NCBI GenBank assembly: GCA_016839555.1
Contig: JAEOUA010000007.1
Span: 64,001 to 128,000 of the forward strand
DNA: 64,000 nucleotides
Direction of reading: 5' to 3'
From: Promethearchaeota archaeon
GTDB lineage: Archaea > Asgardarchaeota > Lokiarchaeia > Sigyniarchaeales > SOKP01
This document shows, one piece after another, positions 1 to 64,000 of the stretch. A program made the position numbers and the translations under genes. The notes under the pieces were generated by a model, which had not been told where the DNA came from, made no database searches, and was given only the letters and a program-made list of their open reading frames with translations. How positions within the stretch are numbered: position 1 is the stretch's first letter; every line of letters starts with the position of its first letter.

Positions 1-929
1 GACGACTCTATATATGAAAGCCCTATTTCTTCTGCCAATGCTTTTCCTTCAGCACTGGAGACTACTCTTTCGTCTTTTAAATCTATTTTATTTCCAACTA
101 AAATTAAAAAAATATCAGGAGGTGCTGATTCTGTAATTTCTTGATACCAATTTTTAATATTATCAAACGAATTTCGATCGGTTACATCAAAAACTAAAAT
201 TCCCGCACCAGAATTAGCAAGATAAGATGGTCTGATCCTCTTGAATTGAGGTTGTCCTGCGAGATCCCATATCATAAATCGAACTGTTGAATCTAAACCC
301 TCAAATTTACATTCTTTTTTAGAAATTGAAGTACCTATCGTAGCTTTATAATCTTTCTGAAAAGTACCTTCTGTAAATCGTTTTACAATACTGGTCTTTC
401 CGACTGCGCCATCTCCTCCAAGAATGAGTTTATATACGTTTTCCTTTGAATGGAACCTGATTTTTTGAAGAGTTAACACTTTTCGTTCAATTTTTTGTAA
501 GTTTTTATCAACGATAATTTTTGGAATTACAGGGCTTACATCCTCCCCCTCAAAAATTCGTGCAATTTTTTCGGCAGCAAGATAGGAATAAGCAAAATAT
601 GGATCAATCATCGCCAAGGCATCTAATACACTTACTAGAATTAATTCTTGACCCGCTTCGCAAAAAATGAATCGGTATTTATCGGTATCGAACGTACCTG
701 CTCCGAAAGTGCCTAAATCAAAATCTTTGGTAATTTTTTTTAAAATTGTTTCTACTAATGCTCCGAAAGCTCCAATAAACTTCTCTTCCACTCGCTTTTC
801 AGAACTTTTTGATATAGCATCGATTAATAAGCCGTCTCTATCAACAATTAATGCGGCGATTAAATCATTCCCTACTTCTTGCTTATACCATTCAAGAAGG
901 GCTCTTAATCTCTGGCGATCAAAATACAA
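1..929 (-). CDS. Roadblock/LC7 domain fused to a Rab-like small GTPase (3' end runs off the window)
   Basis: Not in the ORF track; translated by hand from TTG at 929: MYFDRQRLRALLEWYKQEVGNDLIAALIVDRDGLLID... (roadblock-like), then YKLILGGDGAVGKTS (G1), TIG (G2), WDLAGQ (G3), GNKID (G4), ESS at the window edge (G5). Confidence 0.85.
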   Translation of the reverse strand, partial: MYFDRQRLRALLEWYKQEVGNDLIAALIVDRDGLLIDAISKSSEKRVEEKFIGAFGALVETILKKITKDFDLGTFGAGTFDTDKYRFIFCEAGQELILVSVLDALAMIDPYFAYSYLAAEKIARIFEGEDVSPVIPKIIVDKNLQKIERKVLTLQKIRFHSKENVYKLILGGDGAVGKTSIVKRFTEGTFQKDYKATIGTSISKKECKFEGLDSTVRFMIWDLAGQPQFKRIRPSYLANSGAGILVFDVTDRNSFDNIKNWYQEITESAPPDIFLILVGNKIDLKDERVVSSAEGKALAEEIGLSYIES

Positions 930-1075
930 AGCTAAAAACTTCTTTATAATTATTTATATTAATTTTGGATATATATATGAATAAATAAAGTGAATTTTTT
1001 TAAAATTTTTTTAATATAATACAATAATTCAAAAATTAACAATTCTAAATTAACTTAGTTATAAATGAATTATGA

Positions 1076-1507
1076 ATGTTCATAAATAATTATACCATGT
1101 TAGATATAATTTTAATCCAACATATGATATCCGGATTAAATATTCTAGAATATCGTTTGAAGCATACAAAATTAGATGAAAAGCATTCAGACATTTTTAG
1201 TGGGTTCCTATCTGCCATACAAAATATTACAAAAGAATTAAATATCGGTTCAGTTATATTAATCTCTACGCAAGGAGAAAAGGGTCATAATTGTATAATA
1301 ATCAATAGGGATCCAATAAGAGTGATTTTGTTGGTTGATGAGACAGATCCAATTAGTGTTTGGCGAGAAACTGGTGAACTCATAGTAGAAAAATTTTTGA
1401 AAATGTACGCTCATACTAAAGATTATAATGAAATTACACAATTTGAAAGTTTTAAACCAATTTTACAAAATATTTGTAAAAATACCACTTATTGTGGAGA
1501 AACATAA
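1076..1507 (+). CDS. Longin/roadblock-like small protein (start may be ATG 1097)
   Basis: ~140 aa; N-terminal beta strands followed by the IFSGFLSAIQNITKEL helix typical of Asgard longin-like proteins; divergent from the roadblock-GTPase. Confidence 0.6.
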   Translation: MFINNYTMLDIILIQHMISGLNILEYRLKHTKLDEKHSDIFSGFLSAIQNITKELNIGSVILISTQGEKGHNCIIINRDPIRVILLVDETDPISVWRETGELIVEKFLKMYAHTKDYNEITQFESFKPILQNICKNTTYCGET

Positions 1508-1521
1508 AGATATTAGGTATT

Positions 1522-2976
1522 TTATTCAGTTTTTTTTTTCTTTTTCATAATTTCAAAATTTCTAGAAATTTTAGGTAAAAGAGGAATAACTTCCAATGGG
1601 TCTCCAAATACGGGTATTTTTTTTTCATTTAATTTTCTTACTATTCTAATCCTATCCTCGGGACAATTAACCCGCTGAATGATTGGGATTAAAGGTTTAT
1701 GATATTTATGCCCCAAACCAAATGCTTTTATGATTATAGGTTCAAAATATCTATCCTTCCTAAAAAGATAATCCGTATTAAAAAACCATGCGGGCAAATC
1801 TATAATTAATCCATCAATTTCTTTATCATATAGTGCTATATCAATTATATTATAAATTGATTCAGTATTATATATCTGTGCTGCTACATCTAAAGGATTA
1901 TTTGAGCTGGTACCTGAAGTAAAAATCTCCTTTTCAAGTTTAATCTGTGTTGCTTTACTAAATGGGGGCACATGTAATCCAAATTTTTCAATTAAATCTA
2001 CTAAAATAACTCCATATCCTCCACTGCAACTAAGAACTGCAATATTCTTAATGTTAAAAGTTCCATAGCATTTAATTAATCGTGCCACGTTTAATAATTG
2101 TTCTATAGATTCAACTTCAATAACGCCATATTGCTTGAAAAGGGTCTCCCATATCTTTTTTTCTCCCGTCATTGTCCCCGTATGCGTTTTAGCTGCCACA
2201 GAACCTATTCCCGATTTGCCCCCTTTTACGACGACAATTGGTTTATCATTGAGTTCTAACGCTTTCTGTAAGGCTTTTCCTCGTCCTTTAGAGATGCCCT
2301 CAATATATCCTAAAATTATATCTGTTTCAGGATCCTTGCTTAAAAAATAAATTAAATCGACAAAATCAATATCTACACCATTTCCAAATGAAAAAACCTT
2401 AGAAAAATTAAATCCCAATTCTTGAGAGGAATAAATAGCAATATTACAAATTCCACCTGATTGTGCAATAAACCCAACGTTTCCAGGAAAATTTGGAAAT
2501 TTGGGTCGCCAAGCGATTCCTAATTTTGGATAAAATAATCCCATTCCATTGGGTCCCAAAATTCTAAGCTTATTTTTAGCATGTTCAATTAATTTCTTTT
2601 CTAATTCTATTCCTTCCTTTGTACCTGCATCGGAAAATTCTGCTGTGAAGATACTTGCCAATCTTACACCCTTCTCTACACAATCATCAATCACTTCAAT
2701 TATCTTAGTTGGGGGAACTGCTATAAACACAAAATCGACATTTCCAGGCACATTTTTAACTGAGGAGTAGATTTTGCCTTCCGTTCCATCATCAAATCTG
2801 GGTATTTTTTGTATTTTTGGATTTATAGCATATAAATCACCTTGAAAGTGTTCCTGATGATTTCTTAGAAAAAAGAAATCCCGATTTTCTGATGTACCAA
2901 TTACCGCCATCGATTTAATGTTATTTATGAAAGAAAGGTCTTTAAATGTATTACTTCGATTTTTCTCAGTCATCAA
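1522..2976 (-). CDS. ADP-forming acyl-CoA synthetase alpha subunit (CoA-binding protein)
   Basis: AVIGTS CoA-binding fold, ILGPNGMG, FIAQSGG, phospho-His motif AAKTHTG, NNPLD. Confidence 0.88.
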   Translation of the reverse strand: MMTEKNRSNTFKDLSFINNIKSMAVIGTSENRDFFFLRNHQEHFQGDLYAINPKIQKIPRFDDGTEGKIYSSVKNVPGNVDFVFIAVPPTKIIEVIDDCVEKGVRLASIFTAEFSDAGTKEGIELEKKLIEHAKNKLRILGPNGMGLFYPKLGIAWRPKFPNFPGNVGFIAQSGGICNIAIYSSQELGFNFSKVFSFGNGVDIDFVDLIYFLSKDPETDIILGYIEGISKGRGKALQKALELNDKPIVVVKGGKSGIGSVAAKTHTGTMTGEKKIWETLFKQYGVIEVESIEQLLNVARLIKCYGTFNIKNIAVLSCSGGYGVILVDLIEKFGLHVPPFSKATQIKLEKEIFTSGTSSNNPLDVAAQIYNTESIYNIIDIALYDKEIDGLIIDLPAWFFNTDYLFRKDRYFEPIIIKAFGLGHKYHKPLIPIIQRVNCPEDRIRIVRKLNEKKIPVFGDPLEVIPLLPKISRNFEIMKKKKKTE

Positions 2977-3020
2977 AAACGAAAATTTAATTTTAAACTT
3001 AAATTTTACTTTTAAATGAT

Positions 3021-3935
3021 ATGAATTCTATAATAAAACAGAAACTAAAAGATTTAAAAGAAGATAATTCCTCTGGAGCCCGTGAATTAATAGATAAATC
3101 AATTAAAATTATAAAAGTCTTTTTAGATACTATCTCTAATGAAAAAAAAGAGATATATAAGGAATTTATAGAGTTAGCAATAGAAATTATCCATTCTCGT
3201 CCCAGTATGGCACCGTTAATTAATTCAATGGGATTTCTAATAGGAGATATGAAAATTATTAATAAAAAAAATCTCTTAGAACGCATAAAACAGTTTTTTA
3301 ATTATCGAGAAAATCAAATGAAATCTTTAAAGAATCATTTTAAGACACTTTTTAATAATTTATATAAGCCCTCTTTAAATATCATGTTAATATCTCATAG
3401 TTCTACCATTAATACTTTATTTTCATCTTATAAAGACAGTGATTTGGTTTTTTATGTGTTAGAATCCCGTCCTCTTCTAGAAGGGCGAAAAACAGCAGAA
3501 TTGTTTTCTCAAGATTTTGAAACTCATTTAATAGTTGACGCCGCGATTGGTAAATTTATGAAAAAGATCAATGTGGTATTTGTGGGCATCGATAGTATAT
3601 TAAAAAATGGGTCTATTGTAAATAAAATTGGGACGTATCCATTAGCTGTGCTCTCGAAAATTAATGATAAAGAATTTTACGCTATTGGTGATTCTTTTAA
3701 ATATAATTTAAGAAGCCATTTCGTTCAAAAAATTGTTATTGAAAAAAAGCCCGTTAAAGAGGTCTATGATAATCAAATTAGCGAAAATCTTAGTGTTAAT
3801 AATTATTATTTTGATATTACCCCCTCTGATTATATTAGTAAAATTATTTCGGATTTAGGTATATTAAAACCTCTTCAATTTATTAATAAAATCACAACCT
3901 ATCTTCCAATAGACTGGTTTAAAGCCTTTTTTTAA
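3021..3935 (+). CDS. eIF-2B alpha/beta/delta family protein
   Basis: DNSSGA, RPSMAPL, SHSST, LESRPLLEG, VGIDSI...NKIGT, YFDITP motifs. Confidence 0.85.
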   Translation: MNSIIKQKLKDLKEDNSSGARELIDKSIKIIKVFLDTISNEKKEIYKEFIELAIEIIHSRPSMAPLINSMGFLIGDMKIINKKNLLERIKQFFNYRENQMKSLKNHFKTLFNNLYKPSLNIMLISHSSTINTLFSSYKDSDLVFYVLESRPLLEGRKTAELFSQDFETHLIVDAAIGKFMKKINVVFVGIDSILKNGSIVNKIGTYPLAVLSKINDKEFYAIGDSFKYNLRSHFVQKIVIEKKPVKEVYDNQISENLSVNNYYFDITPSDYISKIISDLGILKPLQFINKITTYLPIDWFKAFF

Positions 3936-4069
3936 AAAATAAAATGCTTTATGGTCGTTAAAGAGTTATTTGATCTCAGAATTTTTAGCTCTTTTTAAAA
4001 TATTAAAGAAATCTATTTTTACTATTTAGATTTATTCAATACAACTCAATTATAATTCTGGTTTTCTAA

Positions 4070-4591
4070 ATGAGTCAACAAGATAAAAAAATTGAGAAAA
4101 GATCGGAAAGAATGATTAAACTATTTAAATCATTTAAGGGTAGACCTATTTCAGAACATCCAGGCCCAATTCCTCCCTTCTCAAGATGGTTAAATGGAAA
4201 AATAATAAGCGTTAAAAGGGGAGATATTGTGGTAGAATATGAACTCCGTCCCGAAATGGCTAATCCAACCGGATTACTTCACGGAGGAATGCAAGCAGCT
4301 TTAATTGATGATACTATAGGGATGTGTACCGTTACGCTTGGTTATCAGGGTTTTTTAATCACGATTGATAATCAGATTAATTATTTGGATAAAGTTAAGG
4401 TGGATGAGTCTGTAAGAGTAAAAGCAAGTATGGTCAGAGAAGGAAGAAATATTGTGCATTATTATACTCAAATTTCTGATTTAAACGGAAAATTAATCGC
4501 TACGGGCAATACTAATCTTTTAAAAACAAAGTTTACCCCAGAATATGTAAAAGCTGTTGATAATGCTAAAGAGTTTAATATCCCGGAATAA
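4070..4591 (+). CDS. PaaI family hotdog-fold thioesterase
   Basis: NPTGLLHGGMQAALIDDTIG motif. Confidence 0.9.
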   Translation: MSQQDKKIEKRSERMIKLFKSFKGRPISEHPGPIPPFSRWLNGKIISVKRGDIVVEYELRPEMANPTGLLHGGMQAALIDDTIGMCTVTLGYQGFLITIDNQINYLDKVKVDESVRVKASMVREGRNIVHYYTQISDLNGKLIATGNTNLLKTKFTPEYVKAVDNAKEFNIPE

Positions 4592-4745
4592 ATGAGAAGA
4601 AATCTCTCTTTTGCTTAGTCTTTTTGCTTTTTATTTTTCTTCTTTCATTTAATATTTTTCAATTATTAACAATCTTTTATTATTACAATGGAATATATAA
4701 TATAAATAGAAGATTGAAAATATCAATTTTGATGAGCTCATTAGA

Positions 4746-5831
4746 ATGAAGACTGAGCATATACTTTATTTTAAAAATTCCAATGAAATGAAGGAAATAA
4801 ATTCAAATACTATCGATTTAATCGTTACATCTCCACCTTATCCTATGATAGAGATGTGGGATGAGATCTTTATTTCAGCAAATCATAAAATTAAAGAATA
4901 TATTAAAAATGGAAAAGGATTTAAAGCATTCCAATTAATGCATGAGGAATTAAATAATACGTGGAGAGAATGTTTTCGGGTATTAAATGAGGGAGGCCTT
5001 ATATGCATTAATATTGGTGATGCTACAAGAAAAGTGGGAAATAGCTTTCAATTATATCCAAACCATGTTAAAATTACTAGCTTTTTTCAAAATTACGATT
5101 GTTTAATATTACCAATAATTTTATGGAGAAAACCAACCAACAGTCCAACTAAATTCATGGGTTCAGGGATGCTACCTACAAATGCCTATGTAACTCTCGA
5201 GCATGAATATATTTTGATTTTTAGAAAAGGTAAAAAGAATAGAAGATTTAAGCCAAAATCGGAGAAAAGATATAATAGCGCCTATTTTTGGGAGGAAAGG
5301 AATAAATGGTTTTCTGATGAATGGTCGGATATAATAGGAAAGTCCCAGTCATTAGAAAATTATTCAGATTTAAGAGAACGATCTGCAGCATTCCCACTTG
5401 AAATTCCTTATCGAATGATAAATATGTTTTCCATTTATGGAGATTATGTGTTGGATCCGTTTTGGGGTACTGGAACAACAACTCTTGCAGCAATGATATC
5501 GGCACGAAATTCATACGGATATGAAATTGACCCAGAGTTCTCTAAAGTATTCCAAAATAATGTTAAAAAAATAAAACCGTTAACAGATTCAACTAATAAA
5601 GAGCGCATAGCAACACATCTTAACTTTCTTAAAAGCTATATTAAGAATAAGCAAGTAAAATATACTTCAGTTCATTATAATTTCCCCGTGATAACTGCTC
5701 AAGAAAAAGACATTTTATTTTACTCGATAAAAGATATTAAAAAATTGGACAATATCTATAATTTAGAGCATGAAAAATTTTCATATAAGAAAAAATACGA
5801 TAAAGAAGTTCATTCATCTTTAATTAAATAA
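4746..5831 (+). CDS. Site-specific DNA methyltransferase (beta class, N4-C/N6-A), no adjacent restriction gene
   Basis: IVTSPPY catalytic motif precedes the VLDPFWGTGTT SAM-binding motif. Confidence 0.9.
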   Translation: MKTEHILYFKNSNEMKEINSNTIDLIVTSPPYPMIEMWDEIFISANHKIKEYIKNGKGFKAFQLMHEELNNTWRECFRVLNEGGLICINIGDATRKVGNSFQLYPNHVKITSFFQNYDCLILPIILWRKPTNSPTKFMGSGMLPTNAYVTLEHEYILIFRKGKKNRRFKPKSEKRYNSAYFWEERNKWFSDEWSDIIGKSQSLENYSDLRERSAAFPLEIPYRMINMFSIYGDYVLDPFWGTGTTTLAAMISARNSYGYEIDPEFSKVFQNNVKKIKPLTDSTNKERIATHLNFLKSYIKNKQVKYTSVHYNFPVITAQEKDILFYSIKDIKKLDNIYNLEHEKFSYKKKYDKEVHSSLIK

Positions 5832-5835
5832 AAAC

Positions 5836-6117
5836 TTAACCCCCCGATATAGGATAAGAAATGTATATCTTATCTCCATCCTGTACCTTTGTCTTAACAT
5901 TTTTTCCATTATTTACATTTTTGCCATTCAATAATACTACCATTTGAGGATTTAACTTTCTTTTTTTCTTATCCAAGAGATTATTATCCAATAGATTTTT
6001 GTATTCTTTTACAAATTTTTTGATAACCTCTTCAACCGTCTGACCCTCATAAAGCAAATTTTTTTTGTTTGTTCTAAGGGCAAAAATATTTAATAAGTTT
6101 AATTCAACCTCAGCCAT
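5836..6117 (-). CDS. MoaD/ThiS/SAMP ubiquitin-like sulfur carrier
   Basis: 93 aa, VLLNG, ends YPISGG. Confidence 0.9.
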   Translation of the reverse strand: MAEVELNLLNIFALRTNKKNLLYEGQTVEEVIKKFVKEYKNLLDNNLLDKKKRKLNPQMVVLLNGKNVNNGKNVKTKVQDGDKIYISYPISGG

Positions 6118-6378
6118 CCTATGACTACTAAAATAAATTATAATTTAAGATTTGTTTTTATAATTCATTATCTTGGATAAATAAGAATTTATCTAATTGA
6201 AAAAACTAAATTTCCTCTAACTTCAGAAGGCTCAATGAATTTTAATGATTATTCAGAAAAAATACCTCACATATTTCTAAGAAATGTATTATCTTAAGGT
6301 AAAAAATTAATATTTTATTGAAAATTATAATATTGAAATATATCTATATTAGAAAATGATAATAATTTTTGATACAAT

Positions 6379-7383
6379 ATGTATGATCGCGAACAAATGG
6401 AAGAAATTTTAAAAGAAAACTGTGTTAATCTGCGCTTTCATGCTCGTGGAGGACAAGGAGGAGTCACAGCATCAAACTTATGCGTTGAAGCGTTTTATGG
6501 ATCTGGAATATGTCAACCTAGATTCGGTGCAGAACGAATGGGAAGTCCAACTGAAAGTTATGTACGATTAAGTCTTAATCAAGATTTGATAAGATCAAAT
6601 GAACAAGTATATGCCCCTCATTTTGTTTCTGTGTTAGATCCTTCATTACTCACAGAGGTGGATGTAACTGCGGGAGTTCATGAGGGAGGATGGTTAATAG
6701 TAAATACCACATTAAATCAACAGGATATTCAAGATCTTGTAGGTAGGAAAGATATTAATATCGCTACTATAGATGCTATTCGTATCGCCTTAGATGTTTT
6801 GGGGCGAAATATAACTAATACTATTATACTTGGCGCATTAATTAGAGTTTCTCAATTATTTAGTCTTGAAGAATTATCGGATGCCGTTATGAGAAGATTT
6901 AAAGATAGTATCGCAGCAAAAAATATTGAAGCGATTGAACAAGCAATTGAAGAGACTTGTGTGTATGATATTGGAATTGATATTGATTTTTCCCAAGATA
7001 CCAAAGTCGAATGGCAACAGGTAGAACTTGGCTTACCGGGTTATAAGGAAGTAGATAAAGCCGGAGTATGGTATTGCGATGAAGATGCCATTGAAGTGGG
7101 AAGTGATCAAGTTCATACGGGATCTTGGGGTGAATGGGACATAATATGGGATAAGGACACCTGTACTGATTGTGCTCAATGTTGGTTTATCTGCCCTGAT
7201 TTTGCAATTCTCAGAGAAAAAGGAGAGGATGGAAAATATCACATGGCAGGAATTGATAAAGATCATTGTAAATCGTGTCAGAATTGCTTAGAAATATGTC
7301 CTGTAAATGCAATTACAAAACAATTAAAACAAGGTCCAGCTTCATGTGCTGTACCTGAAGAAGAAGTCAAGGAGGCGAATTGA
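6379..7383 (+). CDS. porG: 2-oxoacid (pyruvate-type):ferredoxin oxidoreductase gamma subunit fused to delta (2x[4Fe-4S]) subunit
   Basis: RFHARGGQGGVT, FGAERMGSP, NTIILGA; C-terminal TGSW...CTDCAQCWFICP and CKSCQNCLEICP. Confidence 0.9.
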   Translation: MYDREQMEEILKENCVNLRFHARGGQGGVTASNLCVEAFYGSGICQPRFGAERMGSPTESYVRLSLNQDLIRSNEQVYAPHFVSVLDPSLLTEVDVTAGVHEGGWLIVNTTLNQQDIQDLVGRKDINIATIDAIRIALDVLGRNITNTIILGALIRVSQLFSLEELSDAVMRRFKDSIAAKNIEAIEQAIEETCVYDIGIDIDFSQDTKVEWQQVELGLPGYKEVDKAGVWYCDEDAIEVGSDQVHTGSWGEWDIIWDKDTCTDCAQCWFICPDFAILREKGEDGKYHMAGIDKDHCKSCQNCLEICPVNAITKQLKQGPASCAVPEEEVKEAN

Positions 7384-7404
7384 ATGAGTATAGAACCTAT
7401 GAAA
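7384..7404 (+). pseudogene. Orphaned original 5' end of porA (MSIEPMK)
   Basis: ATG immediately follows the porG/D stop; encodes MSIEPMK, matching (I)SIQPMK at 14059-14079; the frame then runs into unrelated sequence and stops at 7485. Confidence 0.7.
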
Positions 7405-7791
7405 TCCAATTACACTAAGAAAAGTCAAAACCACTTCTCTTTTTCTAATCTCCTCATGAACAGTTCTTTTTTTCATCGAAACTAAAAATCATAAAACCGA
7501 AAAGAGAGTCACTATATTATAAAAATAAAGAAGCTTTTTTTAAAACAGTTTAACCAATTCTTTAAAAACAAAGAAACAATAAATATATAAATTATTCATT
7601 ATAAAGATACTTGCAGTACTCTTTTACCAAACTTTCTATTTGTTCTTTAGATACTCTTTAATAGTATTATTGCAAACAAAAAATTTAATCCTTTGCTTAG
7701 TACCAGATGTAATTTTATATGGTAAAGTTTTAAGAACATCATTAATGCACTTAATTTTTTCGTTTTTATTCATATTTTCTAACTACCGCTA

Positions 7792-7846
7792 TGTTCACAT
7801 AAATATCAACATTGTTCACATAAATATAAACTCACAAACCATCACA
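7792..7846 (+). repeat. Left 55-bp imperfect inverted repeat (two TGTTCACATAAATAT units, 21-bp period)
   Basis: 44/55 ungapped identity to the reverse complement of 10851-10905; first 13 bp identical. Confidence 0.85.
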
Positions 7847-8143
7847 TCTAACACAAAATTCTAAAAAAGCAATTCTAATTGTGATAATGGTGTGTTGGTG
7901 AAAGGAGACTTATTATCTTCTCTTGATGAATGGAACATAAATATAAGATATCTATTTTCTTAGCTTCTTTTTCATAGAAAAAAGAATCTTGATGATAAAT
8001 TAATGATATGTCTCCTTAAACATAAAAGTGCAAATAAAGCAGAAGGAGGGGTAAATCATCCGTTGGCTTCACATGTCTATTTTTTAATGAATGAATAAAC
8101 CGAATTTAATTCTCAATAAACAATAAAAAGGAGATATAAGAAG

Positions 8144-8293
8144 ATGAATAGCAACGAATTATATGAGCTATATTACAAGGAGGAAAATCTCGTAAAAGTA
8201 TTTGATACTGTTTTTAAAAGGCTAAACCTTAATGAAAGGATAATAAGCCAATTAGAGGAAGAGATCCATCAACTAAAGGAGAAATGCGGTTAG
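8144..8293 (+). CDS. Small hypothetical coiled-coil protein (49 aa)
   Basis: MNSNELYELYYKEENLVKVFDTVFKRLNLNERIISQLEEEIHQLKEKCG, with AAGGAG upstream; below the ORF-track cutoff. Confidence 0.5.
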   Translation: MNSNELYELYYKEENLVKVFDTVFKRLNLNERIISQLEEEIHQLKEKCG

Positions 8294-8686
8294 CAAAGAA
8301 TATCCAATATTCTGAAGATAATCGGAGAGAGAATGCTAGGGTGAATATAATGTTCTATTAAATATGGTTATATATATATTTAAAATCAGTGGTTTTTTAG
8401 ATATTAATACGTATCACTCTATTAAGGCTCTTTTCCTCTGATTTGTTTTATTCTTTTGAATAAAAAAATATTATTCTCTAAGAAAGATGCAATTAAAAAA
8501 GGAGATAAATAGATAAGGATTTCCTCCTCAGATTTAATATATCATATCAGATGAAAACATTTAAAGCTCGCAAGGAATATTTACATAAAGGAAGTTTTTT
8601 AATAAAATTTTATAATATAAATCTATTAATACTATAAAAATAAGCGATAAGAAACTTGAAAAGATTTATGATGAGACCGTATTCTT

Positions 8687-9745
8687 CTAATTCTTCGGAT
8701 TTAATATTTTTTTAAATAAGTCGTATCGCTTTAATGATTCCTCCTTAAAAAACAAAATATTCTGAAATGAATAGGACGGATTACCAATAGCGTGCTGTTT
8801 TTTGGCAAATTCGATGAGGAATTCTCTATATTGCTTAGCACAATCAAATATGGAAAGGCCCTCAGTCGGATCGACTATAGCTGCGAGTAACTGTTGATCA
8901 TTAGAGAAAGTCTTCCACCACTTTTTATAATGAAATTTTGAACCAAAGGCTTTCTCGGCATTTTCAAACATATAAGAACCTATGCTGGCCATGTACTTAT
9001 TTAACTTTAAAGTTATGCGATATTTTTCAGCTAAGGATTTTCCATTAAATCTCTTGTTGAAGAAAAAATACTTTTCTTCCCTTATAGTGCTCTTGTCTGT
9101 CCCAGGCAAACATATAAGATAATTGTATGTAATTGGTAAATCCAACTCATTTCCAATTTTAACTATACGTTTAAACGATTTTAAATAATTGTTTATTCCT
9201 GAATATATTTGTCCATCATTCTTACCTAAAATTTTCCCCATTCTATAGAGTAAGGTTTTCGAGCATGATTCAAGCCCAAAACTAGGAGTTATATCAAATT
9301 TTTTATAGTTTTTTAAATCCTCTTCAGAGCAAAAATCAACACGATCGCTGACTGTGATGTAAAATGACAAGCCCCCCTCCTTCTCGACCATTTTTCCCAA
9401 TTTTTTAAAAAATTTTCTCCGAGCGGACTTTTTAGGTAAGAATATCATATCTGAAATATACAATCGTGTGATTGGCAGCCAGTCTGTTTCCTTTATAGCT
9501 TTTAATTCCTTTATACACTTCTCTGACGATTTAACTCTAACTTTCCTATAACAATTCACAAAATTTAAAGAATTAATACAAAATTTGCATCTATAGTTAC
9601 ATCCTCTAGAAAAATCTATCCATAATTTATTATCATTTGTTAGGTTTTTTTCATATTTCTTAAAAAGATCAAAATTTATTATAGGTAATTCGTCAAGGTT
9701 TTGGATGATTATTCCGATTTTATAACAGAGGCAATTGAAATGGAA
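8687..9745 (-). pseudogene. 5'-truncated radical SAM protein (resembles the B12-binding radical SAM family, lacking the N-terminal domain)
   Basis: The frame of the 8687-9559 ORF stays open to 9745 with no ATG and contains NLDELPIINF...IDFSRGCNYRCKFC (CxxxCxxC at 9578-9601); GLES and LPG motifs downstream. Confidence 0.75.
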
Positions 9746-9981
9746 TTAGATGTTGATTTAGATGTTGATTAAGATAGCGTGTTTTGGCGGGTAAAGAGAT
9801 TGGTTTGTATATGTTGAGTTTGCTGGAAAAATAGGGGGCTTTTTCTTTTTTTGCACGAAACAGCTAAAGGCGCAGCAAGGGGTCAGAGCAATGATGGGAT
9901 AGAAAATTGATCTTGATACAAGAAATAGTAAAATATTTACCATTTGCTGGATGATTGAGAGATGAAAAGGTGGGGTAAAAT

Positions 9982-10188
9982 ATGGTTGAAGACTTGATTG
10001 GGTTTAGGCTAGGGCGAATTAAAAGTTATATTGCCAAAATACTGGAACGGTGGAGCGAAACGGACGCTTCTGTATTCTTGAAAAAGGCAAAGGACGGTAC
10101 CTATTCTGAGGTGGAAAGTGACGCCGTTATGCTGAGACAGTTATTGCTCGATGAGAAGAGGCTAGAGAGGCTATGTGACACTCTTTAG
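9982..10188 (+). CDS. Small hypothetical helical protein (68 aa)
   Basis: ORF with GGTGGGG SD-like sequence upstream; no catalytic motif. Confidence 0.6.
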   Translation: MVEDLIGFRLGRIKSYIAKILERWSETDASVFLKKAKDGTYSEVESDAVMLRQLLLDEKRLERLCDTL

Positions 10189-10850
10189 TGTGTCTTTTTG
10201 ATGTTGTTGCGCTTTATAATATCATCTACTTTATAATATCATACAAAACATTCTTTATTTTTAATTTGGAATTTTTAGGAATTTGTATAGTGGGATTAGA
10301 TTGATGATATGAAAGTCAACATAAAAGCAGAAGAGATGATTCAAATGTTCTTTAGTTGATTAGCTATGGGGGTGAAGCTGTGTCTGATGATAATTGTTTT
10401 ATCATAATCGGTGCCCGATATTATTATTGAGATCCTCTGTTTTTAGAGAGAACTTTTTTATTTAAATTTATACATTATGAATTTTCTTGTTATTTTAAGA
10501 CGTGTTTTATAATCAGTATTTCTATTTAAACGATCTCTAACTTTAAATATTTTTTAAATATATTGCAATATGGATCTACCAACTTTAAACAGAATAAACT
10601 CTTATTCCCCTTTCTGTCACGGAGCAAACCCATACTTGGCAAGAATAATTTATATGCTTTCCTAAGAACAAATAATGCTTAAGACTATAAAAAAGAAAAA
10701 AATAGGAAATAAAAGTATTAAGCCCCTAAGTTAGCAATTCTTTCATGTTTTTGATTCAATAAAATATTTAAATTACTTAAAACTTTTGGGGTGAAGTTTT
10801 TGAGGTTTTAAATTCTAATTTGATTGTTCTTTTAGATCATTGATAGTTTT

Positions 10851-10905
10851 TGTATTGATTTATGAGTTCATATAGATATGAACATTGTTAACATTTATGT
10901 GAACA
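10851..10905 (-). repeat. Right 55-bp imperfect inverted repeat
   Basis: Reverse complement TGTTCACATAAATGTTAACAATGTTCATATCTATATGAACTC... matches 7792-7846; followed by the palindrome AAGTTTATA-TGAA-TATAAACTT at 10910-10931. Confidence 0.85.
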
Positions 10906-11059
10906 GGGCAAGTTTATATGAATATAAACTTCATTGACGCTGGTACAAAACATCGAATCGAAAAGTGGGGGTTTTTTAATTTTCATGAATTAGCTATAAT
11001 CGTGTTCAATGATCAATTCAGCTAATATAATAATAAACTTTTAAAATAAAATTAAAGAT

Positions 11060-11272
11060 ATGAATCATTTTAGATATAATAACTATAGAAATACCATTCC
11101 AGAAAAATCATTAGAAAGAATGAAAAAATATTCGGAAATTAATTGGAAAAAAATAGATCGAAGTGCCCTTGAAAATTATCTTGAAAAATTAGAAAAGACT
11201 GATAAATTAACAACAAAATCTAATATTTATTATAATCTCTTCCAGTTTTTTCTTCTAATTCTAGTAGGTTGA
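11060..11272 (+). CDS. Ribbon-helix-helix/antitoxin-like small protein, possibly degenerate
   Basis: TIPEKSLERMKKYSEINW...RSALENYLEKLE resembles archaeal RHH antitoxins; no toxin partner follows. Confidence 0.5.
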   Translation: MNHFRYNNYRNTIPEKSLERMKKYSEINWKKIDRSALENYLEKLEKTDKLTTKSNIYYNLFQFFLLILVG

Positions 11273-11450
11273 TTTTAATAGTTTTCAGAAATGACCATAA
11301 TTCATTTTTGCTAATTTTTGCTTTAGGATCTAAAATATAATCTGTAATATTTTCATCAATAAACTTCTTTATGGTTTTCAATAATAATCGACATTCCTCG
11401 GAGATAAAGACTTTTTTATAAAAAGGTTTTAATTAATTTTAAAAGAAAAA

Positions 11451-13847
11451 ATGATTTCGCATTTTTTATTCATTGATGAAAATAATTTCAAGGATATTAT
11501 AAAGAAAGATCTAAATAAGATAGTAGGATTAAGTTTTAAAGAGAAATGTCAAATAATTGACATGATTAGTTCTAAAAAGTTTACTAATGAACTCAAATTT
11601 AAATTAAAAGACATCTTAAAGATTGTCTCAAATAAAGAATTGTTGGTTCTTATGGGAAAAATAGATAATAAATCATTACAAAATGAAGTTAATTATGAAA
11701 AAAAGATAAAGGATACCTTAGCTACATCTATAGAAGAAAATAAATCTTCTAAGAGAAAATATATTGATGGTGGAAAGATTGATTTAGACTATTATGGTAA
11801 CATTATCGTAAATAAATATAAGGATATAATAAGAAAAAGAAGAAAGGCTCTCGGATTTCCTACTACACAAAAAAGATTATCCGATATGACTCCTATTATG
11901 CATAATCAAGTAAGAGATATTGATCAGATTGTTTCTAAGAGTGGAAGAACTAGATATTTATGGTTTGGTTTAGTCTATCAAATAACGGTGGTCGAAAAAG
12001 ATGGTAACGAAGGTAAAAAATATGCTGGAATGACAGCTCAAACTTTAAAGCAGAGATGGCATTGGTATGTTAAAACTGCATTGGAAAAACAAGAACATTG
12101 GCACTACCCCATAATAAAATTAATCAGGAAAGTATTATTTGATGAAACGAAATATGATGAAACAGATTTAAAAATAAGGGAAATAGATTGGAATTGGGCA
12201 AAGATTAATGCAATTCTGGAACCTCGATTTAAAAGAGAAGTAAAAATCATTTGTTTTAATTCAAAATCATTAAAAGAAGAGGAAAGAAAATATATAAGAA
12301 AATATAATTTAATTAAAGATGGATTAAATATTAGGGCGGGGGGAGAGGGCGGTCATGCAATCGATTTACCCATGTTTAAAATTGCTAAAATGATCACAAA
12401 AGGAATGAGTTTAAAAGAAATGGAAAAGATCATCAATTGGGTTACTCATACTACTATTTGGGACAGAATTAATGATTATTGGATATCCTATGAGAATTCT
12501 TTATTACTTTTCTTAAGACCTATGCTAAAGTTATTAATTATTTCTAAATTTGAATTATATGAAATAAATGAGACATATAATCGATTTATGCATGATACAA
12601 TAAAGACTTTTTTTGAAGGTCTTTCTTATAGACAATTAATAGATTTGAAGGAAGAAGAATGGAATTCTTTAGATTATGAACATCTCTCTCCTCGGACAAT
12701 AACTGGGCAAGTTAAATATATGATCCCTGGAAAAATCCTGAAAGATTTAATTCTAAGGAATAAAACAGCTATCTCTGCTATTGATGATCCCTCAATAGAG
12801 GATTCACTTTCTATTTATTGTTCGGATGTTGCTCGGCAGCAAATCGTATATCAAATACAGCAACAATTAGATTATGATAGTTGGATAAATGCTAGGAGAC
12901 ATATTTGTGGGAATTTTATTATTAAAAATCTAAAAAATCGTACTATAGAAGCAAAGGAGATATATATGAGAATAGGATATGATGAACCATCTGCTTATAC
13001 TCATACCACGCTAACTCAAATCTATTTTTTTGGTTTAACAACTGAAAAATTAAAAGAAATATTACAAAAAAATCCCTATATTGAAAAATATATTGATCTC
13101 AAAAAGTACATAGATAAATTAAAATCTAAAAAAACCAAATTACCAAAGACTAAAATTGATAAATTATTATTAAGAAAATTAAAAAGTAAAGATATGATAC
13201 AAGAGATAATAGGATGGTCAACTAAGGATTTCTTGAAAGAAGTTAAAAAATATTATCCTAACTTTAAAGAAGCAAAATGGATTGTTAAAGCACCCTATAT
13301 AATAAATAAATTTAGAAATATTTCCCTTCCCTATGATTCTAATGAATTGAATAAAATCGTGATTCATCTAGGTTATAGTAATTCTGTAAAAATTAGTTCA
13401 ATTATTAGAGATATGTTATTTGGTATGGGTTTGAAGGATGCTATAGCATTAGTAAGATATTATCCCGGAATTAAAACGTATCAAGATGCTTTAGAGAAAA
13501 TTAAAGAACTTAACAATTTTAGAAGACTTTTTAAAGCTGGAACATCAAAGAAAGAAACTCTAAATAAGATATTAGATATCTTTTTGAAAAAAGAATTTAT
13601 AACTATTAAACAAATAGCTAATCACACAGGATTTCTTAAAAGAACAATTAGAGGGTACTTGAAGGATTTAACTTCTCAAGGAATTTTGGAGAGAAAAATT
13701 CTTGATGGAAATCCTTTTTGGAAATTAAAAGTTTCAAAGAAAAAATTGGAGAAATTATTTGATGATTCTCCTATCAAATATCCATGGGATGATGATCCTA
13801 GTTTTTCGTTAAAAAATAAAATAAAACCTATAAAAGATAAAGAATAG
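11451..13847 (+). CDS. Large GIY-YIG family (homing-type) endonuclease with C-terminal winged HTH
   Basis: GLVYQIT...KKYAGMT...LKQRW, then LKEEERKYIRKY...GLNIRAGGEGG (Y/Y-G/R/E/N pattern of GIY-YIG); C-terminal ITIKQIANHTGFLKRTIRGYLKDLTSQGILER wHTH. Confidence 0.7.
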   Translation: MISHFLFIDENNFKDIIKKDLNKIVGLSFKEKCQIIDMISSKKFTNELKFKLKDILKIVSNKELLVLMGKIDNKSLQNEVNYEKKIKDTLATSIEENKSSKRKYIDGGKIDLDYYGNIIVNKYKDIIRKRRKALGFPTTQKRLSDMTPIMHNQVRDIDQIVSKSGRTRYLWFGLVYQITVVEKDGNEGKKYAGMTAQTLKQRWHWYVKTALEKQEHWHYPIIKLIRKVLFDETKYDETDLKIREIDWNWAKINAILEPRFKREVKIICFNSKSLKEEERKYIRKYNLIKDGLNIRAGGEGGHAIDLPMFKIAKMITKGMSLKEMEKIINWVTHTTIWDRINDYWISYENSLLLFLRPMLKLLIISKFELYEINETYNRFMHDTIKTFFEGLSYRQLIDLKEEEWNSLDYEHLSPRTITGQVKYMIPGKILKDLILRNKTAISAIDDPSIEDSLSIYCSDVARQQIVYQIQQQLDYDSWINARRHICGNFIIKNLKNRTIEAKEIYMRIGYDEPSAYTHTTLTQIYFFGLTTEKLKEILQKNPYIEKYIDLKKYIDKLKSKKTKLPKTKIDKLLLRKLKSKDMIQEIIGWSTKDFLKEVKKYYPNFKEAKWIVKAPYIINKFRNISLPYDSNELNKIVIHLGYSNSVKISSIIRDMLFGMGLKDAIALVRYYPGIKTYQDALEKIKELNNFRRLFKAGTSKKETLNKILDIFLKKEFITIKQIANHTGFLKRTIRGYLKDLTSQGILERKILDGNPFWKLKVSKKKLEKLFDDSPIKYPWDDDPSFSLKNKIKPIKDKE

Positions 13848-14058
13848 GAATATTATTATATTTTAAAAGAAAATTAAGAATGATACTATAATAATAATTA
13901 ACTAAATTGAGATTAAATATTCCTATAGTTTCATTTTTAATCTAAAAAGTATAAAAATTAATAAGAAGTAATATTAATAATGTAAAAAAATGAAAATATA
14001 TATTTTTTTAAAAAAATGAAGATATACAACTTAAAATCAAGATCAATAGGTGATATTT

Positions 14059-15288
14059 ATTAGTATTCAGCCGATGAAGCTTTTCTTCCGTGAAATAAAA
14101 GAGCCTATTAGAACCACTATGATAGGAAATTATGCCGTGGCAGGCGGCGTTACCCAGACGGATCCTGATGTCATTTGTGCATTTCCAATAACTCCCCAAA
14201 CCCAATCAGTCGAAGGATTATCTGACGTGGTACATCAAGGTAGATTAAAAGCTGCATTTGTAAATGTAGAATCTGAATTAGCAGCCATGAGTTTTTCTAC
14301 TGCTGCGTGTGCTGCAGGTGCTCGTACATTCACTGCGACAGCTTCTCAAGGATATCTTTTAATGACAGAGGCGTTGCCAATGGCGGTGGGTTGGAGAGTA
14401 CCCTTAACCATGATGATTAGTGCCCGAGCTTTTAATTCCCCAAATCTCTCAATTTGGAATAGCTGGGAATTTACTGAAACGAATTCCGAAATTGGATGGA
14501 ATACCATCGTCTCAGAAAATGTTCAAGAGACCTATGATGCAGCCATTTTATCGGTGATGATGTCAGAGGATTCATTATTTCCAACAATGTTTATCCACGA
14601 TGGGTTTATTATTTCTCATTCCGTACAAAATGTGACTTTAATACCTGATGAAACCGTGCGAAAATTAACTCCTAAGAAACCACGACACCGCATTACGCCA
14701 AAAAAACCGGGAACTTGGGGCGGAATAGTCACTCCAAGCTATTTTATGGAATTTAGAAAAAGCCTCGATGTAGATAAAGAGCCAGTATTAGGTATTATGG
14801 AAGATGTTTTCGACCGATTTGAGAAAGCAACGGAGAGAAGATATGATCTTATTGAAACCTATAACTTGGATAACCCCTCAAATACCGCCTTTATAACGAT
14901 GGGATCCATGTGCGGAAATATAGTAAGTTGGATGACTAAAAATAAAGATGTTGGATTAATTAAGCTTCGCACATTTAGACCTTTTCCTTATGAACAATTA
15001 CAGCAAATCGTAGAAGACTATGGTTTAGAAAAATTAATCATTTTAGAAAAATCAGATTCTCTGAATGGAATGCTACCTCCGTTCTCGATGTCAATAGCAT
15101 CAGCACTTTACCCGCTGGGTACCTTGTTCAGAAGCTTTATCGTAGGATTAGGTGGCAGGGATGTCACCAGAGATGAGTTAAACATCGCACGAAAAAAAAT
15201 GGAAAATGTAAAAGATATGAAAGGTAAGCTTTATATGTATCTCGGTGTGAGAGAAACTAAAAATAAAATTTATGGGGTGAATATGTAA
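14059..15288 (+). CDS. porA: 2-oxoacid:ferredoxin oxidoreductase alpha subunit (start ATT 14059 inferred; GTG 14050 or ATG 14074 are alternatives)
   Basis: MIGNYAVA, AFPITPQT, VESELAA, TATASQG, KLRTFRPFP, GLGGRD; AGGTGA SD at 14048-14053. Confidence 0.92.
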   Translation: MSIQPMKLFFREIKEPIRTTMIGNYAVAGGVTQTDPDVICAFPITPQTQSVEGLSDVVHQGRLKAAFVNVESELAAMSFSTAACAAGARTFTATASQGYLLMTEALPMAVGWRVPLTMMISARAFNSPNLSIWNSWEFTETNSEIGWNTIVSENVQETYDAAILSVMMSEDSLFPTMFIHDGFIISHSVQNVTLIPDETVRKLTPKKPRHRITPKKPGTWGGIVTPSYFMEFRKSLDVDKEPVLGIMEDVFDRFEKATERRYDLIETYNLDNPSNTAFITMGSMCGNIVSWMTKNKDVGLIKLRTFRPFPYEQLQQIVEDYGLEKLIILEKSDSLNGMLPPFSMSIASALYPLGTLFRSFIVGLGGRDVTRDELNIARKKMENVKDMKGKLYMYLGVRETKNKIYGVNM

Positions 15289-15289
15289 A

Positions 15290-16418
15290 ATGTCAAATGG
15301 AGATAGAAATATTATAACGATGGAAGATATATTAGCGAGAGAAGGTAAATGCAATGTACTATTTCTAAACTATGATAACGAGGCATTTATGAACACCGGA
15401 ATCCAAGGGAATTCTACATTTTAGTAGAATTCTGGAAAAATCTGGTGGTACGCCTCCATATGCAAGTACAACTACAGGACCAGCAGGAGAAAAAATACCC
15501 GGAAAAGTTGGAGTGAAACAAGATTTAGTCACTCCATTTGCATTTTATGGTTCAAAAAAATTGTTTTTAGCAACGGTAAATCCAGCATATCCTCTTGATT
15601 TAATGGGAAAAATAATGGATGCCCTTAAATCCGACGGATCAGCTTTTATACAGGCCTTAAGTGATTGTATGAGAGGCTGGAGGCATGATGCTAAGGATGC
15701 TTTGAAAATCTCTAAACTTGCGACTGATAGTGGGTATTGGCCTTTATATACCATTCGAGTTGAAGAGGGTATACCCGTATTTTCATATTATAGAGGACTT
15801 GATATTGATAAAGATAAGTTTGTGGAATTTTTGCAATCTATGGGGCGCTTTAGGCATCTTTTTAAACCAAAATTTATGGAAAAAGAAATCAATGAAATAA
15901 TCTTTCAAACGGAACAAAGAAACAAGAAGATAAAGGGGTTAATTGAACAGTTTGGCGCTGATAAACCTAAAGACATCTATAGAATTGATAGAAAAGCATT
16001 AAAACCACAGGAGCATTTGCTTCCTGGACATGGCTTATGCCCAGGGTGCGGTGCGGGCATGGTTCTTTTTCAAATGGCTACAGCAGCTTATCAAGTAGCT
16101 GGTAATAATATGATCTATGTAAATAATACAAGCTGCTCGGAAGTTTCAACATCAAAAGATAATGTGACCTCTTGGAAAGTACCTTGGGTACATCATCTCT
16201 TTGAATCAGGTGCCACCGTTGCTGATGCTCTGGCAACTGCTTATAAAATTTTGAAAAAGAAAGGTTTATTTGGAAAACCAATGGAAGAAGAGGTGCCTTA
16301 TGTTATTCATATCGGTGGGGATGGCAGTACTTATGATATAGGATTTCAATTTTTGAAAGCAGCATTAATTCGGACCAGTACTTTCATGGAAATGAGCGAA
16401 CTTTTAAACGAAAAATAA
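15290..16418 (+). CDS. porB: 2-oxoacid:ferredoxin oxidoreductase beta subunit, circularly permuted and intron-containing: join(15290..15407,15439..16418), 365 aa
   Basis: Exon 1 MSNGDR...NYDNEAFMNTGIQ; exon 2 (E)SGGTPPYASTTTGPAG...LSDCMRGW...PGHGLCPGCG...TSCSEV...GGDGSTYDIG. The ORF track shows only 15513-16418. Confidence 0.88.
15408..15438 (+). other. Putative 31-nt archaeal bulge-helix-bulge intron in porB mRNA
   Basis: Central helix TCCA/TGGA with 3-nt bulges AGG and AAA, 9-bp intron stem, 7-bp exon-exon stem; removal restores the frame and deletes in-frame TAG TAG. Confidence 0.85.
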
Positions 16419-16598
16419 GTTTTCTTTTTTTAAATTAACCTAATTTTTATATTCTTATTTTTTATACTTTTTTATCAATAAATGATATTTTATTGCAGAT
16501 TTGTAATTCCGTTGATTATTATATCATCATAGCAGAAGTTAGGTAAAAATTTTCAATATAATAATATTAGATAATTACATAATTATATATGGTAAACT

Positions 16599-17357
16599 AT
16601 GATTAAAATTGAAAAGGATAATCCCGTTTATACTGTAATTATAGATAATCCAGAATTTAGAAATGCGATTGATAGACCTTCAGCTCAAGCACTTGCTGAT
16701 GCATTTAGAGAATTTGAGAGAGATGATGAAGCCCTTATTGCTGTATTATGGGGTGCTAACGGAAACTTCTGCTCAGGAGCGAATCTTAAAGCTATTTCTG
16801 AGGGAGTTCCTAATAGAATTGAAAAAAGAGGAGATGGTCCAATGGGACCTACTCGAATGCTTCTTTCAAAACCCATTATTGCTGCAGTTTCAGGATATGC
16901 GGTTGCTGGAGGTTTAGAGCTTGCTATTTGGTGTGATTTACGACTAGTAGAGAAAGATGCGATTTTTGGGGTATTTTGCAGAAGATATGGAGTACCTTTA
17001 ATTGATGGAGGTACCGTTCGCTTGTCCAGATTAATTGGTTTGAGCCGCGCGTTGGATATGATTTTAACGGGGCGTCCTATATCAGCTCAAGAAGCTTATG
17101 AATGGGGATTAGCTAATAGAGTAGTTGAAAATGGGCAATCAAGATATGAAGCAGAAAAATTAGCCAAGGAACTAGCAAGATTTCCCCAAATTTGTATGAG
17201 AAACGATCGACTTTCTGCTTATGAACAATTTGGTCTGGATATACCTGAGGCGATGAAGAATGAATTTGAATATGGCTTAAAAACTCTTGAAAAAGGAGAA
17301 TTTCTGGAAGGAAGTAAGGAATTTATGAAAGGAAAAGGAAAACATGGAAAGTTTTAA
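16599..17357 (+). CDS. Enoyl-CoA hydratase/crotonase family protein
   Basis: FCSGANL, GYAVAGGLELA, GVPLIDGG. Confidence 0.9.
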   Translation: MIKIEKDNPVYTVIIDNPEFRNAIDRPSAQALADAFREFERDDEALIAVLWGANGNFCSGANLKAISEGVPNRIEKRGDGPMGPTRMLLSKPIIAAVSGYAVAGGLELAIWCDLRLVEKDAIFGVFCRRYGVPLIDGGTVRLSRLIGLSRALDMILTGRPISAQEAYEWGLANRVVENGQSRYEAEKLAKELARFPQICMRNDRLSAYEQFGLDIPEAMKNEFEYGLKTLEKGEFLEGSKEFMKGKGKHGKF

Positions 17358-17485
17358 AGTTGATATAAAAGTTATTCTCTTTAGAAAATATTGACACAAT
17401 TAAAAAGCAAAAGATTTATATTTTTTTATCCATCATCTTAGATTAAGAAACCAGAAAAATAATTAATTTAAGAGGTGTATTTTTC

Positions 17486-17887
17486 ATTCTGTTTAAAGAA
17501 TTAAAAGTTAAAACCCCTCAGCGTGAAATTTTATTGGATATTACTCAAGAAGTGAGAAGCAATATTGAAAATAGTGGAATTAAAGAAGGATCCTGCAATA
17601 TTTTTGTTCCACATACAACAGCGGGAGTAACCATTAATGAAAATGCTGACCCCGCCGTGAAAAAGGATATCATTCAGCATCTACACAAAATAATTCCAAA
17701 AAATGCGAATTTTTCACATATGGAAGGAAATTCTGATGCCCATATTAAAAGCTCCCTCACTGGTCCCTCTTTAACTGTGCTAATTCATAATGGAAAACTG
17801 ATTTTGGGAACTTGGCAAGGTATATTGTTTGCTGAATATGACGGGCCACGGACTAGGAAAGTATATCTTCAAATTCAAGGAGATTAA
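17486..17887 (+). CDS. yjbQ: YjbQ/UPF0047 family protein (start extended upstream to ATT 17486 or CTG 17489)
   Basis: PHTTAGVTINENADP, HMEGNSDAH, LGTWQG, DGPR; frame open upstream through ELKVKT..EILLDIT; GAGGTG SD at 17472-17477. Confidence 0.85.
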   Translation: MLFKELKVKTPQREILLDITQEVRSNIENSGIKEGSCNIFVPHTTAGVTINENADPAVKKDIIQHLHKIIPKNANFSHMEGNSDAHIKSSLTGPSLTVLIHNGKLILGTWQGILFAEYDGPRTRKVYLQIQGD

Positions 17888-18165
17888 TATCATTTTAAAT
17901 ATAAGCAATATTTTTTCATTAATTTCCAATTAATTTTAGGGAATTATCCATATTTTCATTAAAATCACAAAATTTTATTTTTTAACCAAAAAAGGAAAAA
18001 TTTATGATTAATAAAATTTTTTTTAAATTTTAATCCATCTATGCTTTTTATTCCTCATTTTCTTTAAGTCTAGAATAAAAATATCAAATTCTTAATATTG
18101 AGAGCATTTAATTATTTAATTAACATCAAAATTAAATTAGGAAAAAATATTTTAAAGTATTAATA

Positions 18166-19692
18166 ATGACTGATAAAAAGAACGTATTATTTATTATTTC
18201 TGATGCTCATCGAGCAGATCACCTCAGCTGTTATGGAAATCCAACTTTAAAAACCCCTAATCTTGATAGACTTGCGAATGAAGGCGTCAGATTTACAAAT
18301 TATTTCTGTACAAATCCTATATGCATGCCAAATCGTGCGACATTAATGACTGGAAAATATCCTAATCTTCATGGCGTAAGAAGTAATGGAATAAATTTAG
18401 ATAAAGATATTCCCACTGTTGCTCAAACGCTGAAAAAAAGAGGATGGCATACTGCAGCAGTAGGGAAAATTCATCACCAATATTGGATGGCTCCCTTTAA
18501 AAGAAAATATACTTCAGCCGAGAATCTCATAAGTTGGGCTCTTGATGATCCTGGCAATGATCCTGTAAAAGAAAAATTTCCATTACCTTATTATGGGTAT
18601 GAGGAAGTGGAATTGGTAGTAGGAAACGGCAGTATCTGCTCAGGGCATTATTTAGAATGGCTAGAAGAAAAAAATCCTTCAGTTGCTGAGGAGGTTAAGC
18701 AAAGAATCCCGAATTATGATAATCTTTTCAGCTTATTTTGTGAAGATATTCCTGGAGAGTATTATAGCAGTACATTCATAAGAGAACGAACAATCGCCTT
18801 TCTGGAACGATATGTTAATGGAGAATATGGTGAAAAACCATTTTATTTACATTGCTCATTTCCAGATCCTCATTATCCCGTGGCTCCTCCGAAAAGATTT
18901 CAGGAAATGTATCCACCAGAGGATATTCAGCTTCCAGAAACTTTTAATGACACAGAAAGACTCTATTCTCATCCATTCTTAGGACCACACTTAGAGAAAC
19001 CCCCATTCAAGAAGGCATTTCTTCGGGAAGCCACCGAAGAGGAAACTCGTAAATTTATAGCATTAACTTATGCTTCAATTGCCTATATAGATCACTGCAT
19101 TGGCGAAATATTAGCCTCTTTGGAACAATTGGGTCTTGCGGAAAATACAATTGCAATTTATACGAGTGATCATGGTGATCTTATGGGAGATCATGGCCTA
19201 TTATTTAAAGGTCCATGCCCTTTTAATGGTGTACTGCAATTACCTTTTATTTGGAGAGTACCAGGTATGACTCCACCAGGAAGCGTGAGCGATTCATTAA
19301 TTAGTTCTGTTGATTATGCGAAAACTATTTTGAATTTATTAGGTGTTAAAGAGCGCTACCATCCTCCCGATATGCAGGGTAAAGATTTTTCTCCCCTCTT
19401 AAAAAACCCAGATGCAGAAGTGAGAGATTGTTGCTATATAGAAAATGATGAAGAGATTGGCACACTTAAGTCTAGGTTAAGGCATTTGATAACTAAGGAA
19501 TATAAATTAACGGTTTATCAAACCAAACCCAATCATGGTGATATTTATGATAGAATAAATGATCCCTTAGAACTCCATAATTTTTGGTATGAAGATAGCT
19601 TTAAAGAAAAAAGATTTGAGCTTTTAAATAAACTCCTTAATGAATGTCTTAAAGCATTAGGTCATTCTCCAAAAAGAATAGCCGGAACATAA
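18166..19692 (+). CDS. Sulfatase family hydrolase
   Basis: NVLFIISDAHRAD, CMPNR (CxPxR), GKIH, FPDPH, SDHGD. Confidence 0.92.
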   Translation: MTDKKNVLFIISDAHRADHLSCYGNPTLKTPNLDRLANEGVRFTNYFCTNPICMPNRATLMTGKYPNLHGVRSNGINLDKDIPTVAQTLKKRGWHTAAVGKIHHQYWMAPFKRKYTSAENLISWALDDPGNDPVKEKFPLPYYGYEEVELVVGNGSICSGHYLEWLEEKNPSVAEEVKQRIPNYDNLFSLFCEDIPGEYYSSTFIRERTIAFLERYVNGEYGEKPFYLHCSFPDPHYPVAPPKRFQEMYPPEDIQLPETFNDTERLYSHPFLGPHLEKPPFKKAFLREATEEETRKFIALTYASIAYIDHCIGEILASLEQLGLAENTIAIYTSDHGDLMGDHGLLFKGPCPFNGVLQLPFIWRVPGMTPPGSVSDSLISSVDYAKTILNLLGVKERYHPPDMQGKDFSPLLKNPDAEVRDCCYIENDEEIGTLKSRLRHLITKEYKLTVYQTKPNHGDIYDRINDPLELHNFWYEDSFKEKRFELLNKLLNECLKALGHSPKRIAGT

Positions 19693-19710
19693 TTGAAATA
19701 GAGAACAATC

Positions 19711-19943
19711 TTATTTTTTTAATCTTTTTAAATCTTCAGAAAAAGTTAAATCGTTTAATATTTTTACTTTATCATAATGATTGCCAGAAAATCAAGCTGC
19801 AGAAGGCGGATGTCCATGAATTTTTCCCATATTCAGTTATTTTTCAACTTTTTATCTCGCCTGGTTCTCTTGAAATATATCAAGCCACATTCTATATCAA
19901 TATCAAATTTTTTCCCATATCTTTAGCAAATGGGAGGTTTCAT
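19711..19943 (-). pseudogene. Decayed small hypothetical protein gene
   Basis: MKPPIC*RYGKKF...GLIYFKR, a frameshift, then GHPPSAA*FSGNHYDKVKILNDLTF; resembles a small MxPPIC...HPP..WFC..H protein family recalled from memory. Confidence 0.5.
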
Positions 19944-20094
19944 TTTTCTAAATACTCTAATCTATTCTTCTAATGAGTATATAAAAATAATGAAAAGAGG
20001 TACAACACGATAAATATCGAAAACTCATTTTAAAAAAGATTTCAGAATTTATTTAAGAAAGAATAATTAAAAATCTGAATTTAAATAGCTGGTA

Positions 20095-21078
20095 TTAAAC
20101 ATGAGTATTAATAAATTTTCCGATAATATTCCAAGCTTGAATACTTTCTTCTAATTCATCAGCAAATGTCTGAAAAACGTGAGTCATTCCTTCATATACT
20201 TCTAAAGTCACATCAACTCCTGCTTCTTTTGTTCTTTCTGCCAATAATATTGAATCATCCAAAACCACCTCAATTCCTCCAGCTTGGATCAAAAGGGGCG
20301 GTAAATCGTGTAAATCTGCATAAACAGGAGATATAAATGGATTTTTTAAACTTTCTTTACCAGCATATAATCTTGACATAACTTTCACACCAATAGCTAA
20401 TTCAGGTTCATACATATAAAATTTTTTAATCGATTTTCCTTTTGACCGTAAATCAACCCATGGTGATAACATTACTGCTGCAGCAGGTAAGGGAAGGTTT
20501 AATTCTCTAAGTTTTAACATTGTCGCCATTGTTAATCCTCCTCCAGCGGATTCTCCGCAGATTATTACATTTTTTGGATTAGTGCCTGAGTCTATTAGCC
20601 ATTTATATGCGTTTAAAGAATCTTTCAATGCAGCTGGATAAGAGTGTTCTGGGGCTAATCTATATCCAACATTTAAAACCCGTATTTTAGTAAGTCTTGA
20701 ATATAAATATGGTTCCCAACGAGTTGTTGGGAGGTCCCCCATAATATACCCTCCCCCAAATAAGTGAAACAATATCTTTTCTTCAGAAGCTTCTGGTACA
20801 TATATCCATTCTGACTGAACACCTCCCGCGTAGATCTTTTCAAAAATAACATCTTTAGAAATTTGTTTAGCTTTTTCTAAATCCATACAAGCTGAAATAT
20901 ATCGATTATATTCCAATAAAATATCCCAATCAGCTTTGAAACTAGTAATTTTTTCAAGAGATACTCCTTTTTTTTCAGCAAATTCTTTCGCATACTCCAA
21001 TTTTATTCTAAACTCTTCTTCCAATAGTTTACCTAATTTAGTGTGTACTTTAGCTACTTCTAAATATGACAATAACAT
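20095..21078 (-). CDS. HSL-family esterase (alpha/beta hydrolase)
   Basis: FGGGY oxyanion motif, YRLAPEH, GESAGG nucleophile, HVFQ. Confidence 0.9.
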   Translation of the reverse strand: MLLSYLEVAKVHTKLGKLLEEEFRIKLEYAKEFAEKKGVSLEKITSFKADWDILLEYNRYISACMDLEKAKQISKDVIFEKIYAGGVQSEWIYVPEASEEKILFHLFGGGYIMGDLPTTRWEPYLYSRLTKIRVLNVGYRLAPEHSYPAALKDSLNAYKWLIDSGTNPKNVIICGESAGGGLTMATMLKLRELNLPLPAAAVMLSPWVDLRSKGKSIKKFYMYEPELAIGVKVMSRLYAGKESLKNPFISPVYADLHDLPPLLIQAGGIEVVLDDSILLAERTKEAGVDVTLEVYEGMTHVFQTFADELEESIQAWNIIGKFINTHV

Positions 21079-21383
21079 TCTCCTCTTTTCAACTTTAATT
21101 TAGTATCTTATAACAAAATTTCGAATTTTAATAAATTTTATTATGAATTTTTAATATTTTTCAATATTTTTAGTGGATTCATAGAAGATGTACTAAATTA
21201 ATATATTCTAAATAAAAATAAATAAAATGAAATTTGATTATTTTTTAAATCTTGGTCAGTATCAAAAATAAGATAGATATAACCTTATTATAGACGATTT
21301 ATAATTCAAATCTACCAAAAGTATTAATTTGAGTGATGCATAAAGATAAACGATCTTTTAAAAATTTATAGAGGCATCCAATT

Positions 21384-22286
21384 ATGAAAATATATATAAT
21401 TAAAAAATCAAAAAAGGTACCATTTCATTTGATAATAGTAATTATATTATTATTTTCGGGGCTATTAACCATATACAGCTTTAATTTCTTGTCTACTACT
21501 GGTAATAATATACCTCTTATGACACCAATATCTCCTTCTATTAAAGCAGCGCAAGGATCCAAGAATGATGACCAAAATGACTTCTATTATCTACTTGCGG
21601 GGGGAAAACTACCTTCTGGTCAGGAACCCGATCCAAGGTACGATTTGAAGAGATTGAGTTATGATGCTGATGGTGCAATTAACCTAACGGTTTGGGGTAC
21701 TTTAGACGTTAATGATGGAAATATGACAAATGCTGACCCTTTTTGGATTTCATTTAAATATCAAAATGAAATACATGGTATTCAAATAGGCACAGGGGCG
21801 TCTAAGAATGATAGTAAAATCAGGGCATATCTTACTAAAATGTCAGAAACTGAAATACAACTATATTGGAATGGATCTGATTGGGTGGATTTTGATAGTT
21901 TTAATGGCACAGCTGACGATGATTCTTGGGATTTATGTAGTACTCAACCCAATGGAACATCAAAAGTAATAATCGATATTCCCAGCGATACAGGGATAGT
22001 TCTTGCAAATGCACAATTTGCAGGTACTTTTATAAATCCTTTCTATCCACATAAAAAATTACATTATGGTGCGATGTCTGTAATTTATACTGGAGATGAT
22101 TATATACTTGACATTATAACATTTCCCATTGGCATAGATCCGATTCTTTTTTTGCTCTTCTCGCAAACATCCGAACCTTCAGTAATTCCTGGTTATCCTT
22201 CAGTAATTTTCATATCAACAACGATTATTATCATTCTTATGGTGCTGGTGATATTACAAAAAAAAAATCTTTTTACTTTGATTTAA
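21384..22286 (+). CDS. Secreted/cell-surface protein with IPGY-type (Loki-CTERM-like) C-terminal sorting signal
   Basis: N-terminal signal/TM segment, D/N/S/T-rich body with several N-x-S/T sites, VIPGY + hydrophobic helix + QKKN. Confidence 0.75.
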   Translation: MKIYIIKKSKKVPFHLIIVIILLFSGLLTIYSFNFLSTTGNNIPLMTPISPSIKAAQGSKNDDQNDFYYLLAGGKLPSGQEPDPRYDLKRLSYDADGAINLTVWGTLDVNDGNMTNADPFWISFKYQNEIHGIQIGTGASKNDSKIRAYLTKMSETEIQLYWNGSDWVDFDSFNGTADDDSWDLCSTQPNGTSKVIIDIPSDTGIVLANAQFAGTFINPFYPHKKLHYGAMSVIYTGDDYILDIITFPIGIDPILFLLFSQTSEPSVIPGYPSVIFISTTIIIILMVLVILQKKNLFTLI

Positions 22287-22397
22287 ACGAGGTATCTTTA
22301 ATTTCCAATTAGTTTTAAATCCATTTTTTTATCTCTATTCTGTAAGATATATAAATTTCTCTAAATATTCGATTCTTTAATTTACAATACTTTAAAA

Positions 22398-23639
22398 TTA
22401 TCTATGTTTATATTTATCTTTAACAAATGTCAACGTTATAACAAAAGTTAATGATATTAGAAAGAATATCGAATAAAAAGGAAAAAACACATTATATTCA
22501 CCTAACCAGCATATAACAATTGGGCCGATAGCGCCGAAAAAAAACCCAATTGCGTTATTAAATCCGATCCCAGTCCCTTTTAAATTAGGATCAATCTCTA
22601 CGATTACATCTAACAAGAGTGTACTCCCAGCAGGGTCATATAACGCAAGTCCAACTCCAATAGCAATAGTTAAAATGACAAAAACAATAAAATCTTTAGA
22701 AAAATTAAAAAAAAAGAAAAATCCGAAACAAATTGTGATTGATTGCCCTATAAGCATCATTTTTTTTGGACCTTGTTTATCCAAGACCTTACTTGAGAGA
22801 ATTACAAAGCCTACATAAAATGCAACAATTATAATGAGAATATAACTACTTGTTATTTCATCTATTCCATAATAATTTTGGAGCACCCAGATTAAATACG
22901 CGACAACTCCTCCAAATATGAACCATCGCGTAGCATTTAAAAAAATTGTTATATTAACCTCTGAGTTTTTCAATAATTTAAAAATTTTCTCCCTTTTTAA
23001 AGTCTTATTGTTCTCCGACCCAAGATTAGTATTTTCAGAGTTCTGATTTTCCATTTGATTATTCTTGAAAACAATTAATAAAAAAATTGAACTTAATAAT
23101 ATTAAGCTCCCAGATATGGAAAAAATATGTCTAAAACCTAAATAAGAGGAGATATAACCTCCAAGAATAATACCGCTAAAATATCCAATATTAAGAGAGA
23201 GGGAATAATACGCCATTCCTTTGCCATGCTGCTCTTTTTTAAAGATATCACCAATAATTGCCTGCAATATGGAAGTATAAGCCCCAATACCTTGAATTGC
23301 TCTAAAAATTATTAATTGTCTGATAGTTTGAGCAAAAAAACATAAAAAAGTGCCAATTATATAAATACTCATTGCAATAAGTACTATTATTCTTCGTCCA
23401 AATTTATCAGAAGCAGCTGCGATTGGAAATTGGAAAATAGATTGCATTATAGAATATATACCGATAACTATACCATAGGAAATTAAAGAACCTTCCAATT
23501 CTATGATAAATGAGGGTAATCCTAAATCCACAATACTTATACCAATATTTCTTAAGGTGCAAGCAAATAATACTGCTAATAAAAGGATTTTTAAATGCTT
23601 CCCTAACTGATGGATATTTGGTTTTATATCCCCACTCAC
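22398..23639 (-). CDS. MFS transporter
   Basis: ~12 hydrophobic segments, SDKFGRR motif A, RAIQGIG. Confidence 0.9.
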   Translation of the reverse strand: MSGDIKPNIHQLGKHLKILLLAVLFACTLRNIGISIVDLGLPSFIIELEGSLISYGIVIGIYSIMQSIFQFPIAAASDKFGRRIIVLIAMSIYIIGTFLCFFAQTIRQLIIFRAIQGIGAYTSILQAIIGDIFKKEQHGKGMAYYSLSLNIGYFSGIILGGYISSYLGFRHIFSISGSLILLSSIFLLIVFKNNQMENQNSENTNLGSENNKTLKREKIFKLLKNSEVNITIFLNATRWFIFGGVVAYLIWVLQNYYGIDEITSSYILIIIVAFYVGFVILSSKVLDKQGPKKMMLIGQSITICFGFFFFFNFSKDFIVFVILTIAIGVGLALYDPAGSTLLLDVIVEIDPNLKGTGIGFNNAIGFFFGAIGPIVICWLGEYNVFFPFYSIFFLISLTFVITLTFVKDKYKHR

Positions 23640-23836
23640 ATTAACATCAACTCATTAACTATTTGGTAAATTAAAAAAGCAATAAAAACTTGATTTTCAA
23701 ATTCTATTCTGTTTCAATATATCGTAAAAATTGAACTCTAAGTTTAAGATTCTATTTTTAAAAACAAGATTTAATAATTTTGAAACCAAAATTGAGAAAT
23801 TTATTTTACATTAGAATTTTTCAATTTTTTCAAATT

Positions 23837-25738
23837 TTAAATAAATTCTTCTAATTGCAATTCTGTCATTTTTGCTTTAGTAGGATGGCCTGTTTTAATG
23901 TCCCAACCACGTTCATCATAATAATTGTCTAATAGTTTTTCAGCAATTTCATGAGTAATTTTGACATCGCCTTGAAAATTTTTAAATTTGAGTTTATTTT
24001 CCCCATATTTTAATGGTTTGAACCATTCAGGAGGAAATTTATCGTCTTTTCGGCTAAAACCTTCTTTTACATTTAGAGATCTCAATAAGTTCCATGTCCT
24101 TTCTGCTGCTTTTCTTAAATGCTCGGAAGTGAAATCGAACCCTGTAGCTGCGTTATAAAAATCTATAACAGATTCTAGGCTATAGAATCTATTCATTTGA
24201 GCACGAGCACATAATCCCAATATTGTTAATACCGTATACCAATCTTCGGAATACCTAGTTAGACGCCCAACATCAACCCCCATTTCTGTTTTAGGAGGGT
24301 CAAATAATCGAGCAAAAGCACTCTGAGGGATACCCATTCTATCAAAGTGCCTCTTAAATTTTTCTTTAGAATGACCCGCTCCTACATAGGTTGGTGATCC
24401 TCCAGACGCGACATGTGCTCCTTTTGGATTAACTACTTGTTCAAATTCCATTGTTCCAAGGCGTAAGAAACGGGGCTCAAATATAACATCCAATCCTTTT
24501 ATTGTCAGCATTTTTTTATCTATTTCTGGATATTTTTCGGATAATTTATTCCATCCCTCAGCTAAAATATCTCCAAATCCTTTTCGATAAGTTATCATCT
24601 CAATTAATTTTATTAAAGAGTGATAATCTCGATTTAAGTTCTCCCCGATTTCATCCTCAGTTAAAATCCCTTTCTCATTCATAGTTGCTAAAAATTCTAA
24701 TAAGGAGGTTATTGTAAGAGAATCGAGACCATATCGATTAATTATATCAAAGGCGTTAATCGCTTGACCATAAGTCTCAACTCCATCCAGAGTTAACATT
24801 AGAAATGGATTAATAACTGAAGAAGTATAATTAGTTAAACCAGAAAAGTTTCCTTCTTGCAATTCTAATAAATCTTTATCACCCATCGGACAAGAGGGAC
24901 ACGCCATACGACGATATTTTATTTTTTTGAGATAGGTTCGTTCATTACACTGGCGAGCTTTTTTCTTCTGTCCTTTCGCTGCTAAAATCATATTAATCGG
25001 TAAGCTTCGTAGCATTCCTAATTCATGCCAAGATTCTCGGTGTGGGTAATTTTGTATTCTTTTATATAAATTTCGATATAAAATCATAAATTTTTTCGGT
25101 TTTGCTATAGATATACCTTTTGTTCCTTGAACTATAATGGCTTTTAAATTCTTAGAACCCATTATTGCTCCCAAGCCTCCTCTTCCGAGAGTTGATGTTT
25201 TATCAATTAATGTTAATGCTGATTTTACTAAGTTTTCACCTGCTTGTCCGATTGCTATTACACCAGAATTTCCATACTCTTTTTTAAGTATATTTGTGGT
25301 CTCTACTATATCTTTCCCCCATAATCCAATTGCATCTTTTATTATTACTGCATCATCTTTAATATATAAATAGCTGGGATTTTCTGCTTTATTTCGAATG
25401 ATAATATGATCATATCCTGCTTGTTTCAAATAAAATCCAAAACTCATACTCCCACAAGAGTTGACAATTGCTCCAGTTGCTGGAAATTTAGACATAACCA
25501 CAGTTCGCGATGCGCCTGGCATAATTGTTCCTACTAAGGGGCCGGTCCCAATAATAATTACATTTTCTGAGGATAATGGCTTTATCTCTGGAGTGAGGAA
25601 TTCAGCAGCTAATCGGCAATTCATTCCTATGCCTCCTATAAATTGAGAGATATCTTCAATTTCTTCCTTCTCAATAAACTTAGTTTTATTTGCTAAATTA
25701 ATATTAAGAATATTACCAGTATATCCATTCCATTTCAT
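23837..25738 (-). CDS. Aldehyde:ferredoxin oxidoreductase (AOR) family protein
   Basis: GYTGNILNINL, GRGGLGAIMGSKNLKA, CPSCPMG, GLDS, YYDERGWD. Confidence 0.9.
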   Translation of the reverse strand: MKWNGYTGNILNINLANKTKFIEKEEIEDISQFIGGIGMNCRLAAEFLTPEIKPLSSENVIIIGTGPLVGTIMPGASRTVVMSKFPATGAIVNSCGSMSFGFYLKQAGYDHIIIRNKAENPSYLYIKDDAVIIKDAIGLWGKDIVETTNILKKEYGNSGVIAIGQAGENLVKSALTLIDKTSTLGRGGLGAIMGSKNLKAIIVQGTKGISIAKPKKFMILYRNLYKRIQNYPHRESWHELGMLRSLPINMILAAKGQKKKARQCNERTYLKKIKYRRMACPSCPMGDKDLLELQEGNFSGLTNYTSSVINPFLMLTLDGVETYGQAINAFDIINRYGLDSLTITSLLEFLATMNEKGILTEDEIGENLNRDYHSLIKLIEMITYRKGFGDILAEGWNKLSEKYPEIDKKMLTIKGLDVIFEPRFLRLGTMEFEQVVNPKGAHVASGGSPTYVGAGHSKEKFKRHFDRMGIPQSAFARLFDPPKTEMGVDVGRLTRYSEDWYTVLTILGLCARAQMNRFYSLESVIDFYNAATGFDFTSEHLRKAAERTWNLLRSLNVKEGFSRKDDKFPPEWFKPLKYGENKLKFKNFQGDVKITHEIAEKLLDNYYDERGWDIKTGHPTKAKMTELQLEEFI

Positions 25739-25983
25739 TTTTCATCTCCCTCCACAATTTCTAAAGCATTATATATGCAATATTCTACGCATAAACCACA
25801 CTTCTTGCAAGTTTCTAAAATTTCTAACTTAGGAGTTCGCCCATATGGATTTTCTATCCTAATATGAGAGAGGGAAGGGTTGAATTGTTGCGTGTAGGTA
25901 TAAGAACATATTAATTGGCACACACGACATCCCGTACAATTATTGGGGTTGAATCGTATATTAAAATCTGAATGTGTTTGCAA
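25735..25983 (-). CDS. 4Fe-4S dicluster ferredoxin, AOR partner
   Basis: CTGCRVCQLIC and CKKCGLCVEYC; overlaps the AOR start by 4 nt. Confidence 0.88.
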   Translation of the reverse strand: MQTHSDFNIRFNPNNCTGCRVCQLICSYTYTQQFNPSLSHIRIENPYGRTPKLEILETCKKCGLCVEYCIYNALEIVEGDEK

Positions 25984-26363
25984 TTTAAAGCACTTTTATG
26001 TGTTTTATACTAACTTAGGTTATGCAAATTATAGAATTTGATTTCTTAAATACATTCTCATGTTGTTTTGTTTTCAATTTCTTCTGCTATTTTAAAGAAT
26101 ATATCATAAAAAACTTACAACAAGAATTCAAACATAAATATTTATTACTCTGATCAATTACTGAGAACCATATGAATAAAATTCCCTTTGAATGATTTTC
26201 CAAAAAGAAGTAATCTTTTTTAACTCATTTTAGTTCAAAATTATCGTCTCCATAAAAAATTTGTATAATTAATTGAAATTTTTCTTAGGACTAAAATTTA
26301 ATAACTTTAAAATTTGAATAGTATATAGAGGATAAAACTAAAAAATAAGTTAGTGGAGTAGAA

Positions 26364-28259
26364 TTGGAAAAATTTGAAGATCTCGAAAGAGATTGGAGAG
26401 AAAGGTGGAAAGATAAAGAAATTGAAGTAGCAGATGCCATTCAGAAGATAATTCCCGGGAATAGAGTTTTTATAGGTACTGGATGTTCCGAGCCTCAAGC
26501 ACTTACTAAAGAATTAATAAAGCAATCAGAGTCTCTGATTGATACGGAAATCATTCATTTTTTAACAATTGGCCCTGAAAAATATTTTCCAAAAGAAAAA
26601 AGAGAAGATCTTTTCCGACATAACGCGTTATTTATAGGAAAATCTTTACGGGAAGAAATTAATAAGGGGCAAGCGGATTATACACCAATTTTCGTTCAAG
26701 ACATCCCAGAGCTATTCACTTCTGGGAGAAAATATGTTGATGTAGCACTTATACAAGTATCTCCTCCGGATCGATATGGATTTTGCTCGTTTGGAATAAA
26801 TGTAGATATCACCAAGCCGATTGCCCAATCTTCTTATTTGACAATTGCAGAAATAAACCCCCAAATGCCAAGAACTTGGGGAAACTCCTTTATTCATATG
26901 AAGGAAATCGATTATTTCGTATACAATGATTCACCTTTGTTAGAATTTGAATTTACCCAACCTGATGAAATTGCAGAACGAATAGGAAAAAATGTTGCAA
27001 CACTAGTTGTGAATAAATCTACTATTCATATTGGTTTTGGCGATCTTCCCGTAGTAGTTTTAAAATATTTGAAAAATAAACATGATTTAGGGATGCATTC
27101 CCATCATATCACGGACCATATTATCCCTTTAATAGAGGATGGAGTGTTAACTTGTAGAAAAAAGAAGTTCCATCCAGAAAAAATTGTCACCAGCTTTTGT
27201 CTTGGCTCGCAAAAAATTTATGATTTTGTGGAAAATAATCCTTATATAGAATTTTATCCCTCTGATTACGTATGTAATCCTGTAAATATAGGAAATAATA
27301 ATGCAATGGTATCAATAAATTCTGCAAGACAGGTTGATTTAACGGGGCAAGTAAATGCTTCAGCGGAGGGTTATACCTTCTATTCTGGCTTTGGAGAAAC
27401 GGTAGATTTTATTAGGGGGGCAGCCATCTCTAAAAATGGAAAACCAATTATTATCTTACCATCAACAACCCGAGATGGTAAAAAATCTCGAATCGTGTCT
27501 CATTTAGATGAAGGTTCTGGAGTATTATTATCAAGAGGCGATGTGCATTATATTGTGACCGAATGGGGAATAGCATATTTACATGGGAAATCAATACGCG
27601 AAAGAGTAATCGAATTAATTTGCATCGCACATCCCAAATTTAGAGAGGAATTATTAGAAGAAGCTAAAAAATTGAATTACGTGTATTCTGACCAAATCCT
27701 CCCACTCGATTTTGATGGAAATATTTGTATCTATCCTGAACAATACGATACCTTTTTCAAGACCGAGGATGGTAAAAAGATCAGAGTTCGCCCCCTAAAA
27801 ACAACAGATGAACCCCTTTTAAAAAATTTATATTATTCTTTAGATGAACGCGATAGATATTTGCGGTTTTTCGAAATAAGAAAAGAATTTACTCATTCAA
27901 AAACTCAACATGAAGTGAATATTGATTATAAGAATGTTTTTTCCATAGGTGCATTTTTTGGCGATATTGGAAATGAAGATATGATTGGAACAGCATCTTA
28001 TCATTATAATCCCAGAAATAATATGGCAGAATTCGATTTTTTGGTCAATAAAAATTGGCGAAGTGCAGGGGTTGGTTCCTTTTTATATCATCACTTAATA
28101 ATTATCGCGAAAGAATACGGAATACGAGGATTTTATGGAAATATTCATATTCAAAATCGTAAGACTGTAAAAATTATAAAAGCAGGAGGTAAAACAAAAA
28201 TAACACCTCCAGATGTGGGTGAAAAGGAGCTATTTTACGAAGTCCTTTTTCAAGAATGA
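26364..28259 (+). CDS. Acetyl-CoA hydrolase/CoA-transferase-like domain fused to a C-terminal GNAT acetyltransferase
   Basis: VSPPDRYGFCSFG, INSARQVDLTGQ, VTEWGIA; C-terminal IRVRPLK...AEFDFLV...WRSAGVGS...N GNAT. Confidence 0.85.
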   Translation: MEKFEDLERDWRERWKDKEIEVADAIQKIIPGNRVFIGTGCSEPQALTKELIKQSESLIDTEIIHFLTIGPEKYFPKEKREDLFRHNALFIGKSLREEINKGQADYTPIFVQDIPELFTSGRKYVDVALIQVSPPDRYGFCSFGINVDITKPIAQSSYLTIAEINPQMPRTWGNSFIHMKEIDYFVYNDSPLLEFEFTQPDEIAERIGKNVATLVVNKSTIHIGFGDLPVVVLKYLKNKHDLGMHSHHITDHIIPLIEDGVLTCRKKKFHPEKIVTSFCLGSQKIYDFVENNPYIEFYPSDYVCNPVNIGNNNAMVSINSARQVDLTGQVNASAEGYTFYSGFGETVDFIRGAAISKNGKPIIILPSTTRDGKKSRIVSHLDEGSGVLLSRGDVHYIVTEWGIAYLHGKSIRERVIELICIAHPKFREELLEEAKKLNYVYSDQILPLDFDGNICIYPEQYDTFFKTEDGKKIRVRPLKTTDEPLLKNLYYSLDERDRYLRFFEIRKEFTHSKTQHEVNIDYKNVFSIGAFFGDIGNEDMIGTASYHYNPRNNMAEFDFLVNKNWRSAGVGSFLYHHLIIIAKEYGIRGFYGNIHIQNRKTVKIIKAGGKTKITPPDVGEKELFYEVLFQE

Positions 28260-28388
28260 ATATAATAAGGATTTCTTAATTTTGGCAAAAATATAAGGTA
28301 TATTTTTTTATTTCAAATGGAAAAGATAAAAAATATAAAATAAGGAGTTTAAAGAATTGTATAGCTAATGTTTATATATCGGTTAACT

Positions 28389-30365
28389 TTATTCTGGAGA
28401 TTCTAGTTTTTTATGCTCTTTAATCAAATCATCCACAACTGAGGGATCTGCTAAGGTGGTGGTATTTCCAATTGGCTGACCAGAAGCTATTGCTCTAAGA
28501 ATTCTACGCATTATCTTCCCGCTTCGGGTTTTAGGCAAAGCATCAGCGAATTGAACGACATCTGGTTGAAACACGGGACCTATTTCTGTTCTTACATGAT
28601 TAATGATATCTCTTCGTAATGCAACACTTTTTTCGACACCTTCCATTAATGTAACATATGCATATATTGCTTGCCCTTTTATATTATGTGGAAATGGAGC
28701 GACGGCAGCTTCTGCAACCTTTGGATGGCTCACAATTGCGGATTCGACCTCCATTGTTCCTATTCGATGTCCAGAAACCTTGATAACATCATCTAACCGA
28801 CCTAAAATCCAATAATATCCGTCCTGGTCTTGGCGTGCACCATCACCAGTATAGTAATTACCTGGATATCTTTCCAAATATGTCGATTTAAATCGTTCAG
28901 TATCACCCCAGACATCCCTTAACATACCTGGCCACGGCTGAGCCATACAGAAGTATCCTCCCTCATCTGGTTCTTTTATTTCATCCCCTTCTAAATCATA
29001 AATCACCGGCTTAATTCCCAGAAATGGTAAGCAACAAGATCCCGGTTTAGTAGGAGTTGCTGTGGCAATAGGAGTCATAATAAATCCTCCAGTTTCCGTT
29101 TGCCAGTAAGTATCTACAATGGGACATTTTCCTTTACCAATCACTGTATGATACCATGTCCACGCTTTTGGATTAATGGGCTCACCAACAGTACCCAGAA
29201 CTTTTAATGAACTTAAATTATGTTTTTCCACGGGCTCTTCTCCATATCTCATTAACGCTCGGATTGCTGTGGGCGCTGTATAAAACTGATTAACTTTATG
29301 TTTTTCTACAATATCCCAGAATCGATCTACTTCTGGATATGTTGGTGTGCCTTCAAACATTAGCGTTGTTGCTCCGTTTGCTAAAGGACCATATATGATA
29401 TAACTATGCCCCGTTATCCAGCCAATATCAGCAGTACAATACCATATTTCTCCCTGTTTATAATTAAATACCACTTCATGTGTATAAGAGGTGTATACAA
29501 TATATCCTCCAGTAGTATGTTTAACACCTTTAGGTTTCCCGGTTGTTCCACTAGTATATAGGATAAATAAGGTATCTTCAGCATCCATTTCTTCACATGG
29601 ACACTCTTCAGCCATTCCTTTTATAAAGTCTTTATATGTAATATCTTTATCAGTTTTAGCTACTTCATTTCCCGTACGCTCCACAACGATAATATGTTCT
29701 ATAGTGGGAACATCATCAATAATTTTTGCCACATCATCCATTTTAGGATAAAGTTTACCTGATCTTACTGTCTGATCACATGTAAATAATAATTTTGAAT
29801 CGGAATCATAGATCCTATCCTTGACCGCTTCCTTAGAGAATCCACCAAATACAATCGAGTGAATAACGCCAATTCTAGCACATGCGAGCATAATAATGGC
29901 TAGCTCTGGAATCATAGGTAACCATATTGTTACTCTGTCACCTTTTTTTAGGCCTAAGTTTTTCATTCTATTCGCAACTTTACATACTTCTTTTTTTAAC
30001 TCATTGAAAGAGAATTTTCTAATTTCTCCTGGTTCATCGGCTTCCCATATTATGGCAGTTTCCTCTCCTCTTCCCGCTTCAATATGCCTATCAATACAAT
30101 TATAACAGACATTTAATTTACCGCCCACAAACCATTTACCCGGGAATAAATCGGTCTTTTCCCATACTTTCTCGTAGGGGGAAAACCAACTAATCCTCTG
30201 AGCTACTTCATCCCAAAAACCTTCCATATCCGTAATGGATTTTTCATAGATTTCTTGATATTCTTTAAAAGACATTCCAGTTTTCGCATATTCGGGATTT
30301 AATTCAACTGGATCGAATATACGTTCCTCTGTGAGGATTGACTCCATTCTATCTTCTTCTGACAT
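28389..30365 (-). CDS. acs: Acetyl-CoA synthetase (AMP-forming)
   Basis: YTSGTTGKPKG, DTYWQTETGG, YYTGDG, SGHRIG, LPKTRSGKIMRR. Confidence 0.95.
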   Translation of the reverse strand: MSEEDRMESILTEERIFDPVELNPEYAKTGMSFKEYQEIYEKSITDMEGFWDEVAQRISWFSPYEKVWEKTDLFPGKWFVGGKLNVCYNCIDRHIEAGRGEETAIIWEADEPGEIRKFSFNELKKEVCKVANRMKNLGLKKGDRVTIWLPMIPELAIIMLACARIGVIHSIVFGGFSKEAVKDRIYDSDSKLLFTCDQTVRSGKLYPKMDDVAKIIDDVPTIEHIIVVERTGNEVAKTDKDITYKDFIKGMAEECPCEEMDAEDTLFILYTSGTTGKPKGVKHTTGGYIVYTSYTHEVVFNYKQGEIWYCTADIGWITGHSYIIYGPLANGATTLMFEGTPTYPEVDRFWDIVEKHKVNQFYTAPTAIRALMRYGEEPVEKHNLSSLKVLGTVGEPINPKAWTWYHTVIGKGKCPIVDTYWQTETGGFIMTPIATATPTKPGSCCLPFLGIKPVIYDLEGDEIKEPDEGGYFCMAQPWPGMLRDVWGDTERFKSTYLERYPGNYYTGDGARQDQDGYYWILGRLDDVIKVSGHRIGTMEVESAIVSHPKVAEAAVAPFPHNIKGQAIYAYVTLMEGVEKSVALRRDIINHVRTEIGPVFQPDVVQFADALPKTRSGKIMRRILRAIASGQPIGNTTTLADPSVVDDLIKEHKKLESPE

Positions 30366-30816
30366 ACCTTAAATCAACTTTTTTTCAGTATTTTTTATTT
30401 TTCGATTTCATTACAAATTTTTTAAGTATAACTTTATAGATGTCTAAATATTAGAAAAATTTAAAATTTTCATTTATAATTTTTATATTTTTCCATAAGA
30501 TGAATAAAATCTTATTCTATTCAGAGCATGTTCTATTAAGGCTTTTTATTATAGATCTTTTCTGTTAGTATCATCTAAAAAGGTAAATCTTTCTCAGAAA
30601 TTATTCATAGAATAATTTTTTATAGCATTTTGTCTTACTCTTTTTCTCTCCTCTTTATTTTTGATCAAAATAAAAGTTCTTTTAGCATAAAACATGTATC
30701 TATTTAGATTTTAGAGATATTTTTTGATTATAATTCCTTTCCTATAATGAAAAAGGAAAATAATGACACAATTAAAAAAATTAGTAGATCAAATACAAGG
30801 TTTAGGTTTGATATAA

Positions 30817-31638
30817 TTGATTGATAAAGATTTTCCCATTTTTGACGCACATATGCATTATACAGGGAAATTTATGAATAAAAATGAAACACTTATTGAA
30901 TTTTTAGATCGATTTGGAATTGATAAAGCTATTATTACAACTTTAAACACCTCAGCGAATAGTAAACTCCTCTCTACTATAAATAATAAGGATTTAACTG
31001 ATAAACAGTTAGCAGATAAGTTTTATCCCAAAAATCAATATAATCATGAACATGTAAAAAAATTAATTGAATCTCATCCAAAAAGGTTAATTGGATTTTA
31101 TTGGTTTAATCCAAGAATTGCTGATGAAAAAGACTGGAAAGAGCTTACGAGATATATAAAAAATTATAATTTTAAAGGAGTTAAAACTCAAGCCTCGCTC
31201 GATAATTTAGATCCCCTAACAGATATGGATAAATTAGCTGAATTTTGTATTGATCTTGATATTCCTCTTTATTTTCATTCTGGAATTAATTTTTATTTTC
31301 AGAAACCCTTTAAAATTCAATCTCTCTACGAACTTAAGAAAAAGTATAAAAAATTAAAGTTAATAATTGGCCATGCGGCTTATACAATGGAATATATGAT
31401 CTCATTATTAAGATATTTTGAACCGTTTCCGCGGGTTTATTTTGAAACGAGCCTCTCAGTCCCCTATGGAATTAAGGTCTTAATAAAAGTGATGGGAGCA
31501 GAGAGAGTATTATATGGTTCTGACAGCCCGCCAGCAACTACGCCGGATATCGAAATCAATAAAATTAAAATTCTAGATCTACCTAAGGATATCCAAAAAA
31601 AAGTCTTTTATGAAAATACAAATAATTTATTAGTTTGA
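30817..31638 (+). CDS. Amidohydrolase_2 family metal-dependent hydrolase
   Basis: FDAHMH, FHSG, IGHA, LYGSDSP. Confidence 0.88.
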   Translation: MIDKDFPIFDAHMHYTGKFMNKNETLIEFLDRFGIDKAIITTLNTSANSKLLSTINNKDLTDKQLADKFYPKNQYNHEHVKKLIESHPKRLIGFYWFNPRIADEKDWKELTRYIKNYNFKGVKTQASLDNLDPLTDMDKLAEFCIDLDIPLYFHSGINFYFQKPFKIQSLYELKKKYKKLKLIIGHAAYTMEYMISLLRYFEPFPRVYFETSLSVPYGIKVLIKVMGAERVLYGSDSPPATTPDIEINKIKILDLPKDIQKKVFYENTNNLLV

Positions 31639-31802
31639 AAAGAATTTCAATGCGATTGGATTTTAATGTTTTAATAATATTCTCTAAAAATTGTTTTAAA
31701 TTATTTACTAAGAGTGAAAAAATCTAATATTTTATTATATAAAGGAATATAAATTAATATTAGCATTTGAAATATGGAAAAGTTAGATATGGAGGGTTAA
31801 AA

Positions 31803-32867
31803 ATGGCAAAAGGAATTTTTTTAAGTTCATTAAAAGAACGTGTTGGCAAGACAACACTGGCATTAGGTATAATTTTAAATCTTCAAGACCAAGGAAAAAA
31901 AGTGGGATATTATAAACCTATTGGAACTCCTAAAGCACCTTTTTCAAACAAAGCAGATCCGGATGTAGGCTTCTTACAAAGTTGTGCGGAAATTCCTAAT
32001 ATTCCTTATAATCTATTATCACCTGTTTCTATACCAGATTGTTATTATATAGATCTTGTAAATGAAATGAAAAAACAGGAATTTTTAGAGAGTATTCAAA
32101 ATTCATATAAAGAAGCTTCAATGAAATATGATTATATTATTATAGAGGGAGCTCCTAGTATGAAAAAATTTATTCGCGTAGGAGTAGATGATATAAGTGT
32201 TGCTCAAACACTTGGAATTAATGAGATTATTTATATAGAAACTGAATCTTCGGATAAAAGTGTTGATAATCTCTTTTTTACTAAAAAATATTTAGATTAT
32301 AGAGATATGCAGATCAAAGGCATTATTTTTAATAAAATTGATCAAGAATATTTCGCCCGAATTGAAGAATTGAAAGAAGAACATATCGAAAAATATGATA
32401 TACCTATAATAGGAGTTATTGGAAAAAGTCTTGAATTAATGTCACCCAGAGTATCTGAAATTCAAGCTGCAATTGGTGGTAATTTAATGAATGAGTCAGC
32501 CTCCTCTGCGCTCGGTGATCGAGTGGAAACTTATTTAATTGGCGCAATGGGTCCACAATCTGCTATTAAATATCTTCGACAGGTGAAAAATGCAGCTTTT
32601 ATTACAGGGGGCGATAGATCGGATTTAGCAATGAATGCATTAAATGAAAGCGTAACATGCTTAATTTTAACGGGATATATAGAACCAGACACCTCTGTTT
32701 TAACAAAAGCAACTGAAAAAAACATACCTGTTATATTAAGTCCTTCAGATACATATACCACCTTGAGAAACATTGAAAGAATACGACCAAGTATAGAACA
32801 AGATGAAGTTCATTTAGTAAAAGACTTAATTAAGGATAGAATTAATTGGAAATTATTACTTAAATAA
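31803..32867 (+). CDS. Phosphotransacetylase-family N-terminal (BioD-like + DRTGG) protein
   Basis: VGKT, YYKPIG, IIEG, ITGGDRSD; GGAGGG SD before ATG 31803. Confidence 0.85.
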   Translation: MAKGIFLSSLKERVGKTTLALGIILNLQDQGKKVGYYKPIGTPKAPFSNKADPDVGFLQSCAEIPNIPYNLLSPVSIPDCYYIDLVNEMKKQEFLESIQNSYKEASMKYDYIIIEGAPSMKKFIRVGVDDISVAQTLGINEIIYIETESSDKSVDNLFFTKKYLDYRDMQIKGIIFNKIDQEYFARIEELKEEHIEKYDIPIIGVIGKSLELMSPRVSEIQAAIGGNLMNESASSALGDRVETYLIGAMGPQSAIKYLRQVKNAAFITGGDRSDLAMNALNESVTCLILTGYIEPDTSVLTKATEKNIPVILSPSDTYTTLRNIERIRPSIEQDEVHLVKDLIKDRINWKLLLK

Positions 32868-33012
32868 TTTTTTTTAACCTTTTCAGATATAGAGGCTTAG
32901 TATTCTCTGCTATTTATTTATTAATATTTAATTCACTGAAAAATAATATGTTGTAAAATATTAAACAACTATATTTGAAGTATAAGGCAGATATGGCGAG
33001 AAACAGAATTTT

Positions 33013-33543
33013 TTAATATTCTTTTATTAGGGTATCTACCAGTATTTGAGAAAACTCATTAAAAGCCAGTTCAACATTTTTTCCTGTCTTAGCACTCGTC
33101 TCAATATATGTACTATTATGAGTGCTTGCATATTCTTCGGCTTGGTTTTTATCTACCACTCTACCGATTTGCTCTAGTAAATCTGCTTTATTTCCAATTA
33201 ATATAAATGGAATATCTCCCGCATAGCCTCTTACTTCGTTTAACCATCCCTCAATAGCTTCATACGTTTCCATCCTTGTTAAATCAAACACTAATGCGGC
33301 CCCGCTCGCACCTCTATAAAACGCAGTGCGCATCGCCTCAAAACGTTTTTGTCCTCCGATATCCCAAATCATAAGTCTTACTTTTCCGTTTCCTCTAACA
33401 TTAACTAGCTTAGATAAAAAATTAACTCCTATTGTCAATTTATAATTTTCTGAGAAACGTTCATATACAAGTCTCTCTAAAAGACTGGTTTTTCCGACGG
33501 CGGCGGGCCCGAGGATGAGGATTTTAAAGAGATAGTTTTCCAT
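33013..33543 (-). CDS. Rab-like small GTPase (tandem copy 1)
   Basis: GPAAVGKT, TIG, WDIGGQ, GNKAD, ETSAK. Confidence 0.92.
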   Translation of the reverse strand: MENYLFKILILGPAAVGKTSLLERLVYERFSENYKLTIGVNFLSKLVNVRGNGKVRLMIWDIGGQKRFEAMRTAFYRGASGAALVFDLTRMETYEAIEGWLNEVRGYAGDIPFILIGNKADLLEQIGRVVDKNQAEEYASTHNSTYIETSAKTGKNVELAFNEFSQILVDTLIKEY

Positions 33544-33790
33544 GATTATGATTCTCTGATAGTAAATTCAGTGAATTATTAACTACATAAATTTATTAAA
33601 TTTAAAATTATGCTAATAAAATTATTAATAAGGGTCCAAAATGTGTGAATAAAAAAATAAAAAGATTTTTATCAAATTAGATTTACTTATTCATTCAAAA
33701 AGAGAGAAAATAAAGAAAATTTAAACTAAAAAAGTTTTAAGAAATTATTTTTCTTACTTAATTTATTTTCTCTTTGAATAAAGAATTTTT

Positions 33791-34321
33791 TCACTTTTGT
33801 TTTATGATGGTATCAACTAGCATTTGAGAAAATTTTTGAAAAGCCTCATCAACATTTTCTCCTGTTTTCGCACTGGTCTCAATATAAGTACTATTATGTG
33901 TTCTGGCAAATTCTTGTGCTTCCTTTTTCTCTACTACTCTTACAAAATGTATTAATAAATCTGCTTTATTTCCAATTAATATAAAGGGAATATTTCCAGC
34001 ATAATGTCTTACTTCATTTAGCCACTTTTCAATCGCATTATATGTTTCCAACTTTGTTAAGTCAAAAACTATTACAGCGCCGGCCGCACCTTTATAAAAT
34101 TCAGTGCGCAAACTCTCAAAGCGTTCTTGTCCTCCAATATCCCATATTGATAATCTTATTATTCCGTTTTCGCTAAGATCGACAATCTTAGATAAAAAAC
34201 TAACTCCTATTGTCAATTTATAATTTTCTGAGAAACGATTATATATAAATCTCTCTAAAATACTGGTTTTTCCGACGGCGGCGGGCCCTACAATGAGTAT
34301 TTTAAATAAATAGTCTTCCAT
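33791..34321 (-). CDS. Rab-like small GTPase (tandem copy 2; start ATG 34321)
   Basis: Same G1-G5 motifs and the same 176-aa length as copy 1 when started at 34321; AAGGAG upstream. Confidence 0.92.
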   Translation of the reverse strand: MEDYLFKILIVGPAAVGKTSILERFIYNRFSENYKLTIGVSFLSKIVDLSENGIIRLSIWDIGGQERFESLRTEFYKGAAGAVIVFDLTKLETYNAIEKWLNEVRHYAGNIPFILIGNKADLLIHFVRVVEKKEAQEFARTHNSTYIETSAKTGENVDEAFQKFSQMLVDTIIKQK

Positions 34322-34453
34322 AATTACTATTATTTCTCTCCTTAACACAGTGAATTATTAAACTAATAAATTTAAAGAATTTAAAATTTTGCCAATAAAT
34401 TTATTAATAAAGGTCAAAACTAAATGAAGAAATTAAGCAAGAGATATCATACT

Positions 34454-35248
34454 TTATTTTCCCTTAAACCTCGGTTCTCTTTTTTCTTTAAAAGCTCTAA
34501 TCGCTTCTCGAAAATCCCGAGTTTTATAAAGTTCCATATTTCTTTGTTTCTCTAATTCATGAGTTCTCAGAATAATTTCCTGAAAGTTTTGGTGAATAAG
34601 TTTTTTTTTCAATTCAATCGAAAGAGGAGTCTTATTTTTAGAAAGTAAATTTTTAGCTTGCGCTCTTGCATATGTTAATAATTTTTCCTTGGGAAGTACT
34701 TTATTGATCAGTCCGAGTTTTTCAGCTTTTACCGCAGTTATTTTTTCACCAAAATAGAGTATTTCTTTTGCTCTTTGAAATCCTACATATAAAGGAAGGA
34801 TATAAGACATTGCAGATTGAGCTATTACCCCTCGTTTTACAAAATTAAATTGAATCCATGCATCTTCAGCCATATAGATTAAATCCGCCCCCATTAGAAC
34901 CATGGTGATGCCTGCGCCAATTGCATAACCATTTAAAGCTGCAATAATTGGCTTTGAAAAATTCCAAAATTTTACCTTAGGTTTCTTTCTTTGTGTAGAT
35001 AGTGATTGTTGACTAAAGAATTTTAAATCAAAATATCCTCCCGAGGAAAAGGCATTAGCTTTTTTTGCGCCTGTAATGATTAAAAGCCGTGCATTTTTAT
35101 CCATTTCCATATCGGAAAGCACTGTTCCAATTTCAAAAAAAGTACGTTGAGATAAGGCGTTTCTTCTCTCCGGTCTATTGAGAGTAATTATATAAATTCC
35201 ATCCTTCTCTTTTTCATAAATAATATCCTCAAACTCATTAAAAGTCAT
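34454..35248 (-). CDS. Enoyl-CoA hydratase/isomerase family protein
   Basis: LNRPERRNAL, FSSGG, NGYAIGAG; paralog of 57237-58058. Confidence 0.88.
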   Translation of the reverse strand: MTFNEFEDIIYEKEKDGIYIITLNRPERRNALSQRTFFEIGTVLSDMEMDKNARLLIITGAKKANAFSSGGYFDLKFFSQQSLSTQRKKPKVKFWNFSKPIIAALNGYAIGAGITMVLMGADLIYMAEDAWIQFNFVKRGVIAQSAMSYILPLYVGFQRAKEILYFGEKITAVKAEKLGLINKVLPKEKLLTYARAQAKNLLSKNKTPLSIELKKKLIHQNFQEIILRTHELEKQRNMELYKTRDFREAIRAFKEKREPRFKGK

Positions 35249-35377
35249 TTTTGCGATCTTTTTATTTTTTTAATTGTTCTAATAGGATAATTCCCCATAT
35301 TTATCTTAAAAGAAATAAATAGATTTCCGCATATTTAGATAAAAGGAAATTTTGTGGGGACTCTGATATCAGCAATA

Positions 35378-37213
35378 TTAAATCGTCTCATCCTTTATTT
35401 CTTCTTCATATTGCTTTCTTTTTTCCTTTAAATAAGCAGGAACAGGTACATCCCACCATCCCCATGCTGGAGATCCTTCATATTTAGGAGTATTATTTAT
35501 AATTACTTCGATAACGGCAGGTCCATCTTGAGAAAATGCTTCATTTAATGCAGGTTTGATCTCATCTGCTTTTGATATACGTGTTGACCAACATCCAAAT
35601 CCTGCTGCAATATCGGCGAAATTAGGAGAATAATAATTCCCATTTTTATCTTTAAATTCAGTTGCATGTCCTCTTTCAATTCCATATACATTCCATTGAA
35701 GGTCCGTAATTGCAATCCAAGCAGCATTGTTTAATATCATAATTACAACGTTTAATCCAAGCTGTTTTGCTGTATGGAGTTCTGCCATCGTCATCATAAA
35801 ATCACCATCTCCCAATAAACCAATCACTTGCGTATTTGGTTTTCCTAATTTAGCACCAATAGAAGCGGGAAGTGTATACCCCATAGTACTAAACCCTCCT
35901 GCTGAAATGCAAGTATTTGGCTCATAAAATTCAATCTCTTGAATCATTTGGGCTTGCACATTACCCGAGCTCGTTATTATAATAGCATCTCTATCAAGGA
36001 AATCCCTTACTTCCTTTAAAACGCATGAGATCATAACTGGCTCCACAGTATCATCAGCATATTCTTTTAAAAAATTGTACCACTTTTCTCTTAAAGCTTG
36101 TATCTCCTTGTAATAATCTTTCTTTTTATAATCTACAGGCTCATAATTATTTCTGAGATAATTTAATAAATCTCGAAGTACTGCTTTAACATCTCCTATA
36201 ATTCCCACATCAACCGGGTAATTCTTTCCAATTTCATGAGGGTCAATATCAACTTGAATAAGACGGGTATCATCTTCTTCCGGCCCAAAATTCCATGCCT
36301 CACCCTTTTTATAAGAACAGGTTGATTCATCAGCAAATCGAGTTCCTAAAGCGAATACGACATCAGAAGTTTTACTAAGTTCAATACCAATTTCCGTTCC
36401 TTTAGAACCCGTAGCCCATCCGAAGAGCGGATGATCATTAGGAAATGCATCTTTTGCCATCATTGAAGCTAAAACAGCACTTCCCGTAAATTCAGCAAGT
36501 TCTTTTACTTCTTTATATGCTTTTGAAGCGACCAGCCCCCCTCCTAACCATAATACGGGTCTTTTTGCTTTCATAAACAGGTCTGTTGCTTTTTTTATTT
36601 GATTCATGTCACCCCGAATTCTACCTTGGGGATGATGTTTTTCTACGACTGGGACTTGTTTGAAAGTTGGGGCACATTGAATATCCATAGGAAGATCAAT
36701 ATGAACTGGGCCAGGTCGCCCTTCTTGCATAATATTGCATGCTCTCTGAATTGTTCGAGGAACTTGATCCACTTGAGCTACTTCAAATGAACGTTTTACG
36801 AGAGGTCTTAATGCATTAGGGAGATCACTATCCCTTCGTCGTTCAATTTCTTGTAAAACACCTACCCCACGCATATGAACATGAGTATCACCCGTTATAA
36901 GTAAGACGGGCATTGAATCTACATACGCATCTGCTAATCCAATACAAGTATTTAATGCTCCCGGACCAATGCTGGTAAATACTGCTAACGGTTGACCTGT
37001 GACACGATAATAACCTACTGCCATATGAACTCCTGCTTGTTCCTGTTTTGGTTGAATTACTTGAATTTTATCTTTACGTCGATAAAGAGCATCAGTAAAA
37101 CCTAAATTTCCATGTCCTGGTATTCCAAAGATATAAGGCATTCCTTGGGCAATCAAATAATCTACAATAACCTCGGAGCCGGTTTTAAAATTCTCTTCTT
37201 TGTTAAGGCTCAT
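35378..37213 (-). CDS. TPP-dependent enzyme, acetolactate synthase/IolD-like
   Basis: GIPGHGN, TSIGPG, RPGPV, GDGDFMM...NN TPP motif. Confidence 0.85.
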   Translation of the reverse strand: MSLNKEENFKTGSEVIVDYLIAQGMPYIFGIPGHGNLGFTDALYRRKDKIQVIQPKQEQAGVHMAVGYYRVTGQPLAVFTSIGPGALNTCIGLADAYVDSMPVLLITGDTHVHMRGVGVLQEIERRRDSDLPNALRPLVKRSFEVAQVDQVPRTIQRACNIMQEGRPGPVHIDLPMDIQCAPTFKQVPVVEKHHPQGRIRGDMNQIKKATDLFMKAKRPVLWLGGGLVASKAYKEVKELAEFTGSAVLASMMAKDAFPNDHPLFGWATGSKGTEIGIELSKTSDVVFALGTRFADESTCSYKKGEAWNFGPEEDDTRLIQVDIDPHEIGKNYPVDVGIIGDVKAVLRDLLNYLRNNYEPVDYKKKDYYKEIQALREKWYNFLKEYADDTVEPVMISCVLKEVRDFLDRDAIIITSSGNVQAQMIQEIEFYEPNTCISAGGFSTMGYTLPASIGAKLGKPNTQVIGLLGDGDFMMTMAELHTAKQLGLNVVIMILNNAAWIAITDLQWNVYGIERGHATEFKDKNGNYYSPNFADIAAGFGCWSTRISKADEIKPALNEAFSQDGPAVIEVIINNTPKYEGSPAWGWWDVPVPAYLKEKRKQYEEEIKDETI

Positions 37214-37400
37214 ATTTTAGAAAATGTTCATAACTTTTTTAAATGTTTGCTTTTCCAATTAAAACATTTCGAAGTTTATTTGGGTTAATAAATGCTAAAA
37301 ATTACTATATTATTTTACTTTTTTTTAATTCTGAAATGAAGTTTTTTAATAAGGATTAGTTTAAATTATTATAAAATCAAAAAAATAAAATTTAATATCC

Positions 37401-38513
37401 ATGAAGATTGGCATTCTTGGCACCGGACTGAGAAAACAAATATTAAATTTACATATATTAGCATATTTAGAAAGAAAAGATACAATAATCAGTGCTTTAT
37501 GCGATAACACAATAGAGGGAGCAAAATCTAAAATAAATCAATTTAATTTTAGAGATTCAATAAATTTTTATACCGATTATAAGCAAATGATTGACAATGA
37601 AAACTTAGATATAATTGAAGTTCTCTCACCCCCTAATTTACACGCAGAATCAATCATATATGCCGCAAAGAACAATATCAATGCAATATTGGTCGAGAGC
37701 CCGATAGCAACATCATTAAAAGAAGCAGATAAAATAATTGAGATATGCAAAAATAATGAGGTCTTTTTATCCATTTATGAAAATTCTCTTTTTGCACCCC
37801 ATATTAAAGAAGCAAAAAATTTGATTGAAAACGATTATATCGGCGATATTGCCTCCCTTAGGATAAAAGTTGCAATTGGAATTGAAAAGGACGATAAGGA
37901 AAACGTTTTCAGGAAGTGGGAGGTACATGGACAAAATATAGACGAAATTGCGGTAAATCCAAATTCTTCCTTATTCGAGGCCGGATTTCATGCGTTTTCA
38001 TTGGCAAGATGGCTTTTTAATGAAGAGATCAAAAAAGTATTTGCATGGAAGGGAAATTATAACAATATGGAAGCCCCCATTTTTGTCAACTGGAAATGTA
38101 AAGAAAAAGAAGAGCATATTGTACCCAAATATGGTAATATGGAACTCACATTAATACCTAAGATAAAAATTCCTTCAAATTATTATCCAATGGATGAATT
38201 TATTGAAATAATTGGAAGTCGTGGATTAATGAAAATCAATCAATGTTGCTCAATTGGTAATAAAATGACAGAGGCACCTGTTTTCTCTCCCCTTGTTATA
38301 GTAAGGGATGGAAAGGTTGAAACCCAAAATGAGTTCCAAAAAGATTGGAAATATAGCTTCATAAATGCTACCAATTATTTTATAGAAGCCTTTAAGAATA
38401 ATAAAAAACCAGTTTTGTCTGGGAAAGACGCAAAAAAAATTTTAAACTTTTATCTGGCAGCAATTAAATCCGCTCAAATTAAAAAAGATGTTTATATAGA
38501 GGAAATAAATTAG
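37401..38513 (+). CDS. Gfo/Idh/MocA family oxidoreductase (degenerate EKP motif)
   Basis: KIGILGTG Rossmann fold, PPNLH, VESP, EAGFH. Confidence 0.8.
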   Translation: MKIGILGTGLRKQILNLHILAYLERKDTIISALCDNTIEGAKSKINQFNFRDSINFYTDYKQMIDNENLDIIEVLSPPNLHAESIIYAAKNNINAILVESPIATSLKEADKIIEICKNNEVFLSIYENSLFAPHIKEAKNLIENDYIGDIASLRIKVAIGIEKDDKENVFRKWEVHGQNIDEIAVNPNSSLFEAGFHAFSLARWLFNEEIKKVFAWKGNYNNMEAPIFVNWKCKEKEEHIVPKYGNMELTLIPKIKIPSNYYPMDEFIEIIGSRGLMKINQCCSIGNKMTEAPVFSPLVIVRDGKVETQNEFQKDWKYSFINATNYFIEAFKNNKKPVLSGKDAKKILNFYLAAIKSAQIKKDVYIEEIN

Positions 38514-38530
38514 AATTAACCCATAAGAGA

Positions 38531-39790
38531 TTAGATTTCGTATTCATACTTAAAATCTTTGTGTTCTAATCCTTGTTCTATACCTTTTTTCAAGTCTTTC
38601 CTTTTTCTCCTATTATATTTTGACAATCCCCTACTTAATTCTGCTGGAGGAGGTTCTACTAAGCACACACCTTTATTTTCAGAATCGGCACTAAACTCAT
38701 CCCACTTCACGATCCTCTCTTCTTGTTGCGAAATATAAGGCATTTTTCCAAATATTACTAAATTTTTTCCTTGCTCTCCAGTACATACGGGCGTCCCCTT
38801 CCCTGTTTTAACGATCTCAATGAAATGTTCCGTGGAATTAATAAAGGAGTATCTCCAATCTCGTGGTAAATCCTCACCATATATTTTCACTTCACCATTA
38901 GAATATACAACGATAGGAGGATATTGAGGGGTTTTAGATAAAAAGTTTCCTCCCGAAGTACATTGATTTATCCACATGATACCCCTTGTTCCTGAAATTT
39001 CTATAAATTCATCAATTGCATAATAACTAGAAGGATAATATAAATTAGAGGCGTAGGTAAACTCCATAGAGCCGAACTTAGGGGGATCTTGTGGATTATT
39101 TTGAGGATATTCCCATATAATATTGGCTGGAGCATCTATAACTCCTGTGAAATAATTAATCCATCCATGTAATGATTCAACTCGATCTTGATCCATAAGC
39201 CATAATGCTAATGATAATTTATGCTGCCCATCATCAAATACTTCTGGACCACCACCACATTTCTCTACAGTTATTCGCCATTGGTAAGCTTTAACTGCTA
39301 ATGGCATACTAGGACCCGCAGTTAAAATATTTATAATTCTAAAAGTTAATTGTTCACCAATAATACCTTGGTTTAATAGTTCCTTTGCTCTTAAATAAAC
39401 TGGGTAAAAGCGGAAATTTTCATATATTTTAAGCCGAACATTCTCTTGGTTACATACTTGAATAATTCTATCGCAATCAGCAATGGTATGCGCCATGGGT
39501 TTCTGTAAAGAGATATTGGGAACACCTGCTTTTGCACAATACTCTGTCATGGGAGCATGAAGATGATGAGGAGTTAAGATTTCTACAATATCAAGCTCTT
39601 CTCTATCAACCATTTCTTTATAATCTTTATAATATTTAAGAGACCGTAACCCCCATTGTTCCAATCTCTTTGCAGCACATTTCACATCCACATCTGAAAC
39701 TGCTGTGAGTTTAGTATCTTGGGAGTGAATGTATCCCAAAACATTTAAATTGGAGATAATTCCACAACCTATAATTCCTACATTAAGCAT
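38531..39790 (-). CDS. Gfo/Idh/MocA family oxidoreductase
   Basis: VGIIGCG, TPHHLH, QKPMA, ENFRF, GGG...DDGQH. Confidence 0.88.
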   Translation of the reverse strand: MLNVGIIGCGIISNLNVLGYIHSQDTKLTAVSDVDVKCAAKRLEQWGLRSLKYYKDYKEMVDREELDIVEILTPHHLHAPMTEYCAKAGVPNISLQKPMAHTIADCDRIIQVCNQENVRLKIYENFRFYPVYLRAKELLNQGIIGEQLTFRIINILTAGPSMPLAVKAYQWRITVEKCGGGPEVFDDGQHKLSLALWLMDQDRVESLHGWINYFTGVIDAPANIIWEYPQNNPQDPPKFGSMEFTYASNLYYPSSYYAIDEFIEISGTRGIMWINQCTSGGNFLSKTPQYPPIVVYSNGEVKIYGEDLPRDWRYSFINSTEHFIEIVKTGKGTPVCTGEQGKNLVIFGKMPYISQQEERIVKWDEFSADSENKGVCLVEPPPAELSRGLSKYNRRKRKDLKKGIEQGLEHKDFKYEYEI

Positions 39791-39939
39791 TTTTTATCAT
39801 TACTCCTTAAAGAATTTAAAAATTTCAGAATTAATTATTTTTATTATTATTTAACCTTCTTAATATCTTAAAAGAGTTTTTATTTATGAAAAAATTATTC
39901 TTTTTATGTTTTATTCCATATATCAGAGGTTAGATTTAA

Positions 39940-41379
39940 TTGAATGATTTATCATCGGAAATTGATGATATTTTCCATTCTAAATCCATGGCTATATTTG
40001 GAGTGAGTAGGAAAGGTGGTTTAGGAAATGTATTATTACAAGCATTTATTGATCAAGAATTTCCTAATATATTTATCGTCAATCCTACTATAACGGAATC
40101 TAATCTTGAAATACTGGGAATACCTGTTTTTTCAGATTTAGAATCTATTGGAAAGCCTGTAGATCTGGCTATATGTTCCACTCATCCTAAATATGTTAAA
40201 GACATAATAATTGAATGTGGTCAATATGGAGTTAAAGCGGTAGTAATTTTTTCAGCTGGATTTGGAGAAAAAAATGAAAAAGGTAAAAAGGCTGAAGAGG
40301 AATTATTAAAAATCGCTCAGAAATATAAAATGAGATTAATTGGACCTAATTGTATGGGATTGTATTGTCCCAAGACAGGATTATCGTTCTTTCCAGCATT
40401 GCCAACAGAATCAGGTTCATTAGGATTCATTAGCCAAAGTGGGTCAATTGCCAATATTTTAGGTTTTAGTTGCATGGTGAAAGGAATTCATTTTTCAAAA
40501 TCTATAAGTTACGGCAATGCTATAGATTTAGGATTCAATGATTTTTTAGAATATCTGGGTTATGATCCTGACACAAAACTCATAGCATGTTATATAGAGG
40601 GTGTTAAGGATGGCAGAAGATTTATTAAATTGGTTAAAAAAATAAGGAAACCTATAATCATTTGGAAGGCTGGAATCACGCCTGCAGGGGAACAAGCAGC
40701 TCAATCACATACTGGTTCACTATGTGGAGATAACAAACTATGGGATATAGTATTTGATCAATATGGAGTGATCAGGGTCTATAATTTGGAAGAAATGATG
40801 AGTATGATCCAAGCATTCATTAATCCTATCCCAGTAAAAAATCATCGAGTTGCTATTATTTCAGGACCAGGAGGCCCCGCTGTTTCTTCCGCTGATGCTT
40901 GTGAGATGAATAATCTAATATTGGCAGAACTGACTGATGAATCAAAAAAGAAACTCCAAAATTTTATTCCTGAATTCGGATCAAGCACGTCAAATCCAAT
41001 AGATTTAAGTCTTCAAGCAACCTTTGACCCAATATTGGAAAAAAACGCGTATGAAATCGTTGGAAGGGATCCTAATGTTGATATGATGCTTATTTATTTA
41101 ACGATGTTAACTCCTCGATATAAAGATTTAATAAAGTTACAAGAAGAAATTTCTAAACCAATAGCTATCGCAACTGCGATAGATGTGAATATTTCATCAG
41201 ATCCTTTCAGTAATTATATTAAACGATCATTCATACATATAAGGGCAAAAAAAGTTCCTAACATAATAAAGAAAATGAATCAAAAAGGGATTTCAATACA
41301 TCCAAACGAACATATTGCCGCTAAGGCGTTATATAATATTTTTCAGTATTATAATAAATCTAGTAAATCGAATTTTTAA
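39940..41379 (+). CDS. ADP-forming acyl-CoA synthetase alpha subunit (second paralog)
   Basis: LIGPNCMG, ISQSG, AQSHTGS, SNPID. Confidence 0.88.
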   Translation: MNDLSSEIDDIFHSKSMAIFGVSRKGGLGNVLLQAFIDQEFPNIFIVNPTITESNLEILGIPVFSDLESIGKPVDLAICSTHPKYVKDIIIECGQYGVKAVVIFSAGFGEKNEKGKKAEEELLKIAQKYKMRLIGPNCMGLYCPKTGLSFFPALPTESGSLGFISQSGSIANILGFSCMVKGIHFSKSISYGNAIDLGFNDFLEYLGYDPDTKLIACYIEGVKDGRRFIKLVKKIRKPIIIWKAGITPAGEQAAQSHTGSLCGDNKLWDIVFDQYGVIRVYNLEEMMSMIQAFINPIPVKNHRVAIISGPGGPAVSSADACEMNNLILAELTDESKKKLQNFIPEFGSSTSNPIDLSLQATFDPILEKNAYEIVGRDPNVDMMLIYLTMLTPRYKDLIKLQEEISKPIAIATAIDVNISSDPFSNYIKRSFIHIRAKKVPNIIKKMNQKGISIHPNEHIAAKALYNIFQYYNKSSKSNF

Positions 41380-41561
41380 AAAATATTTGAAAATTTATTA
41401 CAATCCTAATTCACATTTAGCACATTATAATAATTTAGCTTAATCTTTTTTTATGAACTATTAATACAATATACATAAACAGAGAGTAATTATTATTTAT
41501 AATTTAATAAAAAAAGATTAAAATAAAAAATCAAAATCTAATATAACAAGAAAAAATAAAT

Positions 41562-42137
41562 GTGAATGTGAACTTCTTGGATTATTTACCTGAAAATAGA
41601 AAAAATGAAGAATTTGGTGATTCAAATTGGGACTTTATAGAAGTTTCAAATGTTAACGACAAAATTATTAAAGTACTATTAGATAAATTGAGTTTAGGCG
41701 TTTCTGAAGATTTCTTCATTTCTTTCGAAAGTTTAATCAAGATTGGTAAAAAAGCTAAGAGTCAAATTCTCTCCTTTATTCAAACACAAAACCCTAATTC
41801 ATTCATTCGAGACTTATTGTATTTAATTCTTCAATATATAAATGAAGGAGATATTGATACGCCTCTTATTTTTCACTTGTATCATCCTGATTTTGTTATT
41901 CGAGCAAAAAGTATAAAGGAGATAATGGATATGGAAAAAGATAATTATTTCAAATATATAATCCCCTTAATTGATGATCCGGATGATTCAGTTCGCTTTC
42001 AGGTACTGAAATATTTTATTTCCCAAGAGTTAATACCAAATCCTATAATTAAAAATCAATTAAGGAAACGTCTTAACAAGGAGTTAAATCCTATAATAAT
42101 CAATAAGATTAAGGAAATTCTTAATAAAACTTCTTAA
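41562..42137 (+). CDS. HEAT-repeat protein
   Basis: LYHPDFVIRAKS and LIDDPDDSVRF repeats. Confidence 0.7.
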   Translation: MNVNFLDYLPENRKNEEFGDSNWDFIEVSNVNDKIIKVLLDKLSLGVSEDFFISFESLIKIGKKAKSQILSFIQTQNPNSFIRDLLYLILQYINEGDIDTPLIFHLYHPDFVIRAKSIKEIMDMEKDNYFKYIIPLIDDPDDSVRFQVLKYFISQELIPNPIIKNQLRKRLNKELNPIIINKIKEILNKTS

Positions 42138-42192
42138 TTTCCTATAATACATTAATATTTTTAATCATTGAACATAATTCTTAATTTAAATA

Positions 42193-43005
42193 ATGAGATC
42201 CTTAGCATTAAATCAATTAACATGCAAAAAAAAAGATATTATTAAATTTATCAAAATTTCTAATGATTTTGAAGGAATAGAATTAAGTTTTGAGCAATTA
42301 GATAGCTCACTTTCAGAAGAACTCTCATTAAAAGATATATTTGAATACTTAAGTGTTTATGATCTCAGATTAATAAATCTTTTTCAATTAGAAGACTTTT
42401 CACTTTGTTCCGATACTAAATTCAAAACAGTAATTATTCCCACTTTGAAAAAAATGATGGATTATTGTTATAAGCTGGAATGCAATATGCTTAGTGTTGT
42501 TCCATCATTTGAATCGAGGGATATCCCTCAGTGGAGAATTTTAAGAAGAACAATAGAAAAATTACAAAAAATTGTTAAAATAGCTTATAAAGAAAATATA
42601 CGCATTGGATTTGAAGTTATAAATCTTCCAAAAAATTCTATTCCCAGTCTTGAAGAAGCTAAAAAAGTTCTTACACCTTTAAAATCACAAGAAAACCTCG
42701 GTTATATTGTAGATACCTTTTATTTAGGTGAAAGCGAGGAGAATTTCGAAAATATAATTGAAATCATGGATTATATATATTTAATACGATTAGCGGATTT
42801 AATAAAGAAAAATAAAGAAAAAATAGAATCTACAAAAGAAGAGCAAAGATTACTTCCGGGAACAGGGAGCTTTAATTTTGAAAAATTTTTCCCTGTGACA
42901 AAAAGGTATTATAAAAATTATTTTTCTCTTAAATTATCAGAATGCCAGAAAAGTTTATATAATAAATTTTATAGAATAATTAACTATTTTAATTGGATAA
43001 TATAA
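42193..43005 (+). CDS. Sugar-phosphate isomerase/epimerase TIM-barrel protein (IolI/xylose-isomerase-like)
   Basis: FEGIEL, IGFEVI, VDTFY, LADL, RLLPGTG; some metal ligands appear substituted. Confidence 0.75.
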   Translation: MRSLALNQLTCKKKDIIKFIKISNDFEGIELSFEQLDSSLSEELSLKDIFEYLSVYDLRLINLFQLEDFSLCSDTKFKTVIIPTLKKMMDYCYKLECNMLSVVPSFESRDIPQWRILRRTIEKLQKIVKIAYKENIRIGFEVINLPKNSIPSLEEAKKVLTPLKSQENLGYIVDTFYLGESEENFENIIEIMDYIYLIRLADLIKKNKEKIESTKEEQRLLPGTGSFNFEKFFPVTKRYYKNYFSLKLSECQKSLYNKFYRIINYFNWII

Positions 43006-43061
43006 TTATTTCTAAATCTTGAATTACTAAAATTAATTTAAATTAATAATTTCTTCACTAT

Positions 43062-43877
43062 ATGAATGTTGTACTCTTTTATTTCTCAGCAACCGAGAAC
43101 ACAGCTAAAATTGCTCATATTATTAAGAACAAATTAGTTAAATTAAACTCGGAAGTAAAAGAGTATAATATTACCAGTAAAAATGATAGAGAAAAAGAAA
43201 TAGATTTAAAAAGTTATGATGCAGCATTATTCGGTTTTCCAATTTACGCTTTGCGAATTCCTGAGCCTGCGCGTGAATGGCTCCCACACATAAATGGGAG
43301 GGGTAAAAAATGCGGTATGTTTTTTACTTATGGGGGAGTAACAAGAGGAATAGCGCATTATGAAACTAAAGAGATTTTAGAAAGACAAAACTTCAAAGTT
43401 ATAGCAAGTGCAGACTTTCCTATGAGCCATACTTACAATCTAGGAGGATGGAAACTAAATCTCAATAGACCAAATGAAAGAGATATTAAAATTGCAGAGA
43501 AATTTGCTGAAATTTTATATAATCGCTTTTCTGCTAACAGAGATTTTTTATTTACCATTCCAAAACCAGATTTTGATAAAACAAAGTTGAAAACTTCTAA
43601 ACACCTAGTTAAACATGGAGTGCCTCCCCCCATATTTCAAAAGGAGAACTGCAACCTATGTCAGATTTGCGAGGACCTGTGCCCCACGGGCGCAATAGAC
43701 ATCTATAATGGGGTGATAGATAAGAACTTATGTCTTCATTGTTTCCGTTGTATTATAAATTGCCCTGAAGGAGCCTTAAAAGCGCCTGATCTAAATCAAC
43801 AATTTCAAGTTTTTAAAGAGATGAATAAACTTACTGTGGAGATTATAAATAATAAAAAAAGCAAAATTTTAATCTGA
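43062..43877 (+). CDS. Flavodoxin-domain + 2x[4Fe-4S] ferredoxin (EFR1-like)
   Basis: YFSATENT, GFPIY, TYGG; CNLCQICEDLCP and CLHCFRCIINCP. Confidence 0.85.
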   Translation: MNVVLFYFSATENTAKIAHIIKNKLVKLNSEVKEYNITSKNDREKEIDLKSYDAALFGFPIYALRIPEPAREWLPHINGRGKKCGMFFTYGGVTRGIAHYETKEILERQNFKVIASADFPMSHTYNLGGWKLNLNRPNERDIKIAEKFAEILYNRFSANRDFLFTIPKPDFDKTKLKTSKHLVKHGVPPPIFQKENCNLCQICEDLCPTGAIDIYNGVIDKNLCLHCFRCIINCPEGALKAPDLNQQFQVFKEMNKLTVEIINNKKSKILI

Positions 43878-44153
43878 AATTATTTTAATATTTGTTATTT
43901 AAAAAGTCTCATCTCAAAAATAAGTAAACTTATTAGAATCCTGGCTTCAATAAGTATATAATAATTATAAATATTAATAAAGAATAACAGATCAAATCTT
44001 CATAAATCTTTTCTCTTTTGAAAAAATATAATATTATTATTTCTTTTAGATCATTAACGAAGTTTTTATGAAAAATTATGAAAGATAATTGAAATTATAA
44101 GCCTATAAAATAGAATTATTAAAATAAATAGATAAAGAGCTATAAAATCGAAT

Positions 44154-44696
44154 ATGTATGATTATGATTATACCTTTAAACTTCTTTTGTTAGGGGACGC
44201 TTCTGTTGGCAAGACCTCGTTCACAAAGCAGTATTGCTATAATGTATTTAATCCCTCAGAACGTTTGACCATTGGTGTAGATTTTCATGTGAAGACAGTA
44301 GAGCTTGAATATAATGGTGAAACTAAACTTATTAAACTCCAGATTTGGGATATTGGAGGTGAGGAACGCTTCCGATTTCTTCTTCCTACCTATTGTTTAG
44401 GCGCTAATGGAGCATTTTTGTTATATGATATTACCAGACCCACAACTCTTGAAAATATTACTGAATGGACGACTATTGTACGAAAAAAAGGAGGAGCTAT
44501 TCCTATTATATTAGTTGAAGCTAAAATTGACTTAGATGACCTTAGAAAAATTCCAAAGGAACATGGAAAACAAATCGTAGAACAAAACAAACTTGCGGGA
44601 ATCATTGAAATTTCCGCAAAACAAGACATTAATGTGGACAAGGCTTTTCAGCTTTTAACACAATTAACCTTAGAAAAAATAGAAGAATCTAAATAG
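44154..44696 (+). CDS. Rab-like small GTPase
   Basis: YDYTFKLLLLGDASVGKT, TIGVDF, LQIWDIGG, ISAK; G4 altered to EAKID. Confidence 0.9.
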   Translation: MYDYDYTFKLLLLGDASVGKTSFTKQYCYNVFNPSERLTIGVDFHVKTVELEYNGETKLIKLQIWDIGGEERFRFLLPTYCLGANGAFLLYDITRPTTLENITEWTTIVRKKGGAIPIILVEAKIDLDDLRKIPKEHGKQIVEQNKLAGIIEISAKQDINVDKAFQLLTQLTLEKIEESK

Positions 44697-44704
44697 GTGA
44701 GTTA

Positions 44705-45670
44705 ATGGGAGAGGAACAGTATCTAATATTAAACCAACTTTTTGATTCAGTGGGGATAATAGAAAAAGGTATTGAAAAAATATATCATTATTTATTGATA
44801 AATAAACGAATAGATAATCTGAAAGAGGTATGTAATCAATTTAATCTCACTTTAAAACGCGGTTATAAAATTAATTCCGTTTTATCCGAATTAGAGCTAG
44901 TTCAAATCTATGATCGACCTATGAAAATTATCTTACGAACTCCTATTATTCCAATTTGGCAAAAAATTGTTAATAATCAGATTGAACAATTAAAAATAAA
45001 CTTAAATGAAAAAATAGATTATTGTGACAGCTCCTTTGAAAACTTCATTGACACATACGACCTTAAAAAAGAAGAAGTAGAACAAGAACCCATTGAATTT
45101 ATCAATCACAGTATCGATAATATAGAATATATCTATTATCCTTTTTTAGCCCAGGAAAAAGTAAAAATATCTCATGGCATTAGATATGAAAATATTCTAA
45201 TTACAAAATTGAGAAATGAGACGATTGATACGATTAATAAGCAATATAGAGAAAAAATTATCAAGGGAATTAAAAATATCGCACCAAATATTAAAAATTT
45301 ATCCATAAAAGTAATATTTAACCAAGATCTCGTACAATCACTTTTAAATAGCAGAGAATTTGAAATAATGGCTAATATTCTAAATGTAATTGATTTCGAA
45401 TTTTATAAATTTAATGTTGTTATTACAAAGGAGAACTTTAGCAATTTTAGTTTAGTAGACAATGAATTAATACAACCAAGCTTTGATCCTTCTAATAAAT
45501 TGCTAGGAGCATATATTTCAAGAAATAAAGATATCTATCAAGTATTTATGGAAAAATTCCAAGAGATGTTTGAAAAAGGAACTCCAATTAACCAATTCCT
45601 TAAAAAAAGTGAGGATTTATCCATACAATCGCTCTCTGATTTCCAAAATTTCGTTTTATGCTTATTATAA
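44705..45670 (+). CDS. TrmB-like transcriptional regulator
   Basis: N-terminal HTH (KIYHYLL...LKRGYKINSVLSELELV...RP), coiled coil, C-terminal effector-like domain; AGGTGA SD overlaps the GTPase stop. Confidence 0.55.
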   Translation: MGEEQYLILNQLFDSVGIIEKGIEKIYHYLLINKRIDNLKEVCNQFNLTLKRGYKINSVLSELELVQIYDRPMKIILRTPIIPIWQKIVNNQIEQLKINLNEKIDYCDSSFENFIDTYDLKKEEVEQEPIEFINHSIDNIEYIYYPFLAQEKVKISHGIRYENILITKLRNETIDTINKQYREKIIKGIKNIAPNIKNLSIKVIFNQDLVQSLLNSREFEIMANILNVIDFEFYKFNVVITKENFSNFSLVDNELIQPSFDPSNKLLGAYISRNKDIYQVFMEKFQEMFEKGTPINQFLKKSEDLSIQSLSDFQNFVLCLL

Positions 45671-45838
45671 CCATGGATTATATGATTTTTTTATTCTTGT
45701 ACATGAATTCTAATTAATTCTAAGTATGCTTTAATATTCTAATTATAAAGTTAAAAAGAAAAAAATTAGAAAAATAATCAAGAATTTTGCCTTGAATAAT
45801 GAAAAGTTTGAAAATTAAAACATATTAGAATTTTACTT

Positions 45839-47242
45839 TTAAAAGATTGATTTAAGGTCACTAATCAATTTCTCTTGGAAACGATTATGAACCATTTCAT
45901 ATTTCATAATTCCTTGAATTCTTCCTATTCTCATTTTCAATCCAGGAGTGAGTTTAGTTTTATTTAAATAAACTGCAATATATGGCTTTTTTTCATTCAT
46001 GGCAAGATGGATTTCATCTTGAGCATTATCAGATTCCATAACAAAGGGAGAGATGAATGAAAGGAATACTTTACATCCTAACAATTTTTCAGCAATTGTA
46101 TCACACCAATCAGTGGAAAGAGGTATTCCTTCATCATACCATATTCTAAATCCATTTTTATATAATGCATCAAGAATAGGATAGACTTCTGCTTTATCCT
46201 TATGAGCATAACTTACAAAAATATAAGGATTTTCACCCATATATGCCGTGAATGGAGGTTCTATTGCAATTTCAGAGGTCGTTTCTTTTATTTCCCGCTT
46301 TAAGTATATTTCAAGTGAATCTTTATCATGTGGTAGATCTTCAAATGGAGAAAATTTTCTCAATATTTTTTCAACTAAATCAGAACGTTTCATAATTTTT
46401 GTAATGACATCATAAGAATCTAAAATTATCATAGTAGGTTTTCCGGTTTTTTTTTTAATCTTTATACGTTTTAATATTAAATCAACAACCTTTTTGCACA
46501 CCCATGATTCAAAATCCTCTTCTTCTTGGGAAATATCTTTTGTACTTTTTCCAGCATAATCACCACTCCAATCCAAAGTTACAAGATCATTATGGATATA
46601 AAATTTATAATCATCCTCAAACATAATAGAGGGTTCTTCTTTAAATAACCTTTGAGTTGCGAGCAAATTCAATCGTTTTTCGATAGTTGTAATAAAATCT
46701 TCATCAACTTTAAAGGGTAATTCTTCAGGCTCGATTATTTTTTTGCTGATTAACATTAAATATATTGCCATTTGATGAAGACATAATCCGCCTCGAATAC
46801 CAATTTTACAATTACAATCGCGTTCTACAGAATCTTTATTGAGTTGTAGCGAGGCTTTATGTGAACCATATTTTCCTGAAAACCAAATATTATATCCTTT
46901 TCCTTCCGCGATTATAGTAGTATTTTGTATTTTTTCCGTTTTATGTTCCCCGCTTATAAGAGAAAGTCCATCGGAAACCACCTTCTCAACAAGGTCTGGT
47001 TCGAATTGAGCTCTCATCTCATTTTTTTTTGCTTCAGATAAGGAGGAATCTACAAATTCTACCAAATCTAACTTTTTCAAAGTAGTATATCCTTTTAAGA
47101 GATCATTTTTTGGACCATTGATCACAAATTTCTCATTATATTGGTCAATTAATTCTTTTATTTTTGCTACAGTTAGAGTGAGTAAAAATGTTTTAAATGT
47201 GAGAGGTTCTAAATTTTTCCTAAATTCTCTTTTTCTTGCCAT
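45839..47242 (-). CDS. Multidomain protein: helix-extension-helix/Rho_N-like + SWIM zinc finger + C-terminal TIR
   Basis: LTVAKIKEL...KGYTTLKKLDLV; CNC...CLH; IFVSYAHKD...WYDEGI...QDEIHLA. Confidence 0.75.
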   Translation of the reverse strand: MARKREFRKNLEPLTFKTFLLTLTVAKIKELIDQYNEKFVINGPKNDLLKGYTTLKKLDLVEFVDSSLSEAKKNEMRAQFEPDLVEKVVSDGLSLISGEHKTEKIQNTTIIAEGKGYNIWFSGKYGSHKASLQLNKDSVERDCNCKIGIRGGLCLHQMAIYLMLISKKIIEPEELPFKVDEDFITTIEKRLNLLATQRLFKEEPSIMFEDDYKFYIHNDLVTLDWSGDYAGKSTKDISQEEEDFESWVCKKVVDLILKRIKIKKKTGKPTMIILDSYDVITKIMKRSDLVEKILRKFSPFEDLPHDKDSLEIYLKREIKETTSEIAIEPPFTAYMGENPYIFVSYAHKDKAEVYPILDALYKNGFRIWYDEGIPLSTDWCDTIAEKLLGCKVFLSFISPFVMESDNAQDEIHLAMNEKKPYIAVYLNKTKLTPGLKMRIGRIQGIMKYEMVHNRFQEKLISDLKSIF

Positions 47243-47463
47243 TTTTAATTAGTTTATGTATAAAATTTCATTGTATATCTAATAAACTGATGGTTCTATA
47301 AATTAATCCTCAAGATTTAAATTTGTGTTTTCAAGCATAGAGATGAAACGCATATATACTCAAAATTCATAATTAACACGAATTATATTTAAAAAGTGCA
47401 AATTTTCTTTGCATTTTATTTTCTTAAATATTTTTAAAAAAAGATATAAATAAAAAAATAAAC

Positions 47464-49017
47464 TTATTTTTTGATTTTCTGTTTAAATTTCATGGCTTTC
47501 TGATATCTTTTTAACAACTCTCTTGGTGTGACGGGATTTTCAGAACGTTCAAATATTGTGGCTTTACTCGTAATACCGAAAAGGTATTTTGCAACTTTTT
47601 TTAAGTCCTTCATAGGATATCTACCCATCATGGCAATTGTTTCCATCTGAGGTGAACCCCCACCATGTAACCCTGCTACTTGCAGTATACCTCCTATATC
47701 TGAGCAGCCAAGAGTTTCGATACCTTTAACAATTTTAAGAGCTTTTATAGGATCAATTTTAGGATTTCTTTGCATGTATTTTAATGCTAATTCCCCTACT
47801 TCTGAGTTGGTAAATGTTTCCAAATACGGTAAAGTGGCCATAATCCCGCCGGTAATGTCAGCTAATATCTTATACTCCTCGTAAATATTCTCTCCCGCCA
47901 ATCTCCGCCCTGCATTAGTTAAAACCTCATCGGGAATTTGAGTTCCTGAAGGAGATTTTTCAGAATGTAAGGCACTGGATTCTCCTGCGGCAAATACTAA
48001 TTCTGCAGTGCCAATCAAATGGCTTATTTTCGTGGAAACATGTTTTGCATTCTCTACATTATTATATTCAGCTGCCATTGAACACGCACTCGCTAAAATT
48101 TCGCTTATGGCGGGCTTGCATCCCGTGTAAGAGTGTCTATGATAATGTGCAAATAAAAGCGCTAAAAATCCACCGTATGCCGTAGCATCTGGGGTTTCTT
48201 TTCCATTCAAAAAGACGCGGTCTTTGGGGATAAATACATCATCAAAAATAATAAAAGTTTCCACATCGCCCAGTTCAGTAGTAGGACATCTAAATTCTTC
48301 CGGAAGATCTTGCACTCCATGAACCCATGCTGGTCGCGATAATAATTTTACGCCATCCCAATCAGCAGGTATCGCAAACGAGACTGCCCAGTCACTATCT
48401 TCGGGAGTTAAAAATCTACAAGGTACAGATACTATTTCATCCACATAGGTAGTATTAGTAATACATTGCTTTGCTCCTCTTACAACTATTCCATCATCCC
48501 TATTTTCTATTATCTTTACATATGCACCAGGATTTTCTTGTTCATGTGGTCTCTTTGAACGATCTCCCTTCGCATCCGTAGAGGCGCATGACGCAGCAAG
48601 ATCTCTTTCTTGGAAATCAATCATATATTTTTTAAATCGGTCATAATAATTAGTTCCCAGCGCTTCGTCGCATTCATAAGTAACCACAGAAAGTGCATTC
48701 AAGGCATCAATGCCCATGCATCGCTGAATGCAACCGCCTACTCGATGGCATAATACACGCGTCATCCGCTGCTTCTTAAATAAGTCTTCTTTGGATTGAT
48801 GAATATGAGTAAATCGGTTAATCTTCTTTCCAGTAAAATGACTAATTGCTGTGCAGAGATCTTCATAACGGGGGTCTACTGCACATGAATATGTTTCTTT
48901 GATGATATTAATGCCTCCTTGAATTCTCCAATCATCTCGCCCCACTTTCTCGTCGCCTATGTACACATTAGGCTTCATTTTATAAAGAGCTTCTTTATAT
49001 TCCTCAACCGTTCTCAT
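47464..49017 (-). CDS. 4-hydroxybutyryl-CoA dehydratase family protein
   Basis: CIQRCMGID, TDAKGDRS, HRHSYTGC ([4Fe-4S] Cys/His ligands), HGGGSP. Confidence 0.85.
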   Translation of the reverse strand: MRTVEEYKEALYKMKPNVYIGDEKVGRDDWRIQGGINIIKETYSCAVDPRYEDLCTAISHFTGKKINRFTHIHQSKEDLFKKQRMTRVLCHRVGGCIQRCMGIDALNALSVVTYECDEALGTNYYDRFKKYMIDFQERDLAASCASTDAKGDRSKRPHEQENPGAYVKIIENRDDGIVVRGAKQCITNTTYVDEIVSVPCRFLTPEDSDWAVSFAIPADWDGVKLLSRPAWVHGVQDLPEEFRCPTTELGDVETFIIFDDVFIPKDRVFLNGKETPDATAYGGFLALLFAHYHRHSYTGCKPAISEILASACSMAAEYNNVENAKHVSTKISHLIGTAELVFAAGESSALHSEKSPSGTQIPDEVLTNAGRRLAGENIYEEYKILADITGGIMATLPYLETFTNSEVGELALKYMQRNPKIDPIKALKIVKGIETLGCSDIGGILQVAGLHGGGSPQMETIAMMGRYPMKDLKKVAKYLFGITSKATIFERSENPVTPRELLKRYQKAMKFKQKIKK

Positions 49018-49223
49018 TTTCTTGTCATTTTTGTTTTAAATTTTATTTATTATTAAATTTATGTAATCCTTTCATCCTTTTATATAATTTTATTATCTAA
49101 TGAAAATAGATCATTAAAAAAATCAGAAAGGTTTAAAACTGAATATCTTTAAATCTCTGAAATTTTATGCATTAAAAATAGAAAAAATAAATAAAAAAAA
49201 GAGAAGTTAATTATTTTAAGAAA

Positions 49224-49643
49224 TTAATCATAGCGTTCGGTGGTCATGAGTAGCCAGATAAAACCTGCTAAACCAAGCAAGGCGGCAGCGATATCTATAA
49301 GCCAGACCCACCATGCTAAATATGCTGCGCTTAGAACCATACTGGATATGGAGCTCACCGCCATCACCGTCAAAACGACCATTGCTTGCCCAAGTGCCCA
49401 TTCTTGCTCCCTAAACATGCCAATTCCAGATATTAGAGCCCATATTCCTAATAATATTGCGATGAAGGGGGATCCTCCTAAAGCAGTAGATGCTGCGGCT
49501 ATCACAGCGGGATCAAGGGCGGTACCAATAACACCAAATACATATAAGAATTGCACCACAGCCATAGTAATAAAGAGCAGCCCAATAATTATCAATAGGA
49601 TATTCAAAAATTCACTAGAATCCTTTTTTTTCTCTTCACTCAT
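49224..49643 (-). CDS. Small integral membrane protein (~4 TM)
   Basis: Four hydrophobic segments. Confidence 0.8.
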   Translation of the reverse strand: MSEEKKKDSSEFLNILLIIIGLLFITMAVVQFLYVFGVIGTALDPAVIAAASTALGGSPFIAILLGIWALISGIGMFREQEWALGQAMVVLTVMAVSSISSMVLSAAYLAWWVWLIDIAAALLGLAGFIWLLMTTERYD

Positions 49644-50139
49644 TTTTTTTAAACCTATTTTTTGTTTTAAAAAGTAATTAATTCTAAAATATCAATTTAT
49701 ACATTTAAACTTTTTTCATTAAAATTGAATAACTTATCCTAAACTAAAGAAAAATTCTATATCTGATCATAGAATCAATAAGATTTTTGAAAAAATTATT
49801 GAAATTTTTTTTAAAAGAAAAATGAACATAGAGAAATTATATATTAAAAAAAAAATTCAAAACTAAGGATTTTAACAATTCTTACTAAACATTATTCAAT
49901 TCTATTAGAAAAATATATAAGCAGAGGTTTGTTTTTAAGTATTTGTTCAATAAAAAGGGTAATGCATGAACATTATTCAAGTATAATAACATTTATAAAA
50001 TCTTTTTCATAATTCTATATATATTATTAAAATTTTTTTATTGATAAAAACAAAGGCCTCTTTTTCATCTTTTTTATGCTAAAATAATAAAATTTTTCAT
50101 TCATTATTATTACATGAATATAATGTGAAGTGATTTAAA

Positions 50140-51468
50140 ATGGACAATCGTATATACATTTTAGATACGACTAATAGGGATGGAGTTCAAACTTCAAGAT
50201 TAGGCTTAGCTAAGTTAGAAAAAACCGTAATCAATATTCTTTTAAATCAAATGGGTGTTTATCAATCTGAATTTGGATTTCCTGCCACCCTTCATGAGAC
50301 GAATTATATTAATGCAAATCTGGAATTAGCGAGGATGGGAGTATTACAACCCATAATTTTAGAGGGCTGGGTGAGGGCACTTGCTTCTGATGTAGAAAAA
50401 GCTGTCGAGCTGACCAGGGTTAAACATTTGAATTTATCCATTTCCACTTCCCGACAAATGATTCAAGGGAAATTTGGAGGAAAATATGATGAGGATGATA
50501 TTATTGAGATCATGACAGAAGCAGTCACTCGAGCAAAAGATTTGGGAATAAAAACAGTGGGAGTTAATGCCGAGGATGCCAGCAGAACCTCAATGGATTA
50601 TTTACTTAAATTTGGGAATGCAGCGCGGAAGGTAGGAGCGGATCGTCTCCGATATTGCGATACCCTTGGATATGAACGGGCCTTTCGTATTCATTTTCGC
50701 TGTAAAGATTTAACAAGAGCGCTTGAAATGCCTATTGAGCTTCATACACATAATGATTTGGGTATGGCTGTATCGACCGCAATTGAGGGTGCGAAGGGAG
50801 TAATCGAGGAAGGGCAAGATGCATTTATTAACACCACCATTAATTCGATGGGAGAAAGAGCTGGTAATTGTGATTTAGTAACTACTCTTTTAGCTCTTAG
50901 ACATGCAGCAGATTTTGATGAATTAGGACTCCTTGATCCTGATATTGATCTCAGTAAATCATGGCAAATAGCAAAATATGCCGAACATTGTTTCGGAATT
51001 CAAATCCCAGTTAATCAAGTGGGTGTGGGAGAAAATATGTTTGCTCATGAATCGGGTATTCATGCCGATGGAGCATTAAAGGACCGTCGGAATTATGAAC
51101 TCTATGACTTTAAGGAATTAGGACGTGGAGAGAAAATCCTTGTGGAGACTGGGCGGAAAATAACAACAGGAGAGTACAGTGGTATAAGCGCCATGAAGCA
51201 TGTGTATGAAAATTTCAATCTAAGCTTTAAAAATGATGAAGAAGCAAGACAAATCCTCGAACTTTGTCGATTTGCGAATGTTGAAAAACAAAGGCCCCTT
51301 ACCAAGGAAGAATTCATCTTCATTGCTGAATATCCCAAAATTGCGGAGACATTATTAACAATTGCTCCACCTCCTATTACAATTTATCGTCCCTACATTG
51401 AACGTCAAAAAGAAAAAGAAGAAAAGCTATTAAAGCAAGTGGATTATAAGGATAAACATATTTCTTAA
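50140..51468 (+). CDS. DRE-TIM metallolyase (homocitrate synthase / Re-citrate synthase-like)
   Basis: DTTNRDGVQ, HTHNDLG, GERAGN, HESGIHADG. Confidence 0.88.
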   Translation: MDNRIYILDTTNRDGVQTSRLGLAKLEKTVINILLNQMGVYQSEFGFPATLHETNYINANLELARMGVLQPIILEGWVRALASDVEKAVELTRVKHLNLSISTSRQMIQGKFGGKYDEDDIIEIMTEAVTRAKDLGIKTVGVNAEDASRTSMDYLLKFGNAARKVGADRLRYCDTLGYERAFRIHFRCKDLTRALEMPIELHTHNDLGMAVSTAIEGAKGVIEEGQDAFINTTINSMGERAGNCDLVTTLLALRHAADFDELGLLDPDIDLSKSWQIAKYAEHCFGIQIPVNQVGVGENMFAHESGIHADGALKDRRNYELYDFKELGRGEKILVETGRKITTGEYSGISAMKHVYENFNLSFKNDEEARQILELCRFANVEKQRPLTKEEFIFIAEYPKIAETLLTIAPPPITIYRPYIERQKEKEEKLLKQVDYKDKHIS

Positions 51469-51696
51469 TTTCATTGATAAGCAGAAGAAAAAGCTAATAA
51501 TATAATTCTTCTGTTTTTCAATTCCTTATTTTAGATCTTATTTAAATTAGAATTATTGTTTTTAATACCAATTGCACTAATTTTTGTTAAAAATCAATAA
51601 TTCTAAAAAGAAAAATATTTAAATTTCAAATTAACTAATAGATATTTAATTGAAATTCATAACTATTAAAAAAAAATTAAATATATGTGATTAAAA

Positions 51697-53421
51697 ATGG
51701 AATTAGAAAAATCTCCATACACCTCAAAACTTTGGGAAAAAAATTATGATGATCATATAGAACCCGATATGGAAATCAAGGAAAAATCCTTAGCTGATAC
51801 ACTGAGAGATTCTGTAAAAAATTATCCTGATTCTCTTTGCTATGAATTTATGGGGGCTACCGCAACCTACAAAGAATTTGAGAAAAATGTGATTTCTTTT
51901 GCAAACTTTCTTATAAAAAATGGTATGAAAAAAGGAGATACAATAGCGATCAACTTACCTAATTCTCCGCAATTCTTAGTTGCTCTATATGGTGCCTTCT
52001 ATGCGGGATGCGTGGTATCTGGGGTTAATTTCCTCCTTACAGCAAACGAATTAATATACCAACTTTCAGATGCTAATGCTAAAGCAATCTTAACAATGGA
52101 CTCTTTTTATGAAGAGAATGTTCGTAAAGCTTTACTTAGCGGAAAAACAAAAATAGAGATTGTGATTACTACTAATATTTCCGATATGATGGAGTTAAGT
52201 CCAATCAAAAAAGTCTTAGGAAAACTTTTAAAAAAAATACCTACTGGCGAAGTAGAGCCGATTGAAGGTTTAAAATATTTTGAATTTACAGAGATATTGG
52301 AACAATATCCAAATGATAAAGATCCTAAAGTTAAACTCGACCCTAAAAAAGATTTGGCCTTTTTGCAATATACGGGAGGGACTACTGGACCTCCAAAAGG
52401 AGCAATGCTTACTCATTATAATGAGTGGGCTAATATCAATCAAGTGACGGAATGGTGGAAAATTGATGTAGGATATGGTAAAGATATTTTTATTTCAGGC
52501 TTTCCTTTTTTCCATTTAGCGGGAATGTTTATGAACTTAGGAGCAATTGCCTACGCAGGAATGCAATTATTAATTGCTAATCCGAGAGATACCAATCATA
52601 TGGTTAAATTAATTAAAAAATGGAAACCAGACATAATGGTAAATGTCCCCACTCTCTATTTGATGCTGATTGATAATCCAAAATTTAAAGAACTGGATTT
52701 AAGCTCTATTAGAGTATATATCTCTGGAGCAGCACCTTTTCCGCCAGAAAGCATAAAGAAATTCGAGGATATCGTGGGAAAACATAAGCTTCTTGAAGTG
52801 TATGGTATGACAGAGGGCTCTCCCATAGTTACAATGAACTCCTACATAGGAGAAAGAATATTAGGAACTGTTGGGCTTCCTGTATCAAACACGCTTATAA
52901 AAGTTGTTAATGTAGAAAATAAAGAAAAAGCAGTTCCTCTTGGTGAGCCAGGGGAAATTGCCATTAAGGGTCCTCAGATTTTTCAAGGATATTGGAATAA
53001 GCCTAATGAAACGGAAAATGCCCTAAGAGAGGGGTGGTTTTTCTCCGGTGATGTGGGCATTATGGATGATGAAGGATATTTAAAAATTGTAGACCGAACT
53101 AAAGACATGATTATTGTCTCTGGATATAAAGTGTTTAGTGTAGAAGTTGATAATAAAATGGCTAAGCATCCTGCGGTGGACTTGGCATCGGCAATTGGAA
53201 TTCCAGACCCCGACCGACCAGGAAGCGAGAAAGTTAAACTTTATATAAAATTAAAGCAAGGATATAAACCTAGTGAAGAAATCAAAAAAGATATAATGAA
53301 ATTTGCTCAAGAAAATTTAGCTAAATATAAAGTTCCTGAGTCAATTGTTCTGGTTGAGGAAATTCCGTTGACCACAGTGGGGAAAATAGATAAAAAAGCA
53401 TTAAGAGCGCAGGAAGAATAA
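51697..53421 (+). CDS. Long-chain fatty-acid--CoA ligase
   Basis: QYTGGTTGPPKG, YGMTE, SGD, DRTKD, TVGKI. Confidence 0.92.
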   Translation: MELEKSPYTSKLWEKNYDDHIEPDMEIKEKSLADTLRDSVKNYPDSLCYEFMGATATYKEFEKNVISFANFLIKNGMKKGDTIAINLPNSPQFLVALYGAFYAGCVVSGVNFLLTANELIYQLSDANAKAILTMDSFYEENVRKALLSGKTKIEIVITTNISDMMELSPIKKVLGKLLKKIPTGEVEPIEGLKYFEFTEILEQYPNDKDPKVKLDPKKDLAFLQYTGGTTGPPKGAMLTHYNEWANINQVTEWWKIDVGYGKDIFISGFPFFHLAGMFMNLGAIAYAGMQLLIANPRDTNHMVKLIKKWKPDIMVNVPTLYLMLIDNPKFKELDLSSIRVYISGAAPFPPESIKKFEDIVGKHKLLEVYGMTEGSPIVTMNSYIGERILGTVGLPVSNTLIKVVNVENKEKAVPLGEPGEIAIKGPQIFQGYWNKPNETENALREGWFFSGDVGIMDDEGYLKIVDRTKDMIIVSGYKVFSVEVDNKMAKHPAVDLASAIGIPDPDRPGSEKVKLYIKLKQGYKPSEEIKKDIMKFAQENLAKYKVPESIVLVEEIPLTTVGKIDKKALRAQEE

Positions 53422-53547
53422 TTTTTAATCCTTTTTCTTTTATTTATTAAAATTAGAAATTTAATTTTTATATTTTCTTAACCTTTTTTTTATTATTATT
53501 CTTTTTTTTATTATTATTATTATTTAATTTATAAAGTGGTTGATTAA

Positions 53548-54831
53548 ATGGTTGGAAAACAAGGAAAGGTAGGATGTATTAATGATAAAATTCTAAAGCA
53601 AATGAGCTTGAAAAAACGTTATAATTTCTTGAATATTAACTTAATGAATGTTCTTAGGCCAGAGAATTTTAATTTTTTAAAGGAAACGCAAAAATTTTAT
53701 ATAAAGTTTGAGAAGGAGCATAATATAACACATACCGAGGATTTTTATCAATGGATTCCCGAAATTGGTAAACAAGGGTTAGTTTCAAGAGTAAACAATT
53801 TTGCTGAAATAGGAGTAAATTATCCAGAATATGGTATGACAGCAGAATTTATGAGAATATTAGCTACGGATTTTTTTGATCCACAACTTACCATGGGAAT
53901 GGGTGCTACTGTATTAGCTATAAATCCATTGCTACTTCATCATCAGAATGTAGATATTCGATTAAAAGTCATGAAAGAATTAGTAGTTGGGGAAAAAATA
54001 GGTTGTATATGTATCACAGAACCAGAAAGAGGATCTGATGCAGTGCATATGCTCACTACATGTGAACAGCAAGCAGATGGTAGTTTTCTTATAAATGGGC
54101 AAAAAATTTTTCAAACTAATGGAAGTAAAGCAGATTGGGCAGTAGTTTATGCGGTATCAGAAAAAAATAATGGAAACACAATGGGGCAATTCTTAGTGGA
54201 TACTTCTTGGGATGGCTGGCATTCAGAAAGAGTCAATATACCATGGACACCCCGAATATATATTGGAAAAGAGACTTTTACTGATTTACACGTTCCCAAA
54301 GAATATGTATTAGGAAATCCTGGGCAAGGAAAGGAACATCTTTTTGAAGGATTAAATTTAGAAAGATTGGGAATAGTATTTTTAAATTTAGCGGAAGCTT
54401 GGAACGCTTTATCTCATGCGGTGATATATCTTAATTTAAGAGAGCAATTCGATGAACCAGTGTTAAAATATCAGGGTGTTGGGTTTCCATTAACAAATCT
54501 GTGGGCAAAAACTATGAATTTAACGCTTGCAGCATTGCATATCAGTCAAATTGTAGATAGAGAAATGGGAGAACATAAAGGTACTCTTCCGAAGCAACTT
54601 AACTTAGCCTTGGGAGTAAATGCTTCTCAATTAAAATCTCAGAGTGCTAAATTATCAGAGCGGGTATGCTATGAATGTGCTAATCTAATGGGTGGTGCTG
54701 GGGCTTGCGATAATACATTAATGGAAGATTTATTAGGCATCTCTCGGATACAGGAAATGGGAGGAGGTACCAGACAAATACAGCAATATATAATGTCTTT
54801 TTCTCTACGGAAAATATTTAAGATGTTGTAA
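53548..54831 (+). CDS. Acyl-CoA dehydrogenase
   Basis: CITEPERGSD, NGQKIF, REQF, MGGAG, GGGTRQIQ. Confidence 0.9.
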   Translation: MVGKQGKVGCINDKILKQMSLKKRYNFLNINLMNVLRPENFNFLKETQKFYIKFEKEHNITHTEDFYQWIPEIGKQGLVSRVNNFAEIGVNYPEYGMTAEFMRILATDFFDPQLTMGMGATVLAINPLLLHHQNVDIRLKVMKELVVGEKIGCICITEPERGSDAVHMLTTCEQQADGSFLINGQKIFQTNGSKADWAVVYAVSEKNNGNTMGQFLVDTSWDGWHSERVNIPWTPRIYIGKETFTDLHVPKEYVLGNPGQGKEHLFEGLNLERLGIVFLNLAEAWNALSHAVIYLNLREQFDEPVLKYQGVGFPLTNLWAKTMNLTLAALHISQIVDREMGEHKGTLPKQLNLALGVNASQLKSQSAKLSERVCYECANLMGGAGACDNTLMEDLLGISRIQEMGGGTRQIQQYIMSFSLRKIFKML

Positions 54832-55103
54832 ACACACTGTTTTAGAACACAGCTTAATAATAAATAAAAGCTTTTTTTTTTAACTTTTAAATCTTATAAT
54901 AAAAGATACCATATTCCATCTTCATAGGATTAATCAATAAAAAAAAATAGCTTAATTTAGATTAATTAGTTAATCCTTTTATTATATTATTATTACAAAA
55001 TTTTAATTTAAAATAGCTGAATGTTATTAAATTAAATATACTAATTAAAAAAAGTCTGATCTATTCAAAACAATCAATAAGCTAAGTAAGGATGATATTA
55101 AAA

Positions 55104-55126
55104 AAGTAAGATTTATATTCTTACTT
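55104..55126. promoter_or_regulatory. Inverted-repeat operator flanking the TATA box of vapBC
   Basis: AAGTAAGA-TTTATAT-TCTTACTT: perfect 8-bp inverted repeat around a TATA-like core ~30 bp upstream of the antitoxin ATG. Confidence 0.7.
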
Positions 55127-55148
55127 ATCATAAATAATATGAAAAATA

Positions 55149-55388
55149 ATGGAAATTAAAACTAGCAAACTCTCTACTAAAGGTCAAATAACTATTCCTA
55201 AAGAATTTAGGGATAAACTACATCTTCGCGCTGGAGATGAATTAATAATCTATTTTAAAGATGGTGAAATTATAATTAAACCTAAACCAACTCACTTAGG
55301 TATGCTACGAGGATTACTAAGAGAAGATATTAATCTAGAAAAAGCAGAGGAGTTTATTCAATCTGAAAGAAAAAAGTGGAGAGTTTGA
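55149..55388 (+). CDS. vapB: AbrB/MazE/SpoVT-type antitoxin
   Basis: KLSTKGQITIPKEFRDKLHL..GD. Confidence 0.9.
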   Translation: MEIKTSKLSTKGQITIPKEFRDKLHLRAGDELIIYFKDGEIIIKPKPTHLGMLRGLLREDINLEKAEEFIQSERKKWRV

Positions 55389-55389
55389 A

Positions 55390-55794
55390 GTGGAATCTTA
55401 TATCGTTGATACAGTTGCCTTTTTAGCTTACTTGGCAGATAAACTCCCTTCTAACGCAGATATTCTTTTCAAAAAAGCAGAAAAACAAAAAGTAAAATTT
55501 TACTTACCTTCAATTGTTTTTGGTGAAACTCTTTATACAATTTATAAAGGAAAAGATATTTTTGGAAAAAATATACCTATAGAAAAAATAGATTTAATTT
55601 TTCAAATATTAAAAAATGAAGAAACATTAGAATTAGTAAATTTAAATTTAGAAGCATGGCGGATTTTTCATACATTAGAAGTGCCAGAACTGCATGATCG
55701 AATGGTTGTTGCAACTCATCATTATTTCAATACTAAAGCAATTATAACAAATGACCCCGAAATTTCTAAAATAGCGGATTCTATCTGGGAATAA
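55390..55794 (+). CDS. vapC: PIN-domain toxin
   Basis: VDTVA, E, HDRMVVA, ITND acidic tetrad; 1 nt downstream of the antitoxin. Confidence 0.88.
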   Translation: MESYIVDTVAFLAYLADKLPSNADILFKKAEKQKVKFYLPSIVFGETLYTIYKGKDIFGKNIPIEKIDLIFQILKNEETLELVNLNLEAWRIFHTLEVPELHDRMVVATHHYFNTKAIITNDPEISKIADSIWE

Positions 55795-55851
55795 TATAAA
55801 TTAGAAAAAATAAAATCTTACAAGTTAAAAAAAGATCTAAAATCTTTATTT

Positions 55852-56703
55852 TTAAGATTTTAAAAAGTCAATAATATGTTTATTGATAATCGATGGAAAT
55901 TCTAATACAGACTGATGTCCGGCATTCTCAATTACAACCATTTTACTGTTTGGAAGGAGTTCATGTATTTTTTCATTCATCGTCAAAGGACAACTTTTAT
56001 CTTTTTCAGCAGCTATTACAAGTACTTCAATTTGTACAGTAGGCAATTTTTCATATACATTATGAGTTGCGAGGGCTTCTGCTTGATGGATAATATCCTT
56101 CTTAGTAGGTCCATATTCTGTCTTTTCCTTTACAAGGTCTTTAACTGACCATATTCCATGGAATTTTTTATCGGGATTTTCCACCATTTCCTTATAAAAT
56201 TTTCTCGTATAGCTTCCTTTAGCACCCTTAAGGAAATTGTTCAAAGGGTCTTTTTTCCGAAGTTCTAAATTATTGACCGCATTTTCACGATACATTTTTA
56301 CTCCTTGTTCATTTGGAATTCCAGGAGGGGTCATTCCTGGAATGGTATTAATTAATATTGCTTTTTTAACTTTTTCTGGAAAATAAATTAAGAAGTTCTG
56401 GACAATCATCCCTCCCAAAGAATGACCTATAATATGTGTTTTCTTGATTCCTAAAACATCCAATAAACCGGCAATATCGGAAGCGTATATTTTCATTGAA
56501 TAATTCCCCTCCGGTCTATCACTTTTACCCGCCCCTCGATTGTCTAATCGAATAACTTTAAAATATTTTGATAATTCGCCTACTTGAGCACGCCAATGTT
56601 CCTTTCTGTCACTAAACCCATGAACTAATACGACGGGCTCCCCTTCTCCATGTATATCATAGCAAAGTTTTATTCCATTTACTTCAGCAAATAAATCTGT
56701 CAT
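55852..56703 (-). CDS. Alpha/beta hydrolase
   Basis: VHGF, DNRGAGKS, GHSLGG, AGH. Confidence 0.9.
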   Translation of the reverse strand: MTDLFAEVNGIKLCYDIHGEGEPVVLVHGFSDRKEHWRAQVGELSKYFKVIRLDNRGAGKSDRPEGNYSMKIYASDIAGLLDVLGIKKTHIIGHSLGGMIVQNFLIYFPEKVKKAILINTIPGMTPPGIPNEQGVKMYRENAVNNLELRKKDPLNNFLKGAKGSYTRKFYKEMVENPDKKFHGIWSVKDLVKEKTEYGPTKKDIIHQAEALATHNVYEKLPTVQIEVLVIAAEKDKSCPLTMNEKIHELLPNSKMVVIENAGHQSVLEFPSIINKHIIDFLKS

Positions 56704-56765
56704 ATAATCTTCATTTTATTTAATAATATATAAAAATTTGTATAAAATCATTATTTATACTTATT

Positions 56766-57110
56766 ATGATTAAAAAAAGCTATAAAGATGTGAAAAAAGA
56801 AAGAGTCACAAAAGCAAATTCAACGAAAACATCTGTGAGATGGTTAATCACTGAAGAGGATGGACCCACTCATTTCGCTACAAGGCGGTTTGAAATAGAA
56901 CCTGGTGGACAAATTGGTATTCATAATCATGATGAAGAGCATCATATCTATGTATTAGATGGACAAGCAGAATTTATTAATGGAATAGGAAACTCGATCA
57001 TTGCTATAAAAGATGACATAATTTACATACCTCCAAATGAAGATCACGGGATAAGAAACAATAATGATGAGCCTTTTATATTCATTTGCATAATTCCATA
57101 CTTAAAATAA
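56766..57110 (+). CDS. Cupin domain protein
   Basis: HNHDEEH...PPNEDH. Confidence 0.9.
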   Translation: MIKKSYKDVKKERVTKANSTKTSVRWLITEEDGPTHFATRRFEIEPGGQIGIHNHDEEHHIYVLDGQAEFINGIGNSIIAIKDDIIYIPPNEDHGIRNNNDEPFIFICIIPYLK

Positions 57111-57236
57111 AAATAAAATTATTATTTTTTAAATTTCTCTGAAAATAATAGAAATAATTAAAAAGATAATCATTTAATAGAATATTATAATTGAAAAAAT
57201 CATCAAATAAAGAAACAATAGAAAGAAGGTAATATA

Positions 57237-58058
57237 ATGAATATTTCTGAGATTAAAGATATTAAATATAAGAAAGAGGAAAATGGGGTATGTACTCTTA
57301 CTATTGATGTACCTAAGAGAAAGAACGCAATGTCATTTGTCACTTTTTTAGAAATAGAAACTGTATTAGAGGATATGCAGAAAGATGATAATGCAAAAGT
57401 ATTAATTATTACGGGAGCAAAAGAAGCAAATGCTTTCTCTAGTGGAGGATATTTCAATATGAATATTTATCCCTCTCTGCCTCCTGAAATTTTGAAAGAA
57501 ATTGATCTTACCGATATTGCAATTAAGCGATTATGTCTGAAATTCTGGAAATTCTCAAAACCCGTAATTGCAGCTATAAATGGTTTAGCTGTTGGTGCAG
57601 GATTTACAATGCCACTTTCCTGTGCAGACCTAATCTATATGGCAGAAGATGCATATATTGGCTTTTATTTCATTCGAAGAGGAGTGATGGCAGAATTTGC
57701 TTCTGATTTTCTCCTTCCATTTTATCTTGGATTTCAAAAAGCAAAAGAGTTATTGTATTTTGGAAAAAAGATATCTGCAGAGCAGGCTTTAGAATTAGGC
57801 TTAATTAATGAGGTGGTAAAACCCGAGGCATTAATGGATTATGTTAGAGAAAAGGCAATGCAATTAATTCCACCGAAAGCGCCAAGTTTATCAATAAAAT
57901 ACATAAAAAAAACCATGCATGATTATTTTAGTGATATTCTTTCAAGAACACTAGATTTGGAAAATGAAGGTTTAAGGAAGCTTCTGACCACTCATGATTT
58001 TCGTGAATCCTTAAAGTCTTTAGTGACAAAAAAAGAGCCTCAGTTTAAAGGAAAATAA
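57237..58058 (+). CDS. Enoyl-CoA hydratase/isomerase family protein
   Basis: RKNAM, FSSGG, NGLAVGAG; paralog of 34454-35248. Confidence 0.88.
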   Translation: MNISEIKDIKYKKEENGVCTLTIDVPKRKNAMSFVTFLEIETVLEDMQKDDNAKVLIITGAKEANAFSSGGYFNMNIYPSLPPEILKEIDLTDIAIKRLCLKFWKFSKPVIAAINGLAVGAGFTMPLSCADLIYMAEDAYIGFYFIRRGVMAEFASDFLLPFYLGFQKAKELLYFGKKISAEQALELGLINEVVKPEALMDYVREKAMQLIPPKAPSLSIKYIKKTMHDYFSDILSRTLDLENEGLRKLLTTHDFRESLKSLVTKKEPQFKGK

Positions 58059-58171
58059 GAAATCAACCTATTATTAAATAATCATAATAATCTTTATTTT
58101 TAATAGATTCATATATTTGAATTATAATTCTTTTTTCGATAGATGTATCATATAGTATTTAGAAAAAACCT

Positions 58172-59854
58172 ATGAATGAGAAAGCAAAATTCATATTTTG
58201 TACGGGCGGTGTAATGTCAGGCATAGGAAAAGGAGTAGCCACCGCAAGTATAGGTAAAATCCTACAATTTAGAGGATTTAATATTTCTGTTGTTAAAATC
58301 GACCCTTATTTAAATGTAGATCCTGGAACTCTTAACCCTTTAGAGCATGGGGAATGTTTTATTACGGAGGATGTATGGGATTTCAGACCCGTTCCTGATT
58401 CAGATGAAAGAGTTTATAGAATAAGTGAAATTGACCAAGATTTCGGAACTTATGAGAGATTTCTGGGCATCACCATTCACCCTTCAAATAATATTACTTC
58501 CGGTCAGATATATTTATCAACCATTCTAAGAGAACGAAAAGGGCGGTTTCTTGGAAGAACCGTTCAGTTAATACCACATGTTACGGATATGATTAAAAGT
58601 CGATTATCTGAAATTGCTCAAAAGGAAGACTTGGATGTTCTTTTAGTAGAATGCGGAGGTACAGTAGGTGATTTAGAGTCAAGTATATTTTTAGAAAGCT
58701 TTCGACAACTGCGATTAGAATTGCCAAAAAATAAAACCGCATTTGTTCACGTCACCCTTGTTCCATATTCCAAAGCAGTTGGTCAACAAAAATCGAAACC
58801 GACTCAACATTCAGTTAAAATGCTGCAAAGCGCTGGACTCCAGCCAGATATTATTATTGGAAGGAGTGAAAAGCCATTAGAAGAAGATATCAGAAATAAA
58901 ATCTCCTTATTTTCAAATGTTCCAAAAGAAGCAGTTATTTCAAATCCAGATTTAGAAAATATATATGAGTTACCTTTATTATTTGAAGAACAAAATCTGG
59001 GGGATCTATTATGCGAAATATTAGATCTAAAAGCAAAATTAGTGTCTTATAGTGAAATTACCAATTTTTCTGAATGGAAAAAGACTGTCAAATTATTTAA
59101 TGAAGCAGTTAAGCCAGTTAAAATTGGGATGCCTGGGAAATATTTCAATATTACAGATTCCTATATCTCGATAAATGATGCATTAGAACATGCCGCGGTC
59201 CATCAAGGTTATAAAACAGACCTTAAAATGATTAATATTGATGAAACTACTAATATAAGCGAAGAATTAAAAGATTGCGATGGGATTCTACTTACACCCG
59301 GATTTGGAGAGAGAGCAGTAGAGGGTATGATTAGTGCTGCTGAATACGCGATGGAAAATAAAATACCTTTCCTTGGTATTTGCTTTGGGGCTCAATTGTT
59401 TTGGATTGCTTTTTGTAGAAAATATTTAGGATTAGAGGCAGCAAACTCTACAGAAATCAACAAAGATACTCCTTATCCAGTCGTGGATTTATTAGAAAGT
59501 CAAAAACATGTGACTGAAAAAGGAGGCACAATGAGATTAGGCGGATTAGATGTATATTTACGAGAAAATACAAAATTATTTGAGGCTTATGGAGAAAAAA
59601 TCATTAGGGAACGATTTCGTCATAGATATCATATCAATTCTAACTATATTAACGAAGAAGCCAGGGAAAAAGGAATGATTGTTTCCAGTACTGATGAGAC
59701 AGGAAAAATTATCAATAGTATTGAGCTTAATCGTCCCGATCACTGGATGGTAGGCACGCAATTTCATCCAGAATTTAAATCTGCTCCTTTTAAACCTTCT
59801 CCGGTATATTCAGCGTTCATTAAAGAAGCAATAAAATATAAAAATAATAAATAA
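58172..59854 (+). CDS. pyrG: CTP synthase
   Basis: TGGVMSGIGKG, KIDPYLNVDPGT, KSKPTQHSV, GICFG, RFRHRY, QFHPEF. Confidence 0.96.
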   Translation: MNEKAKFIFCTGGVMSGIGKGVATASIGKILQFRGFNISVVKIDPYLNVDPGTLNPLEHGECFITEDVWDFRPVPDSDERVYRISEIDQDFGTYERFLGITIHPSNNITSGQIYLSTILRERKGRFLGRTVQLIPHVTDMIKSRLSEIAQKEDLDVLLVECGGTVGDLESSIFLESFRQLRLELPKNKTAFVHVTLVPYSKAVGQQKSKPTQHSVKMLQSAGLQPDIIIGRSEKPLEEDIRNKISLFSNVPKEAVISNPDLENIYELPLLFEEQNLGDLLCEILDLKAKLVSYSEITNFSEWKKTVKLFNEAVKPVKIGMPGKYFNITDSYISINDALEHAAVHQGYKTDLKMINIDETTNISEELKDCDGILLTPGFGERAVEGMISAAEYAMENKIPFLGICFGAQLFWIAFCRKYLGLEAANSTEINKDTPYPVVDLLESQKHVTEKGGTMRLGGLDVYLRENTKLFEAYGEKIIRERFRHRYHINSNYINEEAREKGMIVSSTDETGKIINSIELNRPDHWMVGTQFHPEFKSAPFKPSPVYSAFIKEAIKYKNNK

Positions 59855-59980
59855 AAAGAATTCTTCTTCTAAAAATCGTGAAAAAGACTTTTTATAAAAC
59901 TATTAAACTAATAATCCTTGAGAAAGTCTTTAGTAGAATTATAACATGATAGAAGGCTTTAATCAATACTTTAGTGATAA

Positions 59981-60949
59981 ATGATGATTCCATTAAATGT
60001 AAAAAAGCAAATTATAAGTGAATTCGCTAAAAATAAAAAATTAACACTTGCTCAAAAAGAAAGATTACTTTTTTTAATCGCTATGACCCGAGTATCTTAT
60101 GAAATTGGGGAGCACTTTTCTAAATATATTAAAAAAAACCGCGTGGATATTCAAGCTTTTTTACATAATTTAGATTCTGAAAGTAAAAATGAAGTAAAAA
60201 TTATATTAAAAGATCTTGAATATATGAATACTTTTACAGTAATAGACACAATAAAAAGAATTTTTAACAGAGTGGATGAAATCATGGAGCATATAAACGA
60301 TATAGAAGTCATTAAAAAAAAATATGTCTTATCAATGGATTTTTATCAAGAATCCGTTTTTAAATTTAAACATGGATTAAAATTTTTACCACATGATCGT
60401 ATAAGATCTTTAGAGGATAAAGACTTTCTCGATTGTGGAGCTTTTGTTGGTGAGTCAGCTTTGATGTTTGAAAGGGATTATCACCCAAAGAAAATTTATT
60501 CCTTTGAACCACTGCTAGATAATTATACTTTGCTCCTAGATACTATAAAAATAAATAATTTAAATAAAGTTATTCCTATTAATAAGGGTGTAGGGAAAAA
60601 GAGTGGTACTGCGTATATCTGTGCTCAAGGCTCTGCTTCATATATATCTGATAAAAATGGGGATGTTAAAATAGAACTTATATCAATTGATGAATTTACA
60701 ATTGAAAGGAATCTTTCTGTTGGATTAATAAAATTAGATGTTGAAGGCTATGAATTTGCCGCATTAGAAGGAGCAAAAAAGACAATAGAAAAATTTAAGC
60801 CAGTATTATTAATTGGTATATATCATAATCCAGAGGAATTTTTTGGTACCATACGATATATTCAATCCATACTGTCAAGTTATAGGTTTAGAATTAAGCA
60901 CTTGGTTGATCTTGTACCGCTAAATGAGACCTATCTCATCGCTTGGTAA
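59981..60949 (+). CDS. FkbM family methyltransferase
   Basis: LDCGAFVG, SFEP, IKLDVEGYE...LEGAKKTI. Confidence 0.88.
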   Translation: MMIPLNVKKQIISEFAKNKKLTLAQKERLLFLIAMTRVSYEIGEHFSKYIKKNRVDIQAFLHNLDSESKNEVKIILKDLEYMNTFTVIDTIKRIFNRVDEIMEHINDIEVIKKKYVLSMDFYQESVFKFKHGLKFLPHDRIRSLEDKDFLDCGAFVGESALMFERDYHPKKIYSFEPLLDNYTLLLDTIKINNLNKVIPINKGVGKKSGTAYICAQGSASYISDKNGDVKIELISIDEFTIERNLSVGLIKLDVEGYEFAALEGAKKTIEKFKPVLLIGIYHNPEEFFGTIRYIQSILSSYRFRIKHLVDLVPLNETYLIAW

Positions 60950-60986
60950 AATTTATCGTATAAGCTTAATAATCACCAAAATTAAT

Positions 60987-61913
60987 TTATTGCTTTAATA
61001 TTACGCCTTTTTTATTCAAATTTTTCAATAAACCTTCTGTTTTTGATATTTCATCGATCATTAATGGATTTCCTTTTATCCAGAGTGCCTTTAATTTTGA
61101 TAAACTAAGTAAAGCTTCTGGAAGACTTGATAAGTGATTGTTATATAATCTTAACTCCTTAAGTGATGATAAATTTGCTATACTTTCTGGAATTTTCTTC
61201 AACTGGTTATTCCCAACCCATAATTTTTCAAGAGTTCTCAAGTTTCCAATCAATTTTGGAATTCTGGTTAGATTATTATCGTCTAAAACAAGTTTTTCAA
61301 GTGAAGAAAGGTTTCCAATCGATTCAGGAATACTGGTTAACTGATTTTCATGTAAATACAATATTTTGAGTGATGATAGGTTTCCAATGGTTTTTGGAAG
61401 AGTTTTCAGTTGATTACGCTCTAAACCAAGAGTTTTTAGTGAGGAAAGGGTTCCAATCGATTCTGGGAGATCGGTTAGTTTATTATTACTCAAACAGAAA
61501 TATTTAAGCGATTTAAGATTAGATATTGACTCTGGAAGCCTTTCTAAATAGTTATCACTTAAAAATAATGCTTGGAGTGATTCTAACTTTATTATGAATT
61601 CTGGAAAAGTCTTTAATTGATTTTCATTTAAATATAGTTTTTCAAGTGATGTAAGATTTTGGATTGATTTCGGGATAATTAATTCTCTGTGTTTATAAAT
61701 CCCAATTCCAGAAATTCGATTTTTTTTCACCGTAAATCCCATTTTAGTATACCATCTAAGTTTGTCAACTTTTCTAAATTCAGAATTTACAAGAGTTTCA
61801 AATTCTTGCAAGATATTAGCTTCGAATTGAGGTATTTTAGCGCTTCTAAAGGAAACAATTTGTTGCAATTCTGATTTCTTCTTTCTCTTTTTCAAATTTT
61901 TGAAATTATTCAT
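60987..61913 (-). CDS. Leucine-rich repeat protein
   Basis: About nine 23-aa repeats LxxLxLxxNxLxxLPESIxNL. Confidence 0.92.
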   Translation of the reverse strand: MNNFKNLKKRKKKSELQQIVSFRSAKIPQFEANILQEFETLVNSEFRKVDKLRWYTKMGFTVKKNRISGIGIYKHRELIIPKSIQNLTSLEKLYLNENQLKTFPEFIIKLESLQALFLSDNYLERLPESISNLKSLKYFCLSNNKLTDLPESIGTLSSLKTLGLERNQLKTLPKTIGNLSSLKILYLHENQLTSIPESIGNLSSLEKLVLDDNNLTRIPKLIGNLRTLEKLWVGNNQLKKIPESIANLSSLKELRLYNNHLSSLPEALLSLSKLKALWIKGNPLMIDEISKTEGLLKNLNKKGVILKQ

Positions 61914-62114
61914 ATCCCTTTCTCACTTGAAAGCTATATTCCATAATAAATTGAAAGCTTAATTGAATTGTCATTTCTATAATTGAACTGTTTCTTTGAA
62001 AATCAAGTATTTATAAATTTTTAAATTTTTATATTTGTTAAGTTTATTATATTAAATAAGAAAGCATTTTCAATGCCATCAATATCATTTCTAAAATAAG
62101 AAAAAAATTTACTA

Positions 62115-63380
62115 ATGCGAGAAATTAGGTATAATTTAGACTCCGCAATTGAACTTGCAGAAGAATTTACAACTCATAAAATTAATGAACATAACCTAAT
62201 TATTTTACCAAATAGACCAACTTGGATGGTTTTATCTGACAGAGAATTTACAATTTTCAATAAATTAATAAAAAGCAATACTCTTAGAAGCGTTTTAGAT
62301 ACATATTCCGAAAAAGAAGTTTATTCTGTTCTTTTAAAAATTGAGCAAGCGCATTTCTATAAAGATGATATATCAGCTGAAATAGATTTTCTTCCCCCTG
62401 AACTTGTGCTTAATTTAACTAATCAATGTAATTTAAGATGTGTTCATTGCTATTCTAATTCAGGGAAGAAGGAACAAGATGAACTGACAACTCAACAATG
62501 GCTAGATATTATAGACCAATATTCTACATTTGTATCTAATGGTTCGGTCACTTTAACTGGTGGAGAACCTACCCTTTTTCCAGATTTATTAACAATTTTA
62601 AAGAAATTAAAATCTAAAAATCATGAGACTGTTTTATTTTCAAATGGAACAACAAATGGAGGAAAATTTGGATGGGATAAATTATGTGAATATCTTGATT
62701 ATGTACAATTTAGTTTTGATGGATTTACCCCAGAAATTCATGATAGAATACGCGGTCCAGGTGCCTTCAATAAAGTTTTAGGAGCTTTGAAAATAGTTTA
62801 TAAATTAGATAAACCTCTTCGAATTGGAATAAGTCTAATGCCACAAAACATAGATTCAATTGTCTTAAATTTAAAAAAATTCTTAATAAAATATGATCCG
62901 GACAAAAAAATTGGGTTGATCCTTACACCAACTGTAACATTGGGAAGAAATAAAGGGGAGTATTCCATTACATTTAGAGAAGTATTTTCAAAGGTAAGAG
63001 ATGTATTAACTGAGATTTGGAATGTAGGATGGAAAATACCAAAGATTTTCAAAAAAAATGTTCGCAGAACACGATGTGGAATTGGAACCTCAATTTCAAT
63101 AACATCAACTGGAGGACTTAAACCTTGTGTCTTTTCTAAACCTACAGGACATATATTAGAAGATAAATTAATTGATTGGCATTATTGTATGCTAGAAAAG
63201 TATTCAAAAGTAAGTGTTGATAATTATGAGCAATGTAAAAACTGCGATTTAAAATATATTTGCTCTGGGGGATGTGTATTATTTTTTGAACATAGAAAGA
63301 GATGTTCTACAGATTTAGAAGAAAATAAGAAAATAAAAAAATATTTTTACGAGAGACTTATCCACGAAACCTTTATATAA
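62115..63380 (+). CDS. Radical SAM/SPASM protein with ~90-aa N-terminal extension (possible RiPP recognition element)
   Basis: CNLRCVHC, TGGEP, HDRIRG; SPASM CGIG...PC...CKNCDLKYICSGGC. Confidence 0.88.
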   Translation: MREIRYNLDSAIELAEEFTTHKINEHNLIILPNRPTWMVLSDREFTIFNKLIKSNTLRSVLDTYSEKEVYSVLLKIEQAHFYKDDISAEIDFLPPELVLNLTNQCNLRCVHCYSNSGKKEQDELTTQQWLDIIDQYSTFVSNGSVTLTGGEPTLFPDLLTILKKLKSKNHETVLFSNGTTNGGKFGWDKLCEYLDYVQFSFDGFTPEIHDRIRGPGAFNKVLGALKIVYKLDKPLRIGISLMPQNIDSIVLNLKKFLIKYDPDKKIGLILTPTVTLGRNKGEYSITFREVFSKVRDVLTEIWNVGWKIPKIFKKNVRRTRCGIGTSISITSTGGLKPCVFSKPTGHILEDKLIDWHYCMLEKYSKVSVDNYEQCKNCDLKYICSGGCVLFFEHRKRCSTDLEENKKIKKYFYERLIHETFI

Positions 63381-63462
63381 GCCAAATCTTTTTTTAAAAC
63401 ATCAAAATAATTCTTCAATCTTTAATATTATTTAAATTTTTAGTATAAAAAGGGGTGATTTT

Positions 63463-63609
63463 ATGGTAAAATATAAAAAAACTGACACAGATTTTGTTAT
63501 TAAAGTTCCAGAAGATAATGAAATGAGTCAAAAAGAAGCCTTTAATGGAGTAAATATTGGTATGTGTTATATTAAAGTCCATAACCTATGTTCTGAAACC
63601 AAAGTATAG
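63463..63609 (+). CDS. 48-aa peptide, candidate RiPP precursor
   Basis: MVKYKKTDTDFVIKVPEDNEMSQKEAFNGVNIGMCYIKVHNLCSETKV; strong GGGGTGA SD 4 nt upstream; 82 nt after the rSAM stop, same strand. Confidence 0.7.
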   Translation: MVKYKKTDTDFVIKVPEDNEMSQKEAFNGVNIGMCYIKVHNLCSETKV

Positions 63610-63721
63610 AGTTTAATTCAACTACCAAAATAAATTTTAGAGAGTGTTATTGAATAATAATCTCAGAATTTTTTATTGATTAATTTTAATATTAATTAGA
63701 AATTTAAAATCTAAGCGTGAT

Positions 63722-64000
63722 TTATTTTTCAATTTTATGCATTATTTCTTTTATTTTTGCCTTTTCAGTAGTATCGGAGATTTTTTGAAGATGCTTCCTT
63801 AAAAATCTTCTAAATTTTCTTAATATTGAAGGATTATCTTCACTTAAATTAATTTTCTCATTAGGGTCACTCTTTAAGTCGAATATGTATTCTTTATTTG
63901 ATTGCTCATCAAAAATATATTTCCAATTATTTTTTCTTATTGAAATCAATTTAAATCCATCATTTTCATTTATTCTTATTTCACCATTTTTTTGATATCC
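63722..64000 (-). CDS. C-terminal part of a sulfatase-family protein (5' end beyond the window)
   Basis: SIRKNNWKYI...IFDLKSDPNEKINL, a typical sulfatase C-terminus. Confidence 0.7.
   Translation of the reverse strand, partial: GYQKNGEIRINENDGFKLISIRKNNWKYIFDEQSNKEYIFDLKSDPNEKINLSEDNPSILRKFRRFLRKHLQKISDTTEKAKIKEIMHKIEK

Follow-up and report, generated by a model that had tools for sequence, protein, structure and literature searches.

In the pyruvate:ferredoxin oxidoreductase operon of an uncultured Loki-type Asgard archaeon, a 6.7-kb island separates porGD from porA. It is probably the cargo-laden form of a free-standing GIY-YIG homing-endonuclease cassette residing at the porGD–porA boundary in this family of Promethearchaeota. 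The window is the whole 64,000-nucleotide stretch of DNA that was analysed; the genome that holds it is designated as G000, and the other Promethearchaeota genomes and contigs compared carry G or L numbers. The following features form or flank the two ends of the island.

6379–7383, + strand: porGD, intact, encoding the gamma-delta fusion subunit of pyruvate/2-oxoacid:ferredoxin oxidoreductase (Pfam POR, 1.5e-27, and 4Fe-4S domains of the Fer4 families)
7384–7405, + strand: left remnant, porA codons 1–7 of the recipient itself (ATG AGT ATA GAA CCT ATG AAA) plus T
14048–14053, + strand: Shine-Dalgarno-like AGGTGA, then TATTT, then the ATT codon 5 nt on (junction comparison)
14059–14091, + strand: imported porA 5′ end, codons 1–11, possibly to about codon 20 (14118), diverged in comparison with L098/L099
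14059–15288, + strand: porA, intact ORF (Pfam POR_N, 6.5e-54, and PFOR_II; 94% amino acid identity to L098/L099)

The sequence-only reading had recognized copies of the porA start at 7384–7404 and 14059–14079, and both are confirmed. The left copy lies directly 3′ of the porGD stop codon TGA, passes into unrelated sequence, and now heads a 33-codon junk ORF. It is identical at 21 of 21 positions to the genuine porA start of G001, from the same genus, and to that of L098/L099, the closest relatives; in these genomes the matching 21-mer directly adjoins porGD. With L099, an empty-site relative whose porGD is 90% identical to that of G000 at the nucleotide level, the match is one base longer, to T7405. 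The right copy, ATT AGT ATT CAG CCG ATG AAG, runs into the intact 412-aa PorA ORF. The two 21-mers have 15 of 21 bases in common, and judging from these alignments their resemblance is not due to chance, because the left copy is fully identical to the genuine porA start of relatives. The porA start is probably ATT 14059, the alternatives being GTG 14050 and ATG 14074; in G004, G005, G006, and G070, stop codons are in frame immediately 5′ of the ATH codon (ATT, ATA, or ATC).

An empty site in relatives had been predicted, and it was found exactly as predicted, with porGD followed directly by porA, for example in G001 and L098/L099. The two genes are adjacent in about 100 related genomes or contigs; wherever one contig contains both, they are separated by at most about 25 nt, except for about 90 nt in one lineage. 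The PorA N-terminus of all these relatives reads MS[IV]EPM[KR]xFF...KEPI.T, which leaves the alternative junction at CCTAT, proposed to restore MSIEPIRTT..., unsupported. A canonical start pattern (ATG, TTG, or GTG) was observed in 96 of 135 family genomes. In the arrangement that is both ancestral and common, porGD is followed directly by a Shine-Dalgarno motif, ATG, and porA.

Island bearers occupy at least six separate places in the PorA tree, and DNA was inserted at one spot in several scattered places. All 11 distinct junction sequences that are neither porGD-adjacent nor of the 90-nt-spacer type begin with ATT, ATA, or ATC, and the same codons start 3 of the 72 distinct porGD-adjacent junction sequences. 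A motif of the GAGGT/AGGTG type precedes the ATH codon by 5–8 nt in nine of the 11 non-adjacent junctions, the exceptions being G070 and L128, where it is weak or missing. ATT starts were found without an island in G124, G137, and L102, and an ATH start is therefore not tied strictly to islands. From the porA start on, L102 and L104 show 4 differences in 11,221 compared bases, one of which is ATG-to-ATT; the porGD stop codon just upstream differs as well (TAA/TAG), which places two SNPs within 5 nt and makes the junction a hot spot of variation.

The 5′ end of porA could be compared between island-bearing and empty alleles in two pairs, the only ones close enough for patch mapping: G000 with L098/L099 (nucleotide identity 90% in porGD and 88% in porA), and G117 with L131 (96.8% and 94.1%). 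G000 differs from L098/L099 at 13 of the first 33 nt of porA, versus 11% over the rest of the gene, and over these 33 nt it looks like the island-type alleles of G005, G004, and G006. Besides ATG to ATT, the changes are mostly synonymous. G117 reads ATT AGT GTT..CTT..TTT where L131 reads ATG TCA GTA..TTA..TTC, followed by 38 identical bases. Positions 3, 9, 22, and 24 are altered in both pairs. The clustering is statistically modest, since other windows of 30–33 nt in the same genes reach 7 differences (versus 8) and 12 (versus 13). At the sequence level, the first 10–11 porA codons appear as a foreign patch within genes that are otherwise 88–94% identical, and patches of this kind in both pairs correspond, within that modest statistic, to the co-conversion that characterizes intronless homing. 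The earlier proposal that the island supplies a recoded porA 5′ end with its own Shine-Dalgarno motif is supported: this end differs in origin from the remainder of porA and moves with the island, as do the Shine-Dalgarno motif and a conserved promoter-like block rich in AT.

These comparisons bear on the view that the insertion is old and vertically inherited, with synonymous drift and, once the operon had been divided, selection on translation initiation, and with empty sites representing losses. Near-saturation of synonymous sites within the genus (75–82% nucleotide identity) and start-codon variation (TTG, GTG, ATT) without islands agree with it. It is nevertheless quite improbable: the site is empty and the 5′ end unrecoded in the sister lineages L098/L099 and L131, no drift is seen in the left remnant (21/21), and a Ser codon changed from TCA to AGT within a 94% identical gene.

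Between the two junctions, the island contains the following features.

7406–11450, no strand assigned: cargo or debris, consisting of small ORFs and a nested 3.1-kb segment (GC 0.21–0.34)
7792–10905, no strand assigned: the nested segment, between 55-nt inverted repeats (80% complementary) with GTTCACATAAATAT-type units (repeat search)
8687–9700, − strand: 5′-truncated fragment of a B12-binding radical SAM gene (NCBIfam and sequence reading)
11451–13847, + strand: 798-aa free-standing GIY-YIG nuclease with HTH modules, a candidate homing endonuclease (alignment, model, and fold)
11931–12338, + strand: GIY-YIG domain, about aa 161–296 (alignment and predicted structure)
within 11451–13847, + strand: tandem HTH, about aa 302–412 and 422–548, and winged HTH, about aa 697–774 (structure matches)
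13942–14016, + strand: AT-rich block with the core TAAAAAGTWTAAAAATTAATA, kept in the aligned same-genus islands (G000, L053, G004)

The radical SAM fragment matches positions ~180–310 of NCBIfam B12-rSAM models (E 5e-7 to 1e-4) and retains CxxxCxxC, while its B12 domain and start codon are gone. Short pieces related to the nested segment are present elsewhere in the genome (C4:15445-15759 and C7:225994-226061). A DDE transposon or insertion sequence was considered for the island and rejected: the inverted repeats are internal (7792–10905) and not at the ends, no transposase turned up in the main ORFs, and the flanking repeat is 21 nt long and 71% identical, not a short exact target duplication.

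The nuclease gene and the block that follows it are all that G000 shares with other islands; blastn and tblastx against 10 other islands revealed no match left of 11658, and the left 4 kb has no known donor. Relatives of the nuclease gene are located within or at the beginning of the islands in L053, L054, G117, L163, and G075. G006 and L128 retain fragments, the G117 copy has a stop codon, and the islands of G070 and L115 have no nuclease gene. Presence, fragments, stop codon, and absence fit the life cycle of a homing gene. What most islands have in common is only the nuclease gene or its fragment and the type of right-hand junction, which comprises a Shine-Dalgarno motif (in most), the ATH start, the recoded porA 5′ end, and, within the genus, the AT-rich block. 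blastn matched 13943–14016 in G004, G006, and L053, and this block is a candidate BRE/TATA promoter for porA-porB. It is plausible that porAB is uncoupled from the porGD promoter. The left junctions vary between islands, and a remnant is kept only in G000 and L054, where the two independent remnants stop at points 3 nt from each other, after ATGAAA in G000 and after ATGAAAATT in L054.

In G000 and L054, the 5′ end of the target is duplicated directly but in diverged form, and the two copies share an identical core (ATGAA and ATGAAAATT, respectively). This would also be expected from an integrase-type element in which a mimic of the porA 5′ end is part of attP, with recombination between attP and attB at a short stretch of identity (ATGAA). 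Prophages carrying a replacement gene end provide a precedent: in E. coli icd, att recombination by the integrases of phage 21 and e14 swaps the 3′ end for a synonymously diverged copy. This origin is very improbable for the present island. The main ORFs of G000 include no tyrosine or serine recombinase or transposase according to Pfam, NCBIfam, PHROG, and PADLOC, nor do the genes called in L053 and L054 according to precomputed Pfam annotation, the ORFs of other islands being read as lists only. Most islands lack a left repeat, and neither a second copy nor a circular form was found in the genome. Only ATGAA is common to both junctions of G000, and the right foreign tract continues beyond this supposed core and beyond the end of the left remnant, to codon 11 or further, so there is no common crossover core. 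A classical integrative element with an ATGAA or CCTAT core, as the sequence-only reading had proposed, is thus not upheld, given that no integrase was found in these searches, that the left junctions differ, and that a common core is lacking.

The 798-aa ORF is predicted to encode a GIY-YIG nuclease followed by HTH modules, with the fold nearest to I-TevI and the language-model features nearest to SegE. In the GIY-YIG superfamily, the GIY and YIG motifs are 10–15 residues apart on adjacent beta strands, and Arg, Glu, and Asn residues are conserved. Here, G-[LI]-V-Y-x-I (Y176 invariant) is followed 13 residues on by x-Y/I-[AG]-G-x-T, and the two motif strands in the model are E34-42 and E48-56. 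Y176, R202, W203, E278, and N293 are conserved in the family alignment, the last four being invariant in 18 sequences. The conserved Arg, Glu, and Asn are therefore present, and the E278-N293 spacing is 15, as is the Glu-to-Asn spacing of I-TevI. The AF2 model (pLDDT 83.9) shows a GIY-YIG alpha/beta fold, and in an exhaustive VIA structure search the top match of 48,161 PDB chains was the I-TevI catalytic domain with Z 8.1, a middling level by the tool's own scale (rmsd 2.3 Å, 89/92 residues, 20% identity). Other nuclease matches were T4 EndoII (Z 6.6) and PD-T4-3 (Z 5.5). Foldseek alone ranked GIY-YIG low. The HTH regions matched MarA-like and wHTH structures (Z 8–9.5). Among the 30 best named Atlas clusters by language-model features, 25 are SegE_GIY-YIG, and PF19835 was indicated at 0.93. 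Even with E values as high as 10, neither the isolated domain nor 21 family members gave a sequence match to GIY-YIG families (PF01541, PF19835, and related), and the family profile had no hit among PDB sequences. The family is compact, with 44 relatives among 1.8 billion representative proteins. The amino acid identity of the nuclease is 62% to L053 and 43% to G117; as divergence roughly tracks host distance, recent long-range transfer of the nuclease is unsupported. The idea that recoding gives immunity to the element's own nuclease would fit, because the large ORF of the island is a predicted GIY-YIG nuclease.

Under homing, the nuclease would cut the empty allele close to the porA start, and repair templated by the island-bearing copy would copy the nuclease gene, neighbouring DNA, and a short porA co-conversion tract. 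The porA 5′ end, the promoter, and the ribosome-binding site would be co-converted with the cassette, and the allele that carries the island would be cut poorly owing to its synonymous changes and its ATG-to-ATH change. Repair probably proceeded from one side only in G000 and, as a separate event, in L054: the porA side would have been repaired via homology and the porGD side joined without homology at about the break, so that the recipient's own 7–8 codons stay as a remnant. porA would be translated from the ATT codon with the imported Shine-Dalgarno motif and is probably transcribed from the imported AT-rich block. As expected for a free-standing homing gene, the nuclease gene lies between conserved host genes, and some close relatives have it at this site while others do not. 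Counted against homing are the nuclease-free islands of G070 and L115 and the ATT starts without an island; homing also requires donor and recipient DNA within one cell, which weighs against it in these archaea.

A recombination hotspot without a driving nuclease, which is an unlikely alternative explanation, would bring in the island-type porA allele by homology-facilitated illegitimate recombination, with a homologous crossover in porA and end joining on the left, and the GIY-YIG protein would be a passenger such as a defence nuclease or a regulator. It predicts the foreign 5′ patch and the left remnant too, and variable cargo, differing left junctions, the two islands without a nuclease, and a nuclease without detectable sequence-family membership are in line with it. 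However, it leaves unexplained why the same few bases were hit at six or more places of the tree, why most islands carry the nuclease or its fragment, and why the end points of independent remnants are separated by 3 nt.

Free-standing endonucleases that spread by homing are a textbook subject in T-even phages, and selfish gene spread of this kind is so far known mainly from T4-like phages. 'Intronless homing' of the free-standing endonucleases of T4-like phages (SegA-G) was reportedly described by Belle et al. in 2002. Like T4 Seg, the cassette is a lone GIY-YIG gene between two conserved co-transcribed genes, patchy among close relatives, with a co-converted flanking gene, SegE-type language-model neighbours, and candidate expression signals furnished to the downstream gene. 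Unlike T4 Seg, the cassette is carried by the chromosome of a cellular Asgard archaeon and not by a phage, and its protein, with at least five HTH-type modules, has 3–4 times the size. Conversion affects the sequence right beside the insertion site, in contrast to T4, where the cut can be hundreds of bases off; kilobases of unrelated cargo are dragged along, and the putative resistant allele has an ATH start. Nuclease activity here is predicted from sequence and model. The protein resembles I-TevI of the T4 td intron (PDB 1ln0) in the Y...Y...R...E...N order and in the nuclease domain tethered to a helix-turn-helix region, but it is outside any intron, a zinc-finger linker was not seen, and sequence-profile similarity is undetectable. 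In phage 21 and e14, as here, the interrupted gene is kept functional by an incoming recoded end and the displaced host piece remains; in contrast, the end supplied here is the 5′ end with a candidate promoter and a Shine-Dalgarno motif, with no integrase found and no fixed core. The T4 seg genes are intergenic GIY-YIG genes that spread by intronless homing with co-conversion, and they can displace or bring promoters (PMC2988022).

In the literature searched, no report of free-standing endonuclease homing in an Asgard chromosome was found. For cellular archaeal chromosomes in general, we know of little evidence of such homing. It is a tentative possibility that giant GIY-YIG homing endonucleases are actively moving between Promethearchaeota cells, ferrying kilobases of unrelated genes into a central-metabolism operon and driving an arms race at the porA start that selects ATT, ATC, or ATA and recoding as cleavage-resistant, even in island-free genomes (G124, G137, and L102). 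If the homing mechanism holds, DNA would frequently pass between Promethearchaeota cells and enter homologous repair, and selfish nucleases would be a route to genomic islands and to rewired operon expression. It would provide a compact family of long-site nucleases whose natural target is readable from empty sites and which could thus be tested in vitro, and selection would explain the non-canonical start codons in an essential gene.

The window spans positions 64001-128000 of contig 6 in G000, an assembly of 3.74 Mb with 92% completeness. The features on which the analysis turns are as follows.

Features of the porGD-porA region in the window
6379-7383: porGD, gamma-delta fusion subunit of pyruvate/2-oxoacid:ferredoxin oxidoreductase (Pfam POR and ferredoxin domains), ending in TGA
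7384-7404: ATG AGT ATA GAA CCT ATG AAA, first seven porA codons (left remnant), directly after the porGD stop and followed by non-porA sequence
7792-7846 and 10851-10905: 55-nt inverted repeats built of GTTCACATAAATAT-type units
11451-13847: 798-aa ORF, candidate GIY-YIG homing nuclease
about 13944-13964: TAAAAAGTWTAAAAATTAATA, core of an AT-rich block upstream of porA
14048-14053: AGGTGA, 5 bases 5' of the right copy
14059-14079: ATT AGT ATT CAG CCG ATG AAG, recoded porA start (right copy), opening an intact 412-aa PorA ORF (14059-15288; Pfam POR_N, PFOR_II)
15290-16418: porB

Both copies of the porA start were re-read from the sequence, and the coordinates and letters of the sequence-only reading proved right. 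The gene is intact and its protein is 94% identical to PorA of relatives with an empty site, in which porGD and porA are adjacent. A tRNA/Rfam search across the whole window returned no tRNA gene and no Rfam family, and a tRNA-targeting element is thus ruled out. An N6/N4 DNA methylase gene (4746-5831; Pfam N6_N4_Mtase, 2.5e-40) precedes porGD by 0.5 kb, and no restriction partner was noted in its vicinity.

The sequence-only reading predicted that relatives would carry an empty site. Such sites were found, with porGD and porA adjacent and a PorA N-terminus of MS[Ile/Val]EPM. Among the first 18 related loci examined, porGD is followed 4-20 nt on by ATG-Ser-[Ile/Val]-Glu-Pro-Met in 15. In a census of 135 family genomes, a canonical porA start matching this pattern was recognized in 96 (mostly ATG; TTG in 8 and GTG in 2) and an ATT, ATC or ATA start in 8. 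The porGD-porA gap is about 25 nt or less in all canonical-start genomes with both genes on one contig, with the exception of one lineage (about 90 nt). At all 21 positions the left copy in the window agrees with the genuine porA start of the related genome G001, and equally with that of the metagenome contigs L098 and L099. An alternative in-frame junction at CCTAT, also put forward from the sequence, was rejected in view of the PorA N-termini of relatives. The exceptional lineage (L015, L069, L144 and L202, from G023, G052 and metagenome relatives) has an AT-rich spacer followed by a normal ATG, which may be the scar of a different kind of insertion.

Occupied sites were found in several related genomes (G) and loci or metagenome contigs (L).

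Occupied porGD-porA sites
G000 (window): 6.7 kb between porGD and porA
G006: 5.6 kb
G004: contig break at the porGD-porA junction
G117: 2.4 kb
G070: 2.4 kb
G075: homologue of the nuclease 325 nt past porGD, after which the contig ends
L053 (=L100): 9.4 kb
L054-56: 6.85 kb
L115: 2.0 kb
L163: 6.2 kb
L128: porGD off contig, nuclease fragment upstream of porA
G005: 45-nt scar

In a tree built from PorA residue 25 onward, the island bearers fall at six or more separate places among empty-site sequences. The islands of G000 and G006 have only the right-hand ~720 bp in common, and the matches of G000 to ten other islands are confined to 11658-14016, that is, to the 798-aa ORF and the following AT-rich block. 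Nothing left of 11658 matched the other islands compared, so that no donor for the G000 cargo was found among them. Beyond the nuclease gene and the shared right-hand block, the cargo is unrelated between islands. Examples are an MFS transporter and a B12-radical SAM gene (L053), genes for corrinoid methyltransferases (L163) and, in L115, a nucleotidyltransferase/HEPN-like pair. The G000 cargo includes a nested 3.1-kb segment, bounded by the 55-nt inverted repeats and containing a 5'-truncated B12-radical SAM fragment. Short pieces related to these repeats occur elsewhere in G000, at C4:15445-15759 (identities of 93% and 81%) and at C7:225994-226061, and point to a repeated, possibly mobile, element. 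In G012 the assembly is interrupted precisely at the porGD-porA junction: the end of porGD is 30 nt from a contig end (C249:31), and porA is present from residue 17 on another contig (C208:1). The contig break of G004 is at the same spot. A mixture of island and empty alleles in the sample may underlie such a break.

The porA 5' end differs between island-bearing and empty alleles of close relatives. The closest relatives of G000 are L098 and L099, both empty, with 90.0% nucleotide identity in porGD and 88.3% in porA; in the first 33 nt of porA, 13 positions differ. At these codons G000 is more like the alleles of island type in G005, G004 and G006 (AAG CTT TTC TTC CGT). A second and closer pair is formed by G117 and L131, whose porGD and porA are 96.8% and 94.1% identical.

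porA codons 1-10 in the closer pair
G117 (island): codons 1-3 ATT AGT GTT; codon 8 CTT; codon 10 TTT
L131 (empty): codons 1-3 ATG TCA GTA; codon 8 TTA; codon 10 TTC

After codon 10, 38 identical bases follow. Every base of the Ser codon differs although the two are so closely related, which import would explain better than drift. Positions 3, 9, 22 and 24 of porA differ in both pairs. A simple count test on the first stretch of porA gave P = 2e-4 to 2e-5, while other stretches of the same genes are nearly equal (7 vs 8 and 12 vs 13 differences), so the pattern was weighed above the P value. No cluster of differences was seen on the porGD side. For L054 no close empty-site relative was found, all available sequences being about 75% identical. 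The comparison with close relatives, in which the first 10-11 codons look foreign, supports the earlier proposal that the incoming DNA rebuilds the porA 5' end with its own ribosome-binding site, perhaps as a means of evading a nuclease; the porA 5' end evidently came with the island.

The mechanism proposed together with that rebuilding, an integrative element using a short shared core (ATGAA), fared less well. In agreement with the initial remark that no integrase or transposase is visible, no recombinase or transposase was detected in the main ORFs of G000 (Pfam and other libraries) or in the genes called in L053 and L054 (precomputed Pfam), the other islands being read as ORF lists only. 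The left junctions vary. In G117, L163, G070, L115 and the G006/L053 type, the left break lies in the last porGD codons, 5' of the Shine-Dalgarno sequence and with no repeat, and a left remnant is retained only in G000 and L054. These two remnants end 3 nt apart, after ATGAAA and ATGAAAATT, respectively, and represent independent events. Host porA codons 8-11 are present in neither G000 copy, and therefore there is no single crossover core. These three observations, within the ORFs and genes scanned, speak against integrase-type integration and are as expected from break repair. The seg genes of phage T4 spread by repair of a break from a gene-bearing template, with resection giving a conversion tract (PMC2988022). 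Similarly, a double-strand break near the porA start, the predicted position of the cut, would be repaired from an island-bearing template, and resection would generate the conversion tract. The left remnants of G000 and L054 could result from one-ended copying followed by joining of the unresected left break end without homology.

The candidate for the cutting enzyme is the 798-aa ORF. It has few relatives (44 in a set of 1.84 billion representative proteins), their distribution is patchy (18 of 121 family genomes), and the two best database relatives are both inside porGD-porA islands. A scan of genome contigs with the single protein as query found no relative. The gene is full length in G000, L053 and L163, contains an internal stop codon in G117, is reduced to a fragment in G006 and L128, is shorter and inverted in L054, and is absent from the islands of G070 and L115. 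Such a mix of states is expected from the cycle of invasion, decay and loss through which homing genes pass.

With Pfam, PADLOC, PHROGs and NCBIfam, only a C-terminal winged helix was matched. The nuclease family had no match in Pfam, either with the domain alone at E = 10 or with 21 members, nor among PDB sequences by phmmer or by profile, and Foldseek against PDB gave no match at E <= 0.001. In an alignment of 18-21 relatives, Y176, R202, W203, E278, N293 and a GG.GG turn are invariant or nearly so, and they are ordered and spaced as in the GIY-YIG motif. Residues 140-420 were modelled with AlphaFold (pLDDT 83.9), and the model was searched against 48,161 representative PDB chains. Ranked first was the I-TevI catalytic domain, with 89 of 92 residues aligned at rmsd 2.3 A, 20% identity and Z 8.1, a value of about 8 being little above background in this comparison; phage T4 EndoII (Z 6.6) and PD-T4-3 (Z 5.5) were also hit. 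Language-model features of residues 155-310 indicated SegE-type GIY-YIG in 25 of the 30 nearest named clusters (score 0.93). Since the structural score is near background, the assignment relies on the agreement of conserved residues, predicted fold and language-model features, by which the protein is a predicted GIY-YIG nuclease with HTH modules. Beyond the nuclease domain the protein continues with a tandem HTH of MarA type (Z 8.0), another such unit (Z 8.4) and a winged helix (Z 9-9.5), an array that would fit a protein reading a long DNA site. At L043, L044, L046, L047 and L048 (G062, G023, G115, G099 and G119; three genera), distant relatives of the nuclease (32-35% identity, 690-975 aa) immediately precede a radical SAM gene of ~270 aa, with a ROK-type kinase beyond it in three of the five. 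Another homing site is one possible explanation, domestication of a paralogue a second.

Start codons of porA also follow occupancy. Among distinct junction sequences in which the two genes are not adjacent, 11 start with ATH (ATT 6, ATA 3, ATC 2) and the other three are the ATG starts of the 90-nt spacer lineage; of the porGD-adjacent ones, 3 of 72 start with ATT. A GAGGT/AGGTG-type motif precedes the ATH codon by 5-8 nt in 9 of the 11 ATH junctions (weak or absent in G070 and L128), and in-frame stops lie directly 5' of that codon in four (G004, G005, G006 and G070). Codons 2-5 hold Ser-[Ile/Val]-[Glu/Gln]-Pro through synonymous changes, with Ser as both AGY and TCN, from which we infer that translation of these alleles starts at the near-cognate ATH codon. 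The ATH codon and the synonymous changes might make the island-bearing allele resistant; this resistance, and the start-codon arms race it would imply, is a tentative and rather doubtful part of the model. The metagenome contigs L102 and L104 (L102:388 against L104:10010) have only 4 differences in 11,221 bases compared from the porA start onward, one of them porA ATG to ATT, and the porGD stop just upstream also differs (TAA/TAG). Two SNPs thus fall within 5 nt of each other where the nuclease is proposed to cut, a hint of selection at the site.

As a consequence of the island, porA and the downstream porB are now 6.7 kb from porGD. The AT-rich block upstream of porA aligns between G000, L053 and G004 (the G006 row was left out) and looks like a candidate BRE/TATA element for porA. 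PorB shows a circular permutation that runs through the TPP motif, starting with ...NYDNEAFMNTG and ending with GGDG..DIGF. A permuted PorB of 365-375 aa was also found in all four relatives of the family examined (L004, L009, L013 and L014), so this form is the usual one there and no rearrangement peculiar to this locus. A change of frame within porB occurs at 15393-15424, with 15281-15424 in one frame and 15393-16418 in another; the idea that this break marks decay of the operon was dropped. In G006 (L026, G006:C3), an extra ~1.4 kb with a cold-shock-protein-like gene on the opposite strand lies between porA and porB, so that this operon has taken up DNA at another point as well.

It is reasonably probable that the island is a free-standing GIY-YIG homing cassette, enlarged by cargo, whose spread co-converts the porA 5' end. 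No published report of such a cassette in an Asgard archaeal chromosome was found in the literature searched. In this best model the cassette resembles the phage Seg type in being free-standing, but differs from it in its host, an Asgard archaeal chromosome, and in its enlargement by cargo. The double porA start is real, and it is more interesting than a simple duplication.

What the first reader, a model, noticed from the sequence alone, without database searches (positions are those of the whole stretch)
15380..15456. Candidate tRNA-type (bulge-helix-bulge) intron in the mRNA of a central metabolic gene (porB) of a likely Asgard archaeon
Seen in sequence: porB starts at 15290, 1 nt after the porA stop, reads ...DNEAFMNTGIQ and then hits TAG TAG. 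The conserved continuation SGGTPPYASTTTGPAG resumes at 15441 in a different frame. The intervening DNA folds with both exons into a BHB: exon-exon helix CACCGGA(15394-400)/TCTGGTG(15441-47) with one G-U, an A-A mismatch, central 4-bp helix TCCA(15402-05)/TGGA(15433-36), 3-nt bulges AGG(15406-08) and AAA(15437-39) on opposite strands, and a perfect 9-bp stem GAATTCTAC/GTAGAATTC closing an ATTTTA loop. A further GAGGC/GCCTC exon helix lies outside. Established: the archaeal splicing endonuclease EndA cuts after the second nucleotide of each bulge and RtcB ligates. Applying that rule removes exactly 15408-15438 (31 nt), gives CAA-GAA-TCT (MNTGIQESGGTP) and restores a 365-aa frame. The well-documented archaeal mRNA intron of this type is crenarchaeal cbf5; I know of none in an oxidoreductase or in Asgard mRNA, but I could not search. 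Inference: enzyme expression depends on the tRNA-splicing machinery, a frame-restoring splice conceptually similar to eukaryotic XBP1 splicing, and possibly regulated.
Basis: partly seen in the sequence, partly recalled or inferred. Interest (0 to 1): 0.96.

Follow-up and report, generated by a model that had tools for sequence, protein, structure and literature searches.

The report
tRNA-type mini-intron in Asgard porB
A conserved enzyme gene of an uncultured Loki-type (Asgard) archaeon is interrupted by a 31-base insert shaped exactly like a tRNA intron, so its mRNA almost certainly has to be cut and re-joined by the tRNA-splicing enzymes, which papers report inside the coding sequence of only one other archaeal gene (cbf5).

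Summary
Window 15408-15438 is a 31-nt insert that breaks the frame of a porB-like gene. With its flanks it folds, as the minimum-energy structure, into a near-canonical bulge-helix-bulge (BHB) motif (z = -5.1).

- **Splice product:** cutting after the second base of each bulge gives MNTGIQESGGTPP. Intron-less orthologues read this wherever I read the site (26 loci); about 120 more are unbroken there.
- **Other alleles:** four related genomes carry a different 30/31-nt BHB hairpin 6 nt upstream. It has compensatory stem changes, and the same rule restores the same peptide.
- **The insert is genomic:** it appears in contigs from independent metagenomes.
- **The gene is under purifying selection:** pN/pS is 0.06-0.2, also between intron-bearing alleles.
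- **Splicing machinery:** the genome encodes a catalytic EndA, a His-less EndA paralogue, RtcB and Archease.
- **Other split genes:** at least five more genes in this genome are split the same way inside conserved motifs.
- **Missing evidence:** no RNA data exist for this locus, so splicing is inferred.

The gene is a circularly permuted PorB-like paralogue, not canonical porB. Regulated splicing is untested.

This scan has already flagged the same kind of intron in other genes and other Asgard genomes. I found no paper describing it.

The parts
14050..15288 (+). porA-like gene (alpha subunit of a 2-oxoacid:ferredoxin oxidoreductase), immediately upstream in the same operon
   Evidence: Pfam POR_N 6.5e-54 and PFOR_II 2.3e-13. 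NCBIfam PorA_Arch scores 306 bits, below its cut-off of 550.
15290..15407 (+). Exon 1 of the permuted porB-like gene: 39 codons plus the first base of the Glu codon
   Evidence: Translation. Orthologues read the same N-terminus.
15408..15438 (+). 31-nt BHB mini-intron ('type A'): third base of the 5' bulge, 9-bp hairpin with 6-nt loop, 3' strand of the central helix, and the first two bases of the 3' bulge
   Evidence: It is absent from the orthologues of all but five genomes. It is present in independent DNA contigs.
15439..16418 (+). Exon 2: the last two bases of the Glu codon, 325 codons and the stop
   Evidence: It aligns end to end with orthologues at E down to 1e-211.
15394..15400 (+). 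5' strand of the outer (exon-exon) helix h; pairs with 15441-15447
15402..15405 (+). 5' strand of the central 4-bp helix H (exon 1, UCCA)
   Evidence: 4/4 pairs.
15406..15408 (+). 5' bulge AGG; predicted cut between 15407 and 15408
   Evidence: The cutting rule was checked on this genome's own tRNA-Gly(GCC) and tRNA-Ser(GGA).
15409..15432 (+). Inner helix h': perfect 9-bp stem (15409-17 / 15424-32) around loop AUUUUA. It contains the in-frame stops UAG UAG at 15422-15427.
15433..15436 (+). 3' strand of the central helix (intron, UGGA)
15437..15439 (+). 3' bulge AAA; predicted cut between 15438 and 15439. A15440 faces A15401 as a mismatch.
15441..15447 (+). 3' strand of the outer helix h (exon 2)
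15380..15456 (+). Whole folded element, including the additional exon-exon helix GAGGC (15380-84) / GCCUC (15452-56)
   Evidence: MFE structure.

Best explanation
Window 15408-15438 is a genuine archaeal bulge-helix-bulge (tRNA-type) intron inside the coding sequence of a conserved, circularly permuted PorB-like gene. That gene encodes the TPP-binding beta subunit of a two-gene 2-oxoacid:ferredoxin oxidoreductase. The organism is a Promethearchaeia (Lokiarchaeia, Asgard) MAG.

Shown:
- the insert and its BHB fold;
- that it is genomic;
- that removing it by the canonical rule recreates exactly the sequence of intron-less orthologues;
- that the gene is under purifying selection;
- that the splicing genes are present;
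- that other genes of this genome are split in the same way.

Inferred:
1. The porA-porB transcript folds into the BHB.
2. The splicing endonuclease cuts after the second base of each 3-nt bulge (15407/8 and 15438/9). It is probably an alpha2-beta2 enzyme made of the catalytic paralogue and the His-less paralogue. The cuts leave 2',3'-cyclic phosphate and 5'-OH ends.
3. RtcB, helped by Archease, joins the exons to give CAA-GAA-UCU (Gln-Glu-Ser). The 31-nt hairpin is released, possibly as a circle.
4. Unspliced mRNA yields only a 44-residue peptide ending at UAG UAG, so making the enzyme depends on the tRNA-splicing machinery.
5. Ribosomes would melt the BHB, half of which lies in translated exon 1. 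Splicing therefore probably has to precede translation of porB.

I see no evidence that the splice is regulated. The intron is most simply a tolerated insertion of a kind common in this lineage.
For: 1. The MFE fold is the BHB itself, with z = -5.11.
2. The only 4/4 register in the region gives YDNEAFMNTGIQESGGTPPYASTT.
3. 15 of 20 orthologous loci and 11 of 13 further loci have no insert and read MNTGIQ(E/Q)S(G/S).TP.
4. Across the class, 130 of 161 genomes have the orthologue. Only G000, G002, G005, G008 and G014 are broken at this spot.
5. Those four other genomes carry a 30- or 31-nt hairpin 6 nt upstream. Three contain an in-frame TGA and one shifts the frame. The same geometric rule gives TGIQES in all four.
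6. Their 9-bp stem is kept through three double (compensatory) changes between G005 and G002.
7. Contigs of other runs and studies contain the insert without indels. These are X2 (1155 nt, 0 differences), X4, and X5 (a diverged strain).
8. The X5 strain differs from the window in exon 2 by 6 synonymous and 2 conservative changes. This is my reading table 3.
9. pN/pS for G000 against orthologues is 0.055/0.70 to 0.156/0.79. Between intron-bearing alleles the ratio is 0.06-0.20.
10. The gene is single-copy in G000.
11. EndA alpha has the Tyr/His/Lys triad. The second paralogue matches the structural half of two-domain EndA and lacks the His. RtcB and Archease are intact.
12. The cutting rule reproduces the canonical 37/38 site in this genome's own tRNA-Gly(GCC) and tRNA-Ser(GGA).
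13. A structural scan found four more genes split by 30/31-nt inserts with 9-bp stems. Their halves are contiguous in Pfam profiles, for example CoA_transf_3 positions 2-33 and 35-366.
14. The single rnhB gene has a 28-nt BHB insert inside the DEAGRGP motif.
Against: No transcript has been seen, so neither cleavage nor ligation is demonstrated for this locus or organism.

The BHB is not perfect. An A-A mismatch sits between the 3' bulge and the outer helix. In the four 'type B' alleles the outer helix is nearly absent and the central helix has 3 of 4 pairs in three of them. Those alleles would need a broad-specificity endonuclease.

Coupled translation of the porA-porB transcript would compete with folding.

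Pairwise pN/pS mostly measures history before the insertion. Only the comparison with the X5 strain and the comparisons between type-B alleles speak to selection after it.
Confidence: 0.87

Rival explanations
1. The gene is a pseudogene allele, inactivated by insertion of a small palindromic DNA element. Nothing removes the insert and the enzyme is simply lost in these strains.
For: The insert carries stops or a frameshift. Only 5 of about 125 informative genomes have it. Other PorB paralogues exist in G000.
Against: - Exon 2 is intact over 325 codons, with pN/pS of 0.03-0.2. This holds between intron-bearing alleles whose synonymous sites are saturated.
- A diverged intron-bearing strain differs by 6 synonymous and 2 conservative changes.
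- The insert has exact BHB geometry, and its rule-predicted cuts restore the orthologous sequence to the base in 5 of 5 alleles.
- The stem shows compensatory changes.
- The single rnhB gene and other conserved genes of the same genome are split the same way. They cannot all be dead.
Confidence: 0.06
2. Translational recoding: ribosomes bypass the hairpin, as in phage T4 gene 60, or read through or shift frame. The full-length protein would then be made without RNA splicing.
For: There is a stable hairpin with stop codons just after the break, as in gene 60.
Against: There are no matched take-off and landing codons that give the right frame. The only repeated codon, AUC at 15401-03 and 15440-42, lands in the wrong frame (read). 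Read-through of the 30-nt alleles would put 10 extra residues into the invariant NTGIQES motif. One mechanism would have to cope with both 30- and 31-nt inserts at two positions. The BHB geometry would be an unexplained coincidence.
Confidence: 0.03
3. The 31 nt are an assembly or sequencing artefact and are not in the organism's DNA.
For: The genome is a metagenome-assembled genome with 6% estimated contamination.
Against: The same 31 nt occur without indels in contigs from three other runs in three studies, covering marine sediment and marsh. One of these is a diverged strain. Analogous inserts occur in four other MAGs.
Confidence: 0.01

Closest known systems
BHB intron in the cbf5 (pseudouridine synthase) pre-mRNA of Crenarchaeota (Watanabe 2002; Yoshinari 2006; Yokobori 2009, PMC2738675)
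   Same: Both are short BHB introns inside a protein-coding sequence, removed by the tRNA-splicing endonuclease and a ligase. Both have a patchy distribution among relatives, implying gain and loss. Both are associated with a hetero-oligomeric (alpha/beta) EndA.
   Different: The phylum differs (Asgard, class Promethearchaeia) and so does the gene (an oxidoreductase subunit). Two unrelated introns sit 6 nt apart in orthologues. The intron is one of several 28-31-nt mini-introns in the same genome, whereas papers up to 2020-2025 still cite cbf5 as the only example inside a coding sequence (PMC7714728, PMC12397907). Splicing has been shown experimentally for cbf5 but not here.
[quoted passage not shown]
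   Same: The motif, predicted cut positions and enzymes are the same, and the size range is similar. In G000, 17 of 28 aragorn tRNAs carry introns of 8-43 nt.
   Different: The host RNA is an mRNA. The exon part of the motif must also encode an invariant peptide, and the product is a reading frame rather than a folded RNA. That preprint covers tRNA genes only: 'mRNA' does not occur in its text, and 'protein-coding' is used only for neighbouring genes.
BHB intron in the 5' UTR of Haloferax volcanii HVO_1309 mRNA (PMC7714728)
   Same: Both are mRNAs that are in vivo or predicted substrates of the archaeal splicing endonuclease.
   Different: The Haloferax intron lies in the untranslated leader, so no frame is restored.
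HAC1 / XBP1 unconventional splicing in eukaryotes
   Same: Both are spliceosome-independent and involve endonuclease cuts at RNA stem-loops. In animals RtcB does the ligation. In both, a frame change decides which protein is made.
   Different: The endonuclease there is IRE1, not EndA/TSEN. That splice is stress-regulated and changes the C-terminus. Here there is no sign of regulation, and the unspliced form makes no enzyme at all. This is an analogy only.
Canonical pyruvate synthase subunit PorB
   Same: The TPP-binding beta-subunit fold elements are present: CxGC, GDG and NYDNEAFMNTGIQ motifs. The gene sits next to a porA-like gene.
   Different: The protein is circularly permuted. Residues 21-180 match canonical 129-282, and residues 224-356 match canonical 5-132. 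It scores 214 bits against a cut-off of 405. No gamma or delta subunit gene is adjacent. The substrate is unknown.

Membership tests
Archaeal BHB (EndA-type) intron | [quoted passage not shown] | tested here: met
   UCCA/UGGA pairs 4/4, and the bulges are AGG and AAA. This is the MFE structure.
Archaeal BHB (EndA-type) intron | Flanking helices h (exon-exon) and h' (intron) that stack on the central helix | tested here: met
   h' is a perfect 9-bp stem. h is 7 bp but is separated from the 3' bulge by one A-A mismatch. In the four type-B alleles h is nearly absent, which is a relaxed motif.
Archaeal BHB (EndA-type) intron | Cutting inside the bulges yields a functional mature RNA | tested here: met
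   Rule-based removal gives the exact sequence of intron-less orthologues in 5 of 5 alleles. The rule gives the 37/38 site in this genome's own tRNAs.
Archaeal BHB (EndA-type) intron | The host encodes the splicing endonuclease and an RNA ligase | tested here: met
   Two EndA paralogues, RtcB and Archease all score over their Pfam cut-offs. One paralogue is alpha-like and the other beta-like.
Archaeal BHB (EndA-type) intron | The spliced RNA and excised intron are observed, or EndA cleaves the substrate in vitro | not testable with these tools
   No RNA run holds this stretch.
cbf5-type pre-mRNA intron | The intron lies within the coding sequence and interrupts the frame | tested here: met
   The 31-nt insert follows codon 39 and has UAG UAG in frame.
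cbf5-type pre-mRNA intron | The host gene is cbf5 | tested here: not met
   The host is a PorB-like gene. It works like the cbf5 intron but is a different locus.
Pyruvate synthase subunit PorB (NCBIfam NF008819) | Whole-protein score over the curated cut-off, with collinear domain order | tested here: not met
   It scores 214.5 bits against a cut-off of 405, in two stretches in permuted order.
T4 gene 60-type translational bypass | Matched take-off and landing codons flank the gap, in a register that gives the right frame | tested here: not met
   AUC...AUC is the only match, and it lands out of frame (read).
IRE1-dependent (HAC1/XBP1) splicing | An IRE1 kinase-RNase and paired 7-nt-loop stem-loops at both splice sites | not tested
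   I did not search for IRE1. The structure here is a BHB, not twin IRE1 loops.

The most novel reading that the evidence does not exclude
The porB intron is one member of a population of 28-32-nt BHB mini-introns that repeatedly enter protein-coding genes of Loki-type Asgard archaea. They enter preferentially inside the most conserved motifs and can reach the same site in different genera. The closest archaeal relatives of eukaryotes would then already live with many intron-interrupted mRNAs that need enzymatic splicing before translation.

Pointers in this direction:
- Two unrelated introns lie 6 nt apart within one genus.
- The type-B intron is 27/30 identical between two genera whose flanking third codon positions are near saturation (16/33). 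It is only 18/30 identical within a genus.
- At least six split genes occur in this one genome.

Against mobility as a repeated element: no second copy of either intron sequence exists in the genomes that carry them.
Probability: 0.35. Interest if true: 0.92.

Novelty: new member of a known kind. Interest (0 to 1): 0.8.

Why it matters
In the papers I could search, endonuclease-spliced introns inside archaeal coding sequences are treated as a single curiosity (cbf5 in Crenarchaeota).

Here a conserved enzyme gene in the archaeal lineage closest to eukaryotes needs the tRNA-splicing machinery to be expressed, and it is not alone in its genome. This matters in three ways.

1. **Gene calling.** Callers split or truncate such genes in Asgard MAGs. 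This one is called as 44 + 301 aa pieces, so metabolic reconstructions will wrongly score them as missing or broken.
2. **Coupling of translation and RNA processing.** Translation in these cells has to wait for RNA processing at some genes. That bears on ideas about why transcription and translation became separated in eukaryotes.
3. **Intron origin.** The paired intron-less and intron-bearing alleles, with two insertion sites 6 nt apart, give a clean natural system for asking how BHB introns arise and move.

Tried and rejected
- **RNA evidence.** The run search listed no RNA holder, so I could not look for a spliced junction. Reads were laid on DNA contigs.
- **Genome-wide census of coding-sequence introns in G000.**
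  - The strict and relaxed BHB scans with an ORF-restoration test gave 131 and 243 hits. Most were AT-rich intergenic junctions between neighbouring genes.
  - A mirror-sequence control gave 13 hits against 32 real ones. It is imperfect, because mirrored DNA has no real ORFs.
  - A codon-usage filter discarded known true cases, porB among them, and kept dubious ones.
  - I therefore report only the cases I confirmed by motif and Pfam continuity, and I give no total.
  - Three candidates (C9:61271-61301, C10:421441-421472, C5:504469-504498) look non-coding and were dropped.
- **Alignment for pair counting.** MAFFT aligned type A by exon homology, and it put the G008 gap on the wrong side of the stem. 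I did not run column-based pair counting and read the pairs per sequence instead.
- **aragorn intron coordinates.** They agree with the BHB rule in length for only 4 of 17 tRNAs and exactly for one. Its intron placement is heuristic, and many of these tRNAs probably carry non-canonical introns.
- **Extra copies of the intron sequences.** None were found, so I dropped the idea of a repeated mobile element with a conserved sequence.
- **Other apparent breaks in orthologues.** Those in G041, G058, G069, G148 and G160 turned out to be contig ends, an N-run or an earlier natural stop, not introns.
- It was a mistyped reference and returned an error.

Full report
**Observation.**
- The porA-like ORF (14050-15288) is followed one base later by an ATG at 15290.
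- That frame reads MSNGDRNIITMEDILAREGKCNVLFLNYDNEAFMNTGIQ, then GNSTF, and stops at TAG TAG, 15422-15427.
- The conserved continuation SGGTPPYASTTTGPAG starts at 15441 in another frame and is open for 325 codons to 16418.
- RNAfold of 15375-15460 gives the proposed structure as its minimum-energy fold. It has an outer 7-bp helix, an A-A mismatch, a 4-bp central helix, two 3-nt bulges on opposite strands, and a perfect 9-bp stem with a 6-nt loop.
- The energy is -30.1 kcal/mol against -15.07 +/- 2.94 for shuffles (z = -5.11, 0 of 200 as good).

**What the gene is.**
- The upstream gene has POR_N and PFOR_II domains and is PorA-like, below the equivalog cut-off.
- The interrupted gene is PorB-like but circularly permuted. 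In a BLASTP of an intron-less orthologue against a canonical PorB paralogue of the same genome, residues 21-180 match canonical 129-282 and residues 224-356 match canonical 5-132 (also visible).
- The break lies between the GDG and NYDN halves of the TPP/Mg motif.
- NCBIfam PorB scores 214 bits against a cut-off of 405. I therefore call it PorB-like, substrate unknown.
- Record titles of close relatives name Promethearchaeota/Promethearchaeia MAGs, that is, Loki-type Asgard archaea.

**Comparative test of the splice.**
- The orthologue is present in 40 of 41 relatives and in 130 of 161 genomes of the class at E <= 1e-40.
- In 15 of the first 20 loci and 11 of 13 further loci there is no insert. 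The DNA reads ...ATGAAYACNGGNATHCARGARTCN..., that is MNTGIQESGG, with Q for E in one locus. This is exactly what removal of 15408-15438 gives (CAA-G|AA-TCT).
- In the class-wide table every other full-length match runs through this region unbroken. The apparent exceptions proved to be contig ends, an N-run or an earlier natural stop.

**A second intron nearby.**
- Four genomes carry a different insert 6 nt upstream, after ACUGGAA. They are G005 and G002 (same genus as the window), G014 and G008 (two other genera).
- The insert is 30 nt with an in-frame TGA in three of them and 31 nt in G008.
- Each has CUGG as the 5' strand of the central helix and an AAA or AAG bulge. The inner stem is 9 bp, with one bulged A in G008. 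A 3'-strand central helix ACAG, GCAG or CUAG follows, then a 3-nt 3' bulge.
- Cutting after the second bulge base gives GGA-AUY-CAR, that is TGIQES, in all four. Shifting the cuts by one base would replace the invariant Ile (read).
- Between G005 and G002 the stem keeps all 9 pairs through three double changes and one G-U to A-U change.
- In these alleles the outer helix is nearly absent, so they are relaxed BHB motifs.

**Not an artefact and not decay.**
- Contigs from other runs contain the 31 nt with no indel. They are X2 (1155 nt, no differences, covering 15000-15512), X4 (two 151-nt contigs from a marsh study) and X5 (321 nt, a diverged strain with 12 differences).
- The diverged strain has A15416T in the stem. 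Of the 8 exon-2 differences listed for it, 6 are synonymous third positions and 2 are conservative: TAT to TTT (Tyr to Phe) and CTT to ATT (Leu to Ile). This is my reading.
- For G000 against orthologues, pN is 0.055-0.156 and pS is 0.69-0.86. Between intron-bearing alleles pN/pS is 0.06-0.20, with pS saturated.
- G000 has a single copy of this gene.

**Machinery.**
- G000 has two EndA genes.
- One carries the Tyr/His/Lys catalytic residues and aligns to the catalytic half of two-domain EndA. The other aligns to the structural half and lacks the His.
- This fits an alpha2-beta2 enzyme, the type reported to have broad specificity and to be linked to cbf5 mRNA splicing (PMC5829648, PMC2724299; Yoshinari 2006 as cited in PMC12397907).
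- RtcB and Archease are intact.
- The cutting rule I used reproduces the canonical 37/38 site in this genome's tRNA-Gly(GCC) and tRNA-Ser(GGA).
- 17 of 28 aragorn tRNAs carry introns.

**The genome has more of these.** A scan for 26-36-nt BHB hairpins whose removal fuses two open frames recovered porB and four further cases of the same build: a 9-bp stem, a 5-6-nt loop and 30 or 31 nt in total. The cases, with one I checked by hand, are:

| Gene | Position in G000 | Junction restored |
|---|---|---|
| CoA-transferase III | C6:53409-53438, minus strand | VIKVE / PPP |
| HDAC-family | C10:447264-447293, minus strand | HTG-D-GN |
| AMP/thymidine phosphorylase | C12:205678-205708, plus strand | DKHS-T-GGV |
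| MoxR-like AAA ATPase | C10:139518-139548, minus strand | DEIDKAD / IEFPNDLL |
| RNase HII (single gene, by eye) | C12, around 69935-69962 | DEAGR / GP |

- Pfam places the exon halves in contiguous parts of one family. CoA_transf_3 covers 2-33 and 35-366. Hist_deacetyl covers 4-154 and 193-296. Glycos_trans_3N is followed by Glycos_transf_3 from position 11.
- The MoxR halves gave no Pfam hit at E <= 0.01.
- The RNase HII insert is 28 nt.
- All six inserts sit in highly conserved motifs.
- My attempts at a full census had too many false positives to give a total.

**Earlier notes of this scan.**
- Notes on the same genome list candidate introns in moxR (three), dnaG, top6B, rnhB, AMP phosphorylase and argG.
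- Follow-ups on other Asgard genomes report the same kind of intron. Two of them cite RNA-derived contigs lacking the intron.
- I re-derived the moxR (one of three), AMP phosphorylase and rnhB cases independently. I did not check the others or the RNA claims.

**Literature.**
- Full-text searches found no paper describing BHB introns in Asgard coding sequences.
- A 2020 study states that cbf5 is the only reported additional BHB intron in an mRNA, and it adds a 5'-UTR case in Haloferax.
- A 2025 EndA structure paper still cites only the cbf5 work.
- A 2026 preprint on Asgard introns deals with tRNA genes only.
- The cbf5 intron shows lineage-specific gain and loss, as does the intron here.

**Mechanism and rivals.**
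- The best explanation is enzymatic splicing of the porA-porB transcript by EndA and RtcB at 15407/8 and 15438/9 (confidence 0.87).
- Splicing itself is inferred. So is my suggestion that it must precede translation of exon 1, because ribosomes would melt the BHB.
- A dead allele (0.06) is contradicted by selection, by the base-exact restoration in five alleles and by the other split genes.
- Ribosomal bypass or read-through (0.03) lacks usable take-off and landing codons and cannot handle both 30- and 31-nt inserts.
- An assembly artefact (0.01) is excluded by independent contigs.

**Unexplained.**
- The type-B intron is 27/30 identical between G005 and G014, which belong to different genera and share only 16 of 33 flanking third codon positions. 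It is only 18/30 identical between G005 and G002, which belong to the same genus.
- Neither intron sequence has a second copy in its genome.
- I cannot tell whether this reflects lateral spread to a favoured site, strong constraint on an A/U-rich hairpin, or chance in 30 nt.

**Verdict.** The intron is a new member of a known kind, the cbf5-type pre-mRNA BHB intron, in a new lineage and gene, and it is part of a wider unpublished pattern in Asgard genomes.

Noticed in passing
window 15290-16418 (and orthologues L003-L067): The PorB-like protein is circularly permuted relative to canonical PorB. The C-terminal 60% comes first and the CxGC...GDG half comes last, with the breakpoint inside the GDG-X-NYDN TPP motif. 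It is conserved in 130 of 161 Promethearchaeia genomes. It is paired only with a porA-like gene, with no gamma or delta subunit gene adjacent. I found no paper on a permuted PorB.
   Followed up: partly
G000 C6:53409-53438, minus strand (L076; about 10.6 kb upstream of the window start): A 30-nt BHB mini-intron lies in a CoA-transferase family III gene. The exon halves cover Pfam profile positions 2-33 and 35-366.
   Followed up: partly
G000 C10:447264-447293, minus strand (L073): A 30-nt BHB mini-intron splits the HxGDG active-site motif of a histone-deacetylase-family gene.
   Followed up: partly
G000 C12:205678-205708, plus strand (L075): A 31-nt BHB mini-intron splits the DKHSTGG motif of an AMP/thymidine phosphorylase gene.
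   Followed up: partly
G000 C10:139518-139548, minus strand (L074): A 31-nt BHB mini-intron follows the Walker B motif (DEIDKAD) of a MoxR-like ATPase. The upstream exon is only 51 codons, which suggests further introns upstream.
   Followed up: partly
L077 1474-1501 (G000 C12, about 69953-69980): The only RNase HII gene of the genome has a 28-nt BHB insert with an in-frame TAA between DEAGR and GPVLGPM.
   Followed up: partly
L002, L017 and L020, around 1457-1493: The type-B porB intron is more alike between two genera (27/30) than within one genus (18/30). Flanking synonymous sites are near saturation.
   Followed up: partly
G000 whole genome: aragorn finds only 28 tRNA genes in a genome that is 92% complete, and 17 of them have introns. 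Many tRNA genes are probably missed because of multiple or non-canonical introns.
   Followed up: no
L069 (G148 C34): In one relative the porA-like and porB-like genes appear joined into one 715-aa open frame. The join runs across a stretch of N, so it is a scaffolding gap and not a real fusion.
   Followed up: yes
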